Shown piece after piece: positions 1-64,000 of a stretch of 64,000 nucleotides of DNA. Source of the stretch: a virus. Taxonomy: Duplodnaviria; Heunggongvirae; Uroviricota; Caudoviricetes. The notes under the pieces are model-generated. The model saw only the letters and a program-made list of their open reading frames with translations, did no database searches and was not told where the DNA came from. Within the stretch, counting starts at the first letter, position 1. Each line of letters begins with the position of its first letter. Position numbers and translations under genes: made by a program. Where the stretch lies: IMG/VR virus record IMGVR_UViG_3300037471_001733, positions 22,201 through 86,200 of that record, one strand, 5' to 3'.

Positions 1-110
1 ACGCCGCCGGCAGGAACTGCCCACGACATGACAGGGAAAAGCACCTGCGCGGGGGCATCGCCGGCACCCTCAATGGATACAGGGCCGACAACAACGGCTT
101 GAAGGGTCAT
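1..110 (-). CDS. hypothetical virion-module protein, N-terminal fragment (continues beyond left edge)
   Basis: ATG at 110, 7 nt after upstream stop (TGAgcagccATG); open to position 1 (MTLQAVVVGPVSIEGAGD...). Confidence 0.3.
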   Translation of the reverse strand, partial: MTLQAVVVGPVSIEGAGDAPAQVLFPVMSWAVPAGG

Positions 111-116
111 GGCTGC

Positions 117-650
117 TCAGCTAATTGATGCGACCGTGCCGTCGCTGTTGTAGGTCCACGTCTGCAGCGTCACGCTGCCGCTCGTGACGGTGGAGACTTT
201 CTTTTTGCCGTTAACGGTGGTGTAGTTGACCGTGTAGGTCACGCCGTTGACGGTGTACGTCGCAACGGATTTGTCCGAGTTGTACGTATAGGTTGCGCCG
301 CTATTGATGATCCCCAGCAGCTTCAAATCGGCGGCATTGGTCGTCACCGAGAACCGCTTGGTGCCAGCTGAGAAATTGACCGGCAGCGTGGCGCTGCTAC
401 CGGACTGAGGCGATGTGCGCTCAAACGTATCGCCGCCGAGATACGTTCCCTCGCCGGTCTCCCACTGTCCGGTCGGCTGGTAGTTGGCATCCACGGCCTC
501 ATAGCGGTACGGGATGCGCGCGTTTACCGCAGCAACCGATTGCAGCGTGCGACGGCCCGGGAAAGGCGTCGTGGGGGACAGCGTGACGTTGCCAGTGCCG
601 GTACTTGTGCTCGTCTGAGCCACCGCGTCATGGAATTCCTTGATCGGCAT
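117..650 (-). CDS. hypothetical virion protein, possible fibre/receptor-binding protein (177 aa)
   Basis: Follows head-closure gene. N-terminal GTGNVTL...WETGEGTY segment recalls conserved fibre N-termini (memory only). C-terminal YTYNSD/WTYNSDG YD-like beta repeats. Confidence 0.45.
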   Translation of the reverse strand: MPIKEFHDAVAQTSTSTGTGNVTLSPTTPFPGRRTLQSVAAVNARIPYRYEAVDANYQPTGQWETGEGTYLGGDTFERTSPQSGSSATLPVNFSAGTKRFSVTTNAADLKLLGIINSGATYTYNSDKSVATYTVNGVTYTVNYTTVNGKKKVSTVTSGSVTLQTWTYNSDGTVASIS

Positions 651-654
651 GTGT

Positions 655-981
655 TCAGCTCTTCAGGTTCGTGTTCTCACAAGCCAGGTCGATGAACGCC
701 CTGTCGGAAGTCGGCATGACGGCGCGGATGTCGTAAGGCCTGCCGTCAATGAGCAATCGCATCCCGGCGTCAATACCGGTGCGATGTCGGATGCGCACGG
801 ACGCGCGCACCGTGGAGAGATCTGCGCCGCCCTTCACAGCCTCAAGGCCGTTGACGTGACGCACGTCAGCCCAAAGCCGCGCGATCTCGGTCCAATCGCC
901 GACGACCTCCTGGCCGAAGTCGTCCTTTCCGCTGGGACGCTGTTGCAACGTCACCCGGAAGTTGAAGGCGCCGGCACCCAT
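655..981 (-). CDS. head-closure / head-tail adaptor protein (SPP1 gp16 / HK97 gp7-like), 108 aa
   Basis: ATG 981 overlaps upstream stop (TAATG). FNFRVTLQQR...DDFGQ...VRIRHRTGI..GMRL.IDGRPYDI pattern typical of phage head-tail joining family; position after gp6-like gene. Confidence 0.75.
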   Translation of the reverse strand: MGAGAFNFRVTLQQRPSGKDDFGQEVVGDWTEIARLWADVRHVNGLEAVKGGADLSTVRASVRIRHRTGIDAGMRLLIDGRPYDIRAVMPTSDRAFIDLACENTNLKS

Positions 982-1550
982 TAGCCGTAGACCTTGAATG
1001 GTTCCAGCAGTCCGCACAGATACGGCAGCGCCGTCATCTGCTTGCCTGCAACAGCCTCACGGTTCGCATAGAAGGCGCCGACGTGCAGCAAGATCCACTG
1101 TCGAATGGACTGCGGCACATCTGCGGGGCTGGACCCGAAACCGGCGACGTAGCGCACGCGCACCGTGTTGATTTCGGCGCGCGTCGTCGGCCATGCCTTC
1201 TCGAAGGCTGGCACTAGGTATGCCGGCGACACGTCGTTGCTGTTGTCTAGAACGTAGTCCGCAGGGTCCAGCGTGGCTAGCACGCCGTCCTCATCCACGT
1301 ACTGCAGCGACTCGACGCCCAGCACCCTGGGCCACTCCAGGCGCAGCGCCTCGCCGAATGCGTCCGTCGTCATCTGCCACGTTGTGCTGATGAGCGTGCG
1401 CTGCATCTGGCCTTCGGCAAGTTGCCGAGCGGCGGTTATGAGGCCGCCTATCAGCAAGTCCTCTTCGTCGTGATCGACTCGAAGGTGCAGCTTTGCCTCT
1501 GCGACGCTCACCGGTTCGGTGGTCGCATCCACGAGCTTTACGGTTGACAT
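981..1550 (-). CDS. gp6-like head-tail connector protein
   Basis: N-terminus VSVAEAKLHLRVDHDEEDLLIGGLITAARQLAEG is the classic Phage_connect_1 signature. Confidence 0.8.
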   Translation of the reverse strand: MSTVKLVDATTEPVSVAEAKLHLRVDHDEEDLLIGGLITAARQLAEGQMQRTLISTTWQMTTDAFGEALRLEWPRVLGVESLQYVDEDGVLATLDPADYVLDNSNDVSPAYLVPAFEKAWPTTRAEINTVRVRYVAGFGSSPADVPQSIRQWILLHVGAFYANREAVAGKQMTALPYLCGLLEPFKVYG

Positions 1551-1553
1551 GCG

Positions 1554-3239
1554 CTACCTTCTTGGACGCTTCGTGTCGTTCAGACGTGGCGCGAAGCCGC
1601 TGCCGCTCGGAGCGCGGCGATATACCTGCGTCGTGTAGACATAAGCCGACAGTGCCGACTGCTGCGTCGCAGCACGCACTACCACTGCACTCAGAGGCGC
1701 CGAGGCAGAGGCTGCATTGACCACGACGGCCGTGACCGGAACGCTGGCGTTCTGAGCAACCTGCACGATCGTGCTCAGGTCTATCGACGTGCTCACGGGG
1801 TGGCTGGCGTCGATGTAGGCGCTCAGGCCAGAAACAGCCTCTGGCTGGCTCAGAACCCCGACACTGAGACCCGCGCTGCGGGTCATGGTGTCAAGCACCG
1901 CAGCACTGACATCAGCAGCCGCCGTGACGCTGACGGCCTCCATGACCATCAGCGACAAGCCGGCCTGCGTCGACTGTGCCGCCGCGATCACGACGTCAAG
2001 CGCCGTCTCCACCGCCTGCTCAACACTCAGTGCCGCACTCAGCGCGGCCTCGACGGCTTGGGTGACCGATACAGGAACTGACAGCTCTGCCTGGAGCAGC
2101 ATCGGCACGTTGATGCAGACATCCAGCGCTGCCGACGTGACCGGCTGATCAAGAACCGCTACCGAGACCTCGGCAAAAGCTTCAACGGGCGTTTCAATCG
2201 CCGCCGACATCTCCACCGTCAACTCGGGGATGGAGTGGATCTGCAGCGACAGATCGGCCGCTAGGGTGTTGCTGAAGAGCACACCGACGCTGAAGGGGAA
2301 ACTTACCTCCGCGTTGGACACCCGGCTGAAAACCGGCATGCCAACCTGCTCGTGCGCGTAAGTCGCCGCCCAGCCGATGTCGGCCGACCAGGCCAGCGGC
2401 AGCCCTTCGTCATAGAACGGGGTGCCAGGCGTCTGCGGCGGCACCGCACCGAGGCCGCCGAGTTCCAGCACTGCGAGACTGCGGAAGCCGGCGTCCTGTC
2501 GGATGTAGACGCTCAGCCCAGTGTTGGCTGAACGCGCCTCCAGCACTGCTGCGGACAACAGCACCTCTGCCGAGCGCGGCTCGTACACGCTGACCGACAG
2601 CGCTGCATCCAGCGAGGCGCTGCGCTGGTTGAACGCCGGCTGCACACCAAGGGGCTGGTATGCATAGATCGCCGACCAGCCGATGTCCGAGGCCCACGCT
2701 TGCGGAAGGCCCTCATCGTTGGCCGGAACCCGCGGCGTCTGCGGCGGCGCTGCTGAGATGCCGCCGGCTTCAAGTAGCGCCAGGCCGCGGAAACCGCTGG
2801 CCGTGGTGACGATCTGCGCGCTCAGTTCGGCGCTGTTCGTGCGCGCGGCCTGCACCGGCGCCGACAGCGGCGCCGACACAGAGCCGGCCTGCTGGACCGC
2901 TACGGACAGCGCCGCATCAGCCTTGGAGACCGGGACGCTGATTGCGCTAAGGCCGCCAGCCTCCAGCAACGCCAGGCCACGGAAACCGCCTTGCCGAATG
3001 TAGACGCTCAGCGGCGCGCTGAGGGTCACGCCCGTGCGCGGCGCGCTGATGCCGCCCAGCTCCAACAGCGCAACACTGCGCCAGCCGCCGTCCAGACGTA
3101 CCAGCGCGCTCAGCGGCGCGCTGGCCGTGGGCTTTGTGCTGACGGCTACCGAGAGCCCAGCCGAGGTGGTGCGCCCGGGGCCGAGCGCACTGACGCCACC
3201 CAGCTCTGGTAGCGCCAGCGAGCGAAAACCGCCCGCCAC
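1554..3239 (-). CDS. 561-aa Ala/Ser/Val/Leu-rich internally repetitive protein of unknown function (virion module)
   Basis: GTG start. Five copies of GGFR(S/G)LALLE(L/A)GG(I/L/V)SA, two ~100-aa tandem units (PPQTP..DEGLP.AW..DIGW), basic C-terminal tail RLNDTKRPRR. Confidence 0.6.
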   Translation of the reverse strand: MAGGFRSLALPELGGVSALGPGRTTSAGLSVAVSTKPTASAPLSALVRLDGGWRSVALLELGGISAPRTGVTLSAPLSVYIRQGGFRGLALLEAGGLSAISVPVSKADAALSVAVQQAGSVSAPLSAPVQAARTNSAELSAQIVTTASGFRGLALLEAGGISAAPPQTPRVPANDEGLPQAWASDIGWSAIYAYQPLGVQPAFNQRSASLDAALSVSVYEPRSAEVLLSAAVLEARSANTGLSVYIRQDAGFRSLAVLELGGLGAVPPQTPGTPFYDEGLPLAWSADIGWAATYAHEQVGMPVFSRVSNAEVSFPFSVGVLFSNTLAADLSLQIHSIPELTVEMSAAIETPVEAFAEVSVAVLDQPVTSAALDVCINVPMLLQAELSVPVSVTQAVEAALSAALSVEQAVETALDVVIAAAQSTQAGLSLMVMEAVSVTAAADVSAAVLDTMTRSAGLSVGVLSQPEAVSGLSAYIDASHPVSTSIDLSTIVQVAQNASVPVTAVVVNAASASAPLSAVVVRAATQQSALSAYVYTTQVYRRAPSGSGFAPRLNDTKRPRR

Positions 3240-3250
3240 AGTGGGCTACC

Positions 3251-3727
3251 TCAGGCGGCGCCGACGATGGGCACGGCCGCCGCGTCGGTGGTCAACGTCT
3301 GGGTGTACTGAGTCGTGGAGCCATCGGTCTTCTTGACCGTCAGCGTCGCGCCGGAAATGCTGAAGTCAGCGCGCAGGCCGGTGGTCTCAAGCCACTCGGT
3401 GCCTCCCACCAAGCTCTCGTACACGTTCGACGGAACGACCATGTAGTCATGCCACACGGGCAGCGCACCGGTTTCGTTCACTGCCACGCGCAAGCGGCCG
3501 AGAGTACCGGTGTCGGTGGCATTGATGGCCACGCTGTAGTAGCCGTTCTCCATGTGCGTTGCGGTAGTCGTTTCCGACTTTTGCGCGAAGGCTGCGGCGT
3601 TCTTGGACAGGCGGATCTTTGCTTGAGTCAGCGACAGAGCAGTCTCGGCCGTGAAACCATCGGTGCTGTCAACAAACGGACCGAGCACCAGCGTGGCGGC
3701 CGTGGATTGCTTGAGAAGAGTGCTCAT
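3251..3727 (-). CDS. hypothetical protein (158 aa), virion module
   Basis: ORF with ATGA overlap to upstream gene (3724/3727); protein-like composition; no motif recognised. Confidence 0.6.
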   Translation of the reverse strand: MSTLLKQSTAATLVLGPFVDSTDGFTAETALSLTQAKIRLSKNAAAFAQKSETTTATHMENGYYSVAINATDTGTLGRLRVAVNETGALPVWHDYMVVPSNVYESLVGGTEWLETTGLRADFSISGATLTVKKTDGSTTQYTQTLTTDAAAVPIVGAA

Positions 3728-4455
3728 TGCGCGGACCTCAGTCGGAATTGATGCATGGAACGAGGGGCCTGTGACTGGCTGCTGCCGGAGCCGAGAACTT
3801 CGATGGCGGCCAGCGTCCAGGTCTGTGAAGCGGGGGCCGTCATGCCAATCGCGTAGGTGCCAGTGGCGCCTGAATCGGCGTGGTAGCCGTGGTACACGCA
3901 GTACTCGTTGGCCAGTGTGTCGTTGTTCTGCGCAACGGCAGCAGTGCGCTGCGTGAACGTCCCGGCATTGCTGCGGTATGTCTGCGATGTCAACGCAGTG
4001 GCCGCACGGTCGCCGATGAACATCACCGCCGCCGAGTTGGCCCCGGTGGTCGTCAAGTTGACGGACGGAGCCGTGCCGGTACCGGAGCCAGAGACAACGG
4101 CACCGACGCCGCCAGCACTGCGGAACTGGTACGCCGTCGCGCCGAACACGATGCCATCGTCTCCTTCAGTGCCAGCGCCGCGCGAGACCGAGATCGTCAC
4201 GGACGCTGCCGTGGACGCAGTGGCGGTCCAGATGTAGAGCTCAGCGTGCGACGAGTCGACCGCGACGTCCGCGCGTTGCGTGTACGTGTTCGTCGCGCTG
4301 TCGCTAACGACTAGGCCGTCAATGTGCGATTTCAGGGTGCCAATGACGACGATCAGGTCGCCAACCTGCGTCGTGAGCGACATGGTCAGCGCGCTGCCGA
4401 AGGCCTGGGCCCATGTGCTCGTGTTTACGCTGGTGACAAAGGTTGGTGCTGCCAT
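3724..4455 (-). CDS. hypothetical protein (243 aa), Thr/Ser/Ala/Gly-rich beta-type, virion module
   Basis: ORF packed 3 nt after the beta-helix gene; no motif recognised. Confidence 0.6.
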   Translation of the reverse strand: MAAPTFVTSVNTSTWAQAFGSALTMSLTTQVGDLIVVIGTLKSHIDGLVVSDSATNTYTQRADVAVDSSHAELYIWTATASTAASVTISVSRGAGTEGDDGIVFGATAYQFRSAGGVGAVVSGSGTGTAPSVNLTTTGANSAAVMFIGDRAATALTSQTYRSNAGTFTQRTAAVAQNNDTLANEYCVYHGYHADSGATGTYAIGMTAPASQTWTLAAIEVLGSGSSQSQAPRSMHQFRLRSAQ

Positions 4456-4457
4456 GG

Positions 4458-5933
4458 TCAGGTTCTCTGGTAAGCGCCGCGGGTCCAGTTGCCAGCCACG
4501 CGCGGGACGCCATCCATGTCGATGTCGTACGGCGCCGCCAAGTCGATGCCGGCCGCAAAGCTGGCGGTGCTGGCGATGTGGTAATCGGCGCCGGCGTAGT
4601 TCTTGAAGATGGACGTCGGCACGCTGAAAATTGCGTTCGTTCCGGAGCCGCTGTAACTCGTGTTCGAAAACGCGTTATGCGACACCACTGAACCGCTTCC
4701 GGCCGTGATGGAGCCGCCGCTACCGATCCAGAGGTTGTTGCGCACGGTGTTGCCGCTGCCGTCCGGGAACTGGATGCCGGCGTTTCCTTCGAGGCCGCGG
4801 ATGAACGTGTTGTTGACGATCACGCAGCCAGTGCCGTTGCCGCCGTTGGTCGGGTTGCCCAGGAAGCCGATGGCGGCATCGCCGACATAGAACGTGTCGA
4901 AGACATTGCCGTACACGAAGATCGCGGGCTTGCGGCTCTGCGAGCGGTTGACGGCCACGGCGATGAGCGCGGTGCCGCCGAGCCCAGACTGGTAGCTGTT
5001 GCGCCAGACGTTGTGCCGAATGACGGTGTCGAACACCGAGAAATACACGTTGACGATTTCGCCGTGGTGCGTGCCGTTGCTCCACGCGTTCTCGCAGGCG
5101 TTGTATTCGATCACGCAGCCATCGGTCTGACGGATGAAGAAGACGTTGCTGCTGCGGTTTATGTAGTTGCGACTGAAGACGATTCCCGTACCCTGAATGT
5201 CGTTCGAGTCTGTATCGAACGTGTACGGCCGGTAGTTGCTGTCGGTCTGCGGGCCAATGCCGTAGCAGTAGCAGCGCGTGATGGTGACGTTGTTGACGGC
5301 TGTGCCGCCGAAGCGGATGTTCTGGCCGCGGGCGTTGCCGCCGGGGCCGGTGGTCGTTCCGTTGCCGCCGGACGTCGAGTGGTCGATGCGGATGCCGTAG
5401 CTGTCGCCGTCGAACCAGTTCAACTCGTTGCGCGTGCCGCCGTCAATGATCCAGTTGCTCGTGTTGATGGTGATCGGTTCGAGCTGGCTGGTGAAGTACG
5501 CCTGGCCGGTGCCGAAGGAATCTGACCAGCCCTGGTTGGTGCCGTGATCCGAGATAGTGGCCTTCTTGATCGTGATGTAGAGCGATCCGTTCGTGGCCGT
5601 GCTCAGCGTGCGCGTGGTGTAGGTACCAGACTTCAGGTAGTACGTGAATCCGCGCTGAAAATTGACTGTGCTCCAGGGCGCCACGTTGTTCCAGTCATCC
5701 CCGGATTGGTCACCAGAGGGCAGCGGACCAACGTACTTGGCATTCGTCGGCGCCTGCGCCTGCTGATCGATCTGCATTGACAGGCCGGCAGATAGAAGCC
5801 GCTGGTACCGCAATGCGAGGGAAAGCGGGCCCGACGCAATGGCGGACGCCGGCTGCGCAAACGACTCCGATGGTCGCTTGCGCTGCGGTCGCCCCATGCC
5901 GGCGCGCACTGCAATGGGCCTGCTGTACGCCAT
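4458..5933 (-). CDS. right-handed parallel beta-helix repeat protein (pectate-lyase/tailspike-like fold), 491 aa
   Basis: Repeated PbH1-like turns: NNVTITRCYCYGIG, GIVFSRNYINRSSNVFFIR, CVIEYNACEN, TVIRHNVWRNS, CVIVNNTFIRG, NTVRNNLWIGSGG, SVVSHNAFSN. Confidence 0.65.
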   Translation of the reverse strand: MAYSRPIAVRAGMGRPQRKRPSESFAQPASAIASGPLSLALRYQRLLSAGLSMQIDQQAQAPTNAKYVGPLPSGDQSGDDWNNVAPWSTVNFQRGFTYYLKSGTYTTRTLSTATNGSLYITIKKATISDHGTNQGWSDSFGTGQAYFTSQLEPITINTSNWIIDGGTRNELNWFDGDSYGIRIDHSTSGGNGTTTGPGGNARGQNIRFGGTAVNNVTITRCYCYGIGPQTDSNYRPYTFDTDSNDIQGTGIVFSRNYINRSSNVFFIRQTDGCVIEYNACENAWSNGTHHGEIVNVYFSVFDTVIRHNVWRNSYQSGLGGTALIAVAVNRSQSRKPAIFVYGNVFDTFYVGDAAIGFLGNPTNGGNGTGCVIVNNTFIRGLEGNAGIQFPDGSGNTVRNNLWIGSGGSITAGSGSVVSHNAFSNTSYSGSGTNAIFSVPTSIFKNYAGADYHIASTASFAAGIDLAAPYDIDMDGVPRVAGNWTRGAYQRT

Positions 5934-5936
5934 GAC

Positions 5937-6380
5937 TCAGCCGTCGATCTCTTCGATCGCCAGGTTGATCGTCACGTTGCCCGTGCCGCTGGCACTGCGG
6001 ATGCTGACCTGGCCGCTGACAGGCACCGGGAACTCCCAGCCGGGCGCGGCGACGTACTTGTCGATGCCGCCGTTGGCGTTGGGGCCCATGCGCCACAGGA
6101 TTGCGCCGTCCAGCGTCGGGGCTGCGGCCCAGGTCGTATAGACGCTGAAGGACGCCGCTGCGCTGGACGGGTTCAGCTTGCTGGGCGTGATCGCGCCGCC
6201 GGGCGTCGTGCCTCCGGAACTGCGCTGCACCAGGATTTCGTTGACGGCCGATGCCGTGTCCATCCCTTTGATGTCGATGACGGTGATGCGCAACGGCTTG
6301 GTGGAACTGGCGACGATGGTGAGCAGGTCGGCCGTCGTGCTGAGCGTGGTGCGGGCACGCGAAACTGAGAAGAGAGGCAT
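5937..6380 (-). CDS. hypothetical protein (147 aa), virion module
   Basis: ORF, tight spacing to neighbours; no motif recognised. Confidence 0.55.
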   Translation of the reverse strand: MPLFSVSRARTTLSTTADLLTIVASSTKPLRITVIDIKGMDTASAVNEILVQRSSGGTTPGGAITPSKLNPSSAAASFSVYTTWAAAPTLDGAILWRMGPNANGGIDKYVAAPGWEFPVPVSGQVSIRSASGTGNVTINLAIEEIDG

Positions 6381-6398
6381 TGCAGGTTCTCCAGAAGA

Positions 6399-6650
6399 TC
6401 AGGGCTGCAGGTCCTGGCGAGACACCACGACCGCCCCGCTTGCGCTATCCACGTAGACACGCACGCCGGCCAGTTCGACCACGACCCACTCGACGTTCGA
6501 CTGAGCCTCCGTCCCGACATCCCTGATGCCGCGGCGGCGGAAGATCGCGCCTTCGGTGTCATGGAGCGCGACACGGACGGAGCCGTTGGACGCTGCGCGC
6601 ATGCCGCTCTGTGCGTCTGCGTCGATTTCGAAGGGGATGGGCTGGGTCAT
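6399..6650 (-). CDS. hypothetical protein (83 aa), virion module
   Basis: ORF starting 14 nt downstream of terminator 6664-6690; no motif recognised. Confidence 0.5.
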   Translation of the reverse strand: MTQPIPFEIDADAQSGMRAASNGSVRVALHDTEGAIFRRRGIRDVGTEAQSNVEWVVVELAGVRVYVDSASGAVVVSRQDLQP

Positions 6651-6663
6651 GAGGTGTTGGCGC

Positions 6664-6690
6664 GAAAAAGCCGCCTCGTGGGCGGCTTGT
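6664..6690 (-). terminator. rho-independent terminator after the 162-aa gene
   Basis: AAGCCGCC(6668-6675)/GGCGGCTT(6681-6688) stem, 5-nt loop, T-run on minus strand (complement of aaaaa 6665-6669). Confidence 0.7.
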
Positions 6691-6727
6691 TAGGTGATCC
6701 GTATCTGAGAGCGCTATTAGTTGCGCC

Positions 6728-7216
6728 TCAGACTTCATCCCAGGAAAAGTAGACGCTGTCACCTTGCGCGAGGCCGCCCGTCGCAGTCGACTGCACTTCG
6801 CACATCAGGACCAAGTGGTCGCCCTTTTCGCCAGTGCTCGTGTACGGGCCGGCGCCAAGACTCAGCGCGGAGCCGGACGTGTAGCCAAAGAAGTTGTTGT
6901 AGCCGGTGGTAGCCGTGGCCTCGGCCGGCGTGGCGTAGGTGGTCACGGCCTTTGCCCACAGCAGAACACCGGTGCCCAGGCTGTTGGTGCCGTCGGAGTA
7001 CGCCTTGATGCCGGTGATCTGCGAGTACGTGCCGCCGGTCACCTCCAGGCGCAACCACTTCTCATACGAGAAATCGCTGCCGCTGGTCGGCTTGACCATC
7101 GGGTTGTTCAGATCGACGGCGCTGTTGTCCGCATTTTTGAACCGGATGCCACTGGCCGCGTCCGTCGCGGTTGCACCGGCCCCATTTTTTTGCACGATGC
7201 GAGTCGTTGCGGCCAT
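6728..7216 (-). CDS. hypothetical protein (162 aa), candidate abundant capsid-accessory protein
   Basis: Strong RBS (GAGGAGGccacATG), own terminators on both sides, directly downstream of capsid region; no motif recognised. Confidence 0.55.
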   Translation of the reverse strand: MAATTRIVQKNGAGATATDAASGIRFKNADNSAVDLNNPMVKPTSGSDFSYEKWLRLEVTGGTYSQITGIKAYSDGTNSLGTGVLLWAKAVTTYATPAEATATTGYNNFFGYTSGSALSLGAGPYTSTGEKGDHLVLMCEVQSTATGGLAQGDSVYFSWDEV

Positions 7217-7227
7217 GTGGCCTCCTC

Positions 7228-7256
7228 AAAAAGAAAAGCCGCCCGAAGGCGGCTTG
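7228..7256 (-). terminator. rho-independent terminator after the 145-aa gene
   Basis: AGCCGCC(7237-7243)/GGCGGCT(7248-7254) stem, cgaa loop, T-rich tail on minus strand. Confidence 0.7.
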
Positions 7257-7276
7257 ATGGTTGCAAGTGAAGCGGC

Positions 7277-7714
7277 TTAGGCCGGCGTGCTAGCCGGGTG
7301 GCCCTTGATCACGTTCACGGCGATGGGCGTGCCAGCGCCGTGGGTGCCGCTGAAATCAGCGGTGACCTTCAGGTAACGGCGTTCGCCGATGTAGGCCACC
7401 TTGGCGACGGTGGCCGCAGCGTGAGCAGCGGTCAGCGAGCGCACGATGCCGCCGGTGCCCACGCTGGAGTCAGCGTTGGTCAGAAGGCGCACGTCATCAC
7501 TGGTCACGGCGGTGTACGTGGTGTCGTCCTTCGAGTGAGTCAGCAGGAACTCGATCTTGTTGGACGTGGTGAACGTGATGCCGCCGACGCCGACACCGAT
7601 GGAGACAACGGCGCTGTCGAAGCCCTTGAGATCAATGGCAGAGGAGGTCGTGTCGCTGGACAGCGTGGCGTTGAGCGCCGGCACGATGGAGATGTTGTTA
7701 GCGAGGTCTCGCAT
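7277..7714 (-). CDS. hypothetical protein (145 aa), candidate capsid decoration/cement protein
   Basis: First gene after major capsid gene, flanked by terminators; beta-rich sequence (AIDLKGFDSAVVSIGVGVGGITF...); function inferred from position only. Confidence 0.5.
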   Translation of the reverse strand: MRDLANNISIVPALNATLSSDTTSSAIDLKGFDSAVVSIGVGVGGITFTTSNKIEFLLTHSKDDTTYTAVTSDDVRLLTNADSSVGTGGIVRSLTAAHAAATVAKVAYIGERRYLKVTADFSGTHGAGTPIAVNVIKGHPASTPA

Positions 7715-7736
7715 GACAATTCCTTTGGAAGCCTGG

Positions 7737-7770
7737 GTGAAGAAAGGCCTGTCAGTGCAGGCCTTTTTCA
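7737..7770 (-). terminator. bidirectional stem-loop terminator after major capsid gene
   Basis: AAAGGCCTG(7743-7751)/CAGGCCTTT(7758-7766), 6-nt loop, T-rich runs on both strands. Confidence 0.7.
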
Positions 7771-7785
7771 GTGGTCAGTCGTGGA

Positions 7786-9033
7786 TCAGGACGCGGAAAT
7801 TTTGAGCTTCTTCATCGCGTCGCTCTGACGCACGCCGCCACCGACGCGCTTGCGGGCGCGGTACACCACGAGGCCGTTGTCGGCTTCGGTGATGTAATCG
7901 GCCTGGAAGCCCAGGCCGATGCGATCAACGATGGTGTATGCGCGCTTGAAGTCACCCCACAGCACCGGGTAGGCGCTGGCCGCGATGTCCGGAAGGTCAG
8001 GGAACTCAACGTACGGAGCGCCCAAGATCGTGTTCGCCACGGCGTTGGCGAAGCCAGGGGTCCAGAGGTAGTTGCCTTGGCCGTCCTTAAGCTTGCGGAT
8101 GTCACGGATGGTCTTGCGGTTCAGCGCGAACATCGCGTTGGCAGCGTAGGCCGTCTTCAGCTCGAACTGCAGGTTGATCAGGCCGTCAGACGTGATCTTG
8201 GTAGCGTCGCCGCTGACCACCTCACCGATGCCAGAGGCCACCAGCAGGCCCTCCATTTGCTGAGCGGCGGAGCCAACGCCGTTGATGGACTCGGCGCCTT
8301 CCTTCACGGCCATCTGCTCGGCGACTTCCATGCGCAGCTCGCCAAGGAGGTCGTAGTCCGAATCCTCCAACATCTGTTGCGACACGCGGTTGCGCGCGAA
8401 CATTTCCGGGGCCGTGATCTCGCCCATCCCATACTTGGGATCGGTCGTGTCCGTACGGGTCTCGATTTCACCGACGCGCTTGGCGCTGCCGGTGCCGACA
8501 CGCTTGGGCCACTTGTACGAGTGGCCGCCGATAATGCGCACGGTGGCGAGTCGACGGATGGGCGACTGCTCCACGATGTCCTTGAGGATCGCGCGCTCCA
8601 GATCCGGCGGGGCAAGCAGGTAGCCGGCGGACTGGTCGTCGCCCTTCACCAGAGACGCCATGTGCGTCTTGATGACCTGCATGTCCTCCAGCGAGCGGGC
8701 CTCATGGCGGGTGCGCATCACGCGGTTGAACGCGGCTTGCAGCTTGGCGTTCTCGGCGGCGGAGTCGGCAGCGGTGGAGCCGGGGCGCTGCAGCATGGTC
8801 TGGACTTGATCCAGTTGCTCCTGCATGGCCTTCGCAGCATTCTGCTGGGCCAGCAGTTGCTGGTTCATGTTCTCGTAGCGATCCAGCGTATCGCTGATCG
8901 CCTCGACCTTGGCAGTCAGGTCGCCAACGGCCTTGCCGTCAGCCTTGGCCGAGATGAGCTTGTCGTTGTGCTCACGCAGTTGCGTGACGGCTTCCATTAC
9001 TTCCTGGATGCCATCATTGGTGATGTTGGGCAT
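7786..9033 (-). CDS. major capsid protein, HK97 family (with N-terminal delta/scaffold-like coiled coil)
   Basis: 415 aa. N-terminal coiled coil then GGYLLAPPDLERAILKDIVEQSPIRRLATV... typical HK97-fold MCP; position after ClpP-like protease. Confidence 0.9.
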   Translation of the reverse strand: MPNITNDGIQEVMEAVTQLREHNDKLISAKADGKAVGDLTAKVEAISDTLDRYENMNQQLLAQQNAAKAMQEQLDQVQTMLQRPGSTAADSAAENAKLQAAFNRVMRTRHEARSLEDMQVIKTHMASLVKGDDQSAGYLLAPPDLERAILKDIVEQSPIRRLATVRIIGGHSYKWPKRVGTGSAKRVGEIETRTDTTDPKYGMGEITAPEMFARNRVSQQMLEDSDYDLLGELRMEVAEQMAVKEGAESINGVGSAAQQMEGLLVASGIGEVVSGDATKITSDGLINLQFELKTAYAANAMFALNRKTIRDIRKLKDGQGNYLWTPGFANAVANTILGAPYVEFPDLPDIAASAYPVLWGDFKRAYTIVDRIGLGFQADYITEADNGLVVYRARKRVGGGVRQSDAMKKLKISAS

Positions 9034-9050
9034 TTGGATTCCTACAGACG

Positions 9051-9078
9051 TAAAAAAGCCCGCTCGGGGCGGGCTTCG
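9051..9078 (-). terminator. rho-independent terminator/attenuator between protease and capsid genes
   Basis: AAGCCCGC(9056-9063)/GCGGGCTT(9069-9076) stem, T6 run on minus strand. Confidence 0.65.
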
Positions 9079-9099
9079 TTGGGCTTGGGGACGGTTTGG

Positions 9100-10182
9100 C
9101 TACTTGCTGATGAGGCTCAGGATGTGGGCCTTCAGGTTCGCCAGCTCGGTTGCGCTTTGCTCGTCACGAGCAGGCGCGGCCGGAGCCGCAGGTGCGGCAG
9201 CGGCGGGTTCCCGAGACTCGTCGCGAGGCCCGGTGTGCAGCGCGGCCTTGGCCAGTGCGATGACGCACTTGGCCTCGGCCGCAGAAAGGCCAACCGCATC
9301 ACGCAGTTGGCGCTCAAGGATGCGGACCTCAGGCGTGCCGTCGTCGTCGCCGGCAGGCACGAGGTCTTGCGGGGTGTTCTTGAAGAAGGGCAGCATGGCC
9401 GAGCGCGCATGCGTCAGCGCGGCCTTCTTCTCCTTCTTCTTGGCCGGCACCATCGTGTCGGCGAATCCTTTGTCCACGGCGTCCTGGCCGCGGAACCACG
9501 TTTCGGCGTCAACCCACGAGGCGATTTCGGCGCGGTCGCCACCGGTGCGCGCGACGTAGATGTCGATGAGGCCGGCTTCCAGCGTGTCCAGCACGTCGGC
9601 TTCCTTGCGCAGGGCCTTGGCGTTGCCGGCGAGAATCGTCCACGGCGCGTGGATCATGAAGTTCGCGCCTTCAGCGATGCGGATCTCGTCGCCGGCCATC
9701 GCAATTACGGAAGCGATGCTGGCGGCAATGCCATCGACGTGCACGATGATCTTGGCCTTGTGCGTGGCCAGCGCGTTGTAGATGCTGACGCCGTCGAACA
9801 CGGACCCGCCTGGCGAGTTGATGTGTACGTGCAGCTCATCAGCATCCAGCGCGGCGAGTTCGCGCACTGTGTCCTCGGCATTAACGCCGCCGTCCCAGTA
9901 GCCGCCGATGTCGCCGTATACAAACAGCTTCGGCGCTTCGCCTTCGTCGGCGGCCAAGCGCAGGTGGCCAGGGCCCAGCGCGCGCGGCGCCAGATTCATT
10001 GCCCGCTCGGGCAGGCCGGCGAGATTGATGACGGGTTTGGTCATTGCGGCCGTCCCTTCCTCATTGCTTTCTTGTTCCTCGCCCAACTCGGAGAGGACTG
10101 CGGCCAGCGACACCTGAGCGTCGCGGATGCGAGATTCGTTGCGGGCGCTCAGCACGCGCCCGGCGTTCAGACGTTGGCCCAT
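9100..10182 (-). CDS. prohead maturation protease, ClpP/S14-like, with C-terminal scaffold-like extension
   Basis: VYGDIGGYWDGGVNAEDT...HINSPGGSVFDGVSIYNAL...VDGIAASIASVIAMAGD ClpP-fold signature; between portal and MCP. Confidence 0.85.
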   Translation of the reverse strand: MGQRLNAGRVLSARNESRIRDAQVSLAAVLSELGEEQESNEEGTAAMTKPVINLAGLPERAMNLAPRALGPGHLRLAADEGEAPKLFVYGDIGGYWDGGVNAEDTVRELAALDADELHVHINSPGGSVFDGVSIYNALATHKAKIIVHVDGIAASIASVIAMAGDEIRIAEGANFMIHAPWTILAGNAKALRKEADVLDTLEAGLIDIYVARTGGDRAEIASWVDAETWFRGQDAVDKGFADTMVPAKKKEKKAALTHARSAMLPFFKNTPQDLVPAGDDDGTPEVRILERQLRDAVGLSAAEAKCVIALAKAALHTGPRDESREPAAAAPAAPAAPARDEQSATELANLKAHILSLISK

Positions 10183-10185
10183 GGG

Positions 10186-11481
10186 CTACCCTTGGTTGCG
10201 CGCTGAAAGCGCTTGACTGGATGCCGCCAAGTCGTTGTTGTCTTGCTGTGCCGGGGCCGCGCCAGCGGGGTTGCTTGGCATGCCTAATTCCGGATCAGAG
10301 GCGTCGCCCATGTTCACGGGCGCGCGGTAGATTTCGCCGCCCTCGTACGGGTTCTGCTCCTCGTAGGCGCGGATCTCGTTCGCGTTGAGCGCGCCCATCT
10401 GCCAGAGGCGGAAGTAGTACTCGGCGCGGTCACGCGCGGCGCCGCGCATCAAGGCATTGGCGTTGAACTTCGCGTAGATACCGTCGTCCAGGTCACGCTC
10501 GCTAAGCAGGTTGCAGTCGATGCTCTGCTCGATGCGTTCGTACCAAGGCGCCAGGCAGTGCACCACGTGCGCCAGGAACATCTGCTCCGCGCTGGCGTAA
10601 GTGGCCGTCTTGTCGCTGTAGCCGACCATCAGTGGCGCGCACCTAAAAATTCTGCACACCTCTTCGATCTGGTGACGTCTCGTTTCGAGATGCTGGCTAT
10701 CAACGCCCGTCATCGACGTCGGCACAAACTTGGCGCCGCGGTCAAGAATCATCGGGCGGAATCTCGCTTCGCCTGTCATGTTCTTCTCGACCCAGTTGCG
10801 CAGAGCAAGGAACTGGTCCGGAAGCAGCTTGTCGTCCACGCTGTAGATGCCAGTGGACTGCGCGCCATTGGCATGCATCAGCGCATGCGCCTCTTCGGTC
10901 GCCATCGCAAGGCCTATGGCCTCGCGAGCCAACTGCAACGGCTTTAGGCCGTCATAGCCGTTCCAACTCAGCCCTTTGACGTGCCAGATCGCCTCAGCCG
11001 GGAAGTCCTGCGACTGCCCAGTGATCTCGCTGCTTACGCGGTACACCGGCCGGCGGAACTGGTCCACATCCACGCACACCTCGTGCGGGAGAAACGGGAT
11101 CAACTCGCGGATCTTGCCGTTGACGACGTTCTTGAACGCCACGAAACGACCGGCCAAGCACACATGCGCGGCCAGCATCTCGCGGAACTCGAAGGACGTC
11201 TGCCAAGGGTTCGGCCGGCGGTACAGCACGCGATACAGCGGGTGGTCCTTCGCCGGATCGCTGCCGCCGTCGTCACGCTCCTTGTAGAGCTTCAAGGGCA
11301 CCTGCGCGATGCCCTCGGCAATCACGCGCACGCACGCCAGGACCGTCGTCACCTGCAGCGCGGTTTCCACCGTGACGTTCTGACCCGAACGCGACGCAGG
11401 AAACCAGCCGCTCCAGAAAGGCTCAGTGAACGCCTGCGCCCGGCGCTGCCGCGGCGCCATCATCTTCGACAGGAAACTCAC
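10186..11481 (-). CDS. portal protein, HK97 family
   Basis: 431 aa; ETALQVTTVLACVRVIAEGIAQVPLKLY and overall pattern of HK97-type portals; between TerL and protease. Confidence 0.9.
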   Translation of the reverse strand: MSFLSKMMAPRQRRAQAFTEPFWSGWFPASRSGQNVTVETALQVTTVLACVRVIAEGIAQVPLKLYKERDDGGSDPAKDHPLYRVLYRRPNPWQTSFEFREMLAAHVCLAGRFVAFKNVVNGKIRELIPFLPHEVCVDVDQFRRPVYRVSSEITGQSQDFPAEAIWHVKGLSWNGYDGLKPLQLAREAIGLAMATEEAHALMHANGAQSTGIYSVDDKLLPDQFLALRNWVEKNMTGEARFRPMILDRGAKFVPTSMTGVDSQHLETRRHQIEEVCRIFRCAPLMVGYSDKTATYASAEQMFLAHVVHCLAPWYERIEQSIDCNLLSERDLDDGIYAKFNANALMRGAARDRAEYYFRLWQMGALNANEIRAYEEQNPYEGGEIYRAPVNMGDASDPELGMPSNPAGAAPAQQDNNDLAASSQALSARNQG

Positions 11482-11756
11482 TCGGCAGCCTTCCCGTCAC
11501 CGGCACGCGCGCGGATGCCCATCAGGCCCAGGCCCAGCGCCAGCAAGCCGCCGACGATGAAGCCAGCCGGCAGGGAGTACAGGCCGGTGCCATAGGCAAC
11601 AGCCCCGGCGCCGCCCAGCGCCAGCATGTCCGGCATCAGAAAGGCCAACAGTTCGCCGCCGGCCGCAATCAGGCCCAGCATGGCGCGGCCAAGGGTCAAC
11701 ATTCGGCGGGCCAGAAATGTCCTGGCACCGGCGATCTTCGTTCGCAGGTTTTTCAC
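11478..11756 (-). CDS. small membrane protein (92 aa)
   Basis: ATGA overlaps at both ends; Gly/Ala/Leu-rich with at least 2 predicted TM helices. Confidence 0.5.
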   Translation of the reverse strand: MKNLRTKIAGARTFLARRMLTLGRAMLGLIAAGGELLAFLMPDMLALGGAGAVAYGTGLYSLPAGFIVGGLLALGLGLMGIRARAGDGKAAE

Positions 11757-13513
11757 GGCGTCAGGACTTCCCAGAATGACTTTCCAGTGGACTCGGTGGT
11801 TCTGGACATCAAGCCCACGGCCATCACAGCCGCCACGATGAGGTCGATGCGGCCCGTGGCCTTTTCCTTGCTGAGCTTGCGGTTCTCGGCGTCATCCATC
11901 ACCGTCACCGCGTTGCTCGCACACCAGTTGAAAACTGGGTGGTCGTTGTGCGCCAACTCGTTGTTGAGCAGCATTCGCTCGAACTCTTCAACGGCTGGCG
12001 AAGCCTCTTTGTAACCTTGCCCGAACGCGACCATGGGCGGTAGGCTGATGCCTTCGTCGTCGGCAAGCGCCAGCAAGTCTTCGATGCGCCAGCGGTCGTA
12101 TGCGACGCCCTGGATCTCGAATGCCTCGGACAGCGCGGACAGCCGCTGCAGCACGTTGCGCTTGCTGATCGCGCGCCCCGGCGTGGTGTCCAAGTGCCCG
12201 GCAGCTTTCCACTGCACGTAGGGCACTCGATCGGTTTCGGCCTTCTTCTGCAGCCCCTCATCAGGCAGCCAGGCGAACGGCACTAGGTGCCACGGCTCGC
12301 CTTCCTCTTGCGGCTCAACCAGCAGCACCAGCCCCGTAAGGTCGGTGGTGGACGACAGGTCCAGCCCGGCCCAGGCTCGCCGGCCGCGCAGGTCTTGCCA
12401 GTTGAAGGTGCGAATCGCACTCTTCCAAACGTCGGCCGACAGCCACGGCGAATCGGCATCCGTCCACTGGCAGAAATTCAGCCGGCGGACGATCGCCTCC
12501 TTAGACGGCATGCCGCGCGCTTCGGTCACCTGCTCGCGCAGGTACTTCATGCCCGGCAGATCGGCGTCCTGCAGCGAAGGGTTGGCCTTCACCCAGCACG
12601 ACTCGTCCGAGAAAGGATCCTCGCCTTCATCTAGGGCGCACACGAAACTGAAGAACGCATCGTCCTCCAGCGTCCCCGCTGCGACCTTTGCGCCGTACTC
12701 GTGGTACGCCCAGCACGGCCCCCGTTTGTCGGAGCCGCTGTTGGTGATCATGAAGATCAGCGCCTGCCGCCGGCTCTTGGTGCCGGCGCGCATCATCTCC
12801 ACGACCGTGTTGGTCTTGTGCTCGTGCAGCTCGTCGATGAGCGCAATGTGCGGCCGCGGGCCGGACTGCCCATCGTCCGAGCTGATCGGGCGGAAGAAGC
12901 TGCCGGCCTGCAGGTAGGCCAGGTTCCACACCCGCTCGCCCGTGCCGCTCTTGGTCAGCCGCTTAGCGAGTTCCGGCGACTGGTCCACCATGGCCACCGC
13001 GTCGCGGAAGAGGATCATGGCCTGATCCTTCTTCGTCGCCGCAGCGTAGACCTCTGCGCGCGCCTCGCTGTCGGCGGTCAGGCCAAGAAGCCCAATGCCC
13101 GCCGAAAGGGGCGACTTCCCGGAGCCCTTGGCCGTCTCGACGTAGGCAACACGGAACCGCCGCCAGCCGTCAGAACCCTTCCAGCCGAACAGACTGCCGA
13201 TGACGAATTTCTGCCACGGCAGAAGCTCGAAGGGCTTTCCCTCAAAGTCGCCGCCGTTGAGCTTCAGGACGTTGCGGTAGTACCGCAGCGCCTTCAGGGC
13301 GGTCTCCAGGTCCCAATTCAGGCCGCGTGCCGGGCCTTTCTCCAGGTCGCGCAGGTGGCGCGCGCATGCCGCGCGCACATGCGGGCCGGCGATGCGTTTG
13401 CCGTCAACGACGGATTGGGCGTACTCGGTGACCGGATCGTCACCAGTCGGGACGTCAGCCGAAGAATTCCTGTAAGTGGTCTTCCTTTTGGTCGTCGTCG
13501 GCGTTTTGGACAT
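11753..13513 (-). CDS. terminase large subunit (Terminase_1 type)
   Basis: 586 aa; Walker-A-like VETAKGSGKS, LIDELHEH Walker-B-like, C-terminal nuclease region; follows TerS. Confidence 0.9.
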   Translation of the reverse strand: MSKTPTTTKRKTTYRNSSADVPTGDDPVTEYAQSVVDGKRIAGPHVRAACARHLRDLEKGPARGLNWDLETALKALRYYRNVLKLNGGDFEGKPFELLPWQKFVIGSLFGWKGSDGWRRFRVAYVETAKGSGKSPLSAGIGLLGLTADSEARAEVYAAATKKDQAMILFRDAVAMVDQSPELAKRLTKSGTGERVWNLAYLQAGSFFRPISSDDGQSGPRPHIALIDELHEHKTNTVVEMMRAGTKSRRQALIFMITNSGSDKRGPCWAYHEYGAKVAAGTLEDDAFFSFVCALDEGEDPFSDESCWVKANPSLQDADLPGMKYLREQVTEARGMPSKEAIVRRLNFCQWTDADSPWLSADVWKSAIRTFNWQDLRGRRAWAGLDLSSTTDLTGLVLLVEPQEEGEPWHLVPFAWLPDEGLQKKAETDRVPYVQWKAAGHLDTTPGRAISKRNVLQRLSALSEAFEIQGVAYDRWRIEDLLALADDEGISLPPMVAFGQGYKEASPAVEEFERMLLNNELAHNDHPVFNWCASNAVTVMDDAENRKLSKEKATGRIDLIVAAVMAVGLMSRTTESTGKSFWEVLTP

Positions 13514-13928
13514 GAACCTTGGACCTCGCGGCCGGCGTCAGCCCGAACTCGACCAGCCACGCCTTGAAGCGCCGGTCGGCATCGGCCAGCATGGCCACCG
13601 CCGGGTTCGCTTTGATGCTGCGGTCGCCCTGCGTGTTCGTTGTTTCGTAGGTAGGGCCGTCCTGGTTCACCAGTTCCTGATACCGCAGGATCTCGGCGTA
13701 CACGGCGCAGCCTCTCTCAAGGGCGTAGGCATCGGCCTCGGTTAGCACGCCCATCCGATCCAGCAGCACAGACATGCGGCCCCAGGCAACCTTGGCCTCG
13801 TCGGACAAGTGGCTGGGGCAACTAGGTATCTCGCGGCGTGGTTTGGGCTCGCTCTTGTTGAGCGCGCGCCTTCCCGGGTTGCCTGTAACTATTTTTAAGT
13901 GGCTCGGTTTTGGCCTGCGCCCCGCCAT
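13455..13928 (-). CDS. terminase small subunit, P27 family
   Basis: MAGRRPKPSHLKIVTGNPGRRALNKSEP...CPSHLSDEAKVAW matches P27-family TerS pattern. ATG 13928 chosen (AAGGA RBS, 4 nt after HNH stop); alternative ATG 13955. Confidence 0.8.
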   Translation of the reverse strand: MAGRRPKPSHLKIVTGNPGRRALNKSEPKPRREIPSCPSHLSDEAKVAWGRMSVLLDRMGVLTEADAYALERGCAVYAEILRYQELVNQDGPTYETTNTQGDRSIKANPAVAMLADADRRFKAWLVEFGLTPAARSKVHVQNADDDQKEDHLQEFFG

Positions 13929-13932
13929 ATCT

Positions 13933-14214
13933 CTATTCCTTGACTGGCCAGCCATCCACCCCGATCACCGGCCGAACTCGATGACCTAGATCTCGCGCCG
14001 TTTTGTCACGGTGACAGGGGGTACATAGCCCCTGAGCCTGGCCCGGGTCTTCGTGGAAGTCCTTGCCGCCGTTGACTAGCGCGACTTTGTGGTCCAACTG
14101 AGTTGCGGCAGCAAGTCGGCCATGGCGTGAGCACTCAGCACAAAGCGGGTTCAGCCGCAAGTAGTAGTCGCGGAACCGCTGCAGCGGGCGGCCACGCAAG
14201 CGATCAGTGGCCAT
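13933..14214 (-). CDS. HNH endonuclease (terminase-associated, HK97 gp74-like position)
   Basis: 93 aa; CAECSRHGR...LDHKVALVNGG...CTPCHRDKT HNH motif; immediately upstream of TerS. Confidence 0.85.
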   Translation of the reverse strand: MATDRLRGRPLQRFRDYYLRLNPLCAECSRHGRLAAATQLDHKVALVNGGKDFHEDPGQAQGLCTPCHRDKTARDLGHRVRPVIGVDGWPVKE

Positions 14215-14223
14215 GCGCGCCTC

Positions 14224-14263
14224 GGGAAAGAAAAGGCCCGCCTGCCGGAGAGCCGGGGCGAGC
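14224..14263 (-). terminator. rho-independent terminator downstream of the tRNA-like gene
   Basis: Extended imperfect hairpin centred on CCGG-AGAG-CCGG (14245-14256) followed on minus strand by CCTTTTCTTTCCC. Confidence 0.55.
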
Positions 14264-14272
14264 AGAAACCTG

Positions 14273-14359
14273 TGGCGCGGACGGCTGGGCTCGAACCAGC
14301 GACCTGCAGCGCTGGTCTTTGCGAACCCGCTGCTTCTCTACCGGCTGAGATACGCCCGC
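14273..14359 (-). tRNA. tRNA-like gene (87 nt) with non-canonical 28-nt anticodon arm; anticodon not assignable; possible pseudo-tRNA
   Basis: Hand fold: acceptor GCGGGCG/CGTCCGC + G + CCA, D arm TCTC-AGCCGGTA-GAGA, T arm GCTGG-TTCGAGC-CCAGC. The anticodon region GCAGCGGGTTCGCAAAGACCAGCGCTGC is 11 nt too long. Confidence 0.55.
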
Positions 14360-14363
14360 GTCG

Positions 14364-14394
14364 GAAACGAAAAAGCCCGCGCGAGGCGGGCTTT
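14364..14394 (-). terminator. rho-independent terminator after the zinc-ribbon/HNH gene
   Basis: AAGCCCGC(14373-14380)/GCGGGCTT(14386-14393), then TTTTTCGTTT on minus strand, ending 5 nt before the tRNA-like 5' end. Confidence 0.65.
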
Positions 14395-14552
14395 GAGAAA
14401 TCTGCAGAGACACCTATCCCACGGACCTGTCGGAATTGGGATAGATTCACCGGGAGGCCGTAAGCGTAGCCGGCGTGGGCCAATTGTACGGCTTGTTGTC
14501 TTGCACACGCAACAGGGGCTGTCAAGGGCTCGCGAGCGACGCCCACATATCT

Positions 14553-15449
14553 CTATAACCCCAACTGCAGTTGACCAAGAGACTTGCTTCCCTTGGACCG
14601 GTTGCACCCAAAGCACTCGCACTGCGTGTTGCTATAGCTGTGTGGACCTCCATCGCGCAGGCTGACAACGTGACCAAGCTCCGGTGCGCCCTCAATCCTC
14701 TTGCCCATCTTCGACCTCGGCGTCTTAATGCCGCAAATCTTGCAGCGCCAGCCGTCGCGCTCAAAGACAGACAGCTTGTCCACCTTCTCGTACTCGCAGC
14801 CGAACTTTCTGGCGCGACGCCGATGCGTGGTGCCGCTAGTGGCTCTGTAACGGTAGCTCAGCTGACAGGCTATCGAGCAGTACTTTTGGCGCAGGTCGCC
14901 ATAGTCCGGCGTGAACGCAACTTCGCAGAAGCCGCACTTGCGAGGCGACCGGTCGCGGCTACGCTCTTGCTTCTTCCGATTGTAAACCTTGCTCCTGCAT
15001 TTGCTGCTACAGAAGTTCGCATCCGGCATCTTGGCCATGAAGTCGCGCCCGCAGGACGGGCTGGCGCAGACCCTGGCATAGCGCAGCTTATTCTGGCCGC
15101 GCTCCTTTTTCTCCGGCGCTGGAACGCACTCATAGCAGAACTTGCGCGGCTTGCCGTTCTTAAATAGTGGCTTTGGGTGGCGGCAGCCGTTTTCATTCCG
15201 GGTCCTGCACTCGTCGGAGCAATGACTGCGGCGCAGCTTCGTCGGCTTGAAGGGCATTCCACAGTAGGCGCATAACCGCGGCGGTTTCGGAGGCACGGGC
15301 GGATTCTTCCGTGGTCGTCCAGCGCCAGGACGGCGGCCGCCAGAGTTTGGACGCGGGCCACCGCGCTTTGAACGCGACGCCTCGACCAGTGCGCATAGCG
15401 CGCCTTTGCAGCCGCCAACAGACAGCCGCCTATACTCGCCTTCAACCAT
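14553..15449 (-). CDS. multi-zinc-ribbon protein with C-terminal HNH endonuclease domain (298 aa)
   Basis: Four CxxC...(F/Y)CSxxC repeats, Lys/Arg-rich, then WRCKICG...ELGHVVSLRDGGPHSYSNTQCECFGCNRSKG HNH motif. Confidence 0.75.
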   Translation of the reverse strand: MVEGEYRRLSVGGCKGALCALVEASRSKRGGPRPNSGGRRPGAGRPRKNPPVPPKPPRLCAYCGMPFKPTKLRRSHCSDECRTRNENGCRHPKPLFKNGKPRKFCYECVPAPEKKERGQNKLRYARVCASPSCGRDFMAKMPDANFCSSKCRSKVYNRKKQERSRDRSPRKCGFCEVAFTPDYGDLRQKYCSIACQLSYRYRATSGTTHRRRARKFGCEYEKVDKLSVFERDGWRCKICGIKTPRSKMGKRIEGAPELGHVVSLRDGGPHSYSNTQCECFGCNRSKGSKSLGQLQLGL

Positions 15450-15649
15450 GCTGACTTCCTATACAAGTTGGTATGGCCAGAGACCCGGTCGTGTTGCAAG
15501 CGCGACTGGGTTTCGCCATTTTGGCCTAGAACCAACAAATCTGCTGGACAAAACCACAGTTCCCAGGGCGCCAAGAATTTCCTCTCAAAACGCGCCTCTG
15601 AACAGCAAGGTCAACCGATGGTTTACAAGCCGAGGGCTGGGAAGAACTG

Positions 15650-16200
15650 ATTGGGGTATTGGGGGGTGCGCCTCGACTCTCCCCACGCCCAGCCGCGCCA
15701 GCTGTCAGCGCACGAGCTGCCGCTCAGCACGAGCTGCGCCGCTCGATCCCTGCTGGTGCTGGTGCTGCGCGTTGTCACGAGGGGTGCGGCGCCGCCTGGC
15801 TGTCGAGTGCCTGCGGTTATGTGGCGAGGGTCTGCCGCTGCGCCAGTGCACCCGGGCCGCTGCGCGGCCGTGCTCCTGGTGGTGGCGTGCTGGAGCTCCG
15901 ACCGATCGGCGCAGGCAAGCGCCATGGTGCGAACGGTGCACGAGGGAATGCGGCGCAGTGCTGGTGCCTGCGGCTTAGTGGAGTGCTGCGGCTTTGTGGA
16001 GTGGCGCAACTAGTGGAGTGCGCCGTGCTGCAGGGCATGGCGCCATGGACAGGGGTGCAGCGCTGCTGCGCCGCTGGTGCTGTCTCACCCGTGCCGATCG
16101 GCTTCCGCTGCAGGGGCGCTGGTGCTGGAATGCAGGCACCAAAGCAAAAGGGCCGCACGAGGCGGCCCATGGCGTGGAGTGCTTTGGTCTAGGTGCTGGC
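15650..16200 (+). repeat. non-coding, strand-asymmetric GTGC(T/G)G-rich array (array L)
   Basis: About 20 GTGC vs about 5 GCAC by hand count; local tandem units (GCACGAGCTGC x2 at 15709-15745; T(A/T)GTGGAGTG x3 at 15976-16022); no credible ORF. Confidence 0.6.
16141..16169 (-). terminator. rho-independent terminator ending the leftward small-gene operon
   Basis: GGGCCGC(16150-16156)/GCGGCCC(16162-16168), then CTTTTGCTTT on minus strand, 20 nt after stop at 16189. Confidence 0.7.
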
Positions 16201-16440
16201 GGCTTTCCGCTCCCGTCCTATACGGATGGCATGGGCAAGCGCGGCCATCTCCCGACCGTTGTCGTAAGGGCCGCGCGCCACCGGCTTTTTGCTGATGCCT
16301 GCGGCTGGCAGCAGGCCAACGAAGCCGGCTTCGTCCACGAAGTCTAGATATGTCATGGCGCCGATGGTCTTGACTGCGATGACACAAGCAACGCTGCCGC
16401 CGCCGATGGTGGGGCGCATGAAAAGGTCCCCGGCTTGCAT
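16189..16440 (-). CDS. hypothetical protein (83 aa)
   Basis: ORF, last gene of leftward operon; no motif recognised. Confidence 0.5.
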   Translation of the reverse strand: MQAGDLFMRPTIGGGSVACVIAVKTIGAMTYLDFVDEAGFVGLLPAAGISKKPVARGPYDNGREMAALAHAIRIGRERKAAST

Positions 16441-16452
16441 GGCGTCCCCTCC

Positions 16453-16746
16453 TCAGTGGGCCAGCAGATGCCGCACGCTGGCGCCATCCGGTATCCGCAG
16501 CATTGCCGCCACTGCATCCACGTATTCCGGTGCAGGCCGGCGCAATTTGTACTGCTGGTCTCCATACGAGTTGGGAATGGTGCGCGATTCAATCAAGCCG
16601 CGTTCCCTAAGCGCGCGGAATGCCCGGGTGTCATCTTCTGGCGCCACCTCAGCAGCGGCGGCAATGTCATGCCATGAGGGGAGACGGATAGTCCCGTCTG
16701 CATTGGTACGGGAAGCGAGCAGGGCATACAGACGATTGAGGTTCAT
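16453..16746 (-). CDS. hypothetical protein (97 aa), possible winged-helix DNA-binding protein
   Basis: Internal ATG 16746 chosen (upstream part of ORF is Arg-rich junk overlapping previous gene); FRALRERGLIESR... wHTH-like segment. Confidence 0.45.
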   Translation of the reverse strand: MNLNRLYALLASRTNADGTIRLPSWHDIAAAAEVAPEDDTRAFRALRERGLIESRTIPNSYGDQQYKLRRPAPEYVDAVAAMLRIPDGASVRHLLAH

Positions 16747-16757
16747 GGCGCGGCCCC

Positions 16758-17132
16758 TCAGATGTCCCAGACGCCATCCACGGTCGCGCCGTGCGCCGCC
16801 TCGTGGGCGTGCGCCGCGATGGCCGCCACGAGGCGCCCGCCGGGCGTTGCTTCCAACGTATCGCCCTCGCTGCACTGGTACTGCAGGCACCGCGCCAGCG
16901 AATGGAACCATGCGGCGGTCTGATTTGGCATGGGGCGCGCCAGCAGTGCACGCAGGCCCTGCAGCGGCTGCCGATCCTCCGGGTAACGCCCCTCATAGCG
17001 GGTTGCGTGGGCGTAGTTGTTGGCTGCACGCAGCGAGATAGCCGCCTGCGCCGCATCGTCGGCGATGCCCTGGGAAACGGCCCATTGCGCCACGGTGGCC
17101 ACGTGCAGATCAGAGCAGATAAAGCAAGACAT
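16758..17132 (-). CDS. hypothetical protein (124 aa)
   Basis: ORF with GGAGATCACACCATG RBS context; no motif recognised. Confidence 0.55.
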   Translation of the reverse strand: MSCFICSDLHVATVAQWAVSQGIADDAAQAAISLRAANNYAHATRYEGRYPEDRQPLQGLRALLARPMPNQTAAWFHSLARCLQYQCSEGDTLEATPGGRLVAAIAAHAHEAAHGATVDGVWDI

Positions 17133-17182
17133 GGTGTGATCTCCTATTGCCGCTCATGCTGGCGGCGCAGCGGGTTGAAGGG

Positions 17183-17452
17183 TTAGTCCTCGCGCGGTGT
17201 CTCAATTTGATGCGGCAGGGGTCGCCCCATGCCGTCGGCGCAGTAAAGGGACGTAGAAGCACCGCACGGCAGGTATGCCGGCGCGTCAATTGGCCCGCCT
17301 GCCGTCACATCCATACATGCCCCGTACCGAAATTGCCGCCGGTCTTGATGCAGATGGATCAATTCGACCGTCTGCCGTTGGACTTGCCCGCCGGTCACAT
17401 TGTGGAAAGCGCCAGCAGCAGCGCGGCGGATGGTTTCTGATTGCATGGACAT
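17183..17452 (-). CDS. hypothetical protein (89 aa)
   Basis: Starts at conserved junction TGAGGAGCGAACCATG (17450-17465). Confidence 0.5.
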   Translation of the reverse strand: MSMQSETIRRAAAGAFHNVTGGQVQRQTVELIHLHQDRRQFRYGACMDVTAGGPIDAPAYLPCGASTSLYCADGMGRPLPHQIETPRED

Positions 17453-17462
17453 GGTTCGCTCC

Positions 17463-17681
17463 TCAGTTGAAGCCCTTGTCCGCCTCGATCTGGCGCAGGA
17501 TCTCGACTGCCTCAGCGATCGGCACGAAGTCAGACAGGGGGTCAACAATCGTTTTCTTGCCCACGGTCACCAGCACGACGCGAAACTTTCCGCGCGCCGC
17601 CTCAGTGCTGATTCCGGGCATGCCGGTGGCGGCGCGCGCGGCAAGGGTGGCGGCTCGCAATTGCTTGAGTTGCTCAAACAT
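17463..17681 (-). CDS. hypothetical protein (72 aa)
   Basis: Starts at conserved junction TGAGGAGCGAACCATG (17679-17694). Confidence 0.5.
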   Translation of the reverse strand: MFEQLKQLRAATLAARAATGMPGISTEAARGKFRVVLVTVGKKTIVDPLSDFVPIAEAVEILRQIEADKGFN

Positions 17682-17691
17682 GGTTCGCTCC

Positions 17692-17931
17692 TCAGATACC
17701 GAAAACTTGATTGATCGCAGCGCGGCGCAGTGCCTCGCAGTGCATCTGCGCCACGGGTTGATTGATCTCGTCCACCACGTCAAGTGCATCGTTAACGGCA
17801 TCCATGAGATGCGCCATGGCGATATCTTCCGGGTTTGCTTCTACGTGATTGCGCAACTGCAGGCGGGCGCTCAGCAGGTTTTCGACGATCACGTCGAATT
17901 GCTTGACATGCATGGTCACAGGGGTGGGCAT
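17692..17931 (-). CDS. hypothetical protein (79 aa)
   Basis: Starts at related junction TGAAAGGTCGAGCCATG; helical sequence. Confidence 0.5.
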   Translation of the reverse strand: MPTPVTMHVKQFDVIVENLLSARLQLRNHVEANPEDIAMAHLMDAVNDALDVVDEINQPVAQMHCEALRRAAINQVFGI

Positions 17932-17942
17932 GGCTCGACCTT

Positions 17943-18176
17943 TCAGCGCATGTTGATGTAACCCGGCATGCCGAGTGCGCGCGCCAGCACGTTTGCCGCG
18001 TGGCGGTCTGCAAGGTTGCATATCAGGTACTTGGCCTGCGCGACCGCTTCGAAGTGCGCGCTCTGCGCCTCTTCGTATTCCTGATGGGTTCGATTGCTGT
18101 CGCCGATCATGTGCACGTGGCCACCGATGGCGGGCCGCAATTCCTTGGCGATGCTGATGGCAGTTCGGATATTCAT
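17943..18176 (-). CDS. hypothetical protein (77 aa)
   Basis: Starts at conserved junction TGAGGAGCGAACCATG (18174-18189). Confidence 0.5.
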   Translation of the reverse strand: MNIRTAISIAKELRPAIGGHVHMIGDSNRTHQEYEEAQSAHFEAVAQAKYLICNLADRHAANVLARALGMPGYINMR

Positions 18177-18186
18177 GGTTCGCTCC

Positions 18187-18318
18187 TCAGTGCGCCGCAC
18201 GAATGGCGGCAATGTCTGCATGGATCAGCGCGCGGACTTGCAGGCGGCGCACGAGGGATTGATCGTTGCGCATGGGTAGCAGAACCCGCAGCGCATACAT
18301 AAGAGAGAAACGAGACAT
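18187..18318 (-). CDS. hypothetical small protein (43 aa), first gene of leftward operon
   Basis: Below ORF-track cutoff. ATG 18318, stop inside the conserved junction; MSRFSLMYALRVLLPMRNDQSLVRRLQVRALIHADIAAIRAAH. Confidence 0.4.
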   Translation of the reverse strand: MSRFSLMYALRVLLPMRNDQSLVRRLQVRALIHADIAAIRAAH

Positions 18319-18366
18319 CTCAACCCCTTGCCACTGATTACGCGCGGCGCCGTTTGGTATGTCTCT

Positions 18367-18395
18367 AATGTAGGCGATACGACTACATGATGCAA
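18367..18395 (-). promoter_or_regulatory. candidate sigma70-type promoter with embedded operator (copy A, leftward)
   Basis: Minus strand reads TTGCAT-catgtagtcgtatcgcc-TACATT (17-nt spacer); spacer carries TGTAG-N9-CTACA inverted repeat. Confidence 0.55.
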
Positions 18396-18419
18396 GCCCT
18401 TGCGCAAACTTTTTTCATG

Positions 18420-18660
18420 CGCCATGGCGGCGCGGCTGCACGTATATTGATAGTGCTGCGCCGCATAGGTGCGGCTTTGCTTTGCCTGCTCGCTTTTGCC
18501 TGCTGGTGCTGCAGCATGGGCACGAGTGCCTGCGCCATGGATGCGCCGCACTGGTCTGCGCGCCGTGCGCCGCCTCGTGCTGATCAGCTGCGCCGCCGGT
18601 CGAGCTGGTGCGCGACGTTGAGCGGCTGCCTCGTGCTGGCAATCGAGCGAGTGCGCGACC
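18420..18660 (+). repeat. non-coding GTGC(T/G)G-rich array (array R), related to array L
   Basis: About 9 GTGC on plus strand; shares exact words cctgctggtgctg (13 nt) and cgagtgcctgcg (12 nt) with 15.65-16.2 kb, same orientation. Confidence 0.55.
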
Positions 18661-18667
18661 TGGCGCA

Positions 18668-18764
18668 CCCCCTCTGATGGAAACACAGGCAACCCCCTGG
18701 AGTGGAAACACAGGCCAGGCGCACCCTCTCCACGGGAATTACGGAACCCCCTGAGATGGAAACA
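18668..18764 (+). repeat. four tandem iteron-like units CCCCCT-N4-TGGAAACA(CAGG)
   Basis: Copies at 18668-18685, 18693-18710, 18747-18764 plus degenerate 18723-18739 (CCCTCT-N4-GGGAATTA); 24-30 bp spacing; array ends 20 bp upstream of promoter copy B. Confidence 0.65.
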
Positions 18765-18784
18765 GGAATTCACAAATAAACTAC

Positions 18785-18813
18785 TTGCGTTCTGTAGTCG
18801 TTGCGCCTACATT
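18785..18813 (+). promoter_or_regulatory. candidate promoter with embedded operator (copy B, rightward)
   Basis: TTGCGT-tctgtagtcgttgcgcc-TACATT (17-nt spacer); nearly identical to copy A in inverted orientation. Confidence 0.55.
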
Positions 18814-18872
18814 GGACACATCGCAGCACTGCTGCAGCGGCGCCACCCGCGACGAGTGGCACTGGAGTTGAT

Positions 18873-19547
18873 ATGTTTGGAAAATACGGCAAGCGGATTA
18901 CCGATCCTGCGGAACTGCGCGAGTATCGTTTGAGCTATGTCCCGGCCGCGCTGCGCGACCAGTGCCAGCACGTGAAGTGCAAAACCGGCGATGCTGAGGC
19001 GTGGATCTGGAGCGACAAGGGCCGCGCCTACGCGGTGGGTTTCTCCGGTCGCGGCAAACACCCGTGGTCGCGCAATGGTGGCCAGGGAGCGGCCTACTAC
19101 TTCAAAACCCCGGAAGCGCGCCGCTCCTGGGTTGCGGAACTGTTTGCAGACGCCATGGCCGACGCAAAGCGCGCCGAGGAGCGCAAGGCGCAAAAGGCCG
19201 CAGCGCGTGCAAAGCCGCACGCCTTGCAGGTGGGAGATGTGTTGCGCTCCTCCTGGGGGTACGACCAAACCAATATCGACTATTACGAGGTCACGAAGCT
19301 TGTCGGCTCACAGATGGTCGAGGTTCGGCGCATTGCCTGCCAGTCTGAGGAAACCGCGCACATGCAAGGCGTGAGCGTTCCCGCCCCTGGCCACTACATC
19401 GGCGAGCCGAAGCGTTGCAAGGTCTCCGACTACGGCAACCGCGACTCGGTCAAGGTGTCCGAGGTGGCGCACGCCTACAAGATGACCCCGCGCATCGTCG
19501 GCGGCGTCAAGGTTTTCAACTCGTCTAGCTGGACGGCCTACGCCTGA
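18873..19547 (+). CDS. hypothetical protein (224 aa), type I associate with plasmid/ICE accessory regions (memory only)
   Basis: ATG 18873 with GGAG RBS; basic/Ala-rich linker then VGDVLRSSWGYDQTNIDYYEVTKLVG... beta domain. Confidence 0.55.
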   Translation: MFGKYGKRITDPAELREYRLSYVPAALRDQCQHVKCKTGDAEAWIWSDKGRAYAVGFSGRGKHPWSRNGGQGAAYYFKTPEARRSWVAELFADAMADAKRAEERKAQKAAARAKPHALQVGDVLRSSWGYDQTNIDYYEVTKLVGSQMVEVRRIACQSEETAHMQGVSVPAPGHYIGEPKRCKVSDYGNRDSVKVSEVAHAYKMTPRIVGGVKVFNSSSWTAYA

Positions 19548-19554
19548 TCAACCA

Positions 19555-19575
19555 GGGCCGCTCATGCGGCGGCCC
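19555..19575 (+). other. GC-rich stem-loop after the 224-aa gene (weak terminator/attenuator candidate)
   Basis: GGGCCGC(19555-19561)/GCGGCCC(19569-19575), no clear U-tract. Confidence 0.3.
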
Positions 19576-19605
19576 CCTTACGTGAATTTCACAGGAGCAC
19601 CGACC

Positions 19606-19908
19606 ATGGGCACCACGACCGGCCGACTCTTCCGCACGATCCGCAGCACGGGACGTGGAAGCGACTACTTCGGCACCTGCGACCAGTGCGGCAAGCACAT
19701 GAGCGAATGCCACGTGAGCCAAGTTCAGCGCGAATATCGGCGCGACGATGGCACCACGTACACCGGGCCCGTGACCGGCGGCGCCTATGGGCATCGTGAG
19801 TGCTTGGTCAAGCACTTCGGCGAACCCGTCCCAGCGGTGACGCGCGAATCCGTGCGAGTTTCGCCCTTTACTGATCCGGCGCGCTTCCCCAAAACGCTGC
19901 GCGCCTGA
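19606..19908 (+). CDS. hypothetical Cys/His-containing protein (100 aa)
   Basis: RBS cAGGAGcaccgaccATG; CDQCGKH...ECH...HREC possible zinc site. Confidence 0.5.
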   Translation: MGTTTGRLFRTIRSTGRGSDYFGTCDQCGKHMSECHVSQVQREYRRDDGTTYTGPVTGGAYGHRECLVKHFGEPVPAVTRESVRVSPFTDPARFPKTLRA

Positions 19909-19944
19909 CCCCTTCCGTAGATTGCACAGCAGGAGCACCACACC

Positions 19945-20340
19945 ATGGGAGCAGCAGCAGAACACCGGGGCAATGCCCTGATCCGCAGGCAGGCCGGCGC
20001 AGCGCATGCCGCGCGCCAAGCCATCGAGGACGCAGCGCGCGCCGCGCAGGTGGCCGAGGACTGCAACGAGTTTGCCCGCCAAGCGTGGGCGTATCTGCTC
20101 GACCCTTCCGGCCTGCGGCAACCCGCAGTGGAGCGCGCAAAGACTCGGCGCGGCTGGGCTAAGCGCCATGCGGAACTCAGTGCCGCGCATTGCGCATGGG
20201 TTGATGCGGACCATCGCAACGCCATGGCCTACCTTAGCGCCTGCATCCGCCGCGCGAAAGCCGCGCATGCGCTACTCACATTTGCGCTGGGCGGCTGGAC
20301 GATCCCGGATCACATTGAAGTGCCGCGCGCTGCGGCTTGA
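19945..20340 (+). CDS. hypothetical helical protein (131 aa)
   Basis: RBS cAGGAGcaccacaccATG; stop embedded in TGACCCCTTCC motif. Confidence 0.5.
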   Translation: MGAAAEHRGNALIRRQAGAAHAARQAIEDAARAAQVAEDCNEFARQAWAYLLDPSGLRQPAVERAKTRRGWAKRHAELSAAHCAWVDADHRNAMAYLSACIRRAKAAHALLTFALGGWTIPDHIEVPRAAA

Positions 20341-20349
20341 CCCCTTCCG

Positions 20350-20405
20350 GCGCACTCGCAAGGGTGCGCATTGCGATGCAGCCACGCGGAAGCATCGCAA
20401 TGCGC
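20350..20405 (+). promoter_or_regulatory. two mutually exclusive RNA hairpins (attenuator-like)
   Basis: GCGCAC(20350-55)/GTGCGC(20364-69) overlaps left arm of perfect 14-bp stem GCGCATTGCGATGC(20366-79)/GCATCGCAATGCGC(20392-405). Confidence 0.4.
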
Positions 20406-20453
20406 CAGCGCGCATAACGGCGCCGTCCCGGCTTGAGGCGGCAGGAGATTCAG

Positions 20454-22262
20454 ATGTCAGCACAAGACTTGATTGTTAGGATCAACGCAGCCGCCCAGGT
20501 GGCCCCGGAGCAACTGCCCAAAGGGGCGCAGCCGCGCGACCACATGATTGCCTTTGAGTACACCGACGCCCACGGCACGCGCGGCTGCATGCGCATCCTG
20601 AACACCCGGGCGCGGCTGCTGGCCTTCGCTGAGCAGGTGCGGAAGAACGCGGCAGCATTCGACGGCAAGCCGCGCAGCAAGCCCGCCGGGCCGCGCAAGA
20701 TTGCCGGCGCATCCCCGCTTTCCACGGCGCGCGCACTGCTCAAGGATGGCGCGCGGGTTGAAGCCCTCGCAGCGCTTGAGGCGCGCGGCGGGGAGGTGTT
20801 TTTCGGCGCCGCTGGCGTGCCTGTGCTGCATCAGGTTGCACAGCGCGTGGAGCACGAGGGCCGCCGCTGGGTTGTCACGCGCTGCGCCGTTGATGGTCTC
20901 ATCTACCTCATTCACGAGGCGTCCGGGCTGTCAGCAGGCGGCAAGGGCTTGCCTGAGATGCGCAGCATTGCGGATGCCCTGGCGCGGCTTGAGCTCGTGC
21001 ACCGGGACGAGGCGGAAAACGGCTACCGGCAGCGAATGATTGCTGCGATCGAGCAAGCGGCGGATTACGACCAGCAGGCGGCGCGCGCGGCTTTCGAGGC
21101 GTGCGATGGTCTCAAGAGCAAGGATGCCGCGCCGGTGGCTCAGGAAGCGTACCAGCAGGCGCGCGCGCTGTCGGCGGCGCAGGTGGCGCCCGATGTCGAG
21201 CCGGCAGTAGATGCAGACCCCTCCCCGGTGGAAAGCGAAGCCGAGGCGGCACCCCCTGTAGCGGAAACGCCTGCGGCAGCTGACACCCCTGCAGCGGAAA
21301 TCGAGTCCAGCGCGCCGGCGGTTGCGCCAGCATCCCCTCCGGCGGATTCACAGGCAGGCGCTGCACCCCCTGCGATGGAAAGCGCGCAGCCTGCGCCGCT
21401 TGCCACCGCGCCAGGCCGATCGGATGCGCTCATCGCGCGGGCCATCGCTTGGGTTGCCGTAGTCTGGGGAACCGCCAGCGTGCCGAGCGTTGCGGACTAC
21501 CGCGCCGGCCGGTGCGATGACACATTCCCGTGGGCGGGCGGCAGCCGCGCCGCCGGCTATCTGACATGGGCCGACCTCATTGGCGAGTGCATGGCCGCGC
21601 TGGAGCGCGACGACAGCGCCGACCAGGCGGCACGAGACGCCGCACTGCAACCACCGACCCCCATCCGTAGGAAAGGCCCGCGACAACATGAGCAGCACAC
21701 CCCATCCCGTGCAACCCGCAGTGCCAACCGGCCGCGAGTGGTGGACCCGCGGGCTGCTCGACTGGCACGCCGAGGCGCTGCACGCCGCCCAGGAGATCGC
21801 CGCGCTGCGCGAATCACTGGCTGCGGAGCGCGCAATGGTCCGCGAGCTGCAGGAGGCGCTCGCTGCCCGCCGGCAGGCCGCTTGACCCCTTCCCGGGGAA
21901 TCACGGCGCCACAAGCTTGCCGCCCCTGGCGCGACGCCAGCGAAACCCGAGACTGCACCCATAAAAACCTGGAGCACAGCATGACCTACACCGAAGCCAT
22001 CCAAGCCCTGCGCGACGCTATTGCGCAGGCCCCGAAGGGTGAAAAGCTGCAAGCCTTCCAAGCCAAGCGGGAGAAGATAATAGGGGCAATGCCCAAGGTG
22101 GAAATCTGTGGCGGCGAGCAGTGCATCCGCTATCCCAAGGGCTACCGCTTTGACTGCGGTCGCGAGGTCCACACGGACTGGATGTGGCAACCGTTTGCCA
22201 GCGAGGAAATCGCCATGCGGCCTGGCAACCTGCCGTACATCCTGCGCATGCCGGCTGCCTGA
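20454..22262 (+). CDS. long open frame; N-terminal ~400 codons look like a real two-domain protein with Pro/Ala/Glu repeat linker; 3' end probably composite
   Basis: AGGAG RBS before ATG 20454. No in-frame stop for 1.8 kb; frame turns Arg-rich (junk-like) from about 21660 to 21980, then is in frame with the 93-aa ORF. Confidence 0.4.
   Translation: MSAQDLIVRINAAAQVAPEQLPKGAQPRDHMIAFEYTDAHGTRGCMRILNTRARLLAFAEQVRKNAAAFDGKPRSKPAGPRKIAGASPLSTARALLKDGARVEALAALEARGGEVFFGAAGVPVLHQVAQRVEHEGRRWVVTRCAVDGLIYLIHEASGLSAGGKGLPEMRSIADALARLELVHRDEAENGYRQRMIAAIEQAADYDQQAARAAFEACDGLKSKDAAPVAQEAYQQARALSAAQVAPDVEPAVDADPSPVESEAEAAPPVAETPAAADTPAAEIESSAPAVAPASPPADSQAGAAPPAMESAQPAPLATAPGRSDALIARAIAWVAVVWGTASVPSVADYRAGRCDDTFPWAGGSRAAGYLTWADLIGECMAALERDDSADQAARDAALQPPTPIRRKGPRQHEQHTPSRATRSANRPRVVDPRAARLARRGAARRPGDRRAARITGCGARNGPRAAGGARCPPAGRLTPSRGITAPQACRPWRDASETRDCTHKNLEHSMTYTEAIQALRDAIAQAPKGEKLQAFQAKREKIIGAMPKVEICGGEQCIRYPKGYRFDCGREVHTDWMWQPFASEEIAMRPGNLPYILRMPAA
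21218..21382 (+). repeat. five copies of CCCC(C)T-N4-6-(T/C)GGA(A/T)(A/T) motif inside the linker-coding region
   Basis: Copies starting 21218, 21252, 21286, 21334 (degenerate), 21366; 32-48 bp spacing; encode PSPVESE/PPVAET/TPAAEIE/SPPADSQ/PPAMESA. Confidence 0.55.
21688..21885 (+). CDS. hypothetical coiled-coil protein (65 aa), nested in another frame of the long ORF
   Basis: AGGAAAGG RBS; protein-like sequence (REWWTRGLLDWHAEALHAAQEIAALRESLAAERAMVRELQEAL); stop in TGACCCCTTCC motif. Confidence 0.5.
   Translation: MSSTPHPVQPAVPTGREWWTRGLLDWHAEALHAAQEIAALRESLAAERAMVRELQEALAARRQAA
21981..22262 (+). CDS. hypothetical protein (93 aa)
   Basis: RBS ctGGAGcacagcATG; protein-like composition. 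Confidence 0.5.
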   Translation: MTYTEAIQALRDAIAQAPKGEKLQAFQAKREKIIGAMPKVEICGGEQCIRYPKGYRFDCGREVHTDWMWQPFASEEIAMRPGNLPYILRMPAA

Positions 22263-22404
22263 CGCATTGTCCGGTGGCGCAGCCTTTGGCGTTCAGCGCT
22301 ATTTGAACAAGGTGCGCGGTTTAGTTCAGGCGTACTTGAATAGCGCCCCCCCATGTAGTGAAAACAGGGCATCAACCCCATCCAGCGGATACAGGAGTCA
22401 AACC

Positions 22405-22695
22405 ATGGGAAGTATCAACCTCGGCCGCCACCACGTCGCCATCAGCGATCAATGGACGATCTACACCCCTGGCCTACCTGGCTGGCAGATGCTGGGCGTG
22501 ATCACCCGCAGCAAGGGTGGCGAGCAGATCACGAAGGCGCTGGCCCGCAGCCCGAAGGGCGAGCTCTGCGCGGTGCGTGGGCTGTCAGCCGAGCCGCTTG
22601 TCCAGCGAAAGGCTGAAGCGGCGCTGGCGGCTGCGATGCGCGAGGCCCATCCGGTGGAAACAGATGGCACCCATTCCGAGGGAAACAGGGCTTGA
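22405..22695 (+). CDS. hypothetical protein (96 aa)
   Basis: RBS acAGGAGtcaaaccATG. Confidence 0.5.
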   Translation: MGSINLGRHHVAISDQWTIYTPGLPGWQMLGVITRSKGGEQITKALARSPKGELCAVRGLSAEPLVQRKAEAALAAAMREAHPVETDGTHSEGNRA

Positions 22696-22719
22696 ATATG
22701 TAGGTTAAGCGCCTACACT
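22692..22719 (+). promoter_or_regulatory. candidate promoter with embedded operator (copy C), apparently leaderless for the 76-aa HTH gene
   Basis: TTGAAT-atgtaggttaagcgcc-TACACT (16-nt spacer), TGTAGG-N7-CCTACA palindrome in spacer; ATG 22726 lies 6 nt after the -10. Confidence 0.55.
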
Positions 22720-22725
22720 GGCATC

Positions 22726-22956
22726 ATGAGCACCTTACCGCCGCGCACGCCAGAGAACATCAAAGCCTTCCGCCAGCGTGCCGGCTGGACGCAGGAGAAG
22801 GCATGCGAGATGGCGTGCATCCACGACCGCCAAACCTGGCGTAAGTACGAAAACGGCACGCTCAAGATGAGCGAAGAGCGCTGGCGGCTGGCGCACTTTA
22901 TGGCCAACCTGCACCCCGACTTCGACGTTCGGCCGCGTACCAAGGCTGCGGCCTAG
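22726..22956 (+). CDS. XRE-family helix-turn-helix regulator (76 aa)
   Basis: IKAFRQRAGWTQEKACEMACIHDRQTWRKYENG...RWRLAHFMANLHPDF typical XRE/MqsA-like HTH pattern. Confidence 0.65.
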   Translation: MSTLPPRTPENIKAFRQRAGWTQEKACEMACIHDRQTWRKYENGTLKMSEERWRLAHFMANLHPDFDVRPRTKAAA

Positions 22957-22989
22957 CCTTCGCCCTCTGAGTACCGCCGGGAGGCGGCG

Positions 22990-23334
22990 TCAACCGTTTG
23001 GGTTCTGTGCCAGCCAAGCCCGGATCATCGCCTTGACCGCGGCGTGCAGGCCGTGTGGCGCGTAGACGCCACGCACTTCCTCGATACCTCTTTCCTTGAG
23101 CAGGGCCCTTCTTGCTCGATTCCTCTCTGTCGAGCTCTTCCCCGAAGGGGCTTTCGCGGTGGCGTTCATGAGCAGTTCCGTGCCATCGATTTTCTTCTCA
23201 GGCAAGGAGCAGGGGGCCAGTTCGCACTCTGCGGGAGCATTTGAGGGGGGCGGTTTGTTCTCGACCATTTGGCATTGACCCGTCGCGCGCGACGGTCCAT
23301 CATTCTTCGCTTTTCGACGATCAGAAGCCGCCAT
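22990..23334 (-). CDS. small basic DNA-binding-type regulator (start uncertain; 55-114 aa)
   Basis: C-terminus STERNRARRALLKERGIEEVRGVYAPHGLHAAVKAMIRAWL resembles small plasmid/phage basic-region regulators; alternative ATG at 23169. Confidence 0.45.
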   Translation of the reverse strand: MAASDRRKAKNDGPSRATGQCQMVENKPPPSNAPAECELAPCSLPEKKIDGTELLMNATAKAPSGKSSTERNRARRALLKERGIEEVRGVYAPHGLHAAVKAMIRAWLAQNPNG

Positions 23335-23568
23335 AAGTTGTGATGCGGCCGGAGTGCGCTAGTTGCAAGAACTATCAATTGGCATTCTCAAGGCGCAAGC
23401 GTGTCTTGCCAAGACTTTGTTGCACAGAGAGCGGCATGGATGCCGCTTTTGCGTTTGTGCAATCACCTCGAAAGGTTCCTGCCAGAGGATGCCGCCGATT
23501 GCCCACTATGGGGCAGGAACCAGTTCCACAATCGAAGCGCCACGCACTACGAAGAGTGGAGTTGCGCC

Positions 23569-24279
23569 ATGGACTGCGGCAAGAGAAGAACATGGGAGTG
23601 TGGCGTGACAACGAACTCTAAGAGGCTTTCTGGTAGACCATCTTTTAATTGGTCTATACCTGAGCCAGAAGAAGTTAAAGAAGTTAGATTGAAAGCCAAT
23701 TTGTCTCAGAGAGAAGCTTGTAATCTTTCTGGGATTAAAGAAGTAATGACTTGGAGTAATTGCGAAACTAGGAGAGCCGATGGCACTCCTAAGGCCCGCA
23801 TGGACCCAATTAGATGGGAATATTTCCTTCTAATAGTTGGACAACATTCCAAATTCGTTATTCTTCCGAGACTCGGGGTTGAACAGCCAAGAGAGGCGGC
23901 AGCTTTAACTAGGAAAGGTCCGTCTCTGCCTGGGGAGAACATTACTTTCGCAGTCGAGAGCCGAACTAGTGAAGACGAGTGGCGCTTGGTAGAAGGCGGA
24001 CAGTTCACAGCTCTGACTGCGGCATGTGTGGCCATAGACACGATGGTTGCCTGCAGGAACCTAAATGAACTAAGGGTGTCGCGTTACTCAGGTGGCGACT
24101 TCGTGATGGCAGTGCATGGGCCTGGTGTCTCTATGGACGAAGGCCCGAAGCGTTTTACCCATGCAAAGGCTGCGCCATCTCGAAGGACTGGGACTGACAG
24201 GAACGGAGCAGACCCAGGAGACCCAGATAATGATGGAAATGGAAGCAGAAATTCCAATGGTTTCGACCCTCAGGATTGA
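23569..24279 (+). CDS. low-GC HTH-fusion protein (236 aa): N-terminal XRE-type HTH, C-terminal ~130-aa unknown domain, acidic/Gly/Asn tail
   Basis: VKEVRLKANLSQREACNLSGIKEVMTWSNCE...PIRWEYFLLIVGQH HTH pattern; AT-rich codons (AGA, TTA, AAA) unlike rest of window. Confidence 0.6.
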   Translation: MDCGKRRTWECGVTTNSKRLSGRPSFNWSIPEPEEVKEVRLKANLSQREACNLSGIKEVMTWSNCETRRADGTPKARMDPIRWEYFLLIVGQHSKFVILPRLGVEQPREAAALTRKGPSLPGENITFAVESRTSEDEWRLVEGGQFTALTAACVAIDTMVACRNLNELRVSRYSGGDFVMAVHGPGVSMDEGPKRFTHAKAAPSRRTGTDRNGADPGDPDNDGNGSRNSNGFDPQD

Positions 24280-24306
24280 CATTCCCCGAAATAGGGAAGC
24301 CCAGGA

Positions 24307-25227
24307 TCAGCCACCTTGGGCATGCAGGAACCTTCGCATTTCTCGCTCCACCTCGCCGAGCATCTCGCTCATGCGGTCAAGCATGTGGCCCGCAAAGCGG
24401 CGCTGGACATCGGTCTCGCCAAGCGACTCACGAACCAGGCCGGTGCCTCGGCAGAAGCGGCACTTCATCTGCAGCGCAGAGCCGTAGGCACCCTGGGTAT
24501 CCTTCCCTCCTTTCTTGCCGACGCGCGGCTGCGATTGAAGTACCGATCCGACGCCGCAGCACGGACCACAACGGGGATTGAGCCAACTGCGCAGCACGCG
24601 GCCTGTGATCGCCGCCACAGCCTTGTCGGACAGGCTGCTTTGCTGGGCTGCCTTGGTGACCCGTCGATGCCATTCTTGATGCCGAGCTCGCAACTGCTCG
24701 TCGGTCTCGCCCTGCCGCCGTCTCGGTTCGGCCGGCAGCCGGAGTCCCTGCAGCGGGAACTTTGAGGCTTCGATGGTTGCCCAGCGGAACAGCGCGTCGC
24801 GCGCCGACTCCAGCGTCCTCAGCTTCGACAACATCAGCGCTTGCTCGGAGATCGCCTCGCGCTTAGCTTGGTCGCGCAGCGCTTCAAGGTCGGCGATCTT
24901 CTGCTCAAGCACCTCCTTGTCCTGCGCCGCCTGGCTCAGCATCAGCCGCGAAACCTCCTTCGCTGCCGACTTGATCGCCTCCTCCAGTTGGATCTGACGC
25001 CTCAAGGCCAGCGCGTGATCGCCTTTCACGCCGTCCCACTCGACGTGCAGTCTGAGCAGCAGTGGCGCAAGCGCACGCTCGGCATTGCCGCGATACCGGC
25101 TCTCGACGCAGCCGGCGGCGATGAGCAAGTCGACGTCCGTGATGCGTAGTCTGTTGACTTTCAAGCGCTTGGCAGTGATGGCCTGGCCGTACCGCTCTTC
25201 AATGGTGATAGGGGCGTCGGAAGTCAC
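24307..25227 (-). CDS. coiled-coil protein with two DnaJ-type CxxCxGxG zinc knuckles; possible Q-like antiterminator
   Basis: RCGPCCGVGS...KCRFCRGTG resembles lambda Q CRDCHGTG...CGRCKGVG (memory); last gene of the early operon. Confidence 0.35.
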   Translation of the reverse strand: MTSDAPITIEERYGQAITAKRLKVNRLRITDVDLLIAAGCVESRYRGNAERALAPLLLRLHVEWDGVKGDHALALRRQIQLEEAIKSAAKEVSRLMLSQAAQDKEVLEQKIADLEALRDQAKREAISEQALMLSKLRTLESARDALFRWATIEASKFPLQGLRLPAEPRRRQGETDEQLRARHQEWHRRVTKAAQQSSLSDKAVAAITGRVLRSWLNPRCGPCCGVGSVLQSQPRVGKKGGKDTQGAYGSALQMKCRFCRGTGLVRESLGETDVQRRFAGHMLDRMSEMLGEVEREMRRFLHAQGG

Positions 25228-25278
25228 AGCGAATCCTCTCGGTCCTGCTTCAAATTTCCAGATTGACGGAGACGCCGG

Positions 25279-25749
25279 TCACGGCTTTTTGGCGGATTGC
25301 ACGGCTTCTTGGTAGATGGACTCGTAGATGCCGCGCAGCCAGGTGGTCACGATGGTCTTGGCCAGGAGCAGCACGTCACCAATGACGTTGCTGGCCATGC
25401 TGATGGGCCACACGATCATCCAGTGCACGATACGGCCAGCTTGGCGCGCGGGAGACAGGTGGGCGTAGCTTTCCCGTCCGGGGTTGTTGTCCACAGCATC
25501 GCGCACGAAGCGGCGGTAGCGCCAGATGCTCCAAACCACGCCGATCAGCACATAGCCTATGGCCCCGTAGAGCACGTGTTGCGGCGGCACCTGGAAGAAC
25601 AGATAGGCCACGAAGCCGGCGATCACCGCGAAGAAAAGCGCAAAGCCGGTGGACTCCATGGCCTCGCAGAAGATGGCCACGAGGACCAGCGCAGAGAGGG
25701 CGATCCAGTTGAGCAGGTAGCCTGTGACCAGGCCCATCACAAATTCCAT
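25279..25749 (-). CDS. integral membrane protein (156 aa, about 4 TM)
   Basis: Hydrophobic helices LVTGYLLNWIALSALVLVAIF, FALFFAVIAGFVAYLFF, YGAIGYVLIGVVWSIW, IVHWMIVWPISMA. Confidence 0.6.
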   Translation of the reverse strand: MEFVMGLVTGYLLNWIALSALVLVAIFCEAMESTGFALFFAVIAGFVAYLFFQVPPQHVLYGAIGYVLIGVVWSIWRYRRFVRDAVDNNPGRESYAHLSPARQAGRIVHWMIVWPISMASNVIGDVLLLAKTIVTTWLRGIYESIYQEAVQSAKKP

Positions 25750-25805
25750 GTCGATTCCTTCCAGAGTTTTCGATCAGGGCATGGCCCTGCTGATATTCGG
25801 CACGA

Positions 25806-26099
25806 TCAGGCGTATTCGCTTCCGATTTGGCCCGGAGCGTCCGAGGCTGAACATTGATTTTTGTGATTGCTAGCCGAGGGACATCTAGCGAACCCGCAGT
25901 GTCCGCAAAGGTTCCTGCGCAGCACCGTGATGCCAGGCGGCAGCCACGAGATCGGTCCCGGGCCGGCAAGCCTAGCTTTGAGCCGCCGCGCCTCGTCGAC
26001 ATCGCATTGGCGGCACCAGCACGCCCCGAACTGCTTGCGCATGGGGCTGCCTCGGCCTGAATTCGGGCGCTTACCGCGGGGCATCAGCCCTCCCTGCAT
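25806..26099 (-). CDS. Cys-rich small protein (start uncertain)
   Basis: CWCRQCD...CGHCGFARC zinc-ribbon-like; alternative ATGs at 26084 and 26042. Confidence 0.4.
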   Translation of the reverse strand: MQGGLMPRGKRPNSGRGSPMRKQFGACWCRQCDVDEARRLKARLAGPGPISWLPPGITVLRRNLCGHCGFARCPSASNHKNQCSASDAPGQIGSEYA

Positions 26100-26421
26100 C
26101 GAGGCGCAGCAGGTGATGGGCGCCGCGCGGCTCGCTTGATCTGGGCACGTCGTCTTGCCGCTGGAGATGGCGCACGATGCGCTCGGCCCAGGGCTCCATC
26201 AGGATGACGACCGTGCCGTAGAGCGTCTCGCGCAGCGGCTCCCGCGTCTTGAGGTCGACAACAAATCTGCCGGCGCTGTCAGCGACATAGCGCACCAACT
26301 CACGCCGCTCCTCGTCGGCCGTCAACACGTAGCTGCGTTCTATGCCGTCAAGCAGCACCCTCACCTTTCCTGGGCAGCCGCCGATGTATGCAGGGTCCGT
26401 GGGGTCTAGGCTCAGTCGCAC
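26071..26421 (-). CDS. hypothetical protein (116 aa)
   Basis: ORF overlapping upstream gene by 10 nt; no motif recognised. Confidence 0.5.
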   Translation of the reverse strand: MRLSLDPTDPAYIGGCPGKVRVLLDGIERSYVLTADEERRELVRYVADSAGRFVVDLKTREPLRETLYGTVVILMEPWAERIVRHLQRQDDVPRSSEPRGAHHLLRLDAGRADAPR

Positions 26422-27008
26422 GCGTCACCCTCTCCGTCGCTGTCCAGATTGCGCTGCCACTTGGCCAGCCGTGCTTCGAGCTCCAGCGTTCCGGACAGGT
26501 TGCTCCAGCCTGGGTGTGACAGCTCCAACTCGGGCCCGCCCTCACCCACTAGGCGCCAGCCTCCCTCGTGAACGCCTCCTCGCTCCCAAAGTGCCACGCT
26601 GGTTATGTCGTCTCCGCCTGCGCCGTCGATGCCGACCTTGTACGGGTACGGCTCGCCCAGGTGATGCCGCTGAAACGCCTTCATGTGGCCCACCTCGCCG
26701 GGCGCACCGGTGATAGCGGCGATGTAGGCATCCACCAGCTCCTGCACTCGCAGCGGTTCGCCCACCTTCAGCGTGCCTGCTGGGACCGTGCCCAGCACCA
26801 TCGTGCATGGCCCATCGGGCACCGGCACCCACTTCTTGACCACCTCCACAGGCTCGCCGTTGACCCGTACCGAGAAGATGGTCCGCTTGGCCGGCGCGCG
26901 TTCGGGTTCTGACTCAGGCGCCAGCATCGGCGCCGGGGGCAGCGGGTGGCGCAGCACGGTGGCCCTGAGGGTGTGCTGCCACAGCAGGCGCTTGATGGTC
27001 TTGCTCAT
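26412..27008 (-). CDS. hypothetical protein (198 aa)
   Basis: ATGA overlap with upstream gene; no motif recognised. Confidence 0.55.
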   Translation of the reverse strand: MSKTIKRLLWQHTLRATVLRHPLPPAPMLAPESEPERAPAKRTIFSVRVNGEPVEVVKKWVPVPDGPCTMVLGTVPAGTLKVGEPLRVQELVDAYIAAITGAPGEVGHMKAFQRHHLGEPYPYKVGIDGAGGDDITSVALWERGGVHEGGWRLVGEGGPELELSHPGWSNLSGTLELEARLAKWQRNLDSDGEGDACD

Positions 27009-27271
27009 GCTGCGACACCTTTCTGGACAAAAGGCTTCTGAGCCTGGACTTCCTCCACGTAGAAGCGTCTGAATTCCGTCTCATCCGGGGAGAGATAGCG
27101 GACTCGGACCGTCGCCGCAGCGTCTTGCTTGGCGATGTTCTCCCGATAGCGGTCCCACTCTTTGGCGATGGCAATGTTTTCGAGGAACTGCTTGTCAAAG
27201 CTCCAACTGAGCACATCAAAGGTGCCCCAGTTCTCGCCCACCTCGCACAACAGGTAAATCGTTTCCATCAC
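27005..27271 (-). CDS. hypothetical protein (88 aa)
   Basis: ATGA overlap; acidic/aromatic globular-looking sequence. Confidence 0.55.
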   Translation of the reverse strand: MMETIYLLCEVGENWGTFDVLSWSFDKQFLENIAIAKEWDRYRENIAKQDAAATVRVRYLSPDETEFRRFYVEEVQAQKPFVQKGVAA

Positions 27272-27564
27272 CAGTTTCCTTCCTCGCTGCCTCGCGCGTC
27301 CGCCTGGATCACCTGCAGCGACTCCCTATTGCTGAGAATCAGTGTGCGGATACCCGGCGGCAGGTGCTCTGCGAGCCACTTCTTTGCGCCGTTGTGCATG
27401 TCGGCGGACAGGGTGGGCGTGTTGATGCGCAGCACAAGCACGTCACCAGGCTTCAGCGTGAGCTTTGCTGCCTCGGTGATGAGTGGGAACGTCGGCTCTG
27501 GCTCGATACGGCGCCGCTCCCACAAAACTTCCGGGTTCTGGTTCAGGGTGGCCGGCATGGTCAA
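27268..27564 (-). CDS. hypothetical protein (98 aa)
   Basis: ATGA overlap; no motif recognised. Confidence 0.55.
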   Translation of the reverse strand: MTMPATLNQNPEVLWERRRIEPEPTFPLITEAAKLTLKPGDVLVLRINTPTLSADMHNGAKKWLAEHLPPGIRTLILSNRESLQVIQADARGSEEGNW

Positions 27565-28172
27565 GCCTCCACAGGACGGCGCTGCAGGCTTGGCAAAGCC
27601 AGCGCGCCACGGTTGCGCTTGATGATCCAGTACGTCAGCAGCACACCACCCAGCACGGACGCCAGTACCAGGCCGATGGCCAGCAAAGCAAGCGCCGCCT
27701 TCGGGTCGTCAATATCGAGGTCCAAGTCCTTGAACAAGCTGCCGGCGCCATCGAGCGCGCCGCCCATGTTCTGGAATGCGTCGTATGTGTTCTTGAGGTT
27801 GGCGAACGTGTTCCAAGACGTGATGGCGAGATTGGTCAAGGACCGCTCGCGCCACAACTCAATCCACGAATGGATCATGATCACCCAACCGCTCATGAGC
27901 GCCGGGATGATGACGAGGACGTACCAAAGCCCCGACATCTGCTTTGCGTACTCCTTGGGCAGACAGCCGGCGGCTATTGCTATGCCGGACAGCATCAGCA
28001 TGAGTACGGCCGAGAAGCCCACTGCAGACTGCACTGCGCCGCTCCAGACAACGAGGCGCATCCAGCCGCCGAGGGCTTTTACCTCATCCCAGACTTTGCC
28101 GCAGACGCGAGCGTTCCAGTACGAGATGCCTATGGTCAGCAGGATCAGGCCGACAAGAAGAAGTGTGTTCAA
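27561..28172 (-). CDS. integral membrane protein (203 aa, about 5 TM)
   Basis: Multiple hydrophobic helices (LLLVGLILLTIGISYW, VGFSAVLMLMLSGIAIAAG, LWYVLVIIPALMSGWVIMI, ALALLAIGLVLASVLGGVLLTYWI). Confidence 0.6.
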   Translation of the reverse strand: MNTLLLVGLILLTIGISYWNARVCGKVWDEVKALGGWMRLVVWSGAVQSAVGFSAVLMLMLSGIAIAAGCLPKEYAKQMSGLWYVLVIIPALMSGWVIMIHSWIELWRERSLTNLAITSWNTFANLKNTYDAFQNMGGALDGAGSLFKDLDLDIDDPKAALALLAIGLVLASVLGGVLLTYWIIKRNRGALALPSLQRRPVEA

Positions 28173-28414
28173 GCAAAGACTCCGAAAGTGAGACGAGACA
28201 GAAGGGACGCTTTGGGGCGGGCCGGCGGCGTCACCGCTTCCTTGATGAGCCGCGCAATCTCTTCAGGTGACTCGCGCACATGCACATACTTGCCATGCGT
28301 CAGGTAGACGGCGGTCAATGTGCTAGAGCTGCGATGGACGTGCGTTATGTGCTCGGCGATGAGCCATTCATCTAGGCCGCAGTCACTGGTGAACTTTATG
28401 GGGTGCATGTTCAA
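28169..28414 (-). CDS. hypothetical protein (81 aa)
   Basis: ATGA overlap downstream; no motif recognised. Confidence 0.5.
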   Translation of the reverse strand: MNMHPIKFTSDCGLDEWLIAEHITHVHRSSSTLTAVYLTHGKYVHVRESPEEIARLIKEAVTPPARPKASLLSRLTFGVFA

Positions 28415-28461
28415 ACTCCTATTTGAGAAGGTCTACTCGGCCGGTGAGCACAAATTGCGCT

Positions 28462-28731
28462 TCATCCATACAGCTTCCTGATGGTTTCGTTGAGCACCGA
28501 CAGTTCGGTGGCCTTGTAGACGGCCCACATGCGCTTCTCCCCATGCCAGCCATTCCGACTACCTTGATGGCAGTCTTTGCACAGCGGCAGAACCAAAAAA
28601 TGTCGGCCTTGCTCGATGTGATGGGCGTCACTTGGGCCGGGATGACCGCACACGCCGCAGGACAACTCCTTCACGCGCGCGATGTGATCAGACTCAGAAG
28701 CCGTGATCGCCTTGGCGTTCTTGGTCCTCAC
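28462..28731 (-). CDS. HNH-type nuclease-like small protein (Ref/DUF968-like), 89 aa
   Basis: GTGA start-stop overlap at 28731; CGVCGHPGPSDAHHI...LPLCKDCHQGSRNGWH motif. Confidence 0.5.
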   Translation of the reverse strand: MRTKNAKAITASESDHIARVKELSCGVCGHPGPSDAHHIEQGRHFLVLPLCKDCHQGSRNGWHGEKRMWAVYKATELSVLNETIRKLYG

Positions 28732-29372
28732 CTCTGCTTTTCCTTCCACGCCATAAAGGGCTGCCGAAAGCGCTTGTTGAAGCACTCCCAAGCGGTGGAG
28801 TCGACGTCAAGGTGCGATCTAGATTCGACCCCGCAGATTTCACGCACCACCATGGCGGACAGTTCCGCCCGACTCTTGGAACCCGGTCCGGATTGGTCTA
28901 ACGCCCAGAGCCAAACGGTCTCCGTGGTTGGCTCGCGTTGGAGCCACTGCTGGAACTGCTCGTCGTTGCACCACTGCGCCGCGAGCGCTGCCTTGCTGCC
29001 GCCGCGGGCCTCCATGCGCTGCTTGGCTTCGCGCTCGCGCATCGGCATGGTCTTGAGCGCAGCCAAGGCCAGTGCTGCGCCAGGTGTGCCGAACTGCTTG
29101 AAAGCCGCTCGGGCGAAGCGCGGGTCGATGTCGACACTGAGCCTCAACGCGCCTTTGGCCATGGTCTGCACCGGGCCGCTTGCGCCTTCGATGGCCTCGG
29201 CTTCGTCCTTGCTGCGGAGTGCGATCAACGCCATGGGCGTGCCCCTACTGCCGAACAGATCGAAGGCCGCCTGTGCGAGCTCTGCCGCGATATTCACGGG
29301 CAGTCGCAGAGTTCCGTCGCCCATCGTGCGCCCTGCTCCGCTGGTGGCCTCGATGATCCCTTCTTCGCTCAC
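28728..29372 (-). CDS. hypothetical protein (214 aa) with internal duplication
   Basis: GTGA overlap at 29372; two ~45-aa repeats (LRLPVNIAAELAQAAFDLFGSRGTPMALIAL / LRLSVDIDPRFARAAFKQFGTPGAALALAAL). Confidence 0.55.
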   Translation of the reverse strand: MSEEGIIEATSGAGRTMGDGTLRLPVNIAAELAQAAFDLFGSRGTPMALIALRSKDEAEAIEGASGPVQTMAKGALRLSVDIDPRFARAAFKQFGTPGAALALAALKTMPMREREAKQRMEARGGSKAALAAQWCNDEQFQQWLQREPTTETVWLWALDQSGPGSKSRAELSAMVVREICGVESRSHLDVDSTAWECFNKRFRQPFMAWKEKQR

Positions 29373-29554
29373 AGCACCTCCCCGAATGCGCCAGCCAGCG
29401 CCCAGCCCAGGCCGGCGCCGGACGCCGCCGCAAAGTCGCGCGTCAGTTGGCTCCACGCGGACGGGTCCAACTGCCAAGCGGAGAACGCTGCCACGAGATA
29501 GCTGATGCCGGCGCCAATAGCGAACCCGGCTGTGGCCTTGATCGCGGTTTTCAT
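29369..29554 (-). CDS. small membrane protein (61 aa)
   Basis: Internal ATG 29554; MKTAIKATAGFAIGAGISYLVAAF... two hydrophobic segments. Confidence 0.5.
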   Translation of the reverse strand: MKTAIKATAGFAIGAGISYLVAAFSAWQLDPSAWSQLTRDFAAASGAGLGWALAGAFGEVL

Positions 29555-29796
29555 GCGGCACCCCTCGTCGCGCAGCTGCGCCCGGCATAGACCTGCTCCA
29601 GCGCGTCGTTGGGCTTGGCGTCGCGCCACTCGGTGCTCGTGCTGATCACGCGCGGCTCCCGGTCGGGCAGCAGCGAGACAAGGTCCATGCGCTCGCACAG
29701 CACTTCGACCTGGAGCACCACACGCCCGTACCAAGTGCGGCGCGGGCGGACGCGGCCGGTCAGCGAGCGGTGGTATATGGGAGGCAGCGCGGCCAT
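29551..29796 (-). CDS. hypothetical protein (81 aa)
   Basis: ATGA overlap downstream; no motif recognised. Confidence 0.45.
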   Translation of the reverse strand: MAALPPIYHRSLTGRVRPRRTWYGRVVLQVEVLCERMDLVSLLPDREPRVISTSTEWRDAKPNDALEQVYAGRSCATRGAA

Positions 29797-29798
29797 GG

Positions 29799-30161
29799 TC
29801 AGGCGCCCTCCTGCACGCCGTAGAAGGCTGCCAAGATCAGTCGATGGATGTAGGCGTCTGCTACCCCGATATCGACCTCCTCAACGCCACCATCCGCGTA
29901 CAACGTCCCGGGGATGAAGCCGGCCGCGATCAGTGGCTGGTAGAGGTCGTAGCACCAGTCGCTGTTGCCGAACGGGCGCTTGCCGCTGAACCCATCCTGC
30001 TCGTCCCACAGCGTCTGCAGCAACTTGCACAGGTAGTCGCGCACGCGCAAGTTTGCGCCCGCGTCAGAGTCGAAGCGCAGATCCAGCGCGGCCAACAGCC
30101 CCTTGTCGGCCTGCTGCTCCGGCATTGGCACGTACTGCACACCGTCGATCACAACCGTCAT
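29799..30161 (-). CDS. hypothetical protein (120 aa)
   Basis: ATGA overlap upstream; globular-looking sequence. Confidence 0.55.
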   Translation of the reverse strand: MTVVIDGVQYVPMPEQQADKGLLAALDLRFDSDAGANLRVRDYLCKLLQTLWDEQDGFSGKRPFGNSDWCYDLYQPLIAAGFIPGTLYADGGVEEVDIGVADAYIHRLILAAFYGVQEGA

Positions 30162-30361
30162 ACCTCCTCCACCTCATGCAGGAAAGACAGCGAATGGACA
30201 GCCACGTCCGCCACCCCGTACTGCTTCGCAATCTGCTGCTTCAGGTCGTCGAAGTGCTGCTGCGAGTCGATGCGCAGCCGGGCGACGAAGATGCCGTCCA
30301 GATCTATCGTGCGGCTGCGGCCCATGTCGGCCACGGCGTGGTAGTGATACGCATACGCCAT
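30158..30361 (-). CDS. hypothetical protein (67 aa)
   Basis: Internal ATG 30361 (TGATG junction with upstream stop). Confidence 0.45.
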   Translation of the reverse strand: MAYAYHYHAVADMGRSRTIDLDGIFVARLRIDSQQHFDDLKQQIAKQYGVADVAVHSLSFLHEVEEV

Positions 30362-30579
30362 CACTCGGCTCCCTTGTCGGCCTGCTTCGACTTGTCCAAG
30401 TAATCGGCCCACTGGATGAGTTGCAGGCCCAAGAATCTGGCGCATTCCGTGGTCATGAACACAGCGCTTTGGGATGTGCCGCCAGTACTCAGCAGCACCT
30501 TCTCGTCCTTGCCCTCGCAGACGCCAATGCCGACAGAGACGGCTCCCTTGTTTTGCGGCGGGTGGAAACCGTGGCTCAT
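30361..30579 (-). CDS. hypothetical protein (72 aa)
   Basis: ATGA overlap upstream; no motif recognised. Confidence 0.5.
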   Translation of the reverse strand: MSHGFHPPQNKGAVSVGIGVCEGKDEKVLLSTGGTSQSAVFMTTECARFLGLQLIQWADYLDKSKQADKGAE

Positions 30580-30761
30580 TCGTTAGCTCCTTTGTTGGCC
30601 TTCTGCGCCTCGTACTCCGCCCGCGTCACCGGCTCGGGCAGCCGCTTGCACACAGGCGCACCGCGCACGCGCTCGTGGGTGAGCTCGACGCCGTAGCGGA
30701 TGACCAGCTTGCCGCCGCAGTGACGGCAGACCTGGCCGTTGTTGTCGGGGCCGCTGCTCAC
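30576..30761 (-). CDS. zinc-ribbon protein (61 aa)
   Basis: CRHCGGKL...C motif; ATGA overlaps both sides. Confidence 0.5.
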   Translation of the reverse strand: MSSGPDNNGQVCRHCGGKLVIRYGVELTHERVRGAPVCKRLPEPVTRAEYEAQKANKGANE

Positions 30762-31447
30762 TGGTTGGGCCCTTTGATGCTTGCCGGTAGGCTGTAGAGC
30801 TGCAGTTCCTGCGCGTTCTCAACCATGAGATCCAGTGCGGCCGACTGCGCTGGCGTCGGGCCGGGCGCCTCACCGTTGAGGATTTGGTCGATGGCCTCGC
30901 CGTAGTACGAGCCCTTGTATGGCTGGTTATCGCGCTGGCGCTGCGGGTTGCGCCGCGGCGGCACTTGGCCGCTGCGCCTTTGAGACAGCGCCTCGCGCAA
31001 CTGCGTCGGCGTCATCATGCTGGCGCTGAGCACAGGTTTGTCGCCGCACCGGCTGCCGTCGCACTCCCCGCAGCACTCGCCATTTGCATCGGCCGCCTCC
31101 TTGGCCCTCCGCTCCTGCAGCGCCTTGAACGCAGCCTCGCCCGCAATGACATATGGCGTGAACACTCCGTACCCATGACGCTCTTCGGCTGGCGGCACCT
31201 GCGCGGTATGCAGCGGTCGCTGCACTGGGTTGGACGATGCCGGCCACTGGCGAGGCGGGACCATGCCTTGCGGCCTTGGGATCGGATGCGGCGGCACATG
31301 GCCGCGGTAGTCCATCAAGGCCATTGAGTCCTGCAGATCGAGCCACGCGCGAAGCGCCAGGACGATGGCCGCGAAGGCCAGAGCAACCACCGCGACAAGG
31401 ATGTACGGCGCGGCCGGCGATGTAGCGAAGTCGATGAACCAGCCCAT
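30758..31447 (-). CDS. N-terminally membrane-anchored protein (229 aa) with Pro-rich linker and CCGECDGSRCG cluster
   Basis: TM helix PYILVAVVALAFAAIVLAL; no family recognised. Confidence 0.55.
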   Translation of the reverse strand: MGWFIDFATSPAAPYILVAVVALAFAAIVLALRAWLDLQDSMALMDYRGHVPPHPIPRPQGMVPPRQWPASSNPVQRPLHTAQVPPAEERHGYGVFTPYVIAGEAAFKALQERRAKEAADANGECCGECDGSRCGDKPVLSASMMTPTQLREALSQRRSGQVPPRRNPQRQRDNQPYKGSYYGEAIDQILNGEAPGPTPAQSAALDLMVENAQELQLYSLPASIKGPNQ

Positions 31448-31456
31448 GGCGCACCC

Positions 31457-32305
31457 TTACCTGACGGACACCAGAGGCTGCGCGCCGTACGGGACCATGA
31501 TCGTGGTGTTGCCGTCCTTCGCGGCAATCGCGCGCTGGGCCTCGATCTCACGCATCTTCAGCACCTGCGGCGTGATGCTGGCAGCAAGGATCTCGTTGGC
31601 TTTGGCAGTGGCCTGCGCGCGCAATACATCAGCCTTGGCGATGCGCTCCACTACCTCCATCTGCCGTGCCGTCTCAGCCTTCTCCAGCGCCAGTTCCTTC
31701 TGCTTGGCCTCGATTTCCTTGTCCTTGGCTGCGGCGTTGCGGATGGCCTGCTCAATGGCAGGGTCCGTCACCATGTTGCGCACGTTGATGTTGGTGATGA
31801 CGAAGGCCTCCTTGTCGGTGTCGTCCAGCGCCTTTTGCAGTGCCTTCTGGATCGCTTGGCCGACCTCGTTGCGCTTGGTGTGCATCGTGGTGGCATCGAA
31901 GTCCGCAAACGCCTTGTAGATGGCTTCGCGCCCCTCGCGGCTCACGCGGTTGAATCCGACGACCGAATCTCCGTTGTCAAGCTTGCGGACATCGCCCTGG
32001 TACTTGATGAACAGGGCCGCGACCTTGGCCGGGTTGACGCGGAAGTAGATGTCGAGGTCCACGTCCTGCATGGAGAGGTTGTCCTTCGACTTCGGCGCCA
32101 TGTTGTCGAACGACACGGCGATTTCCTTGGTCGTGAACTCGTCCACCGTCTTGAACATCGTGAAGTACACGCCCTGAGGAAGTGTCTCGGGGCTGACCTT
32201 GCCGATGGTCCGCTCGACGCCCACGTTGCCGGTGTCGATCTGCGTGCAGGCGCCCAGCAGCATGACGATGCCCATCAGGGCCAGGGAGAACAGTCGCTTG
32301 ATCAC
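31457..32305 (-). CDS. SPFH/band-7 (prohibitin/HflC-like) lipoprotein, 282 aa
   Basis: GTG 32305 gives signal peptide IKRLFSLALMGIVMLLGAC (lipobox LGAC). IDTGNVGVERTIGKV...KDNLSMQDVDLDIYFRVNP SPFH core, C-terminal coiled coil. Confidence 0.75.
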   Translation of the reverse strand: MIKRLFSLALMGIVMLLGACTQIDTGNVGVERTIGKVSPETLPQGVYFTMFKTVDEFTTKEIAVSFDNMAPKSKDNLSMQDVDLDIYFRVNPAKVAALFIKYQGDVRKLDNGDSVVGFNRVSREGREAIYKAFADFDATTMHTKRNEVGQAIQKALQKALDDTDKEAFVITNINVRNMVTDPAIEQAIRNAAAKDKEIEAKQKELALEKAETARQMEVVERIAKADVLRAQATAKANEILAASITPQVLKMREIEAQRAIAAKDGNTTIMVPYGAQPLVSVR

Positions 32306-32316
32306 AGGTTCTTCTT

Positions 32317-32508
32317 TCAAAGCAGGTTGGTGGACGGGAGGTAATAGGCCGACGCAACGAGCGCCAGCAGGACGAGCACGAGCGCGCCGAGACGCAGACC
32401 GTGCCGGGTGACAAGGCGCGCGGCTTGGCTGCGCTCCTTGTGGTCGAAGAACTGCCAGGCGCCGTAGCCGAGCACCAGCAGCACGATGAGCAGGAGCAGG
32501 TGTTTCAC
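32317..32508 (-). CDS. small membrane protein (63 aa, 2 TM)
   Basis: MKHLLLLIVLLVLGYGAW...LGALVLVLLALVASAYY; ATGA overlap upstream. Confidence 0.55.
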   Translation of the reverse strand: MKHLLLLIVLLVLGYGAWQFFDHKERSQAARLVTRHGLRLGALVLVLLALVASAYYLPSTNLL

Positions 32509-32696
32509 TGGACCATCTCCGGTGCAAGGTGAAGGTTTGCGGTCAGTGCGGGCCGCATCTCGACCTCGTGTTCTGACTCAGTGGCGCATGCAGTGGCGCC
32601 GCCCACCGCGCGCAGCACGAGGCACGCGCCGACAGCGCCGCTGGCCACGCCGACAAGGGCGAACAGGCTGACAGCGAACAAGACGGGATGCTTCAT
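32505..32696 (-). CDS. small secreted/membrane protein (63 aa)
   Basis: Internal ATG 32696 (ATGA overlap); MKHPVLFAVSLFALVGVASGAVGACLVL. Confidence 0.5.
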   Translation of the reverse strand: MKHPVLFAVSLFALVGVASGAVGACLVLRAVGGATACATESEHEVEMRPALTANLHLAPEMVQ

Positions 32697-32899
32697 TGCT
32701 GCACCTGCACAAAGACCGAACAAACGGCCCGCAGTTGGTCCGAAACCACCCCCGCCGGATCTAGCTTTTCCTCCTGCCCAGCCGGCTGTTCCTTGGCTTG
32801 GACCCCCTTGCAAAACCTGTCACGCGCAGGCCGGCGGTCCAGTTGAATGAGGTCGCGGGGAAGGACGTAGAAGGGAGGGACGATTGGGAACTTCAACAT
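32693..32899 (-). CDS. hypothetical protein (68 aa)
   Basis: Internal ATG 32899 with AAGAGG RBS. Confidence 0.45.
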   Translation of the reverse strand: MLKFPIVPPFYVLPRDLIQLDRRPARDRFCKGVQAKEQPAGQEEKLDPAGVVSDQLRAVCSVFVQVQQ

Positions 32900-32931
32900 C
32901 GGGGGGCCTCTTGGGAACGAATCGGACGCAG

Positions 32932-33255
32932 TTACTTCAGTTTCGAAGCGCCGGACAGATGCCGGAACTTGGCCGCGATCAGCAGGCACTGCTGCTCAAC
33001 CCAGCCCATGAATCGCCACATGCGCGACGGCGCGAAAAGCTTTGCCTCTGGACCGCAAGGTCCGTCGGATGCACGCATCTCGCCCACCCGCATGGCCCAC
33101 GCATTGCCCTGCTGGTACTTGCTGCGCGACTTCAGATGGAAAGTGCCTGTGTACTGGTCCATGACATGGTCAAAGCCGTCCCAGTGCTCCTGGCAGTACG
33201 CGGCGCCATTGCGGCGACTGATGTGCAGGTGCTTGCAGCCGGTGCAGGGCTTCAT
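32932..33255 (-). CDS. hypothetical Cys/His/Trp-rich protein (107 aa)
   Basis: ORF; TGATG-type junction with upstream gene. Confidence 0.5.
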   Translation of the reverse strand: MKPCTGCKHLHISRRNGAAYCQEHWDGFDHVMDQYTGTFHLKSRSKYQQGNAWAMRVGEMRASDGPCGPEAKLFAPSRMWRFMGWVEQQCLLIAAKFRHLSGASKLK

Positions 33256-33728
33256 CAGACGTCCTCCTCAATCCAGCCGCCACCATCCTTCTTGGGGCGC
33301 GGGAAGATCACCTTGAACACAAGCGGATAGGCGTCAGCCGCAACACGCATCTTCACTTTCGCGTCGTCCTGATAGACAGCCTTGGCGCCCTTCACGTCGC
33401 GGAGCTCAAGCCTCCCATCGGCAGCCAACACCGCGAAGTCGGGCGTGAGGAATGTGTTGTCCGCGAGACGCAGCTTCACACCCTCAAAGCGGAACCACAG
33501 CACGCGGCCGGCGACGCGCTCAGCCTCAAGGTACTTGGCGTACTTGGCCTCAAGCGGGTTCATCTCGCCGGTCTTGAGCCTGCCAAGCGCGTACAGCCCG
33601 GCCTTTGTGCTGGCCGGCTTGGCTGGCGCTGGCGGCGCCTTAGCGGCCGGCGTCGACACGGGCTTGCCCTGCTTGGCCTTGTGCTCAGCCAACTGCTCCT
33701 CTGACCAGCGAAGCATCGTGCCCATCAC
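33255..33728 (-). CDS. PD-(D/E)XK-type nuclease-like protein (DUF1064-like), 157 aa
   Basis: MNPLEAKYAKYLEAERVAGRVLWFRFEGVKLRL..NTFLTPDFAVLAADGRLELRDVKG matches the DUF1064 pattern (EA.Y..L...G.I..f.l..YTPDF....G..EVKG). Confidence 0.6.
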   Translation of the reverse strand: MMGTMLRWSEEQLAEHKAKQGKPVSTPAAKAPPAPAKPASTKAGLYALGRLKTGEMNPLEAKYAKYLEAERVAGRVLWFRFEGVKLRLADNTFLTPDFAVLAADGRLELRDVKGAKAVYQDDAKVKMRVAADAYPLVFKVIFPRPKKDGGGWIEEDV

Positions 33729-33955
33729 GCACCGCCTTTCGGATCAGCGGCGAGACCACGCCAAGGGGCGTTCTGCCAGCCGCTGAGGGCCCGGCGGAAC
33801 TCGACGGCCTCGGCTTTGTCGGGCCCGGAGAAATTCCATTGGCGGCCGTCCCACCATCCCCAATACAAATCGCCCTCGATGTCGCGCTGGTACAGGCCAG
33901 GGCGCACCGGCTGGACGTCTGCCGAATACCACGGCGTGAGCTTCTGATTACTCAA
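33725..33955 (-). CDS. hypothetical Trp-rich protein (76 aa)
   Basis: ATGA overlaps; LYWGWWDGRQWNF. Confidence 0.5.
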   Translation of the reverse strand: MSNQKLTPWYSADVQPVRPGLYQRDIEGDLYWGWWDGRQWNFSGPDKAEAVEFRRALSGWQNAPWRGLAADPKGGA

Positions 33956-34149
33956 TCGCCCTCTCCTTCGCTTTCGTCGTCCGGTTCAAAACCAAGCGGC
34001 ATCACGCCCGCCTCAAGGCACATCACGACATCGCATTCGTCGCACCTGGCCGTGCCGTCAAACTCGTCGTTCGTATGCATCTCGATCAGCGTCAGAGGGC
34101 GACCGCATGACTTGCAGTTCGGCTCCATGTGCAGGGCTTCGGCGGTCAT
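33952..34149 (-). CDS. zinc-ribbon protein (65 aa)
   Basis: CKSCGRPL...CDECDVVMC; acidic tail. Confidence 0.5.
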   Translation of the reverse strand: MTAEALHMEPNCKSCGRPLTLIEMHTNDEFDGTARCDECDVVMCLEAGVMPLGFEPDDESEGEGD

Positions 34150-34373
34150 GCGTGACCGCCTTCCTTGTCGAGTTCCACGACCGCCGCGGCCACGTCATAG
34201 GCCCCGCCGTCCTGGTTCATTGCGCGCCGGCCGGTGGCCACATCAATCAGCGTCCAACCGCGCATGGTCGATGTGACCCGCAGCAGGCGCCCGTCGCGCA
34301 GCTTCACGCGCACGCCGTCTGCGATGTGGCCGCGCATCGGGTGGAATGCCGCGGACTCCACAAAGTCGCTCAT
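34146..34373 (-). CDS. hypothetical protein (75 aa)
   Basis: Internal ATG 34373 (ATGA overlap). Confidence 0.45.
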   Translation of the reverse strand: MSDFVESAAFHPMRGHIADGVRVKLRDGRLLRVTSTMRGWTLIDVATGRRAMNQDGGAYDVAAAVVELDKEGGHA

Positions 34374-34606
34374 GCCGGCGCCCTCCATTGCACCCAGGCA
34401 CCCCGGGCGTAGACCACCGAGTACGCCGTGGCCAACGGGATCAGGCCCCATGCCTCAACCTGCCATGCGAAAACCATCCAGAAGGGCTGGCCTGCCAAGC
34501 CGATCAGCGGCGCCCACTTCCGGCCGCGTGCGCTGTGCCCCATCGAGAGCCACATCGCCGTAAGGCCGAACAGAGCCAGTGCGGACTGGATCAGCGCACT
34601 GCTCAC
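34370..34606 (-). CDS. small membrane protein (78 aa)
   Basis: GTGA overlap at 34606; SALIQSALALFGLTAMWLSMG...GQPFWMVFAWQVEAWGLIPLATAYSVVY. Confidence 0.5.
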   Translation of the reverse strand: MSSALIQSALALFGLTAMWLSMGHSARGRKWAPLIGLAGQPFWMVFAWQVEAWGLIPLATAYSVVYARGAWVQWRAPA

Positions 34607-34815
34607 GTCGCCGACCTCGCCGCCTGCAGGGCAACCATCAGCGCGTCCAGTTCTTCCCACCGCGCCGACACCGCGAAGCGCAAGGCCAGATCCTTGCCGG
34701 TCGCGATGACGTTGGCGCCTTCGAGGTTGCTCCACTGCATCACCGACACCGTGAAGCCGTCGCGGCCCTCAAGGAATACCTCGGTGGTCGGGTTCTTGAG
34801 CGTCTCCAGCTTCAT
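34603..34815 (-). CDS. hypothetical protein (70 aa)
   Basis: ATGA overlap upstream. Confidence 0.5.
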   Translation of the reverse strand: MKLETLKNPTTEVFLEGRDGFTVSVMQWSNLEGANVIATGKDLALRFAVSARWEELDALMVALQAARSAT

Positions 34816-35015
34816 GCGGCGGTCCTCACAGGCTCAGGCGCCAGGTCAGCTTCCGGGATGAGCCCTTCGCAGACCGTGCCGCCGATCACCACGACCCACC
34901 AAAAGCGCTGGGCGCCGTCCAATAGGTCGATGAGCCGGCAGCGCTTGCCGGCGTTGCCGAGCTCGCTGCGCAGAATGATTGCGGTGTCGCCCGGTTTCAC
35001 GCCGTCACCTCGCAA
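34812..35015 (-). CDS. hypothetical protein (67 aa), paralog-like of next gene
   Basis: KPGDTAIILRSELGNAGKRC resembles KPNDIAIIVRTDPGMTALLGK of 34997-35323. Confidence 0.45.
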   Translation of the reverse strand: MRGDGVKPGDTAIILRSELGNAGKRCRLIDLLDGAQRFWWVVVIGGTVCEGLIPEADLAPEPVRTAA

Positions 35016-35323
35016 GGTTTGCTGGTGTCGCGCAGCACCTCGTCCTGGCCATCCGAGTCGCGCAGCGGGCGCAGCCAGTCATCTGGCACGGCGCCGATCT
35101 TCACTGTCCGCCCAGCCTCGTAGAGCTTGCCGTTCTGCTGAGCCGTCACCGGCAGCACGACCGGGATGTGTTCCTTGAGCCACCAGCAGGTCTTGCTGCG
35201 GTACTCCATGGTCCGGTCCACTTGGACGACCTTGCCGAGAAGCGCCGTCATGCCCGGGTCCGTCCGCACGATGATGGCAATGTCATTGGGCTTGCAGTTG
35301 AGCGCCACAGCTTCGCTCCTCAC
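34997..35323 (-). CDS. hypothetical protein (108 aa)
   Basis: GTG start in TGAGGAGCGAAGCTGTG context (GTGA overlap with 45-aa ORF). Confidence 0.5.
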   Translation of the reverse strand: MRSEAVALNCKPNDIAIIVRTDPGMTALLGKVVQVDRTMEYRSKTCWWLKEHIPVVLPVTAQQNGKLYEAGRTVKIGAVPDDWLRPLRDSDGQDEVLRDTSKPCEVTA

Positions 35324-35457
35324 GCACGCGCCAGCGCAGCCTTGCGCGCGTCAGCCCACTGTGTGGCGTCCCGGTGCATACCGAGACCCCAGCAGGTCAG
35401 CGACACCAATGCCCGCTCGATCAGGCCCCACAAGAAATCGAACAGCGGCCAGCGCAT
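35320..35457 (-). CDS. hypothetical small hydrophobic protein (45 aa)
   Basis: Below ORF-track cutoff; TGATG junction upstream and GTGA junction downstream; MRWPLFDFLWGLIERALVSLTCWGLG... Confidence 0.4.
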   Translation of the reverse strand: MRWPLFDFLWGLIERALVSLTCWGLGMHRDATQWADARKAALARA

Positions 35458-36125
35458 CACGCGCCTCTCGTGGCGTCGATGCCGTGGGGCGGCGGGGCGC
35501 CTACACCGTCGCGTATCGCCGCATCAACAGCCGCATCGAACGCTGCACCCTCTGGGACATGCTGGCCGGGCCAGTACGCCGCCTCCATCTCGTCCAGATC
35601 AGCATGGCGCAGCCAGCGATACCGGGCTGCATCCAGGGCATCCTGTTGCGCCGGCTGCGCGGCGCTCAGAAGCAGCGGCTGCAGGCTGGCGAACTGATCC
35701 TCGTCCAGCAGTGCCGCCAGGCGCGCGCCCAGCTTGCGCAGCGGCTCCGGACTACTGGCGATCATGTGCTGAACCACGCACTCCGCCTGCTCGATCACCT
35801 GCGGTGAAGGCTCGCCGTCGTCGTTGGGCTCGCTGCGCTTTGCGGGCTGCCACGCCTGCGCGCCTGCTTGATCCGGCGCGACGCACACCAGCACAACCCG
35901 GGCAGCGCCGCCGCAGTGCGCGGCTTGGGCCTCTGCCTCCTCGTGCGTCAGCAGGTGCTGGCCGTAGGTATCTGGGCCGTAGGCCACGACATAGCCGATG
36001 GGCTTGCCCCACAGGCTGCGCCGCGGCGGGGCCGCAGGCACAGGCGGCCTCTGGCTGGGGGCGTCAGGATTCACGTTGGAGAACTTGCGGTGGTCCATAG
36101 CTATTAATCCAGGTTCGGTACTCAT
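35457..36125 (-). CDS. hypothetical protein (222 aa)
   Basis: ORF; no motif recognised. Confidence 0.55.
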   Translation of the reverse strand: MSTEPGLIAMDHRKFSNVNPDAPSQRPPVPAAPPRRSLWGKPIGYVVAYGPDTYGQHLLTHEEAEAQAAHCGGAARVVLVCVAPDQAGAQAWQPAKRSEPNDDGEPSPQVIEQAECVVQHMIASSPEPLRKLGARLAALLDEDQFASLQPLLLSAAQPAQQDALDAARYRWLRHADLDEMEAAYWPGQHVPEGAAFDAAVDAAIRDGVGAPPPHGIDATRGA

Positions 36126-36194
36126 TGCGTCAGCCCAATCTCGGCACGCGGATAGCGCAAGTTGTGCTTCTTGGCCGCATGAATCTCAGGTTCA

Positions 36195-36299
36195 TCACAG
36201 CCCTCCCAGTACAGGCACGCCCAGCGTGACGAGCGTTATGGCCGCCAGCAGCGCAGAAGCGGCGACAACGGCCACGGCGTGGATTGCTGCGCGTGTCAT
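36195..36299 (-). CDS. hypothetical single-TM peptide (34 aa)
   Basis: ATGA overlap with upstream stop; MTRAAIHAVAVVAASALLAAITLVTLGVPVLGGL. Confidence 0.3.
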   Translation of the reverse strand: MTRAAIHAVAVVAASALLAAITLVTLGVPVLGGL

Positions 36300-36583
36300 T
36301 GATCGCTCCACGCAGCCGCCCGCAGATCGCGTATCGCAGCGTCCTTGGCTTTGTCCAGGCCGACGTAGCAGCGGTCGGTGGAGTCCACCACGTATAAGTC
36401 CGCATCGACGCCGGGCTCCCTCGCGTAGCCCTTGAAGCGCAGCGACAGCAGCACCAGCACCTCTCCGTCATCTGTGGCCACCAACGCATAGGAGCCAAAG
36501 CCGTAGTCGTGCCATGCGGCGTCATCTATGCGCGCCAGGCGCTCCTGCGTGGCGCAGGATTGATCCAGAACCGGGGTGTTCAA
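36296..36583 (-). CDS. hypothetical protein (95 aa)
   Basis: ATGA overlap upstream. Confidence 0.5.
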   Translation of the reverse strand: MNTPVLDQSCATQERLARIDDAAWHDYGFGSYALVATDDGEVLVLLSLRFKGYAREPGVDADLYVVDSTDRCYVGLDKAKDAAIRDLRAAAWSDQ

Positions 36584-37467
36584 GCAGGGACTCCTTCCGC
36601 TTCCGCCGCAGCCTTCGCGGCCTCGTTAGCAACCATCTCCGCGCACTCGCGCACGAGCTGCGCGGGGCTCTGCGACAAGACGGCTTCGGCAACAGAGCAG
36701 TACGTCTCCAGCGTCGCCACCACCAGATCCAGTTCGCTGTTGTCGTCGGGCTTGGTCAGGTCGCGCAGCCGGCGCAAAGTGGCGGCCACCATGCGGCCGA
36801 CGCCATGCATCTGCGCCTTGAGCACCGTCTTGCCACTCGCGTCCTTCACGCCATCCGGCTTCGGGCTCGCCGCAGTGACGACGTTCTTGTCCATGTAGAC
36901 CCGGCGCAGCACCTCCTGCTCTGCGCGCACCAGCACGCCGCGGGTGCAGTTCGGGTGCTCGCGCTGCGCGTCGTGCACGAGCAGTAGCCCGGCCACAGCT
37001 TCCAGGCCCAGGCGGTCCAGCGGGCACACACCGGGCTTGCCCAGCGGCGCCAGCGGATCAACCTGCTTGCCGGGCTTGGGCTTCGGGCAGAACCGCTTCA
37101 GTTCTTCGAGCACGCGCTGCGCGGTGACGACGGCGAATTCGTGTTCGGCGCCCAGCCCCCAGTTGCAGAGCACGACAGCGATGTTCGCGGCGCCAGCAAG
37201 GATCTGGGCATGGCGCACTTGGCCGTTGCCGGCAGCAATGGCAGACAGAGCACCGTGCTGGCGCAGCGACACCTCAACGAGCTTGCGCTGCTGCAGCGGC
37301 CAGTTCCCCATCTGCAGTCGGACGATGGGCTCGCGGCGCAGGCATCGGGCCCGCAGCGCCAGCGGCTGGCGCCACAGCACAGGCCGCGGCTTGGGCACGA
37401 GATGCAGTTGCGGAACAGGCCGGGCCTTCGGCTGCTCGGTGCGCTTGTTCATTGCGGCAGACCTCAT
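36580..37467 (-). CDS. hypothetical protein (295 aa)
   Basis: ATG 37467 chosen (ATGA overlap); alternative ATG 37452; no motif recognised. Confidence 0.55.
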   Translation of the reverse strand: MRSAAMNKRTEQPKARPVPQLHLVPKPRPVLWRQPLALRARCLRREPIVRLQMGNWPLQQRKLVEVSLRQHGALSAIAAGNGQVRHAQILAGAANIAVVLCNWGLGAEHEFAVVTAQRVLEELKRFCPKPKPGKQVDPLAPLGKPGVCPLDRLGLEAVAGLLLVHDAQREHPNCTRGVLVRAEQEVLRRVYMDKNVVTAASPKPDGVKDASGKTVLKAQMHGVGRMVAATLRRLRDLTKPDDNSELDLVVATLETYCSVAEAVLSQSPAQLVRECAEMVANEAAKAAAEAEGVPA

Positions 37468-37940
37468 TCCCCGCCCTCCACTCGGAACATCCAGCGCGAC
37501 GCATCGACACAGGCCATGTCGCCACACGTCCCATCCGACTGGCGCGCGCAGTTGCTGCACGACTTCTCATCCGCCGGCACATCCTCGGCGCGCATTTCCT
37601 GCCAGCGCTGCAGGGTGTCGATGGCCTCGGCTACGTCCTTGGCCTGATCCTTGGCGCCGCGTAGGCCAGCGCACAGCAGCTTCTTAATGCTGTGCTGCAG
37701 GCAAGGCGACGTGACGCCGAACAACTCCAAGACCCGGTACACATCGACCGTCTGGAGCTTCGAAACGTCCTTGAAGTAGTGCGGGTGCTTCCGCAGCGAG
37801 ATCGGCGCTCCTGCGGGCTCCTGAGCGGCCGCAGGGGTATCGGCGCGTGGCTCATGATCGTCGCACCACCAGATTTCAGGCCCGCGCATTTGGCAATTGG
37901 CCTTCTGGCACGTCGCGCAGTTGCGTTGCGTCGCGCTCAT
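37464..37940 (-). CDS. DUF3310-like protein (158 aa) with Cys clusters at both ends
   Basis: ATG 37940 (ATGA overlap); HPHYFKDVSKLQTVDVYRVLELFG...IKKLLCAGLRGAKDQAKDVAEAIDTLQRW matches DUF3310 pattern. Confidence 0.5.
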   Translation of the reverse strand: MSATQRNCATCQKANCQMRGPEIWWCDDHEPRADTPAAAQEPAGAPISLRKHPHYFKDVSKLQTVDVYRVLELFGVTSPCLQHSIKKLLCAGLRGAKDQAKDVAEAIDTLQRWQEMRAEDVPADEKSCSNCARQSDGTCGDMACVDASRWMFRVEGGE

Positions 37941-38482
37941 GCGGCGATACCTCCCCAGGAAAACACGGACGCGCCGTTCATGGCTTCTGCCCAGTTGTGC
38001 CCGCGGCAAATTTGCGTCACCGACGAATACGGCATGCCGGTCCGCTCAGCGATGCTCTTCAACGACATTCCGGCGCTCCTCAGTTCGCGCAGCTCTCGCG
38101 CCTTCTCCATGGAGTACCGCTTGGCTTTCGCGCGCACTCCTGCCGTCTTGGCAGCCCTTACGGCGGGAGTTCTGTACACACCGCGCTTCGCGTGCTCGGC
38201 GTTGCACTCGGCGCGCGTCGCCAGCTTCAGATGACACAGGCACCGCTGGTGGAAACAGCCCGGCATTACCAGAAAGCCATCAGGGATCGGTCCTTTGGTT
38301 TTCTGCCAGAGCCACCTGCGGACGTTCGTGCCACGCAAGCCCTGCACCGACGCTTGAGGGACCCCCATGCGCATTGATCCCTTCCAGAGGCGGCACTCAC
38401 CCTCTTCGACCGTGCGCGCGTCCAGCCACGCGCCAATCCACGCCTGAACGTGCGCGTCATGAGGTTTCTTTGGCTTGGTCAT
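37937..38482 (-). CDS. HNH_3-like (degenerate) endonuclease domain + C-terminal HTH, 181 aa
   Basis: ATG 38482 (ATGA overlap); CRLWKGS...GPIPDGFLVMPGCFHQRCLCHLKLATRAECN; C-terminal LRSAGMSLKSIAERTGMPYSSVTQICRG HTH. Confidence 0.55.
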   Translation of the reverse strand: MTKPKKPHDAHVQAWIGAWLDARTVEEGECRLWKGSMRMGVPQASVQGLRGTNVRRWLWQKTKGPIPDGFLVMPGCFHQRCLCHLKLATRAECNAEHAKRGVYRTPAVRAAKTAGVRAKAKRYSMEKARELRELRSAGMSLKSIAERTGMPYSSVTQICRGHNWAEAMNGASVFSWGGIAA

Positions 38483-38727
38483 GCCGCGACCACCGCGCGC
38501 ACCAGCGCCTTGAAATGCTTCACGTGCGCGTCGTGCTTGACCACCTTGGCGGCAGCAGTGCACTCCGGGCAGTGCAGGAGCACCCTGCGGTAGCGGCTGC
38601 AGCCTTCGATGCTGCTGAGCTGCTTGTGGCAGCCGTCGCAGCGCGCCGTGACAGCGTGACCGGGGCCGGCGGGCTTGTAGCGGACGTCCTGCGCGCCGCG
38701 CACGGACTCATAGCGGGTGGCGGTCAT
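38479..38727 (-). CDS. zinc-ribbon protein (82 aa)
   Basis: CDGCHK...CPEC. Confidence 0.5.
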   Translation of the reverse strand: MTATRYESVRGAQDVRYKPAGPGHAVTARCDGCHKQLSSIEGCSRYRRVLLHCPECTAAAKVVKHDAHVKHFKALVRAVVAA

Positions 38728-39125
38728 GCGGCACCCCCAGTCGCCTTGGCAATGACGGCTCGGGCGTTCGCCTCAGCCTTGGAAGCCGCCAGCATGGCGC
38801 GCTCGTGTGCAACACGTTCCCGGCCAGCGTCGCCGAAGTTCTCGTGCGCCACCGTGTACGCCATGGCGGCCTTCGCCTCGGCGTTGCGCGTCGTCAGCAC
38901 GTCTTGGAGCGCCGCCAGCAACTCAGGCGCGGCAGCGAACAAGTCCGGCCCGTAGCTGCCGAAGTAGCCGGAGAAGTTGACGTAGAAGTCATTCCACGAC
39001 TGGCTGCCATCGGTGTTGGAGAAGCTGCTGGCGTTCTCGATTCGGAACTGGTCGCGGGTCTCGCCCTCTGGCGCGCAGGAGGTGACACGCAATGGCCCTG
39101 GCGTGAGTTTTGGTTTTGCGGTCAT
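38724..39125 (-). CDS. Ead/Ea22-like C-terminal-domain protein (133 aa)
   Basis: ATG 39125 (ATGA overlap); APELLAALQDVL...ANARAVIAKATGGAA; paralogous ending to 46401-46769. Confidence 0.5.
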   Translation of the reverse strand: MTAKPKLTPGPLRVTSCAPEGETRDQFRIENASSFSNTDGSQSWNDFYVNFSGYFGSYGPDLFAAAPELLAALQDVLTTRNAEAKAAMAYTVAHENFGDAGRERVAHERAMLAASKAEANARAVIAKATGGAA

Positions 39126-39967
39126 GCAGAGGCTCCCTTGGCACCGGCCGCGCTCATGGCGGCGTCGATGGCCTCGCGCGAGAGTCCGTTGCCGGCAACG
39201 ATCCCCTCGCGCCGCAGCCCGGCCCAGTCGCCAACCCGACGGATCAGCCAGTCCAGGCGCGTGGCGTCGGGATGGGGCTGCACCAGCGGAGGTGCGAACT
39301 GCCGCTCCGCATAGAGGCGGATCACCTCGTTCTGCTGGTCGATCTCGTTGCGCAGGCGCTTGTTCTCGGCGATCACCTGAGCCAGCAGCCGCTGCTGGCA
39401 CTCCTCGACTCCGCTGCTGTCGCAGGTGTCGCAGTCATCGCACGGCTTGGCCGGCTCGGGCTGCGCCACCGAGGCGCCAGCCGGCTTCAGCAGCGCGTCA
39501 TCAAGCAGCACGAGGGCGTCGCCAATGGCCGGAACGTACTCCGCCGCAGGCACGACGAGCGTTTGCCGCGTGCGACGCAGAGCGACACGCAGCCGCTCAA
39601 GATCCGCCTCACGCTGATTCAGCGCAGCCCACAGCGCCCGCACCTCAGCGTTGTTGTGGTCCCGCTCGCAGTTGAGGCAGGCATCGCCAGGGATGCGCGT
39701 TTTCCAGCCGCAGACCTCGCATGCCTCCAGCGCCTGTTGGTCGTAGGTCTCAGCCTGCTGACCATCGTCAGCCGCACCGCGTGCCCGGATGGCAGCCTCA
39801 AGATCAACCGGCCCACCGTACATCGCCACCAGATCAATGCACGCCTCGCGCTCGGCTTCCGTCACCAGCGCAGCGAAGCGCTCCAGAACCGGCACGACAT
39901 CGGGACTAGGCTCCAGGCGCTCGGGATGAGCCTCGCGGGCCAGCTTCACAACCTCCTCGCGCGTCAT
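39122..39967 (-). CDS. Ead/Ea22-like coiled-coil protein (281 aa)
   Basis: N-terminus MTREEVVKLAREAHPE...LERFAALVTEAEREACIDLV typical of Ead/Ea22-like family (memory); Cys cluster CEVCGW..CLNC. Confidence 0.45.
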   Translation of the reverse strand: MTREEVVKLAREAHPERLEPSPDVVPVLERFAALVTEAEREACIDLVAMYGGPVDLEAAIRARGAADDGQQAETYDQQALEACEVCGWKTRIPGDACLNCERDHNNAEVRALWAALNQREADLERLRVALRRTRQTLVVPAAEYVPAIGDALVLLDDALLKPAGASVAQPEPAKPCDDCDTCDSSGVEECQQRLLAQVIAENKRLRNEIDQQNEVIRLYAERQFAPPLVQPHPDATRLDWLIRRVGDWAGLRREGIVAGNGLSREAIDAAMSAAGAKGASA

Positions 39968-40302
39968 GCCTTCGCTCCTTCGTCATCGCCACACATGCGC
40001 AGCCAGTCAGCCATGGCAATGAACCGCGGCCCCCAATCGTCAGCCGGCAGGTCAGGCTCATGCTCGTCGTCGTGCCAGTAGATCCAGCCGCCGATGGCCG
40101 CCGACAGTTCACGCAGCCGCTGCAGCGACTCCTCAGGCACCACGTCTTGGCCGTAGCTGCGATCCGGCGCGGTCTCCGTCGCCATGGCCCACAGCGAGAA
40201 CTCGTTGCCCATGATCCATCCAGCGCAATAGCAGTCCTCGCTGATGTCGCTCATCAGCTCGTAGAGCTCGTTCTGCTGAGGGGTCAGGTTTTGCTCGCTC
40301 AT
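39964..40302 (-). CDS. hypothetical acidic protein (112 aa)
   Basis: ATGA overlaps both sides. Confidence 0.5.
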   Translation of the reverse strand: MSEQNLTPQQNELYELMSDISEDCYCAGWIMGNEFSLWAMATETAPDRSYGQDVVPEESLQRLRELSAAIGGWIYWHDDEHEPDLPADDWGPRFIAMADWLRMCGDDEGAKA

Positions 40303-40820
40303 GCCTTGGCTCCTTCAGCGGGCTCGTCTTTTCGGCGTTGGTCAGCTTCGCCAGCCAAGTGCAGGCCATGAATCGCTAGCGCCTCACGAATCCTGGCGAT
40401 GGATGTGGGTCCAATGCCGCCGAACCGGCGCCGAGTCAGGTCCGCAGGAGTGAGCCTCGTCAGGGCGCCAATCGTTCGCACGCCATTGCGGTCCAAGGAG
40501 CCGGTCACCCTGGGCGTGAGGCCATCAAGCGCGGCGGGCGAGAAGGCCAGGAAGCCGACGTCATCAGGGTGCGGGCCCTGCTCGTGGCGCGGCTCGATGA
40601 GCGGCGGACGGGCCGGAGACGGCGCAGGAGCGGGCTCGGGCGCCGGCACAGGGATCGTGAAGCTCACCGGCTTCAGGCGCACCTTCAGCATCTCGTCGGC
40701 CACCATGTACGACACGATGGCAACCTGCTCCGGGCTGATGTCGCCGCCGTAGGCGCCCAGCAGGGACTGCATGGCACCCTCAGCGAGCTTGTCGCGCAGC
40801 TTGGTCAATTGCTTGCTCAT
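40299..40820 (-). CDS. protein with C-terminal RNA polymerase alpha-CTD-like helix-hairpin-helix domain (173 aa)
   Basis: LTPRVTGSLDRNGVRTIGALTRLTPADLTRRRFGGIGPTSIARIREALAIHGLHL parallels RpoA CTD (LSVRSANCLK..I.YIGDL....E.LL...N.G.KSL.EI...L...GL.L). Confidence 0.55.
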   Translation of the reverse strand: MSKQLTKLRDKLAEGAMQSLLGAYGGDISPEQVAIVSYMVADEMLKVRLKPVSFTIPVPAPEPAPAPSPARPPLIEPRHEQGPHPDDVGFLAFSPAALDGLTPRVTGSLDRNGVRTIGALTRLTPADLTRRRFGGIGPTSIARIREALAIHGLHLAGEADQRRKDEPAEGAKA

Positions 40821-41599
40821 GCTCCAGCCCTCCGCGCAGTCGGCCGGTAACTCTCCCAAGGAAACGGCACCCAGCGACACGTCTCGGCCAGTCGATCAAA
40901 GGTGCGCTCACCAACGAACTGCTTGAAGCCCGCCGAGTTCTGGTTCGTGAGCAGGATGGTCGGCTTGACATCGCGGTAACGGCCGTCCAGCACGTCGAAG
41001 ACGATGTTCTGCTCGCTATCGGTGCCGTACTGCACGCCAACCTCGTCGATGACCAGCAGGTCCAGGTCCGTCAGGTAGCGCAGCACCTGCGTCTCGCTCT
41101 TCTCGCTGTCGCGCCGCCACGTCTCGCGGATCATGCGGATCAGGTCCATGCAGGTCACGTAGCGCACATCCGGCGAAAGCAGCGACTGCAGGACAGCGCC
41201 AGCGAGGTGGCTTTTGCCGGTGCCCGGCTTGCCGGCCAAGATCAGCCCGGAGCCCTTGCGCGAGTGCTCGGCAAAGTTCTCCGCGAAATCGCGCGTCACC
41301 GTCAGCGCATGGCGCTTCTCGTCGGTGTCGGCCACGAAGTTGTCGAACGTGCGGCCGATGAAGCGCGTCGGGATCATGGCGCTGGCCAGCATCCGGCTAT
41401 GGCGCTCTTCAGCGTCGCGGCGCTTTTGCTCAGCCTCGGCCGCGCGGTCCTCCTTGGCCTTGGCCTCTTCGCAGGCAGGACAGCGCGACCAGATGCGGCC
41501 GAAGATGTTGCGGCTCGTGTAGTCCCCGTGCTCGAGGCAAGAGGCTGCGCGCTCTTCCACCTGGCGCCTCACGGTGTCAGACAAGCGATCCATCGTCAT
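40817..41599 (-). CDS. DnaC/IstB-like AAA+ helicase-loader (260 aa)
   Basis: GLILAGKPGTGKSHLAGAV Walker A, DLLVIDEVG Walker B; follows replication initiator. Confidence 0.8.
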   Translation of the reverse strand: MTMDRLSDTVRRQVEERAASCLEHGDYTSRNIFGRIWSRCPACEEAKAKEDRAAEAEQKRRDAEERHSRMLASAMIPTRFIGRTFDNFVADTDEKRHALTVTRDFAENFAEHSRKGSGLILAGKPGTGKSHLAGAVLQSLLSPDVRYVTCMDLIRMIRETWRRDSEKSETQVLRYLTDLDLLVIDEVGVQYGTDSEQNIVFDVLDGRYRDVKPTILLTNQNSAGFKQFVGERTFDRLAETCRWVPFPWESYRPTARRAGA

Positions 41600-42632
41600 C
41601 CACGCCTTCGCGGTAGTCCTTGGAGTCAAAACCAGCGTGCTTGCTGGCACCTTGGCTGCCGGCGACCGGCAGTTCGTCCATCCAGCGCCCCTGGTTCAAC
41701 CAAGTAGACGGATGCGGGATGTACTTGCCGCCATCGCGCGTCCAGTCAGTGGACTGCTTCTGCACCTTGATGGCATTCAGCATCGTGGCCAGCAGCTCAA
41801 CTCCAACTTGGCGCTTTTCAAAGGCGCGACGTGCCGCGTCAATGCCGACCTTCCTCGGGTATGCGCTCCAGAAATCCTCGAATCGACCGTCACCCCCAGG
41901 GGGGTTAGGGGGGTATTGGTTCCCTTGACGGTTAATTGACGGTTCTCCGTACCGTTTTTGGGACTGCTTCTCGGGAAAAACGGTACCGCTTCCACGGAAA
42001 AACGGTACTGCTTCACCATCCTCCGAAGCTGTACCGTTTTTGGCATAGCTTCCCAGACGTCGAGTCCGCTCCGCGATTGTTGCCGCGCGCAACTTGCTGG
42101 GAGTGCCTTCGTTCTTGCACAGCGGGTCCAAGTCGTACTGGCGGAACAGCCTCATTTCTGCCGCGCTGGCCTCCTCCGGCGTTTCAAACACCTCCAACAC
42201 CTCGCGCACCAGCAGGCGGCCGGCAGCGATCTGCTCGCGCGGCCACTTGCCGCTTCCACGATAGGCGTCTGCCTCGGGGTCTCCGCAAAAAGAGCGCTTA
42301 CCCAGGTAGAAATTGCCCGTCTCCGGGTCTGTCACTCGGTACGTGTAGTGCGTGGCTGACGCCGTAGGCAGGCCAAGCAGCCGATAGACCGGGATGGAGC
42401 CGGTCACACCAACGCGCTTGCCCGTGTCCATAAGCAGACCGGCGTCTTGCAAGTTCTTGATGTTCTTGATGAGAGTCTTGCGGTCGCAGCAGGTGTCCTG
42501 CTCCAGCCGCAGGATGCTCGGGTAACAGAACCCGAACTCGTCGGCGTAGTTGGCAAGGCAGACCATCAAGAACTTTTCGCTGGACTTCGGCATGTCCAGC
42601 TTGAAGGCGTAGGCGAGGGCTGGGATGCTCAC
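41577..42632 (-). CDS. replication initiator/replisome organiser (wHTH N-domain, DnaD-like C-domain) with embedded GIY-YIG-like module
   Basis: GTGA overlap at 42632. KFLMVCLANYADEFGFCYPSILRL wHTH; YTYRVTDPETGNFYLGKRS...YRGSGK...EEASAAEMRLFRQY GIY-YIG-like; FEDFWSAYPRKVG...PSTWLNQGRWMDE C-domain. Confidence 0.7.
   Translation of the reverse strand: MSIPALAYAFKLDMPKSSEKFLMVCLANYADEFGFCYPSILRLEQDTCCDRKTLIKNIKNLQDAGLLMDTGKRVGVTGSIPVYRLLGLPTASATHYTYRVTDPETGNFYLGKRSFCGDPEADAYRGSGKWPREQIAAGRLLVREVLEVFETPEEASAAEMRLFRQYDLDPLCKNEGTPSKLRAATIAERTRRLGSYAKNGTASEDGEAVPFFRGSGTVFPEKQSQKRYGEPSINRQGNQYPPNPPGGDGRFEDFWSAYPRKVGIDAARRAFEKRQVGVELLATMLNAIKVQKQSTDWTRDGGKYIPHPSTWLNQGRWMDELPVAGSQGASKHAGFDSKDYREGVDDDGSLV
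41926..42045. repeat. iteron cluster inside the replication gene (candidate origin of replication)
   Basis: AAAAACGGTAC at 41976-86 and 41998-42008; inverted GTACCGTTTTT at 41949-59 and 42031-41; TTGACGGTT x2 at 41926-45; G-tracts at 41899-41913. Confidence 0.6.
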
Positions 42633-42895
42633 AGCGGACCTCCCCGCACGTTCCATTGCCGCGCAGCCTCTACTGCAGCCTCCATGGCGTCTTCCAGCAC
42701 CACATCGGGCCCGTGCGACTCGCACTGCCAGCACTCGACCTTGGCGTTGAATGCCAGGTCGCCGTTGTTGTCCGTGGTCGGGCTGACCTCAGCGCATGCG
42801 TTGCCGTCGTTGCAGAACGGGCACGGCTTCAGGCCGGCGTTGATTTTTTCCAGCTCAGCGTTGAACCGTTTGCTGTTGAAACGGGGGTTGCTCAT
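42629..42895 (-). CDS. lar: Lar-family restriction-alleviation protein (88 aa)
   Basis: LKPCPFCNDGN...VECWQCESHGP...EAAVEAARQWNVRG matches Lar-family pattern (CPFCG...C..C...eAi.aWNrR). Confidence 0.65.
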   Translation of the reverse strand: MSNPRFNSKRFNAELEKINAGLKPCPFCNDGNACAEVSPTTDNNGDLAFNAKVECWQCESHGPDVVLEDAMEAAVEAARQWNVRGGPL

Positions 42896-43083
42896 GCGCG
42901 CCCCCTTTGCTCTACACTTCTCTCCACAGCTTCCTCTGCGTGATAGAGGTTGCGAAATGAGGCCTCGGCTGTTGGCGCAGTCGAGGCCTCGCCACTTGCA
43001 GCGCTGCTTTTGATGCAGCCGCCATCGGCACGGCGAGCGAAGTCGCCATGTCCGAGGTCAGCGTGAGCAGCGCGCAAAAACAT
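42892..43083 (-). CDS. hypothetical protein (63 aa)
   Basis: ATGA overlap downstream with lar; weak composition. Confidence 0.35.
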   Translation of the reverse strand: MFLRAAHADLGHGDFARRADGGCIKSSAASGEASTAPTAEASFRNLYHAEEAVERSVEQRGRA

Positions 43084-43092
43084 GGAATTCCT

Positions 43093-43368
43093 TCAGCCGG
43101 CGCGGCGCCATCCAAGCGCCACAGCCAACTCGCGGAAGAAGGACGGGCGCTCAGGCTTGGCGCGGGGCGTTTGGGGCTCTTGCGGGGCCTGGCGCTTGGC
43201 TTCGCGGGCCTTCCTCTCGGCGTCTTGCTCGGCCCACTGCTTGCGCAGGTACTCGGCCTGCCAGTTGGCAAAAGCAACGTGTGCCTGCGCCGCGCGGAAC
43301 TCTTCGAGACGCTCCGCGCGCTGCGCGAGCCGGGCCTTGTAGGCGGGGACGGGGCGGCTGGGCTTCAT
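43093..43368 (-). CDS. hypothetical basic coiled-coil protein (91 aa)
   Basis: ATGA overlap upstream with HNH stop. Confidence 0.5.
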   Translation of the reverse strand: MKPSRPVPAYKARLAQRAERLEEFRAAQAHVAFANWQAEYLRKQWAEQDAERKAREAKRQAPQEPQTPRAKPERPSFFRELAVALGWRRAG

Positions 43369-43970
43369 AGGAGGGGCTGACCAAAGTGACGGGCGAGGTA
43401 GTCATTCAGGGCCGCACTCCAGTAGTGCGCGTCCTTTACCTTGTCCTTTTCCTGCTCACACAACTCGCAGGGCACCGGCGGCGGCGCACCGTAGGCTTCA
43501 AACGGGTGCGGGAAGACTCCCGGGCCGCGCCGGAGATTGCAGGCACGGCAGACGGGCTGGACGAAGAGCAGATGGTTGTAGTCGCGGTGCTCGTAGTCCT
43601 GGGCCTGCTCACCACAGTCGACACACTTCAGGGTATGGACCCTCGGGAGCAGGCCCTTCCTCACCGCGCAGCTCACCGTGGCGTGGGCCCTGGTCAAGAT
43701 GGCTTGCTTGATGTTGAAGCGCAGGCTGCGGCACTTGTCACATCGCTGCGGTCGCAGCCAACCGCCCATGCCCTTCAGATAGCCGGGCGCAGCAACATCG
43801 GTCGACTGAAACGTTGCCAAGCAGTCTCTGCAGCACTGATGCTTGGGCTCGCTCGCGGCCACTCGCCTCTTCGGCGGCGGGCAGTTCCCGCAGAACTTGG
43901 CCGAGTAGTGCCGGTTGATGATCTTTCCGGAGCAGCGCGGACACAGGCGGTCGTTGGGGTCGAGCCTCAT
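43365..43970 (-). CDS. HNH endonuclease with N-terminal zinc ribbons (201 aa)
   Basis: CPRCSGK..C, C..C repeats; C-terminal CVDCGEQAQDYEHRDYNHLLFVQPVCRACNLRRG HNH motif. Confidence 0.75.
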   Translation of the reverse strand: MRLDPNDRLCPRCSGKIINRHYSAKFCGNCPPPKRRVAASEPKHQCCRDCLATFQSTDVAAPGYLKGMGGWLRPQRCDKCRSLRFNIKQAILTRAHATVSCAVRKGLLPRVHTLKCVDCGEQAQDYEHRDYNHLLFVQPVCRACNLRRGPGVFPHPFEAYGAPPPVPCELCEQEKDKVKDAHYWSAALNDYLARHFGQPLL

Positions 43971-44286
43971 GACTGCCCCCTTTTGGTGGTGTTACCGCAG
44001 TGTTCAAAGACCTGAACGCGGCCTTCTACGGGGTGTGCTTTGCAAGAAACTGTTGCGGTGCAGCACGGTGCTGCTGGAGCGAAATGCTCCGTGCTTCGGT
44101 TGGTGCGGTGCGAGGGGAAATGCGCCCTCTGGATGACAGGCCCGGCGATCTTCGACCATTCGGTCGAGTCGTTGCAGATTTGTACACTTAATGGTTTAAG
44201 GACATTGGCCCATGTACATGACGCGGTGTACCTTTGCCCCATGGAAACGCAGCAATTCGTGACGCGCATCACAGGGAGCGGGTTCA

Positions 44287-44652
44287 TTACACCGGCTCCG
44301 TTGCATCTGCGGGCACAGCAGATGCGCCTTGGCCATCAGTCCAAATCTCTTTCCCGTCGTCAGGATGCAAATGGAATCGCGTGACCTTGCCGCCGGTATT
44401 CCGCTCAATCAGTACAGACAATTTCGGGTTGCTGGGACTCAGCCCGTACATGACGTTGCGGAGGCGACCGAGGGAGACACCACAGCTGGCAGCGAACTCT
44501 TTCCTAGCTTTCGCGTTGGGCAAAGCTTTGACGAAGTCGTACAGCGGGGTGATGTACAGACTGCGGTCGCGTCCATTGACCTTCGTAGCGGTGTAGGTTC
44601 CGGTGCACATAACACCGAATCCTACACTGATGAATGCATACCTAGCAAACAC
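44287..44652 (-). CDS. Cro/YdaS-like HTH regulator (start uncertain: ATG 44652 or 44610)
   Basis: ARKEFAASCGVSLGRLRNVMYG...LSVLIERNTGGKVTRFHLHPDD matches YdaS/Cro-type pattern; first gene of the leftward early operon. Confidence 0.7.
   Translation of the reverse strand: MFARYAFISVGFGVMCTGTYTATKVNGRDRSLYITPLYDFVKALPNAKARKEFAASCGVSLGRLRNVMYGLSPSNPKLSVLIERNTGGKVTRFHLHPDDGKEIWTDGQGASAVPADATEPV
44593..44626. promoter_or_regulatory. 34-bp imperfect palindrome in the cro-like/cI-like divergent region (operator candidate)
   Basis: TGTAGGTTCCGGTG-cacataa-CACCGAATCCTACA; outer TGTAGG/CCTACA, inner CGGTG/CACCG; -10-like TACACT at 44623-28 (plus) and TAGGAT (minus). Confidence 0.55.
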
Positions 44653-44685
44653 CGTTCGTGGCCTGCCGCGCAGTCCACTACTGGT

Positions 44686-45180
44686 GTGAGTGACGACCGC
44701 TTAATCCGTATCAGCAATCTGCGCAGGGTGTGCGCCGAGCGCAGGCTCAAGACCGCCGATCTACACCGGCTCCTGCCCTATGCCCGCTACACCTACTGGC
44801 GTGACGTACTGGAGGGCGACAAGCCCTTTGGAGAGAAGGCAGCGCGCAAGGTAGAAGCCAAGCTCGGCCTGCCCGACCGGTGGCTGGACACGCCGCGGGA
44901 CCCTGTTGAGTTCCGCGAGGTGTTACCCAGCGTGCCCGACGACGACGAAGACGAGCACCCAGATGAAGGGGGCCATGAATCGCACTGGCGCCACATCGCG
45001 GAGCTGTTTGCCGATATCTGCACGGAGCAGGACATCAAGATGCTGCCGTCCACCTTCTTGCTGATCGTTGATGCCGGCGTCCAGCGCGTGAATGAAGCGG
45101 CCGACAAGCGCAAGGCTTCCGAGGTTTTCAGCAAGCTTCTTCGCGTACTACAGCACGGCAAAGACCAAAATAGGGGCTAA
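44686..45180 (+). CDS. CI-type repressor-like HTH protein without recognisable S24 peptidase domain (164 aa)
   Basis: GTG 44686. RISNLRRVCAERRLKTADLHRLL HTH and FGEKAARKVEAKLGLPDRWLD signature of phage CI/C2 N-domains; divergent from cro-like gene. Confidence 0.6.
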   Translation: MSDDRLIRISNLRRVCAERRLKTADLHRLLPYARYTYWRDVLEGDKPFGEKAARKVEAKLGLPDRWLDTPRDPVEFREVLPSVPDDDEDEHPDEGGHESHWRHIAELFADICTEQDIKMLPSTFLLIVDAGVQRVNEAADKRKASEVFSKLLRVLQHGKDQNRG

Positions 45181-45281
45181 TACCTCTTTTCGTAAAACCG
45201 CACCCCCGGGCTTTGCCTTGGCGTAACGAATTACGGAACCTGTAGTTCTTGCAGTAGTCTTCACCACTATGAACCGCACGG

Positions 45282-45596
45282 GTGTTGCGGTTTGGAGCAG
45301 TGGTGGGATCGGTCTGGAACGAAGAAAAGCACGGCAGCCGCCTTCTCGTGGCCGCTAACGAGGGACATGCCCCGGCGCCGACGGAACCCCCGTCGATCAC
45401 GGCGGGGCTGCTGCAGCAGAGATTGCGCAGCAACGCTCCAATCAAGGCCATGAGCAACGCCGCGGCTGATGCCCTGGTCGGGCTGCTCGCTGGCGACACC
45501 GACGCCGCTACGGTGCGCGCGTGGATCGCTGATCTTGACGCCATGGTGCGCAAGGAGATCGTCTTGCCCTCCCAGGGGCCCGTCGGGCTCGCCTAA
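45282..45596 (+). CDS. hypothetical protein (about 104 aa) in rex-like position downstream of the repressor
   Basis: GTG-start ORF between cI-like gene and terminator 45617-45643; start uncertain. Confidence 0.4.
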   Translation: MLRFGAVVGSVWNEEKHGSRLLVAANEGHAPAPTEPPSITAGLLQQRLRSNAPIKAMSNAAADALVGLLAGDTDAATVRAWIADLDAMVRKEIVLPSQGPVGLA

Positions 45597-45616
45597 CCAA
45601 CCCCTTTAAGCAAGCA

Positions 45617-45643
45617 AGAAGCCGCCTTCGGGCGGTTTTCTTG
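45617..45643 (+). terminator. rho-independent terminator ending the repressor transcription unit
   Basis: AAGCCGCC-ttcg-GGCGGTTT stem (45619-45638) followed by TTTTCTT. Confidence 0.75.
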
Positions 45644-45645
45644 GC

Positions 45646-45711
45646 ACACCGTACTGTGTATTTTATCAGTACGTATTTACTTAGGTAATCGAAAAGCACA
45701 CCGTTTTGTGT
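45646..45711. promoter_or_regulatory. operator-like palindromes upstream of the rightward early promoter
   Basis: ACACCGTACTGTGT (45646-59) and ACACCGTTTTGTGT (45698-45711, touching the -35); GTACTG-N10-CAGTAC (45651-72); lower-GC tract. Confidence 0.5.
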
Positions 45712-45740
45712 TGACCGTCGCCGGGCTGCGGTGTTGTAAT
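45711..45740 (+). promoter_or_regulatory. candidate early promoter (PL-equivalent)
   Basis: TTGACC (45711-16), 18-nt spacer, TGTAAT (45735-40). Confidence 0.5.
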
Positions 45741-45781
45741 GACTCCAACGCGCTACACCAAAAAGCGCAATGGAGACGGCA

Positions 45782-46111
45782 ATGAACACCAGTGGCAGCG
45801 GCTACTCCTTCCAGAGTTTTCTGGGGGCGATCCCGGTAACTGTCTTCTATTGGGTAGAAGACGGTTTCGTGACGCCGATGACCTGCGATGTCGGCGGGAA
45901 GGTTGCATCGCTGCTGGATGACGGAGACCACTTCTCTCCGGTGCAGCTTCGCGTTTGGCAGCGCGCCGCCGAAGCCGACTACAGCCGCCGCACTGGCGCC
46001 GACTTCGAGCCCGATCCCACCGACTTCTTCAGCGACCCCGCAGGATGCGCCACGCGCTCGCTGGCCAGCTACTTCGACCGCGTTGATGCGGCTGCTCGGT
46101 GGGGTGCGTGA
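45782..46111 (+). CDS. hypothetical protein (109 aa)
   Basis: GGAG RBS 8 nt before ATG 45782. Confidence 0.5.
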   Translation: MNTSGSGYSFQSFLGAIPVTVFYWVEDGFVTPMTCDVGGKVASLLDDGDHFSPVQLRVWQRAAEADYSRRTGADFEPDPTDFFSDPAGCATRSLASYFDRVDAAARWGA

Positions 46112-46404
46112 TGACCACCCTCTACGCCGAATTCTCTGCCTTCGCCGCAGAGTTCAAAGCCGCCCGCCCCGAGCGCTTCGGCCGCCGTTCTGAACGCGCT
46201 AAACGCTCTGAAGCACCGTTCCGTGGCGTTCCTGCGCGCCTGGACGTTGATGCTGCGCGCGCTGAGCTGAGGGAACTGGTTGCGCGTCACGACGCGCGCT
46301 ATGAGTACAGCGACGACTACTCCGTCTGGGCTCGCGGTCAGGCTGAAGCCCAGCGGATCGCGGATCTGCGGTCGGCGATCGCCAAGGCTGGGGCAGCGGC
46401 ATGA
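46111..46404 (+). CDS. hypothetical protein (97 aa)
   Basis: TGATG junction. Confidence 0.5.
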   Translation: MTTLYAEFSAFAAEFKAARPERFGRRSERAKRSEAPFRGVPARLDVDAARAELRELVARHDARYEYSDDYSVWARGQAEAQRIADLRSAIAKAGAAA

Positions 46405-46769
46405 ACGGCGCACATCTGACTAGCCAGCGGGCCATCAATGGGCCGTCGAAGCCGACAGCCGATGCTCCTGAAGGCGGCGACTACGCCATCGTTGTTGACG
46501 GACAGATCATCGCTGAGGTGTTCTACCGGTCATCGCCCACGCACACGCATGACGCGTGCGCCACTGCCCGCCTGTTCTCTGCCGCGCAGGACCTTCTGGA
46601 CGCCCTGCAAGACCTCCTGCGCGCCAACACCGAGGCGGCGAACTTCTCGATGAGCATGGTCACCGACCGCGAGGAGTTCGATGGCTTCCTGCGCGAGTGC
46701 GAGGCCAAGGTGGATGCGGCTGAGACGAAGGCTCGGGCTGCGATTGCAAAAGCGACTGGAGGCGTGTGA
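46401..46769 (+). CDS. Ead/Ea22-like C-terminal-domain protein (122 aa)
   Basis: AAQDLLDALQDLL...KARAAIAKATGGV; paralogous ending to 38724-39125. Confidence 0.5.
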   Translation: MNGAHLTSQRAINGPSKPTADAPEGGDYAIVVDGQIIAEVFYRSSPTHTHDACATARLFSAAQDLLDALQDLLRANTEAANFSMSMVTDREEFDGFLRECEAKVDAAETKARAAIAKATGGV

Positions 46770-47251
46770 TGCGCGGCGTGTTTGCCGACCTGCGTGACCG
46801 AGTGTTTGGCCGCCTGGTAGTTGTGGACATGCATGACAAGCTGCCCACCGGCCAAGTGCTGTGGCTGTGCCTGTGCGAGTGCGGTGAAACGAAGGCTGTT
46901 CAGAGCGGCCACTTGACAAGCGGCCGCATCAGTTCCTGCGGCTGCCTGAAGCGCGAGAGTCAGCCTGCGCACCTGTGGACCGCCGAGAACATCGCCAAGT
47001 CCAGTGCTGCCCGCCTGACCAAGCGCGCAGCACGCTTTGAGCAGGCCCGCCGCCGTGTATGGGGGCTTCTCACTCCTGTTGAGAGCATCGACCGCCAAGG
47101 TGAGGAGTTCTGGCGTTGCGCGTGTGTGTGTGGTGGAGAAAGAACTGCCTGGGCAGCCGACATACGCCGCGGCAAGACCATCTCTTGCGGCTGCAGTCGG
47201 CGTGGCTTGTCCTACGGCAAGGCTCATGACGGAGTCGCGACATGCGCGTGA
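46769..47251 (+). CDS. Cys-repeat protein (160 aa)
   Basis: Two repeats of W.C.C.CG....V....(L/I)..G...SCGC. Confidence 0.5.
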   Translation: MRGVFADLRDRVFGRLVVVDMHDKLPTGQVLWLCLCECGETKAVQSGHLTSGRISSCGCLKRESQPAHLWTAENIAKSSAARLTKRAARFEQARRRVWGLLTPVESIDRQGEEFWRCACVCGGERTAWAADIRRGKTISCGCSRRGLSYGKAHDGVATCA

Positions 47252-47649
47252 TGCTCATCGCCTGCTCGAAGGCCAAGCGCCCGCACGAAGCGGTTGCGGC
47301 CGAGCTCTACCAGGGCGACCTGTTCAAGAAGGCTCGCGCACTGGCCGAGAATCGCGGGGCCCGCTGGTTTGTGCTTTCGGCCAAGCATGGAGTGGTTTCG
47401 CCCGACCGCGTGCTGCACCCCTACGACGACACACTGGCGCATGCCACGCGGGACCGCCTCGCCGCCTGGAATGCGCTGGTGCTGTCTCAACTGGTCGAGG
47501 CCAAGCTGCTGGCTGAGCCGCTGGAGATCCTGGCTGGCCGCTGCTACCGCGGCTGGGCTTCATGCCTGGATGCGACTGTTCCGATGCGCGGTATGGGCAT
47601 CGGCAAGCAGAAGGCGTGGCTTGCCGAGCAACTGCGGAGGGCTGCGTGA
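47242..47649 (+). CDS. DUF6884-like protein (135 aa)
   Basis: VMLIACSKAKR...ELYQGDLFKKARALAE..GARWFVLSAKHGVVSPDRVLHPYDDTL matches DUF6884 pattern (memory). Confidence 0.5.
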   Translation: MRVMLIACSKAKRPHEAVAAELYQGDLFKKARALAENRGARWFVLSAKHGVVSPDRVLHPYDDTLAHATRDRLAAWNALVLSQLVEAKLLAEPLEILAGRCYRGWASCLDATVPMRGMGIGKQKAWLAEQLRRAA

Positions 47650-47822
47650 TGGCCCGCCGAGACGGTTTAGCACGCGGCTCCAAGTGGCTACTGCCCAGCG
47701 GCCGCGTGGCAACGGTGGATGTCCTGAAGGGCTACCACGTCACGCTGCGGTACGCGGACGACACGGACGAGTCTGTGGAACTGCTGCTGTCGTTCCTGAC
47801 GCAACACGGCATCGAAGTATGA
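47649..47822 (+). CDS. hypothetical protein (57 aa)
   Basis: TGATG junction. Confidence 0.45.
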   Translation: MARRDGLARGSKWLLPSGRVATVDVLKGYHVTLRYADDTDESVELLLSFLTQHGIEV

Positions 47823-48043
47823 GCAGCCTCACCGAAGCCACGCTGGCCGAAGGCGACTTCACTGCCCGCGAGCGCGCACTGTTGCAGGCGCTCCAGCCGT
47901 TCGCTTACTACGGAAGCCTCGACGGCACCGTGCATCACTTTGCCGCGCTGTTCCCTGTGCACGAGCGCGAGCGGATCAAGGAAGAGTTTGCGCGGGCAAC
48001 CCGCGTGTACCGGAAGGCGACTTCCGCCAAGGAGGAATCGTGA
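47819..48043 (+). CDS. hypothetical protein (74 aa)
   Basis: ATGA overlap. Confidence 0.45.
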   Translation: MSSLTEATLAEGDFTARERALLQALQPFAYYGSLDGTVHHFAALFPVHERERIKEEFARATRVYRKATSAKEES

Positions 48044-48456
48044 ATGCTGTCATCGAATCTTGGTTCCCATCGAGGGCGAAGAAGCCCGCGAAGCCACAGC
48101 AAACCCGCCTAGGCCGTCGCCGGATGCTAGACCTCAACACCATCGCGCCGGCTGCGGTCCCCGGCCCGTACATCAAGCGCGCTGGCGACCGCTGCCTGTA
48201 CGCCGAAGTCGGCGGTGAGATGGTGCTGCTGGGCATGGCGTTCCAAGGTCTGCACCCGACGATCACCCCGGCGATGAGCGAAGCGACTGCGCAGCAGTTC
48301 AAGGCGGCCCCGGACCTGTTTGCGGTGACGCTGGAGCTGGCGCGGCTGGCCGACCAGGCGCACGAGCTTGATGAGCAGGCGCTGCGCCAGCGCGTTGCTG
48401 CGCTGTTCGACCCGGCTGAGGTTGCGCTGGCCCGTGCGACTGGCCTGCTGGGGTGA
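48040..48456 (+). CDS. hypothetical protein (138 aa)
   Basis: GTGA overlap; APDLFAVTLELARLA Ead-like segment. Confidence 0.5.
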   Translation: MNAVIESWFPSRAKKPAKPQQTRLGRRRMLDLNTIAPAAVPGPYIKRAGDRCLYAEVGGEMVLLGMAFQGLHPTITPAMSEATAQQFKAAPDLFAVTLELARLADQAHELDEQALRQRVAALFDPAEVALARATGLLG

Positions 48457-48459
48457 GTC

Positions 48460-48675
48460 ATGAGCGCGCAACTCCACCAATCTGCGATCCGCATCCTGTT
48501 TGCGGCCCGACAAGCTGACCCGCTGCAGGTTGATGCGCTGATCGCTCGGCACGAGCGTGAGTGCGTCGCCGAGATGGCCGAAGAGGCAGCGGCTGGCCAA
48601 CTGACGTGCCCGCCGTGCACGAGAAATTGCAGCCAGGGCCTCACCTGTCCTGCCCGTCAACAGAAAAATGGTTAA
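48460..48675 (+). CDS. hypothetical protein (71 aa) with C-terminal Cys cluster
   Basis: ORF; CPPCTRNCSQGLTCP. Confidence 0.45.
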   Translation: MSAQLHQSAIRILFAARQADPLQVDALIARHERECVAEMAEEAAAGQLTCPPCTRNCSQGLTCPARQQKNG

Positions 48676-48685
48676 GGAGCCGACC

Positions 48686-48943
48686 ATGGACCAGAACAGC
48701 GCCATCCTTTATCGCCGCGCCCGCGAAGAAGACTTTGTGGACACGGAGCCGGCAGCGTTCGACGGCCACATCCCGCTGTCCGAGTGCAGCGAGGAAACGC
48801 AGTCCCTCTGGGCCGAGCACCAGATAGCGGCCTGCGCGCGCTGCCGGTATGGCTGCAACCCGCCGCTGCCGAGTTGTACTGGCGGCATCGGCATCAAGGA
48901 GATCTTGGGATTTCTGTTCTATCCCCTGGCGCGGAGGGCTTGA
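48686..48943 (+). CDS. hypothetical Cys-containing protein (85 aa)
   Basis: AAGGAG RBS 7 nt before ATG 48686. Confidence 0.5.
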   Translation: MDQNSAILYRRAREEDFVDTEPAAFDGHIPLSECSEETQSLWAEHQIAACARCRYGCNPPLPSCTGGIGIKEILGFLFYPLARRA

Positions 48944-48944
48944 A

Positions 48945-49103
48945 ATGCTGGATCACTACTTCCTGGCCGGCGACGGCCCCAAGGAACTGATCGACCGTGA
49001 GTTTGTGCGCACGCGCAACGACCGGGCACGGTCGCTGGTGTGGGACGTGCTCGCCTTTGTCGGCGGCATCGGCCTGTTCGTGCTGTCTTACCTCAGCCGC
49101 TGA
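48945..49103 (+). CDS. small C-terminally membrane-anchored protein (52 aa)
   Basis: LVWDVLAFVGGIGLFVLSYL TM helix. Confidence 0.4.
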   Translation: MLDHYFLAGDGPKELIDREFVRTRNDRARSLVWDVLAFVGGIGLFVLSYLSR

Positions 49104-49112
49104 AAGCAAACC

Positions 49113-49604
49113 ATGACCGAAAAACAAACAATCACCGAAGAGTCCGGTATCCACAATGAGTGGTACGAAGAGGCCAAGAAAGTCACGCTGGAAACTCTGC
49201 CGGCCTTCGTCACCAAGCTGTGCAACGACTACTCGCACGACTACGGGACCATCTGCCACGCCATGGCTGCCGCGATGACGGCGGCCATGAACGCAGTGGA
49301 CAGTTCGCCTACCGGTGGCATCACCGGATTCCAGGCCGGCTGCGTCATGTGGATGGTGCTGAAGCACGCATTCCACAAGGATGGGCCGATGTCTCTCGTG
49401 GACTGGACGAACCTGCTTTATCCGCAGTACGCCGATCGCTTCACCACGATTCCCAAGCAATCCTGGGAACGAGTTCGCGAGATAGCGCAGAAGAAACTCA
49501 GTGAAGACGACAAGCGTTACTGGTCGCTAGGCGTGCTGTCTCACATGCAGTCCATCGCTGAACACGGTATCCCGCCCTTCGGGCTGAAGGTTGCCGCCAA
49601 CTGA
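49113..49604 (+). CDS. hypothetical protein (163 aa)
   Basis: ORF; lower-GC codon choice at N-terminus; no motif recognised. Confidence 0.55.
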   Translation: MTEKQTITEESGIHNEWYEEAKKVTLETLPAFVTKLCNDYSHDYGTICHAMAAAMTAAMNAVDSSPTGGITGFQAGCVMWMVLKHAFHKDGPMSLVDWTNLLYPQYADRFTTIPKQSWERVREIAQKKLSEDDKRYWSLGVLSHMQSIAEHGIPPFGLKVAAN

Positions 49605-49658
49605 GCTACGGGCGCACCGGCTGCCCTGACGCCGGCATCCAACCTCTCGGAGACCGCC

Positions 49659-50366
49659 ATGACGTATCGTGCAGTTGACCCTTTGACCGGCAAGTCCATA
49701 GGCCTCGGCAACTACAAGCCGCGGCCTGAACTGGAGAAGCGCTTGGCCGAGCAGGTGCAGCGCAAGACCAGCGAAGGCACGTTCAAGACCGGCGCCGATG
49801 GGCGCACAACGTTCGTGCCCAAGTTCATTGAGGAGGCAGCTGCGCATGCGGTCACCGCCGCACCGTTGACGCAGTTCAAGCCGGGCGACCGCGCGCGAGT
49901 CATCGCCTCTGCTGCTGAGCTGCACGAGGCCGGCTTCAGCGCGGGCTTCTCCGCATTTCTTGCTGGGCGCGAAGTTGTGATTGAGGAAGAGGCCCGGTGC
50001 GGGTTTGGTCAGGCCCGTCACCTCGTGAGCTTTACCTACACAGATAGTTGGGGCGACTCGGCCAGCGTCAGGGCGGTGTTCCTGAGTCGCATCCATGAAG
50101 CCGAGGGCGACGACGAGCGAGAAGCCATGGGCCTGACCTCGGCTGAGGCTGGCGTGCTGTCGCCTAGCGAGGCCGCTCGGGAATTTGATCCGTTCGCGGA
50201 GCCGTTGGGCATTGGCGACTACGTGGAATGCGTACGCGAAGACAGCATGCTCTTTGGCTGTCGCGGAGAGGTTGACCAAATCGACGGCACATGGGTGCAC
50301 GTGCTTGGGCTTGGCGGGTGGGATGCCGACCATCGCCACTTCCTGAAGCTCATCGCCAAGGCCTGA
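49659..50366 (+). CDS. hypothetical protein (235 aa)
   Basis: ORF; no motif recognised. Confidence 0.55.
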   Translation: MTYRAVDPLTGKSIGLGNYKPRPELEKRLAEQVQRKTSEGTFKTGADGRTTFVPKFIEEAAAHAVTAAPLTQFKPGDRARVIASAAELHEAGFSAGFSAFLAGREVVIEEEARCGFGQARHLVSFTYTDSWGDSASVRAVFLSRIHEAEGDDEREAMGLTSAEAGVLSPSEAAREFDPFAEPLGIGDYVECVREDSMLFGCRGEVDQIDGTWVHVLGLGGWDADHRHFLKLIAKA

Positions 50367-50432
50367 CCATCTAACTGATCCATGCCCGGCGCGGGCTGCG
50401 CGCCAATTCCACAGAAGACGGAGACGGAAACC

Positions 50433-51374
50433 ATGACTACTGCACTCGCTCTCATGAGCAACCGCCTGGCGCAACGCTTCGGCATGGTCGAAGACGCCGA
50501 GTTGATTCCTGTGCTCAAGGCAACTGCGTTCAAAGGTCAGGTCAGTGACGCGCAGATGACGGCGCTGCTGATCGTTGCCGATCAATACGGCCTGAATCCG
50601 TGGACCAAGGAAATCTACGCTTTCCCAGACCCGCAGAACGGCATCGTGCCGGTGGTCAGCGTTGACGGCTGGAGCCGCATCATCAATGAGCACCCCGCCT
50701 TCGACGGCATTGAGTTCGAGTTGTCCGGCAAGGGCGATGACATGGAGATGCTGTGCCGCATCTTCCGCAAGGACCGCAGCCGCCCGATCGCAGTGACGGA
50801 GTACTTGACCGAGTGCAAGCGTGAAACGAAGCCTTGGAAGTCTCACCCGCGACGCATGCTGCGTCACAAGGCTGAGATCCAATGCGCCCGATTGGCCTTC
50901 GGCTTCGCTGGGCTCCACGACCACGACGAGGCGGAGCGCATTGTGGAAGCATCGTCTGGCGCACCGAAGAACATGGGGGCAGCCCAGGTGGTCGAGGCCG
51001 CCGCAGCTGCGGAAATGCCGCTCGGCCTGCTGGAGTCAGCCGAGAGCGCTGCGACCGAAGGGGTGGCCATCTATCAGGAATTCTGGAAGTCAACCGGCCC
51101 GGAAAACCGCAAGGCGCTGGCTGGCCACCATGCGCGGCTGAAGCAAGCAGCCATTGACGCCGACGCGGCGCGCACGGTGGAGATGCCCACGACCGGCGGC
51201 CAAGCCGAGCAGCCCACGCTGGACCTGGTGGCGCTGGAGCGGCGCATCGGCAGCTGCAACGACGCTCAGGTGTTGCTGCTCATTGCCGACGACGTGGCCA
51301 CGCTGCCCGAGGGTGAGGATCGCGCGCGGCTGGAGAAGTTGATCGCGGTGCGCGGCGAAGCGCTGGAGGGCTGA
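50433..51374 (+). CDS. bet: single-strand annealing protein, lambda Bet (Red-beta) homolog
   Basis: Long near-identical blocks to lambda Bet from memory: LLIVADQYGLNPWTKEIYAFPD.QNGIVPVV.VDGWSRIINE, HP.RMLRHKA.IQCARLAFGFAG..D.DEAERI. Confidence 0.9.
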   Translation: MTTALALMSNRLAQRFGMVEDAELIPVLKATAFKGQVSDAQMTALLIVADQYGLNPWTKEIYAFPDPQNGIVPVVSVDGWSRIINEHPAFDGIEFELSGKGDDMEMLCRIFRKDRSRPIAVTEYLTECKRETKPWKSHPRRMLRHKAEIQCARLAFGFAGLHDHDEAERIVEASSGAPKNMGAAQVVEAAAAAEMPLGLLESAESAATEGVAIYQEFWKSTGPENRKALAGHHARLKQAAIDADAARTVEMPTTGGQAEQPTLDLVALERRIGSCNDAQVLLLIADDVATLPEGEDRARLEKLIAVRGEALEG

Positions 51375-51377
51375 TCT

Positions 51378-52064
51378 ATGGCGCTAATCGTCCACACCGA
51401 CCCGCAGGGTAGTGAGGCGTGGCTCGCGGCACGCCGCGGCATCCCGACCGGCAGCCGTTTCAAGGATTGCCGTGACTACCTAAAGCCCACGGCAGCCGAG
51501 GTCAAGGCCGGCGCCACGCGCGGCAAGCCCTCCGCGAAGCTGCTGGGCTATGCGATGGATCTGGCGCGCGAGCGGGTCGGTGGCCATGTGCCTCCCGTGT
51601 TCCAGACCGCCGCGATGCGTACCGGCCATATCGAGGAGCCAAAAGCACGACTCGCCTACGAGGAAGAGACCGGCAACATCGTGATCGAAGCCGGCTTCAT
51701 CACGACGGAAGACCGGCGCTGGGGCGTGTCGGTGGACGGCCTCGTGAAGCCCAAGGGTGGAATCGAGGTGAAGACTATGGTGAGCAGCGCCACGCTGTTC
51801 AAGGCCGTGGTCGAAGGCGACATCAGTGAGTACATCGACCAGATCAACGGCGCGATCCTGCTGCTTGAACTGGACTGGCTCGACCTTGTGCTCTGGGCGC
51901 CCGACCTGGCGCACCTGGGGCGCGGGCTCACCATCCGCCGCATCTGGCGTGACGAAGCTGCGATCCGAGCACTGGAAGCGGACCTGCTGACCTTCGTGGC
52001 GCTGGTCAATGACTTCGAGGCCGCGCTGCGTGCGCCGGCAGTGGAAACCGAAGGAGCCTTCTGA
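51378..52064 (+). CDS. YqaJ-type (lambda-Exo-fold) recombination exonuclease
   Basis: QGSEAWLAARRGIPTGSRF N-terminus, ...SVDGL....GIEVKT PD-(D/E)XK core; directly downstream of bet as in lambda. Confidence 0.75.
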   Translation: MALIVHTDPQGSEAWLAARRGIPTGSRFKDCRDYLKPTAAEVKAGATRGKPSAKLLGYAMDLARERVGGHVPPVFQTAAMRTGHIEEPKARLAYEEETGNIVIEAGFITTEDRRWGVSVDGLVKPKGGIEVKTMVSSATLFKAVVEGDISEYIDQINGAILLLELDWLDLVLWAPDLAHLGRGLTIRRIWRDEAAIRALEADLLTFVALVNDFEAALRAPAVETEGAF

Positions 52065-52321
52065 TGGCAATCGACAAGTCCCTGCGCGGCGGCCAGTTCG
52101 AGACCGTCTACAGGAAGGACACGATTTCGCTCGAATGGGTGCAGCCGGGTCCAGACAGGAAGTCGCTAGTGCTCGCAACCGTCGATACGCAATTGTGCGA
52201 CGAAGATTTTGCGCTTGAGCAGGCGTTTGCGGAGTTTCAGCGGCACCTGATGTCTTCGTTCCTCAAGCACAGGCTGGGCTTTGTCTCGGTTAGGCCGGGA
52301 GACGGGCCGGACACGCACTAG
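52064..52321 (+). CDS. hypothetical protein (85 aa)
   Basis: TGATG junction with exonuclease gene. Confidence 0.5.
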   Translation: MAIDKSLRGGQFETVYRKDTISLEWVQPGPDRKSLVLATVDTQLCDEDFALEQAFAEFQRHLMSSFLKHRLGFVSVRPGDGPDTH

Positions 52322-52341
52322 ACACTTTTCGGGCGATCCCA

Positions 52342-52397
52342 GCGTGATGAGCTTTTTCCAATCTTCGTCTCCTCCCTAGCGGGCTTGCTCATCACGC
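52342..52397 (+). promoter_or_regulatory. perfect 11-bp inverted repeat with 34-nt pyrimidine-rich loop in the leader of the deazaguanine cassette
   Basis: GCGTGATGAGC (52342-52) / GCTCATCACGC (52387-97); loop contains TCTCCTCCC. Confidence 0.45.
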
Positions 52398-52484
52398 GCA
52401 GCTTCGGCTGCCGCCTTTCTTCTTTCTGCGGCGAACAACAGCACGACGGGGTCTGCTTCCTCCCTGTACTCCTCCTTACCCGTC

Positions 52485-53357
52485 GTGCGGCGGCGTGTGC
52501 TGCCAGCCGCTCTTTCTTTTGATGGCAACTGCGAAAACCCCGGGGCTACGAGCGCGGCCAGCAGAGCCGCGCCGCCAGCCCCACCAACCAACTACAGCGA
52601 GATTCACGTGATCCACTACCACGGACTGCCGATTACGCCGGACACGGCAGCAGAGCGTGCTATTGCTGGCGGCCATGCGTTTGTGTCATTCGCGCACCCT
52701 GAGCAATTGGGTCTCGCTGCGGCTGTGGCGCAATCATTCGCCATTGATAACGGCGCGTTCTCGGCTTGGCGGGCCGGCCGTCCGGTAACGGACTGGACGC
52801 CTTTCTACGAATGGGCTGCCGCAGCCAAGCGCATCCCTGGCTGCGACTTCGCCGTCATACCTGATGTCATTGACGGCACTGAGGCTGACAACGATGCGTT
52901 GCTTGCCGAGTGGCCGCTGCCCAACTGGTTCGGGGCGCCCGTGTGGCACATGAACGAGGGCCTGGATCGCCTGGAGCGCTTGGCCACCGTCTTCCCTCGC
53001 GTGTGCATCGGCAGTTCTGGCGAGTTCGCAATGGTGGGAACGCCGACGTGGTGGGGCCAGATCGCCCGCGCCATGCGTGTTGTGTGCGACGACGATGGGC
53101 GCCCGATGTGCAGGCTCCATGGCCTGCGCATGCTGGACCCGGAAGTGTTCAAGCATCTCCCGTTTTCCAGCGCAGACAGCACGAATATCGGCCGCAACAT
53201 TGGCATCGATCAAGCTTGGCGCGGCACCTATACGCCGCCGACGAAAGAGGCGCGGGCAGCTGTCATGCGCTCGCGCATTGAGGCTGAGAACGCGCCAGCA
53301 CGCTGGGCGTTTCGCATCCCCGAGTTCCATCCTGAAGACCAAGGGAGCCTGCTGTGA
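52485..53357 (+). CDS. dpdA: DpdA-like DNA-guanine transglycosylase candidate (TGT superfamily); start uncertain (GTG 52485 or GTG 52608)
   Basis: IDNGAFSAW resembles the TGT DSGGFQ loop; ATGA-type coupling into queC; assignment rests mainly on context with queC/E/D. Confidence 0.55.
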   Translation: MRRRVLPAALSFDGNCENPGATSAASRAAPPAPPTNYSEIHVIHYHGLPITPDTAAERAIAGGHAFVSFAHPEQLGLAAAVAQSFAIDNGAFSAWRAGRPVTDWTPFYEWAAAAKRIPGCDFAVIPDVIDGTEADNDALLAEWPLPNWFGAPVWHMNEGLDRLERLATVFPRVCIGSSGEFAMVGTPTWWGQIARAMRVVCDDDGRPMCRLHGLRMLDPEVFKHLPFSSADSTNIGRNIGIDQAWRGTYTPPTKEARAAVMRSRIEAENAPARWAFRIPEFHPEDQGSLL

Positions 53358-53890
53358 GCAAAGTTATCCTGTTGTCCGGCGGCCTGGATTCCGCCCTGTG
53401 CTTGGCTCGCTACGGCGCCGACTTGGCCATTGGCTTCAATTACGGACAGCCGCATGCGATTGAGTTGGCCCATGCCGAGCGCATTGCAAGGCAGCACGGC
53501 GTGCCTTTCGAGATCCATGCGCTGCCGACCATGCCGCGCGTCAACGACGTCGTCTTCGCCGGCCGCAATGCGGTGATGCTGACGGCAGCCGCAGCCATTG
53601 CTCAGGCGCGCGGCCACGACGCGGTGTTGATCGGCTGCAACTTCTCGGATGCCACCCGGTTTCCTGACTGCCGGCCGGAATTCATTCGCAACATCAGCAA
53701 GGCGCTTGAGTCGGCATATGGCGTAAGCGTCTGCGCGCCGCTGCTGTTGTCCACCAAGACGCAGATAGTGGCAGAGGCCAAGCAACGCGGCATCACGGAC
53801 ACCTGGACCTGTTACGCGCCCACAACTGATGGTCAGCAGTGCGGCCAGTGCTACTCCTGCCAGGGCATCGCCTCAGCGAGCGCGTCATGA
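53354..53890 (+). CDS. queC: 7-cyano-7-deazaguanine (preQ0) synthase QueC, compact form (178 aa)
   Basis: MSKVILLSGGLDSALC PP-loop, FAGRNAVMLTAAA, C-terminal C..(10)..CGQCYSC zinc motif. Confidence 0.8.
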   Translation: MSKVILLSGGLDSALCLARYGADLAIGFNYGQPHAIELAHAERIARQHGVPFEIHALPTMPRVNDVVFAGRNAVMLTAAAAIAQARGHDAVLIGCNFSDATRFPDCRPEFIRNISKALESAYGVSVCAPLLLSTKTQIVAEAKQRGITDTWTCYAPTTDGQQCGQCYSCQGIASASAS

Positions 53891-54507
53891 CCTATACCGT
53901 CAAGGAGATCTTCTACACGCTGCAGGGCGAGGGCTTGCACGCCGGGCGCCCAGCGGTGTTCTGCCGCTTCGCCGGGTGCAACCTGTGGAGCGGGCGTGAG
54001 CAGGACAGGAGCAAGGCGGCATGCCGTTTCTGCGACACCGAGTTCCGCGGCGGCACGAAGTACCGCACGCCCGAGGATTTGGCTGATGCCATTGAGCAGG
54101 CGTGGGCGCCGCAGGTGGTGGCCCGACGCATGGTGGTGCTCACCGGCGGCGAGCCGGCGCTGCAGGTGGATCAGGCGCTTGTGCACTTGCTGCAGGCCCG
54201 CGGGTTCTATGTCGCCATCGAGACGAACGGCACCAAGGAACTGCCGCAGGGTCTGGATTGGGTGTGCGTGAGCCCCAAGGGCGATGAGCCGCTGCGTGTG
54301 GTGCATGGCAACGAGCTGAAGCTGGTGTACCCGCAGATGCTGGCACTGCCGCAGCGGTTTGAGGAGTTGGCCTTCGACCACTTCCTTCTGCAGCCCATGG
54401 ACGGCCCGTTCCTTGAGGCCAACACCCAGGCTGCCATCGAGTTCTGCATGGGCAACCCAAAGTGGCGGCTCTCGGTGCAGACCCACAAGTACATCGGAGT
54501 GCGCTGA
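53887..54507 (+). CDS. queE: 7-carboxy-7-deazaguanine synthase QueE (radical SAM)
   Basis: ATGA overlap; EIFYTLQGEGLHAGRPAVFCRFAGCNLWSG...CRFCDT, VLTGGEP, IETNGT, LLQPMDG...W.LS.QTHK. Confidence 0.85.
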   Translation: MTYTVKEIFYTLQGEGLHAGRPAVFCRFAGCNLWSGREQDRSKAACRFCDTEFRGGTKYRTPEDLADAIEQAWAPQVVARRMVVLTGGEPALQVDQALVHLLQARGFYVAIETNGTKELPQGLDWVCVSPKGDEPLRVVHGNELKLVYPQMLALPQRFEELAFDHFLLQPMDGPFLEANTQAAIEFCMGNPKWRLSVQTHKYIGVR

Positions 54508-54509
54508 CC

Positions 54510-54965
54510 ATGCCCACCACCATCATGAAACGCCTGGAGTTCGACGCCGGGCACCGCATCCCCAACCACGCCAGCAAGTGCCGCAACCTGCACGGCCACA
54601 GGTACGCGCTGGAAATCACGCTGGTGGGCGAGCCCATCGACGCCCCCGGCACCAGCAGCCACGGGATGCTGGAGGACTTCAGCGACGTGAAGCGCTTGGC
54701 GATGGAGCACCTCGTGGAGCCCTGGGACCACGCTTTCCTGGTGTACGAGGGCGACACGCAGGTGCTGGCGCTGCTGGCCGCGCTGCCCGGCCACAAGACC
54801 GTGGTGCTGCCGCGCGTGCCCACGGCCGAGAACCTCGTGGCGCTGGCCTTTGAAACGCTGGCGCCGATCTACACCGACCGCTTCGGCAACGGGCTGCGCC
54901 TGGAGCGCGTGCGCCTGTGGGAAACGCCGACGTGCTGGGCGGACTTCAGTTCCACAACCAACTGA
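54510..54965 (+). CDS. queD: 6-carboxy-5,6,7,8-tetrahydropterin synthase QueD
   Basis: LEFDAGHRIPNHASKCRNLHGHRY...WDHAFL...ENL pattern of PTPS/QueD. Confidence 0.8.
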   Translation: MPTTIMKRLEFDAGHRIPNHASKCRNLHGHRYALEITLVGEPIDAPGTSSHGMLEDFSDVKRLAMEHLVEPWDHAFLVYEGDTQVLALLAALPGHKTVVLPRVPTAENLVALAFETLAPIYTDRFGNGLRLERVRLWETPTCWADFSSTTN

Positions 54966-54973
54966 CGAGCACC

Positions 54974-56038
54974 ATGTTCAAAAACTTGACCTTGTTGCGC
55001 ATCAGCAGCGACTGGCTGCCCGATGCCATCGCTGCCGAGGACCAGCTGGCGCGCGAGCCCTTCACCGCCTGCGGTGCGACACAACCCGCGAGTGCTGGCT
55101 GGGTGCCGCCGCGAGGTGTGCCGCATGCGCCGCTGCTGGAGGTCATCGGCGGCCATTGGATTCTGTCGTTGATGTCAGAGCGCCGGCTGCTGCCCGGATC
55201 TGTCATCAAGGACCGCGTTGCCGAGATGACTGCCGAGTTCGAGAAGGCCAACGGCTACAAGGTCGGCAAGCGCCAGCGCAAGGAACTGGTGGCGCAGGCC
55301 GAGCAGGAGTTGCTGCCGAAGGCATTCACGAAACGCTCGCTGACCAAGGTGTGGCTCGACCCCCGCGCCCGCCTCCTAGCGGTCGACACCGGCAGCGCCA
55401 GCGCGGCCGAGTCTGTGGTTTCGATGCTGGTCAAGAGCCTGGACGGCTTTGGTGTGCAGCCTGTGACGACTTGGCTGGCGCCGGCCGGCGCGATGGCGGC
55501 TTGGATCAGCGAAGGCTGCGCGCCAAGCGGCTTCAGCCTGGACCGCGAGTGCGAGCTCAAGTCCACGGACGAGATGAAGAGCGTCGTCCGCTACGCCCGC
55601 CACTCGCTGGACAACGATGACGTGCGCCGCCACATCGCATCCGGCAAGCGCCCGACGCGCCTGGCGCTGTCCTGGGGCGACCGCGTGGCGTTCACCTTGA
55701 CCGATGGGCTTGTGCTCAAGCGCATCGAGTTTCTTGACGTCGCCATGGAAGGCCGCTCCGAAGTGGACGCGGCAGAGGCCTTTGACGCTGATGCTGCTAT
55801 CGCCTGCGGCGAGCTCAGCCGCCTGATACCGGATCTGCTGGCGGCGCTTGGTAACGAGGCTGAGCAGTCGCGCATCCACGAGGAAGAATCCAGCCCCAAG
55901 GCTGCGCTACAGGACCCCGCAGTGCCGAATTTGGACCACATCAGTACATCAGCGCTCTACTTGGCAGCGCAGGTGGAGCAGCAGATGGCTCCGATACGCG
56001 CGGCCCTGTCCGAGACTGCAGGAGCCGCCAAGGCATGA
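54974..56038 (+). CDS. rdgC: recombination-associated protein RdgC homolog (354 aa)
   Basis: MFKNLTLLRISSDWLP...AREPFTACGATQPASAGWVPP...ERRLLPGSVIKD typical RdgC N-terminus. Confidence 0.75.
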   Translation: MFKNLTLLRISSDWLPDAIAAEDQLAREPFTACGATQPASAGWVPPRGVPHAPLLEVIGGHWILSLMSERRLLPGSVIKDRVAEMTAEFEKANGYKVGKRQRKELVAQAEQELLPKAFTKRSLTKVWLDPRARLLAVDTGSASAAESVVSMLVKSLDGFGVQPVTTWLAPAGAMAAWISEGCAPSGFSLDRECELKSTDEMKSVVRYARHSLDNDDVRRHIASGKRPTRLALSWGDRVAFTLTDGLVLKRIEFLDVAMEGRSEVDAAEAFDADAAIACGELSRLIPDLLAALGNEAEQSRIHEEESSPKAALQDPAVPNLDHISTSALYLAAQVEQQMAPIRAALSETAGAAKA

Positions 56039-56616
56039 GCCTGCACATCGTCCCGATCACGCTTGAGCAGGCCAAGAGGTTCGTGCGCCGGCACCACCGC
56101 CACAACAAGCCGCCCACGGGCTGGAAGTTCGGCGTGGGCCTGTGCCACAGCGCCGGGCCGCTAGTGGGAGTGGCGACCGCTGGGCGCCCGGTGTCGCGCG
56201 AGATCCAGGAGCGCGAGCCGCTGACGCTGGAGGTCAACCGCACGTGCACGGACGGCACGCGCAACGCCAACTCGATGCTCTACGGCGCGATCTGGCGCGC
56301 GGCCAAGGCCCTGGGCTACACGCGCGCCATCACCTACATCCAAGGCAACGAGACGGGCGCCTCGCTCAAGGCTGCGGGCTGGGTGAAGGTGCGCGACCTA
56401 GATGCGCGCGGCTCCTGGAAGGAGTCGAGCAAGAAGTTGGCGCACCTGCGCGACGACGAGGGCACGGGCGGCGTGGCGCGGCAGCTGTGGGAAATCCGCG
56501 CTGCGACCGCCGGCCCAGTGGTGCTGCCCGACCTGGGCGCCGACGACGATCTGACAGACGACACAGAAGACCCCACGGGCGACTTGTTCGCCGAAGCTGA
56601 AGGAGAGCCCGCATGA
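56035..56616 (+). CDS. XF1762-family / GNAT-fold-like protein (193 aa) with acidic tail
   Basis: ATGA overlap; ITLEQAKRFVRRHHRHNKPP.GWKFGVG...LVGVATAGRPVSR...LEVNRTC...NANSMLYGA..RAAKALGY...TY....E.GASLKAAGW. Confidence 0.55.
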   Translation: MSLHIVPITLEQAKRFVRRHHRHNKPPTGWKFGVGLCHSAGPLVGVATAGRPVSREIQEREPLTLEVNRTCTDGTRNANSMLYGAIWRAAKALGYTRAITYIQGNETGASLKAAGWVKVRDLDARGSWKESSKKLAHLRDDEGTGGVARQLWEIRAATAGPVVLPDLGADDDLTDDTEDPTGDLFAEAEGEPA

Positions 56617-56774
56617 CCATCGTCGCCCGCCAACCCATCCGCCAAGCCTTCAAGGCCGCCCTCAAGATCGACCCGCACAAGACGCTGGAGCAGTGCATCG
56701 AGGACGCCATCCAGACCGTCGCCAAGGAGCGACGCCTGCCGGCCGAGTTGGTGCGGCAGGCCATTGAGGACTGA
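56613..56774 (+). CDS. hypothetical small protein (53 aa)
   Basis: Below ORF-track cutoff; ATGA overlap; MTIVARQPIRQAFKAALKIDPHKTLEQCIEDAIQTVAKERRLPAELVRQAIED. Confidence 0.4.
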   Translation: MTIVARQPIRQAFKAALKIDPHKTLEQCIEDAIQTVAKERRLPAELVRQAIED

Positions 56775-56778
56775 CACC

Positions 56779-57249
56779 ATGAGCACGAATCCCATTGCCT
56801 CCATCACCGAGTGGATGGATGGAGCAGGCCACGGACCCGAGAGCCTGCCGCTGTACTTCGCTCTGACGCTGGAAGAAGGCGGGCAGGAGATGCTGGACCC
56901 GGTGTCGCTGCTGCACCCCAACGACAGGGTTGAGCCCACCGAAAGGCTTGGACTGATGCTGAAGAACCTGAGCCGAATGATCCGCAACGGCGATGTGCGC
57001 TTGGATGTGGCCAACCGCGCGGAGCTACTGGATGCAGCGCTGGACACCGCCTGGGTTGCCCTGTGCCTGGCGCGCACGCTCACCGGCGACAGGCTGGGAG
57101 AGGCTTGGGCGGAACTGCATCGCAGCAACGTGACGGACAAGCAGCAGGACGGCGTGTTCGTCAAGGACGCATCAGGCAAGGTCTGCAAGCCGAATGGCTA
57201 CAGAGGCCCGAACTTCGCGCAGTTCCTATTAGCGGCAAAGACTAGTTGA
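56779..57249 (+). CDS. all-alpha MazG/HisE-like nucleoside-triphosphate pyrophosphohydrolase (156 aa)
   Basis: LTLEEGGQEMLD, LLDAALDTAWVALCLA, AWAELHRSNVTDK...KDASGKVCKPNGYRGPNFAQFL match the phage MazG-like NTP-PPase pattern. Confidence 0.6.
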   Translation: MSTNPIASITEWMDGAGHGPESLPLYFALTLEEGGQEMLDPVSLLHPNDRVEPTERLGLMLKNLSRMIRNGDVRLDVANRAELLDAALDTAWVALCLARTLTGDRLGEAWAELHRSNVTDKQQDGVFVKDASGKVCKPNGYRGPNFAQFLLAAKTS

Positions 57250-57335
57250 TTTGTGTGACTATGCGTCGAGAAATGCCTTATCCACAGGCTTTTTAATACA
57301 CTCAGTCAGTGCCGCGTTGACCCAGGAGCCTGCCC

Positions 57336-57665
57336 TTGAACCAAGACGACAAGCCAATCCGAGAAGCCCGTGCGGCGCTTCTGGAACTGCGCGGCCTCGG
57401 CATCGAAAAGCCTGCGCGTGCACAGCAACTGTTCGCGCGCATCGGGCTGGCGCTGGATGCCGTTGCTGCGGACCAGCACATGAGCCTGTTCCTCGCCGCC
57501 TATGCCGTGCTTCAGCAGCGCCAGCACGGAGGCGTCACGCCGCACGGATGGGAGCAGTTGTGGAATGCGGCTGACGCGCTGCTGGGGCACTACGGGATCA
57601 CCGGACCGGCAGACGTGGATGCGCTGCAGGAGCAACTTGACGAACGAATGGAGCAGCCGGCTTGA
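57336..57665 (+). CDS. hypothetical protein (109 aa), TTG start
   Basis: AGGAG 7 nt upstream of TTG 57336; follows an AT-richer intergenic gap. Confidence 0.45.
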   Translation: MNQDDKPIREARAALLELRGLGIEKPARAQQLFARIGLALDAVAADQHMSLFLAAYAVLQQRQHGGVTPHGWEQLWNAADALLGHYGITGPADVDALQEQLDERMEQPA

Positions 57666-58108
57666 ACTACATGATCGACCAGCCCTCTTGGGCGGATGCG
57701 CCAGCGTGGGCCACGCATCTGCTGCGCCATGACACCAATTTTCCGCACGAGGTCTACGCCTGGGCATGCGATGGCGGTGACAGACGCCTTTATGCCGGCC
57801 CGGCTGGGCATGTCAATGCGCGACTGCAGCTTGTTGTTGGCGAGCACGACGACCTGTGGAAGATGATCGAAACGCGGCCGGCAGCGCCAGCCGCCGACAT
57901 AGGGCACTGCGGCCAGTGCCACTTCGCCGGCCCCGTGGAGATGAGGATGTGCCTATGCCGGCGCCACGCCCCAACAGGCGTGCGCAATCCGCCGCATGTA
58001 GTTGACATTCGGAGCGGCTGCCTGTCGTCGGCGGCGCCAGCGTTTCCGCTCATGGCCGCAGAGCGCGACTGGTGCGGCGACTTTCGGCGCCGGGAGGCTG
58101 GAGCATGA
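57662..58108 (+). CDS. hypothetical Cys/His-rich protein (148 aa)
   Basis: TTGA overlap (alternative ATG 57671); HCGQCHF...CLCRRH. Confidence 0.5.
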   Translation: MNYMIDQPSWADAPAWATHLLRHDTNFPHEVYAWACDGGDRRLYAGPAGHVNARLQLVVGEHDDLWKMIETRPAAPAADIGHCGQCHFAGPVEMRMCLCRRHAPTGVRNPPHVVDIRSGCLSSAAPAFPLMAAERDWCGDFRRREAGA

Positions 58109-58461
58109 GCAACGACACCTATCTGACCATCGTGTACCGCGGCATCCAGGCCGGCGACGAAGCCCGCGCACTGACCGAGCACCCGAAAGCCTCGGTGCTC
58201 GCATGGGGGCATCAACTGCTCAAGCGCGACATCCTGCAGGAGACGGTGGACTGCCAAGCCGCCGAGATCGCGTCGCTCAAAGCCGCGCTGGAGCACTCGC
58301 AGCGTGCCGGCGGAACGCAGCAGCAACCTGGCGATCAGATGGCAAGGCTGCGCGAACTGTCAGCACTGGATGATCGGATCAACGCGCTGCGCGACAAGCG
58401 CGACACGCTGCTGCGCTTGATTGCGGAAAGCCACGCGGGCACCACCGGGAGCGCGGCATGA
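58105..58461 (+). CDS. hypothetical coiled-coil protein (118 aa)
   Basis: ATGA overlap. Confidence 0.5.
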   Translation: MSNDTYLTIVYRGIQAGDEARALTEHPKASVLAWGHQLLKRDILQETVDCQAAEIASLKAALEHSQRAGGTQQQPGDQMARLRELSALDDRINALRDKRDTLLRLIAESHAGTTGSAA

Positions 58462-59000
58462 GAAACGAGAACGCTAATCCCGCGCCGGCCATCCAAGTCG
58501 CCGAAATCGTGGAGATACTGCCCACACGCATCTGGATCGAGTCCGATTTTTTGGGCGGGCGCCATGTCGTGCTGCAGCACCAGGACTGCGAGCAGTTCAC
58601 CTACGCGAGCTTTGGCTACGACTGGCGCTACACCAGCAACGCCGGCACGTATGAAGCCGCGCGGCAGATTGCGCTGGCGCTCGGAGCGCAAGAACCGATT
58701 GAGGAGCGCACGCGCGGCCTGGAGCCGCCTGACTCGACGGCGATGCAGTACCTGGCGCTCACGGACGCCATGCACTACGAGGCCGGCCCGCAACTGCTGT
58801 CGCCGGAGGAATACGCCGCCGCGCTGTACGCCGATGCCGCACGCTACCGCTGGCTCATGGGCGACTGCGACGGCGACGCGCAGGACGACGTGATTCAGTG
58901 GCTCGCCAAGACGGTAGCCAGCAAGGGCTGCATTGATGCGCTCATCGACAACGCCAGGATGGACCCGGCCACAGGCGCCATTGAGGGAGCGCAGCCATGA
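58458..59000 (+). CDS. hypothetical protein (180 aa)
   Basis: ATGA overlap. Confidence 0.55.
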   Translation: MRNENANPAPAIQVAEIVEILPTRIWIESDFLGGRHVVLQHQDCEQFTYASFGYDWRYTSNAGTYEAARQIALALGAQEPIEERTRGLEPPDSTAMQYLALTDAMHYEAGPQLLSPEEYAAALYADAARYRWLMGDCDGDAQDDVIQWLAKTVASKGCIDALIDNARMDPATGAIEGAQP

Positions 59001-59668
59001 GCACCGTCACCATCAGCCGCGCCACGCTAGAGCGCTGGGAGGGTTTGCTGTTCGCTGCCCACCAAGGCATTGCGCACAAGTCGGTAGTGCGTGATGTGCG
59101 CGGCGAGATGCAGACCACGTTGGCGGACGCGGACACCATCGCACACAGCGAGTGGAAGTGCGGCAACGAGTTCCTGCCATACCACCCGCAGGCATCACAC
59201 GCACCGCCCGACTACAGGGATGGCTGGAATGCCTGCTTTAAGGCGGCAATGGCGCTGCGCCAGCCCATCCCCGAATCCATGCTCACCGGTCCAGCGCTTG
59301 GCGAGGCCATCGAGGCAGCGCGCGCCAAGAAAGGCGTCACCAAGAAGGCCATGGCCGACCACTTCGGCGTTGAGCCGCCGTCGATTCAGGGCTGGGTCAA
59401 CTGCGGCACCATCAGCAAGGAAAAGCTGCCGAAGCTTTGGGCGTACTTCAGCGACGTGGTCGGCCCGGAGCATTGGGGGCTTAGCGCCTACGCGGCGCCG
59501 GTCTCGCGATTCAGCGACGCGGATGTCAAGCAAATCATGGCGCTGGTCCACGACGCCAAGAACGCCTCCGTGATGATTGGCAAGGGCTGCGACTACGCCG
59601 CCTGGTATCGCAAGGCAGAGAAAGCTACCGATGAAATTGAGGCGCTGCTGCGCGCTGCTGGAGGTTGA
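58997..59668 (+). CDS. HTH (XRE/Cro-type) domain protein (223 aa)
   Basis: GVTKKAMADHFGVEPPSIQGWVNCGTISKEKLPKLWAYF central HTH. Confidence 0.55.
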   Translation: MSTVTISRATLERWEGLLFAAHQGIAHKSVVRDVRGEMQTTLADADTIAHSEWKCGNEFLPYHPQASHAPPDYRDGWNACFKAAMALRQPIPESMLTGPALGEAIEAARAKKGVTKKAMADHFGVEPPSIQGWVNCGTISKEKLPKLWAYFSDVVGPEHWGLSAYAAPVSRFSDADVKQIMALVHDAKNASVMIGKGCDYAAWYRKAEKATDEIEALLRAAGG

Positions 59669-59669
59669 C

Positions 59670-59780
59670 ATGGACGAGACCCTGCACACCGGCCTGACGC
59701 TCGCTGCCCTCATCGGAGCCATCCTGTTTCTGGCGTGGGCCTGGACCCGCGAGGACCGGCGCGACGAGCGCGGGGACTGA
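59670..59780 (+). CDS. single-TM peptide (36 aa)
   Basis: MDETLHTGLTLAALIGAILFLAWAWTREDRRDERGD. Confidence 0.4.
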   Translation: MDETLHTGLTLAALIGAILFLAWAWTREDRRDERGD

Positions 59781-59782
59781 CG

Positions 59783-60076
59783 ATGCCCGATGCCCTGCTT
59801 TTCCTCGCAGACGTGCTCCTGCTGGCGCTGGTGATCGTCGGCATGTGCCTACTGCACAGCCAGCAGAAGAACCGCGAGAAGGTCGATGCTGCCGTGCGCG
59901 AACTCAACACAGCCGTGCAACGGGTGTTGGACGCGCGCGACAAGATCATTGAACTCGGCTACGAGCAGGACCGCAAGGCCGCCGAGCTGCGCCAGTACCT
60001 CAACGGCTTCGCGGGCTGGCTGTCGCTGCAGCGGGCCATTCACGATGCGGCCGAAGCCGCCACCAAGAAGGACTGA
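59783..60076 (+). CDS. N-terminally membrane-anchored coiled-coil protein (97 aa)
   Basis: ALLFLADVLLLALVIVGMCLL TM helix. Confidence 0.5.
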   Translation: MPDALLFLADVLLLALVIVGMCLLHSQQKNREKVDAAVRELNTAVQRVLDARDKIIELGYEQDRKAAELRQYLNGFAGWLSLQRAIHDAAEAATKKD

Positions 60077-60078
60077 GC

Positions 60079-60519
60079 ATGGCCGTATCCGCGATTCAAC
60101 CGAAGCGCCCCAAAACCTCTGGCTGGGTTCCGGTGCCAGCATGGCAACAGCAGAAGCGGCACATTGAGCTGGTGTGCGACTTCCCTTCTGAGGCGTGGCT
60201 GCACCGCAGCAGCGGCATCTACGTGATCAGTTCTGTGGAAGTGGCTCACGACCCAGGGCAGCCCGACCTTGGGCCGGAATACCACCTGAGTATGAGCCGC
60301 AATGGTGGGCGCTGCACCAGCGGCGATGCGCTGTGGGTGCTGTCCTGCTTCGACGTGTCCGACGCGAAGGAAGACAACCATGTGCCCAACGGCATCGCCA
60401 GGAATTGGTGGCGCCCGGTGGCCGACAACCTCAGCGGCTACGAGTGCCCGTGCCAGGATGAAGAGCCGGCGATGCGAGAGGACAAGGGCGACTATGTTTG
60501 GCGCGGAGTGACGCGGTGA
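60079..60519 (+). CDS. hypothetical protein (146 aa)
   Basis: ORF; no motif recognised. Confidence 0.55.
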   Translation: MAVSAIQPKRPKTSGWVPVPAWQQQKRHIELVCDFPSEAWLHRSSGIYVISSVEVAHDPGQPDLGPEYHLSMSRNGGRCTSGDALWVLSCFDVSDAKEDNHVPNGIARNWWRPVADNLSGYECPCQDEEPAMREDKGDYVWRGVTR

Positions 60520-60758
60520 GCCTGTTCACCGTTCTGACGCCCGCTGAGGCTGAGTTGATGCAGACCGAAATCCGCCTGCTGCGCGAAACCGTGAAAGGCC
60601 TATCCACCGTGCTCAACATCGCCCGCACGCATAAATGCGGCAGCGTGGGCGACTACATCCCGACAAATGCAGGCAGCCAAGTACGGTGTGCAGATGCGCT
60701 GGCCATGGCGCATACAGCGCTGCTACTTGGGACCAGGAAACCGCTGGAGAAAAACTGA
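60516..60758 (+). CDS. hypothetical protein (80 aa)
   Basis: GTGA overlap. Confidence 0.45.
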   Translation: MSLFTVLTPAEAELMQTEIRLLRETVKGLSTVLNIARTHKCGSVGDYIPTNAGSQVRCADALAMAHTALLLGTRKPLEKN

Positions 60759-61036
60759 TGACCACCACCCAGACACCCGAGATGCTGGACGAGCTGCTGC
60801 GCGTCACGACCCCGGCGCAACCTCGGATCGACTACGACACGCTGCGTGCGCGGTACGAGTGGCTGTGCAGCAACCTGGGCAAGCTCTACAGGGTTGAAGC
60901 CCTTCGACGCGCTGGTGCCGCAGACGGCGACCCCGTGGACGCCACGAGATTCGAGTTCAGGAAGTGGGATGGCTGCGTGTTTGACCCGGCCAGCGTGGAT
61001 GCATTGGTGGCGAAGGCTATGAAGGGGGAAGGCTGA
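60758..61036 (+). CDS. hypothetical protein (92 aa)
   Basis: TGATG junction. Confidence 0.5.
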   Translation: MTTTQTPEMLDELLRVTTPAQPRIDYDTLRARYEWLCSNLGKLYRVEALRRAGAADGDPVDATRFEFRKWDGCVFDPASVDALVAKAMKGEG

Positions 61037-61227
61037 TGGCGAGCCCATACGCCAGATGCACCTGCCCCCTGGGAAGCACCTGCTCCTGTGGTGCCCTGAC
61101 CTACGGCGACCTACAGAACCACGAGGTCAAGATGCTGCGCGAGGCCGTGACGAAGCTGCGCAATAAGGCAAAGGCCGCGGCGCCGGCAGACACGCAGGCG
61201 GCGCTGGGGCTGGAGGGCAAGCCTTGA
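61036..61227 (+). CDS. hypothetical Cys-containing protein (63 aa)
   Basis: TGATG junction; CTCPLGSTCSCG. Confidence 0.45.
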   Translation: MASPYARCTCPLGSTCSCGALTYGDLQNHEVKMLREAVTKLRNKAKAAAPADTQAALGLEGKP

Positions 61228-61424
61228 ACAGCCGCAGCACCCGCTGGCACGCTCGCGTCGGCATGGCATGGCTTGCCGCCTCATTCCTCTGCGACTTCGG
61301 CCGCTTGGCCGTTGACAGGCTCAGCACTGTGGACAGCGTGCTCTTTGGCGCGCAATTGGTCTGCATCGCGGTATCGGCCGCTCATGCCGTCGCGTCGATC
61401 GCTACATGGAGGTCGCAACCTTGA
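61224..61424 (+). CDS. small membrane protein (66 aa), TTG start
   Basis: TTGA overlap; two hydrophobic segments. Confidence 0.4.
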   Translation: MNSRSTRWHARVGMAWLAASFLCDFGRLAVDRLSTVDSVLFGAQLVCIAVSAAHAVASIATWRSQP

Positions 61425-61738
61425 AGCTGCGTCAACTCAAGCGGAAGCACGTCGGGCGCCTGCGCCTGCGCATCGTCATGGCGCGCATGGCCGCGCTGAG
61501 GATCGAGTGGGACCGCGCCTTAGACGACATGGCCGGCGCGATGGCAAAGGCCATCCTTGGCTATGGCGAGGCGATCAAGCAGCGCCTGCTACTGGTCTTC
61601 AACAAGACCGGCGATCTCGTGGCCCACAGCGATACCGCTTGCCAACCGGACACGCCGATGACCATGGGCCTGATCCCCGCCAACACGCAAATCAAAGGCC
61701 ACATCGCCAGTGCGCCGCTGGAAATGCATGACCGATAG
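61406..61738 (+). CDS. hypothetical protein (about 105-110 aa; start ATG 61406 or TTG 61421)
   Basis: TTGA overlap option at 61421. Confidence 0.45.
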   Translation: MEVATLKLRQLKRKHVGRLRLRIVMARMAALRIEWDRALDDMAGAMAKAILGYGEAIKQRLLLVFNKTGDLVAHSDTACQPDTPMTMGLIPANTQIKGHIASAPLEMHDR

Positions 61739-62237
61739 CAACTTCCCCGACACCCCTACCCTGCGCGACGAGTTCGCTCTGCACGCCCCCATTGATTTCA
61801 ACGCGGCGCTGCGCCTATGGGGCGATGCGGACGCTGACTTGGTCAACGACGCGAACCGGGTCACGTTCATGATGCTCTGGGCGATGCACCGGTACGACTA
61901 CGCCGACGCCATGCTGGCTCAGCGCGACGAGCCACAGCGTGAGCCCGGGCAGCCGTTGCCATCCGGTGAGGACCGGCGCCTGGACCGCAAGCTGGTGACG
62001 CTCGACTTCTGGGACTACCGCGTCACGAAGCCTCTGGCCACCGCCGGCATCGAGACCCTGCGACAGCTGCTGGCGCTGGACATCTACCAGCTCGACGCCA
62101 TCAAGGGCATCGGGCCGGACGGGCTGCGCGACATCATCGACCGGCTCAACCGCGAGGGGCTGCGCCTGGCGCCAAAGGCAGCGCCAGCATTCGTGGACGA
62201 TGCGCCTGGGATCGGCGAAGAGACGATTGGGGGCTGA
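61728..62237 (+). CDS. protein with C-terminal RNA polymerase alpha-CTD-like helix-hairpin-helix domain (169 aa)
   Basis: YRVTKPLATAGIETLRQLLALDIYQLDAIKGIGPDGLRDIIDRLNREGLRL parallels the RpoA CTD pattern. Confidence 0.55.
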   Translation: MTDSNFPDTPTLRDEFALHAPIDFNAALRLWGDADADLVNDANRVTFMMLWAMHRYDYADAMLAQRDEPQREPGQPLPSGEDRRLDRKLVTLDFWDYRVTKPLATAGIETLRQLLALDIYQLDAIKGIGPDGLRDIIDRLNREGLRLAPKAAPAFVDDAPGIGEETIGG

Positions 62238-62239
62238 TC

Positions 62240-62425
62240 ATGTTCTGGAATGCACTTCTGCTAGTAGTGTTCTGCGTCGCGCTGCCGATTTTCGCTGGCA
62301 TGCTGAGAGAGGGAGCATCCCCGAAAGAGCTTGGCCAATTCGTGACCTCGCAATGGGGCATGACCATCTTCTTCCCGATTGGGATGGTCCTGTTCGTGAT
62401 TTGGCTGCTTGAGTACAGGCCTTGA
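62240..62425 (+). CDS. small membrane protein (61 aa, 2 TM)
   Basis: FWNALLLVVFCVALPIFAGML...MTIFFPIGMVLFVIWLL. Confidence 0.5.
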   Translation: MFWNALLLVVFCVALPIFAGMLREGASPKELGQFVTSQWGMTIFFPIGMVLFVIWLLEYRP

Positions 62426-62555
62426 GTGCACCGACCACCGGCTGGCCGCCGCCCGCGCTGGCGCAGGACGACTGCTTTGAGCTTTTCCGGTGGTTCGCGT
62501 CCAAGCCTGACGCGCGGCGGCTGGTGCGCGAGCACTGCGCGCGCATCGCTGCGAA

Positions 62556-62957
62556 TCAGGGGCGCGCCTTGCGCTCAATGTCCTCAGCCGTTTCCGGCCG
62601 GCGCGCGATCCAGCCCTGCGGCTCGTCGTGCTCGCTGACAGTGGGTTTCGCGGGCAGGGATTCGCCCGGGGCGGTTGGGGCCGGCATCCAGTGCGTGACG
62701 TTGAACATTTCATAGCCGCAGCTCATCCACTGGCCGTCGATGTAGAGGCCCAGCAGCTTGCGCGTCGGGTTGCGCAGGTCGGGCGAATAGAAGATCACGT
62801 CCTCGCGGTCCACCGGCAGCCGCTCGCTGACCGGAATCCAAGGTTCCGGCTGCGTCTGCGGGGCGGCGGCCAGCACGCTTTCCGCCCAATCCAGCAGCTT
62901 CAGTTCGTCCGCGTAGAACAGTTCGACGGACAGCTTCGGAAGCGTCGGTGTAGTCAT
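62556..62957 (-). CDS. DUF551-domain protein (133 aa)
   Basis: WIPVSERLPVDREDVIFY...GLYIDGQWMS....FNVTHWMPAP is the DUF551 pattern. Confidence 0.65.
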   Translation of the reverse strand: MTTPTLPKLSVELFYADELKLLDWAESVLAAAPQTQPEPWIPVSERLPVDREDVIFYSPDLRNPTRKLLGLYIDGQWMSCGYEMFNVTHWMPAPTAPGESLPAKPTVSEHDEPQGWIARRPETAEDIERKARP

Positions 62958-62986
62958 TGGTACTCCAGAAAATCAGATTCGTGGGC

Positions 62987-63484
62987 TTATCTGATGGTTA
63001 TTTCCGCGCTTTTCAGCATGGCGCGCAGTTCTTCAACCTCGATCCGGCAGGTTTGCTCCGGCGGTCGGCCTTGCCCGGTTTCTCTGAAGTGAATGGCGCT
63101 CTCCATAGCGGTGAGGCACCGTTGAGCAAGGTCGTGCCAGCCTTGCGGCTCCGGCTGCGCCTGCGGGGCGGCGGCCAGGATTGCGATGGCGGCCTCCACC
63201 CGGTCGTCGGGGTACTGGGTGGTGTCACGCAGCTTGGCCTCCGCTTCCAGCGCACGGCGCTTCCAGTCCAGCAAATCCTCCCGGGCGCCTTCGTAGGCGT
63301 CGCGGAAGTCGTTGGGCTGCGCCTGCGGGGCGGCGTCCTCCAGTTCCCGTAGCGCCGAAATCATCGCGGCGCGGGCCTCGTTGGTGGCGGCGTCGGACCA
63401 CGCGCCGGCATTGCCTGCCCGCCACTTGGCTTCAGCGTAGGTGTCCAGCAGGGCAATCAGCTTGTTGGTGGTGGGTCGGTTCAT
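62987..63484 (-). CDS. hypothetical coiled-coil protein (165 aa), Ead/Ea22-like organisation
   Basis: Contains AAPQAQP linkers shared with the DUF551 gene; RBS context GGATTACGAACCATG. Confidence 0.5.
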   Translation of the reverse strand: MNRPTTNKLIALLDTYAEAKWRAGNAGAWSDAATNEARAAMISALRELEDAAPQAQPNDFRDAYEGAREDLLDWKRRALEAEAKLRDTTQYPDDRVEAAIAILAAAPQAQPEPQGWHDLAQRCLTAMESAIHFRETGQGRPPEQTCRIEVEELRAMLKSAEITIR

Positions 63485-63559
63485 GGTTCGTAATCCAGAT
63501 AATTTGACGTAGGGCTAGGGTAGTTAAGGACCTCTTATCTCAAATAAGAAAAATCGTGT

Positions 63560-64000
63560 TCAAGTCGGGAAGGCGGTGTGCTCCACGCCATCCAGCAGGC
63601 GGCCGGCGGCCTTCTTGCCAACGTGGATTGCCGTGTCGCCGTCAGGCAGCGAGCGGCAGCGCACGGTCGGCCCGTAGACCTGGGCCAGCCGCTGCACTTC
63701 GCTCGCATCGCTGCCAGCACCCAGCCATTCTCCCCACTGCTTGAACAGGAACGGCACGCCGGCAGCTGCGCATTGGTCGCGCAGATCTCGGGCCCACTGC
63801 AGGTGCATCGGCCGCGCCTTCGGGCCGCTCTCGCCGCCGACGATGACCCAGCTGATGAGCGACAGCATCGCGGCGCTGGCACCGCTCTCCCCCCAGGGGC
63901 GCACTGTCCGCCGCAGGTCTACCGGTCCCAGCAGAGGCTCCATGGACAGGAACCGCACGCGCGCTGGCGTGGCCAGCAGCTTCGGCGCGTCGCGGTCGGC
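63560..64000 (-). CDS. phage Gp37/Gp68 family protein (DUF5131), C-terminal part; N-terminus beyond right edge
   Basis: VRFLSMEPLLGPVDL...WVIVGGESGPKARPMHLQWARDLRDQCAAAGVPFLFKQWGEW matches the DUF5131 signature; frame open to 64000. Confidence 0.7.
   Translation of the reverse strand, partial: ADRDAPKLLATPARVRFLSMEPLLGPVDLRRTVRPWGESGASAAMLSLISWVIVGGESGPKARPMHLQWARDLRDQCAAAGVPFLFKQWGEWLGAGSDASEVQRLAQVYGPTVRCRSLPDGDTAIHVGKKAAGRLLDGVEHTAFPT

What the first reader, a model, noticed from the sequence alone, without database searches (positions are those of the whole stretch)
52485..54965. dpdA-like + queC-queE-queD cassette: predicted 7-deazaguanine modification of the phage DNA
Four translationally coupled genes make up the cassette:
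- a TGT-superfamily-like protein (IDNGAFS loop);
- QueC (SGGLDS PP-loop, C-terminal Cys cluster);
- QueE (radical-SAM CxxxCxxC-type cluster, QTHK end);
- QueD (HRIPNH...HGHRY).

Established knowledge: phage DpdA plus preQ0-pathway genes replace guanine in DNA with 7-deazaguanine derivatives that block restriction (Hutinet et al. 2019, cited from memory).

No folE, queF or amidotransferase-QueC fusion is present in the window. The simplest prediction is therefore dPreQ0, made with help from host GTP cyclohydrolase I.

Two features are atypical. The DpdA-like ORF is short with an unclear start (GTG 52485 or 52608). QueC is only 178 aa, against about 230 aa in E. coli from memory.
Basis: partly seen in the sequence, partly recalled or inferred. 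Interest (0 to 1): 0.65.

Follow-up and report, generated by a model that had tools for sequence, protein, structure and literature searches.

The report
Phage 7-deazaguanine DNA-modification gene cassette
A temperate phage carries four coupled genes that most likely make a guanine analogue (preQ0 or its amide) and swap it into the phage's own DNA; this is a known kind of DNA modification, built here with an unusually small QueC enzyme.

Summary
Four coupled plus-strand genes encode a DpdA-family transglycosylase (52608-53357), a 178-aa QueC (53354-53890), a Cx14CxxC QueE (53887-54507) and QueD (54510-54965). They lie in the early recombination operon of a lambdoid-type phage.

The gene starts at GTG 52608, giving the family-standard 249 aa, so it is not unusually short.

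The small QueC is a genuine family. It keeps the QueC catalytic motifs but lacks about 20 residues of a pocket loop, as Cap9 does. In every context examined it sits beside a DpdA-type gene.

No folE, queF, amidotransferase or YhhQ is in the window.

Verdict: a 7-deazaguanine DNA-modification module is well supported by computation. The final base (dPreQ0 or dADG) and the extent of modification remain open. This is a known kind of system with a modestly new variant. Interest is moderate to low.

The parts
52608..53357 (+). DpdA-family (TGT-superfamily) DNA-guanine transglycosylase, 249 aa, GTG start
53354..53890 (+). Miniature QueC (7-cyano-7-deazaguanine synthase family), 178 aa, GTG start overlapping the dpdA stop
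   Evidence: Pfam QueC, E 1.8e-38. TIGR00364 118.9 bits, below its cut-off of 150.3. Family profile against PDB: QueC 99 and 96 bits, Cap9 63.6 bits. Motifs SGGLDS, YGQPHAIE, AGRN, FPDC, K135 and Cx9CxxCxxC are kept. E-to-R spacing is 34 in 31/31 family members, against 51-62 in 76 cellular QueCs. AF2 pLDDT 91.3.
53887..54507 (+). QueE, 7-carboxy-7-deazaguanine synthase, Cx14CxxC radical-SAM type, 206 aa
   Evidence: TIGR04508 317 bits, above its cut-off of 240. 260 bits to Burkholderia multivorans QueE 4NJG over the full length.
54510..54965 (+). QueD, 6-carboxytetrahydropterin synthase, 151 aa
   Evidence: Pfam PTPS, E 8.6e-30. TIGR03367 88.2 bits, against a cut-off of 89.25. It has the QueD signature CxxxHGH (CRNLHGH), not the DpdL signature LxxxHRHxF (PMC10516641). 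E. coli QueD 4NTM, E 5.9e-6.
52322..52607 (+). Non-coding leader upstream of dpdA, which includes the 5' extension wrongly included in the longest ORF
   Evidence: No codon-position GC bias in 52485-52607. One terminator-like hairpin at 52398-52411, not above chance. No sigma-70 consensus. No riboswitch.
47242..47649 (+). Standalone DUF6884 protein, 135 aa, in the same operon; possible but weakly supported DpdC-like partner (dPreQ0 to dADG in DNA)
   Evidence: Pfam DUF6884, E 3.5e-37. DpdC is a DUF6884 protein (PMC11888242). PADLOC DpdC matches only at E 5e-8, over residues 11-74. Against the idea: Rosebush-type phages have a DUF6884 gene yet carry dPreQ0 (PMC6884629).

Best explanation
This is an early-operon module of a temperate phage that replaces a fraction of the guanines in double-stranded DNA with a 7-deazaguanine base after replication.

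Proposed pathway:
1. Host GTP cyclohydrolase I makes dihydroneopterin triphosphate. This is inferred, because no folE lies in the window.
2. Phage QueD converts it to CPH4.
3. Phage QueE (Cx14CxxC radical-SAM) converts CPH4 to 7-carboxy-7-deazaguanine (CDG).
4. The miniature QueC uses ATP and ammonia to convert CDG to the amide (ADG) and probably on to the nitrile preQ0.
5. The 249-aa DpdA-family barrel excises guanine through an aspartate-ribosyl intermediate (D190, assisted by H171). It inserts the deazapurine, which is read by D47 and D86.

The base found in DNA should be dPreQ0, dADG or both. The extent of modification is unknown.

What is shown: gene identities, folds, motif conservation and gene linkage. 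What is inferred: every chemical step, the DNA target and any anti-restriction benefit.
For: - Gene identities.
- Invariant D47, H171, D190 and S191 and near-invariant D86 lie at the C-terminal ends of strands b3, b7, b8 and b4.
- Homology to the DpdAs of phages 7-11 and MED16, whose DNA contains dADG (PMC6884629, PMC8306585).
- Comparative linkage. The mini-QueC lies next to a DpdA-type gene in all 9 places examined in 8 contig look-ups, plus the window. Close DpdA homologues are paired with no partner, with the preQ0-transporter family Vut_1/YhhQ, with mini-QueC plus Vut_1, or with mini-QueC plus QueE plus QueD. This pattern is what a transglycosylase fed from the preQ0 pool would show.
- The QueC catalytic signature defined by mutagenesis (PMC13329287) is retained.
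- The four genes are translationally coupled.
Against: - There is no chemical evidence.
- DpdA has no Pfam or NCBIfam hit and no sequence or profile hit in the PDB. hhalign against E. coli TGT fails.
- QueC scores below the NCBIfam equivalog cut-off. It lacks about 20 residues of the pocket loop that holds the conserved L75. It also has Phe where E. coli needs an aromatic Tyr, and Y131F is only partly active (PMC13329287).
- The nearest characterised relatives modify only 0.02-0.13% of G. In MED16 the dADG had no noticeable effect on the restriction enzymes tested (PMC8306585).
- The phage may extend beyond the window, so the absence of folE is shown for the window only.
Confidence: 0.75

Rival explanations
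1. The machinery is the same, but the base that ends up in DNA is the amide dADG rather than the nitrile dPreQ0. There are three possible routes. The lid-less mini-QueC may stop at, or release, ADG. This DpdA clade may prefer ADG. Or dPreQ0 in DNA may be hydrated by a phage enzyme such as the DUF6884 protein at 47242-47649.
For: - The only two characterised phages with this DpdA clade (7-11 and MED16) contain dADG and essentially no dPreQ0, although they have no known DpdC (PMC6884629, PMC8306585).
- The mini-QueC differs from every sampled cellular QueC in the pocket loop and carries Y-to-F in the YPDC motif.
- A DUF6884 gene, the DpdC domain family (PMC11888242), lies in the same operon.
- A QueC homologue proposed to stop at ADG exists in Campylobacter phages (PMC10516641).
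Against: - The mini-QueC keeps every residue shown to be essential in E. coli QueC except the conservative Y-to-F (PMC13329287).
- The DUF6884 protein matches DpdC models only over about 60 residues.
- DUF6884 genes also occur in Rosebush-type phages, whose DNA is 28% dPreQ0 with only traces of dADG (PMC6884629).
- tblastn found no DUF6884 homologue in any Salmonella or Pantoea phage record, hence none in 7-11 or MED16.
Confidence: 0.3
2. The pair works like Cap9/Cap10 of type IV CBASS. The miniature QueC ligates CDG to an amine other than ammonia, such as a protein N-terminus or a small amine. The TGT-like barrel then binds or transfers that conjugate. The result would be protein deazaguanylation, or a new N-substituted 7-amido-7-deazaguanine, rather than plain preQ0 insertion.
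For: - The mini-QueC aligns with Cap9 (191 aa) almost without gaps. It lacks the same loop that canonical QueC has.
- BLASTP finds Cap9 against the mini-QueC (29% over 175 aa) but reports nothing against B. subtilis QueC.
- The H171/D190 pair resembles Cap10's H226/D248 pair (bioRxiv 10.1101/2025.04.06.647259).
Against: - No CD-NTase or other CBASS gene is in the window.
- The motifs are of the canonical QueC type (YGQPHAIE with His; FPDCRPEF; CY...), not the Cap9 type (PMC13329287).
- Cap9 scores the same against the mini-QueC profile and the cellular QueC profile, 62.6 against 60.4 bits.
- The context is a phage recombination operon with QueE and QueD, or with the YhhQ transporter in relatives.
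Confidence: 0.05
3. The cassette serves RNA rather than DNA. It would be an auxiliary metabolic module that boosts host preQ0/queuosine supply for tRNA, with the barrel acting as a tRNA transglycosylase.
For: Phages that carry que genes without any DpdA exist (PMC6884629). PHROG and GenBank annotators label the family 'queuine tRNA-ribosyltransferase'.
Against: - The protein is a bare 249-aa barrel that ends shortly after strand b8. No Pfam, NCBIfam or PDB sequence match to TGT was found, and by eye there is no Cys/His cluster for the structural zinc site.
- Phage DpdA did not complement an E. coli tgt deletion (PMC6884629).
- Relatives of this clade are associated with modified DNA (PMC6884629, PMC8306585).
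- No queF, queA or queG is in the window.
Confidence: 0.06

Closest known systems
[quoted passage not shown] 2019, 'second group')
   Same: A small DpdA barrel is clustered with QueC, QueE and QueD and no amidotransferase or QueF. The predicted and measured product there is dPreQ0 (28-32% of G), which protects against restriction. BFVD structural neighbours include a Rosebush-type DpdA.
   Different: - Those phages also encode FolE, and they are virulent or actinobacterial phages.
- Their QueC is only 34-37% identical to this one and of normal length.
- The DpdA here belongs to a different sequence clade.
'DpdA-only' phages: Salmonella phage 7-11, Pantoea phage MED16, and P22-like or lambdoid phages BTP1, SPN3UB, SfI and HK106
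   Same: Same DpdA sequence clade (31-54% identity). The gene sits in the same kind of place, the early or recombination region of temperate phages. 7-11 and MED16 DNA carry dADG.
   Different: Those phages encode no precursor-synthesis genes and depend on the host pool. Measured modification is only 0.02-0.13% of G. Here the DpdA gene is translationally coupled to queC-queE-queD.
Bacterial Dpd modification machinery (DpdA/DpdB/DpdC, Salmonella Montevideo; PDB 7UI4)
   Different: - No DpdB ATPase is present.
- The protein is 249 aa against 413 aa.
- By eye there is no Cys/His cluster for the zinc site.
- There is no restriction operon.
- The DUF6884 protein is 135 aa, against about 300 aa for DpdC, and matches it only partly.
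Type IV CBASS Cap9 (QueC-like) and Cap10 (TGT-like)
   Different: - There is no CD-NTase or effector.
- The QueC motifs here are of the canonical type.
- The context is a phage operon with QueE and QueD.
- Cap10 is 325 aa with remodelled dimer and CD-NTase interfaces.
Campylobacter phage CP220-type system (DpdA3 plus QueC*, dADG at 100% of G)
   Same: A phage QueC homologue proposed to end at the amide; 7-deazaguanine in DNA.
   Different: The DpdA subfamily is different (DpdA3). Replacement of G is complete. FolE is encoded. No sequence relationship to CP220 was examined here.

Membership tests
Phage DpdA (DNA-guanine transglycosylase, TGT superfamily) | TGT-like (beta/alpha)8 barrel fold | tested here: met
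Phage DpdA (DNA-guanine transglycosylase, TGT superfamily) | Base-recognising Asp and nucleophilic Asp (S. Montevideo DpdA D95/D256; Cap10 D73/D248) | tested here: met
   D47 (DNGAF) and D190 (SADS) are invariant in 54 diverse sequences. D86 is conserved in at least 90% and H171 is invariant. They lie at the C-terminal ends of b3, b8, b4 and b7 in the model. The equivalence rests on motif and topology; no residue-level superposition was possible.
Phage DpdA (DNA-guanine transglycosylase, TGT superfamily) | Sequence homology to DpdAs of phages with measured 7-deazaguanine DNA | tested here: met
   tblastn: MED16 39% (E 2e-42) and 7-11 31.8% (E 2e-24). PHROG 887, E 1.2e-68.
Phage DpdA (DNA-guanine transglycosylase, TGT superfamily) | Exchanges guanine in duplex DNA for preQ0 or a related base | not testable with these tools
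   Needs LC-MS/MS of DNA or an in vitro exchange assay.
Canonical TGT / bacterial DpdA | Pfam TGT (PF01702) match and structural zinc site | tested here: not met
   No Pfam, NCBIfam or PDB sequence or profile hit. The protein ends about 55 residues after b8, and by eye it has no Cys/His cluster. Cap10 also lacks the zinc site (bioRxiv 2025.04.06.647259).
DpdA2 (Vibrio phage nt-1 type) | Similarity to nt-1 DpdA2; absence of the conserved His | tested here: not met
   An uncharacterised 464-aa nt-1 protein (R9TGF0), not confirmed to be DpdA2, is only a marginal BFVD hit (E 0.01, TM 0.43). This family has an invariant His171. Assignment to DpdA1 or DpdA2 under the published nomenclature was not resolved, because the supplementary tables are not held.
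QueC (preQ0 synthase, PF06508 cluster 1) | SGGxDS PP-loop, YxQxHxxE, RN of VPxRN, conserved Lys, Cys4 zinc motif | tested here: met
   SGGLDS, YGQPHAIE, AGRN, K135 and C153-x9-C163-x2-C166-x2-C169 are invariant across 32 family members. The motif list is from PMC13329287.
QueC (preQ0 synthase, PF06508 cluster 1) | YPDC motif with Tyr | tested here: inconclusive
   FPDC, with Phe invariant in the clade. E. coli Y131F keeps partial activity, whereas Y131A has none (PMC13329287).
QueC (preQ0 synthase, PF06508 cluster 1) | Canonical length (about 220 aa) with the pocket loop that carries L75 | tested here: not met
   178 aa. E-to-R spacing is 34, against 51-62 in 76 cellular QueCs. TIGR00364 scores 118.9 bits, below its cut-off of 150.3. 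The Pfam gathering score is passed.
QueC (preQ0 synthase, PF06508 cluster 1) | Converts CDG to preQ0 (nitrile) with two ATP | not testable with these tools
   Needs an enzyme assay or complementation of an E. coli queC deletion.
Cap9/Cap10 (type IV CBASS) | Operon with a CD-NTase bearing an M(G/S)G(G/S)GG N-terminus | tested here: not met
   No CD-NTase family appeared in any Pfam scan of the window's ORFs.
Cap9/Cap10 (type IV CBASS) | Cap9-type motif variants (Y/FxQx5E without His, YxDC, CEx6C) | tested here: not met
   The window protein has the canonical variants. Cap9 scores 62.6 bits against the mini-QueC profile and 60.4 bits against the cellular profile.
Cap9/Cap10 (type IV CBASS) | Compact QueC of about 185 aa lacking the loop; zinc-less TGT barrel | tested here: met
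QueE (CDG synthase, Cx14CxxC type) | Equivalog model above cut-off; Cx14CxxC cluster | tested here: met
   TIGR04508 317 bits, above 240. C31-x14-C46-x2-C49. 260 bits to 4NJG.
QueD (CPH4 synthase) as opposed to DpdL (CDG decarboxylase) | CxxxHGH (QueD) as opposed to LxxxHRHxF (DpdL) | tested here: met
   CRNLHGH is present. Pfam PTPS, E 8.6e-30. TIGR03367 scores 88.2 bits, just under its cut-off of 89.25.
DpdC (dPreQ0-DNA to dADG-DNA) | Full-length match to DpdC models | tested here: not met
   The ORF at 47242-47649 is a complete DUF6884 domain. It matches PADLOC DpdC only over residues 11-74 (E 5e-8), and it matches PDC-M57A far better.

The most novel reading that the evidence does not exclude
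The miniature, lid-less QueC may be an amide-forming enzyme. It would release ADG, or couple CDG to another amine. The 7-11/MED16-type DpdA clade would then insert that amide directly. This would explain the unexplained dADG in phages that lack DpdC. It would also make this phage pair the closest metabolic relative, and possibly the evolutionary source, of the Cap9/Cap10 protein-deazaguanylation pair of type IV CBASS.
Probability: 0.15. Interest if true: 0.6.

Novelty: new variant of a known kind. Interest (0 to 1): 0.35.

Why it matters
Phage 7-deazaguanine DNA modification is an established counter-defence, so the cassette itself is not a surprise. Three points go beyond the catalogue.

1. 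It physically links the large 'DpdA-only' clade of temperate proteobacterial phages to dedicated precursor synthesis. The chemistry of that clade is poorly understood: trace dADG with no known amidohydrolase.
2. It exposes a conserved miniature QueC clade that travels with DpdA genes and has the same compact architecture as the CBASS protein Cap9. The clade is absent from cultured phages at more than 40% identity.
3. The four genes form a small, self-contained set. Expressing it in E. coli would settle whether this clade inserts preQ0 or ADG.

A Mom-like gene two genes downstream suggests that the phage may modify both G and A.

Tried and rejected
- DpdL instead of QueD: rejected, because the CxxxHGH motif is present.
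- DpdA start at 52485: rejected on homologue lengths and codon-position GC.
- Sequence and profile searches of the DpdA family against the PDB, and hhalign against E. coli TGT: nothing found. Only the fold comparison was informative.
- Foldseek against the PDB: generic TIM barrels, not discriminating.
- The search for related loci with the mini-QueC profile. In IMG/VR there was only one close relative, L008.
- Look-up of the window's own contig by the JGI-called 286-aa protein: not on record. Cluster look-up gave no origin.
- Riboswitch or other RNA search of 44-64 kb: nothing.
- Promoter and terminator scan: nothing above chance.
- DUF6884 as the missing DpdC of 7-11 and MED16: no Salmonella or Pantoea phage record holds a homologue, and it is present in dPreQ0 phages, so it is kept only as a weak lead.
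- Cap9 affinity test by profiles and NJ tree: inconclusive.
- Supplementary tables of PMC10516641, sought for the DpdA1/DpdA2 labels: not held.
- Host identity is only inferred. DpdA homologues at 76-79% identity are named from Pseudomonas. The terminase is 58-66% identical to those of Ralstonia, Halomonas and Klebsiella temperate phages.
Full report
**Observation**

- ORF1 matches PHROG 887 'queuine tRNA-ribosyltransferase' (E 1.2e-68). It matches no Pfam or NCBIfam model.
- ORF2 is Pfam QueC (E 1.8e-38).
- ORF3 is QueE of the Cx14CxxC type. TIGR04508 scores 317 bits against a cut-off of 240, and it scores 260 bits against the Burkholderia multivorans QueE structure 4NJG.
- ORF4 is QueD/PTPS (E 8.6e-30). 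It carries the QueD signature CxxxHGH, not the DpdL signature LxxxHRHxF described in PMC10516641.

The junctions are GTGA (53354-53357), ATGA (53887-53890) and TGAccATG (54505-54512), with Shine-Dalgarno-like GGAG/GGGAG upstream of two of the starts. Translational coupling is therefore plausible.

I make two corrections. First, the radical-SAM cluster is C31-x14-C46-x2-C49, not CxxxCxxC. Second, the first gene starts at GTG 52608. Of 119 close homologues, 92 are 249 aa, and nearly all begin (M/V/L)IHYHG. The stretch 52485-52607 shows no codon-position GC bias: 0.66/0.66/0.66, against 0.65/0.53/0.72 in the gene body.

**Setting**

The window is phage DNA.
- The minus strand carries the large terminase, portal, protease and major capsid genes at about 7.8-13.5 kb, and a replication initiator at 41.6-42.7 kb.
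- It also carries the small terminase, head-completion and connector genes.
- The plus-strand operon from about 44 kb carries RecT (50382-51374), a YqaJ exonuclease (51378-52064), the cassette, RdgC (54974-56038) and a Mom-like gene.

This is the early or recombination arm of a lambdoid-type temperate phage. The same DpdA clade sits in a similar place in a P. fluorescens prophage, downstream of RecT and YqaJ and just upstream of the integrase, and next to ead/Ea22-family genes in BTP1 and other P22-like Salmonella phages.

No cultured phage resembles the cassette at the DNA level beyond short 66-76% patches. The host was not identified. DpdA homologues at 76-79% identity are named from Pseudomonas. 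The terminase is 58-66% identical to those of Ralstonia, Halomonas and Klebsiella temperate phages.

**Is ORF1 a DpdA?**

Sequence methods alone do not connect it to TGT.
- A phmmer search and a 52-sequence profile found nothing in the PDB.
- hhalign against E. coli TGT failed.

An AlphaFold model built on 54 diverse homologues is confident (pLDDT 94.5, pTM 0.91) and has eight beta/alpha units. Foldseek against the PDB returned generic TIM barrels.

Across the family, D47 (DNGAF), H171 (LHGLR), D190 and S191 (SADS) are invariant, and D86 (PDVIDG), H114 and E117 are nearly so. In the model they lie at the C-terminal ends of strands 3, 7, 8, 4 and 5. TGT, DpdA and Cap10 place their base-reading aspartates, the Tyr/His partner and the nucleophilic aspartate in those positions (PMC10164549; bioRxiv 10.1101/2025.04.06.647259). 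This equivalence is inferred from topology and motif, because I could not superpose coordinates.

By tblastn the protein is 60% identical to a gene of Acinetobacter phage AB3P2. It is 50-54% identical to genes of BTP1, SPN3UB and SfI, 39% to Pantoea phage MED16 and 31.8% to Salmonella phage 7-11. The last two phages have measured 7-deazaguanine in their DNA: dADG at 0.13% and 0.02% of G, with almost no dPreQ0 (PMC8306585, PMC6884629).

The family is sizeable, with 747 clusters at 50% identity. A length of 249 aa is its norm, so the 'short DpdA' is not atypical.

**The small QueC**

The 178-aa protein is not a truncation. It represents a family of 171-180-aa proteins with invariant SGGxDS, YGQxHxxE, GRN, FPDCR..F, a conserved Lys and Cx9CxxCxxC. 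These are the motifs that PMC13329287 defined for canonical QueC by mutagenesis. The one exception is Phe in place of the YPDC tyrosine; the E. coli Y131F mutant keeps partial activity.

What is missing is about 20 residues between the YxQxHxxE and RN motifs. The spacing is 34 in 31 of 31 family members, against 51-62 in 76 cellular QueCs and mostly 53-64 in IMG/VR viral QueCs. In E. coli that loop carries L75 'in the pocket' (PMC13329287).

The family profile scores 99 and 96 bits against the two QueC crystal structures, in both cases broken into two stretches. It scores 63.6 bits against Cap9 of type IV CBASS in one nearly gapless stretch. The AlphaFold model is confident (pLDDT 91.3) and shows five strands and five to six helices. 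Its weakest segment is at residues 61-70, exactly where the loop is shortened.

The protein falls below the NCBIfam QueC equivalog cut-off (118.9 against 150.3). No cultured phage has a QueC more than 37.6% identical to it.

**Gene linkage**

Eight mini-QueC-bearing places came from seven contig look-ups, and a ninth (L008) came from the IMG/VR scan. In all nine, as in the window, the mini-QueC lies next to a small DpdA-type gene.
- Seven places carry the window's DpdA family, confirmed with a local profile search.
- Two carry a roughly 200-aa protein with the same DNGAF / PDVVG / DSxDG motif pattern that the profile does not detect.

The third partner is QueE plus QueD in L002, as in the window. 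It is a Vut_1/YhhQ protein, the preQ0 transporter family, in L003-L006 and L168-L170.

Conversely, close DpdA homologues (76-78% identical) occur in several arrangements:
- alone (L001, L174)
- with Vut_1 (L175)
- with a nucleoside deoxyribosyltransferase plus Vut_1 (L173)

A transglycosylase core with interchangeable 'supply' genes, all from the preQ0 pathway or its salvage, is what a DNA deazaguanine insertase would be expected to show. The window carries the fullest supply set seen for this clade.

GC3 rises along the cassette: 0.72, 0.78, 0.87 and 0.94. Taken with the close similarity of QueE to a Burkholderia enzyme, this suggests that queE and queD were added from a cellular source to an older phage dpdA-queC pair.

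**What is absent**

Pfam scans of about 105 called ORFs across the window found no GTP cyclohydrolase I (either type), QueF, glutamine amidotransferase, ArcS, Vut_1, DpdB/ParB or CD-NTase. tblastn with E. coli FolE gave no hit at E<=10. No riboswitch was found. Host FolE is therefore required, unless a gene lies beyond the window.

**Mechanism and its limits**

The best-supported reading is post-replicative exchange of guanine in DNA for a 7-deazaguanine made by QueD, QueE and the mini-QueC from host dihydroneopterin triphosphate.

Which base ends up in DNA is open. Gene content alone predicts dPreQ0, by analogy with Rosebush and CAjan. But the only characterised members of this DpdA clade carry dADG, the QueC is structurally unusual, and a standalone DUF6884 gene lies at 47242-47649. 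DUF6884 is the domain family of DpdC, which hydrates dPreQ0 in DNA (PMC11888242, PMC10164549).

That last lead is weak for three reasons:
- PADLOC DpdC models match only residues 11-74.
- Rosebush-type phages also have a DUF6884 gene, yet they are dPreQ0 phages.
- No Salmonella or Pantoea phage record holds a homologue, so 7-11 and MED16 have none.

The extent of modification and any protective value are unknown. In MED16 the trace dADG did not block the restriction enzymes tested (PMC8306585).

**The Cap9/Cap10 resemblance**

The resemblance is real at the level of architecture: a compact QueC, a zinc-less barrel and a His/Asp pair. It is not supported as membership. There is no CD-NTase, the QueC motifs are of the canonical type, and Cap9 scores equally against the mini-QueC and cellular QueC profiles (62.6 against 60.4 bits). 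In a rough NJ tree Cap9 branches only deeply near the mini-QueC clade. I keep it as the most novel reading, at low probability.

**Verdict**

The product identity (dPreQ0 or dADG) remains unresolved. This is a known kind of system. It is a modest new variant because of the miniature, DpdA-linked QueC and because a previously 'solo' DpdA clade is here coupled to precursor synthesis.

Noticed in passing
window 56035-56616 (+): A Mom-like / XF1762-family gene overlaps the rdgC stop by ATGA, two genes downstream of queD. It matches phrog_1384 'Mom-like DNA modification protein' (E 6.5e-37) and NF045478 (184 bits). Pfam Mom scores only E 6e-5, below its cut-off. The phage may also modify adenine.
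   Followed up: partly
window 47242-47649 (+): A standalone 135-aa DUF6884 protein, the domain family of DpdC. It matches the PADLOC candidate PDC-M57A strongly (E 2.7e-29) and DpdC models only over residues 11-74. Homologues occur in Rosebush-type and many other actinophages.
   Followed up: partly
window 52608-54965: GC at third codon positions rises gene by gene: dpdA 0.72, queC 0.78, queE 0.87, queD 0.94. This suggests that queE and queD were acquired from a high-GC cellular source more recently than the dpdA-queC pair.
   Followed up: no
L169 2479-3090 and L170 4411-5004: Proteins of about 200 aa lie directly upstream of the mini-QueC and Vut_1. They carry DNGAF / PDVVG / H.GR / DS.DG motifs but are not detected by the DpdA family profile (E>0.01). 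They may be a second small DpdA-type family.
   Followed up: partly
L173 5747-6627; L175 5747-6229; L003 7136-7672; L168 5752-6243: Relatives of this DpdA are often followed by a Vut_1/YhhQ-family membrane protein, the preQ0 transporter family. In one case a nucleoside 2-deoxyribosyltransferase (PF05014) comes first. Why phages pair a QueC with a preQ0 importer is unexplained.
   Followed up: no
window 20433-22262 (+): A 609-aa ORF inside the phage region, between the packaging and replication modules, is probably the source of the STAND-type NTPase Pfam hits (nSTAND3, AAA_16). The pooled scan does not say which ORF matched. It has no PHROG match and may be a defence-like moron.
   Followed up: no
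window 54974-56038 (+), 50382-52064 (+): RdgC (E 1.8e-97) lies immediately after queD. RecT and a YqaJ exonuclease lie just upstream. The modification genes are embedded in the recombination module.
   Followed up: no
window 63560-63958 (-) and 62556-62957 (-): The DUF5131 (Gp37/Gp68 family) match covers only profile positions 155-243, so the gene may be truncated or mis-started. A DUF551 gene lies next to it. Both are on the opposite strand, at the end of the plus-strand operon.
   Followed up: no
window 52398-52411 (+): A GC-rich hairpin (GCAGC-TTCG-GCTGC) followed by a T-rich tail lies in the 286-nt non-coding leader upstream of dpdA. Such sites are not more frequent here than in shuffled sequence.
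   Followed up: no
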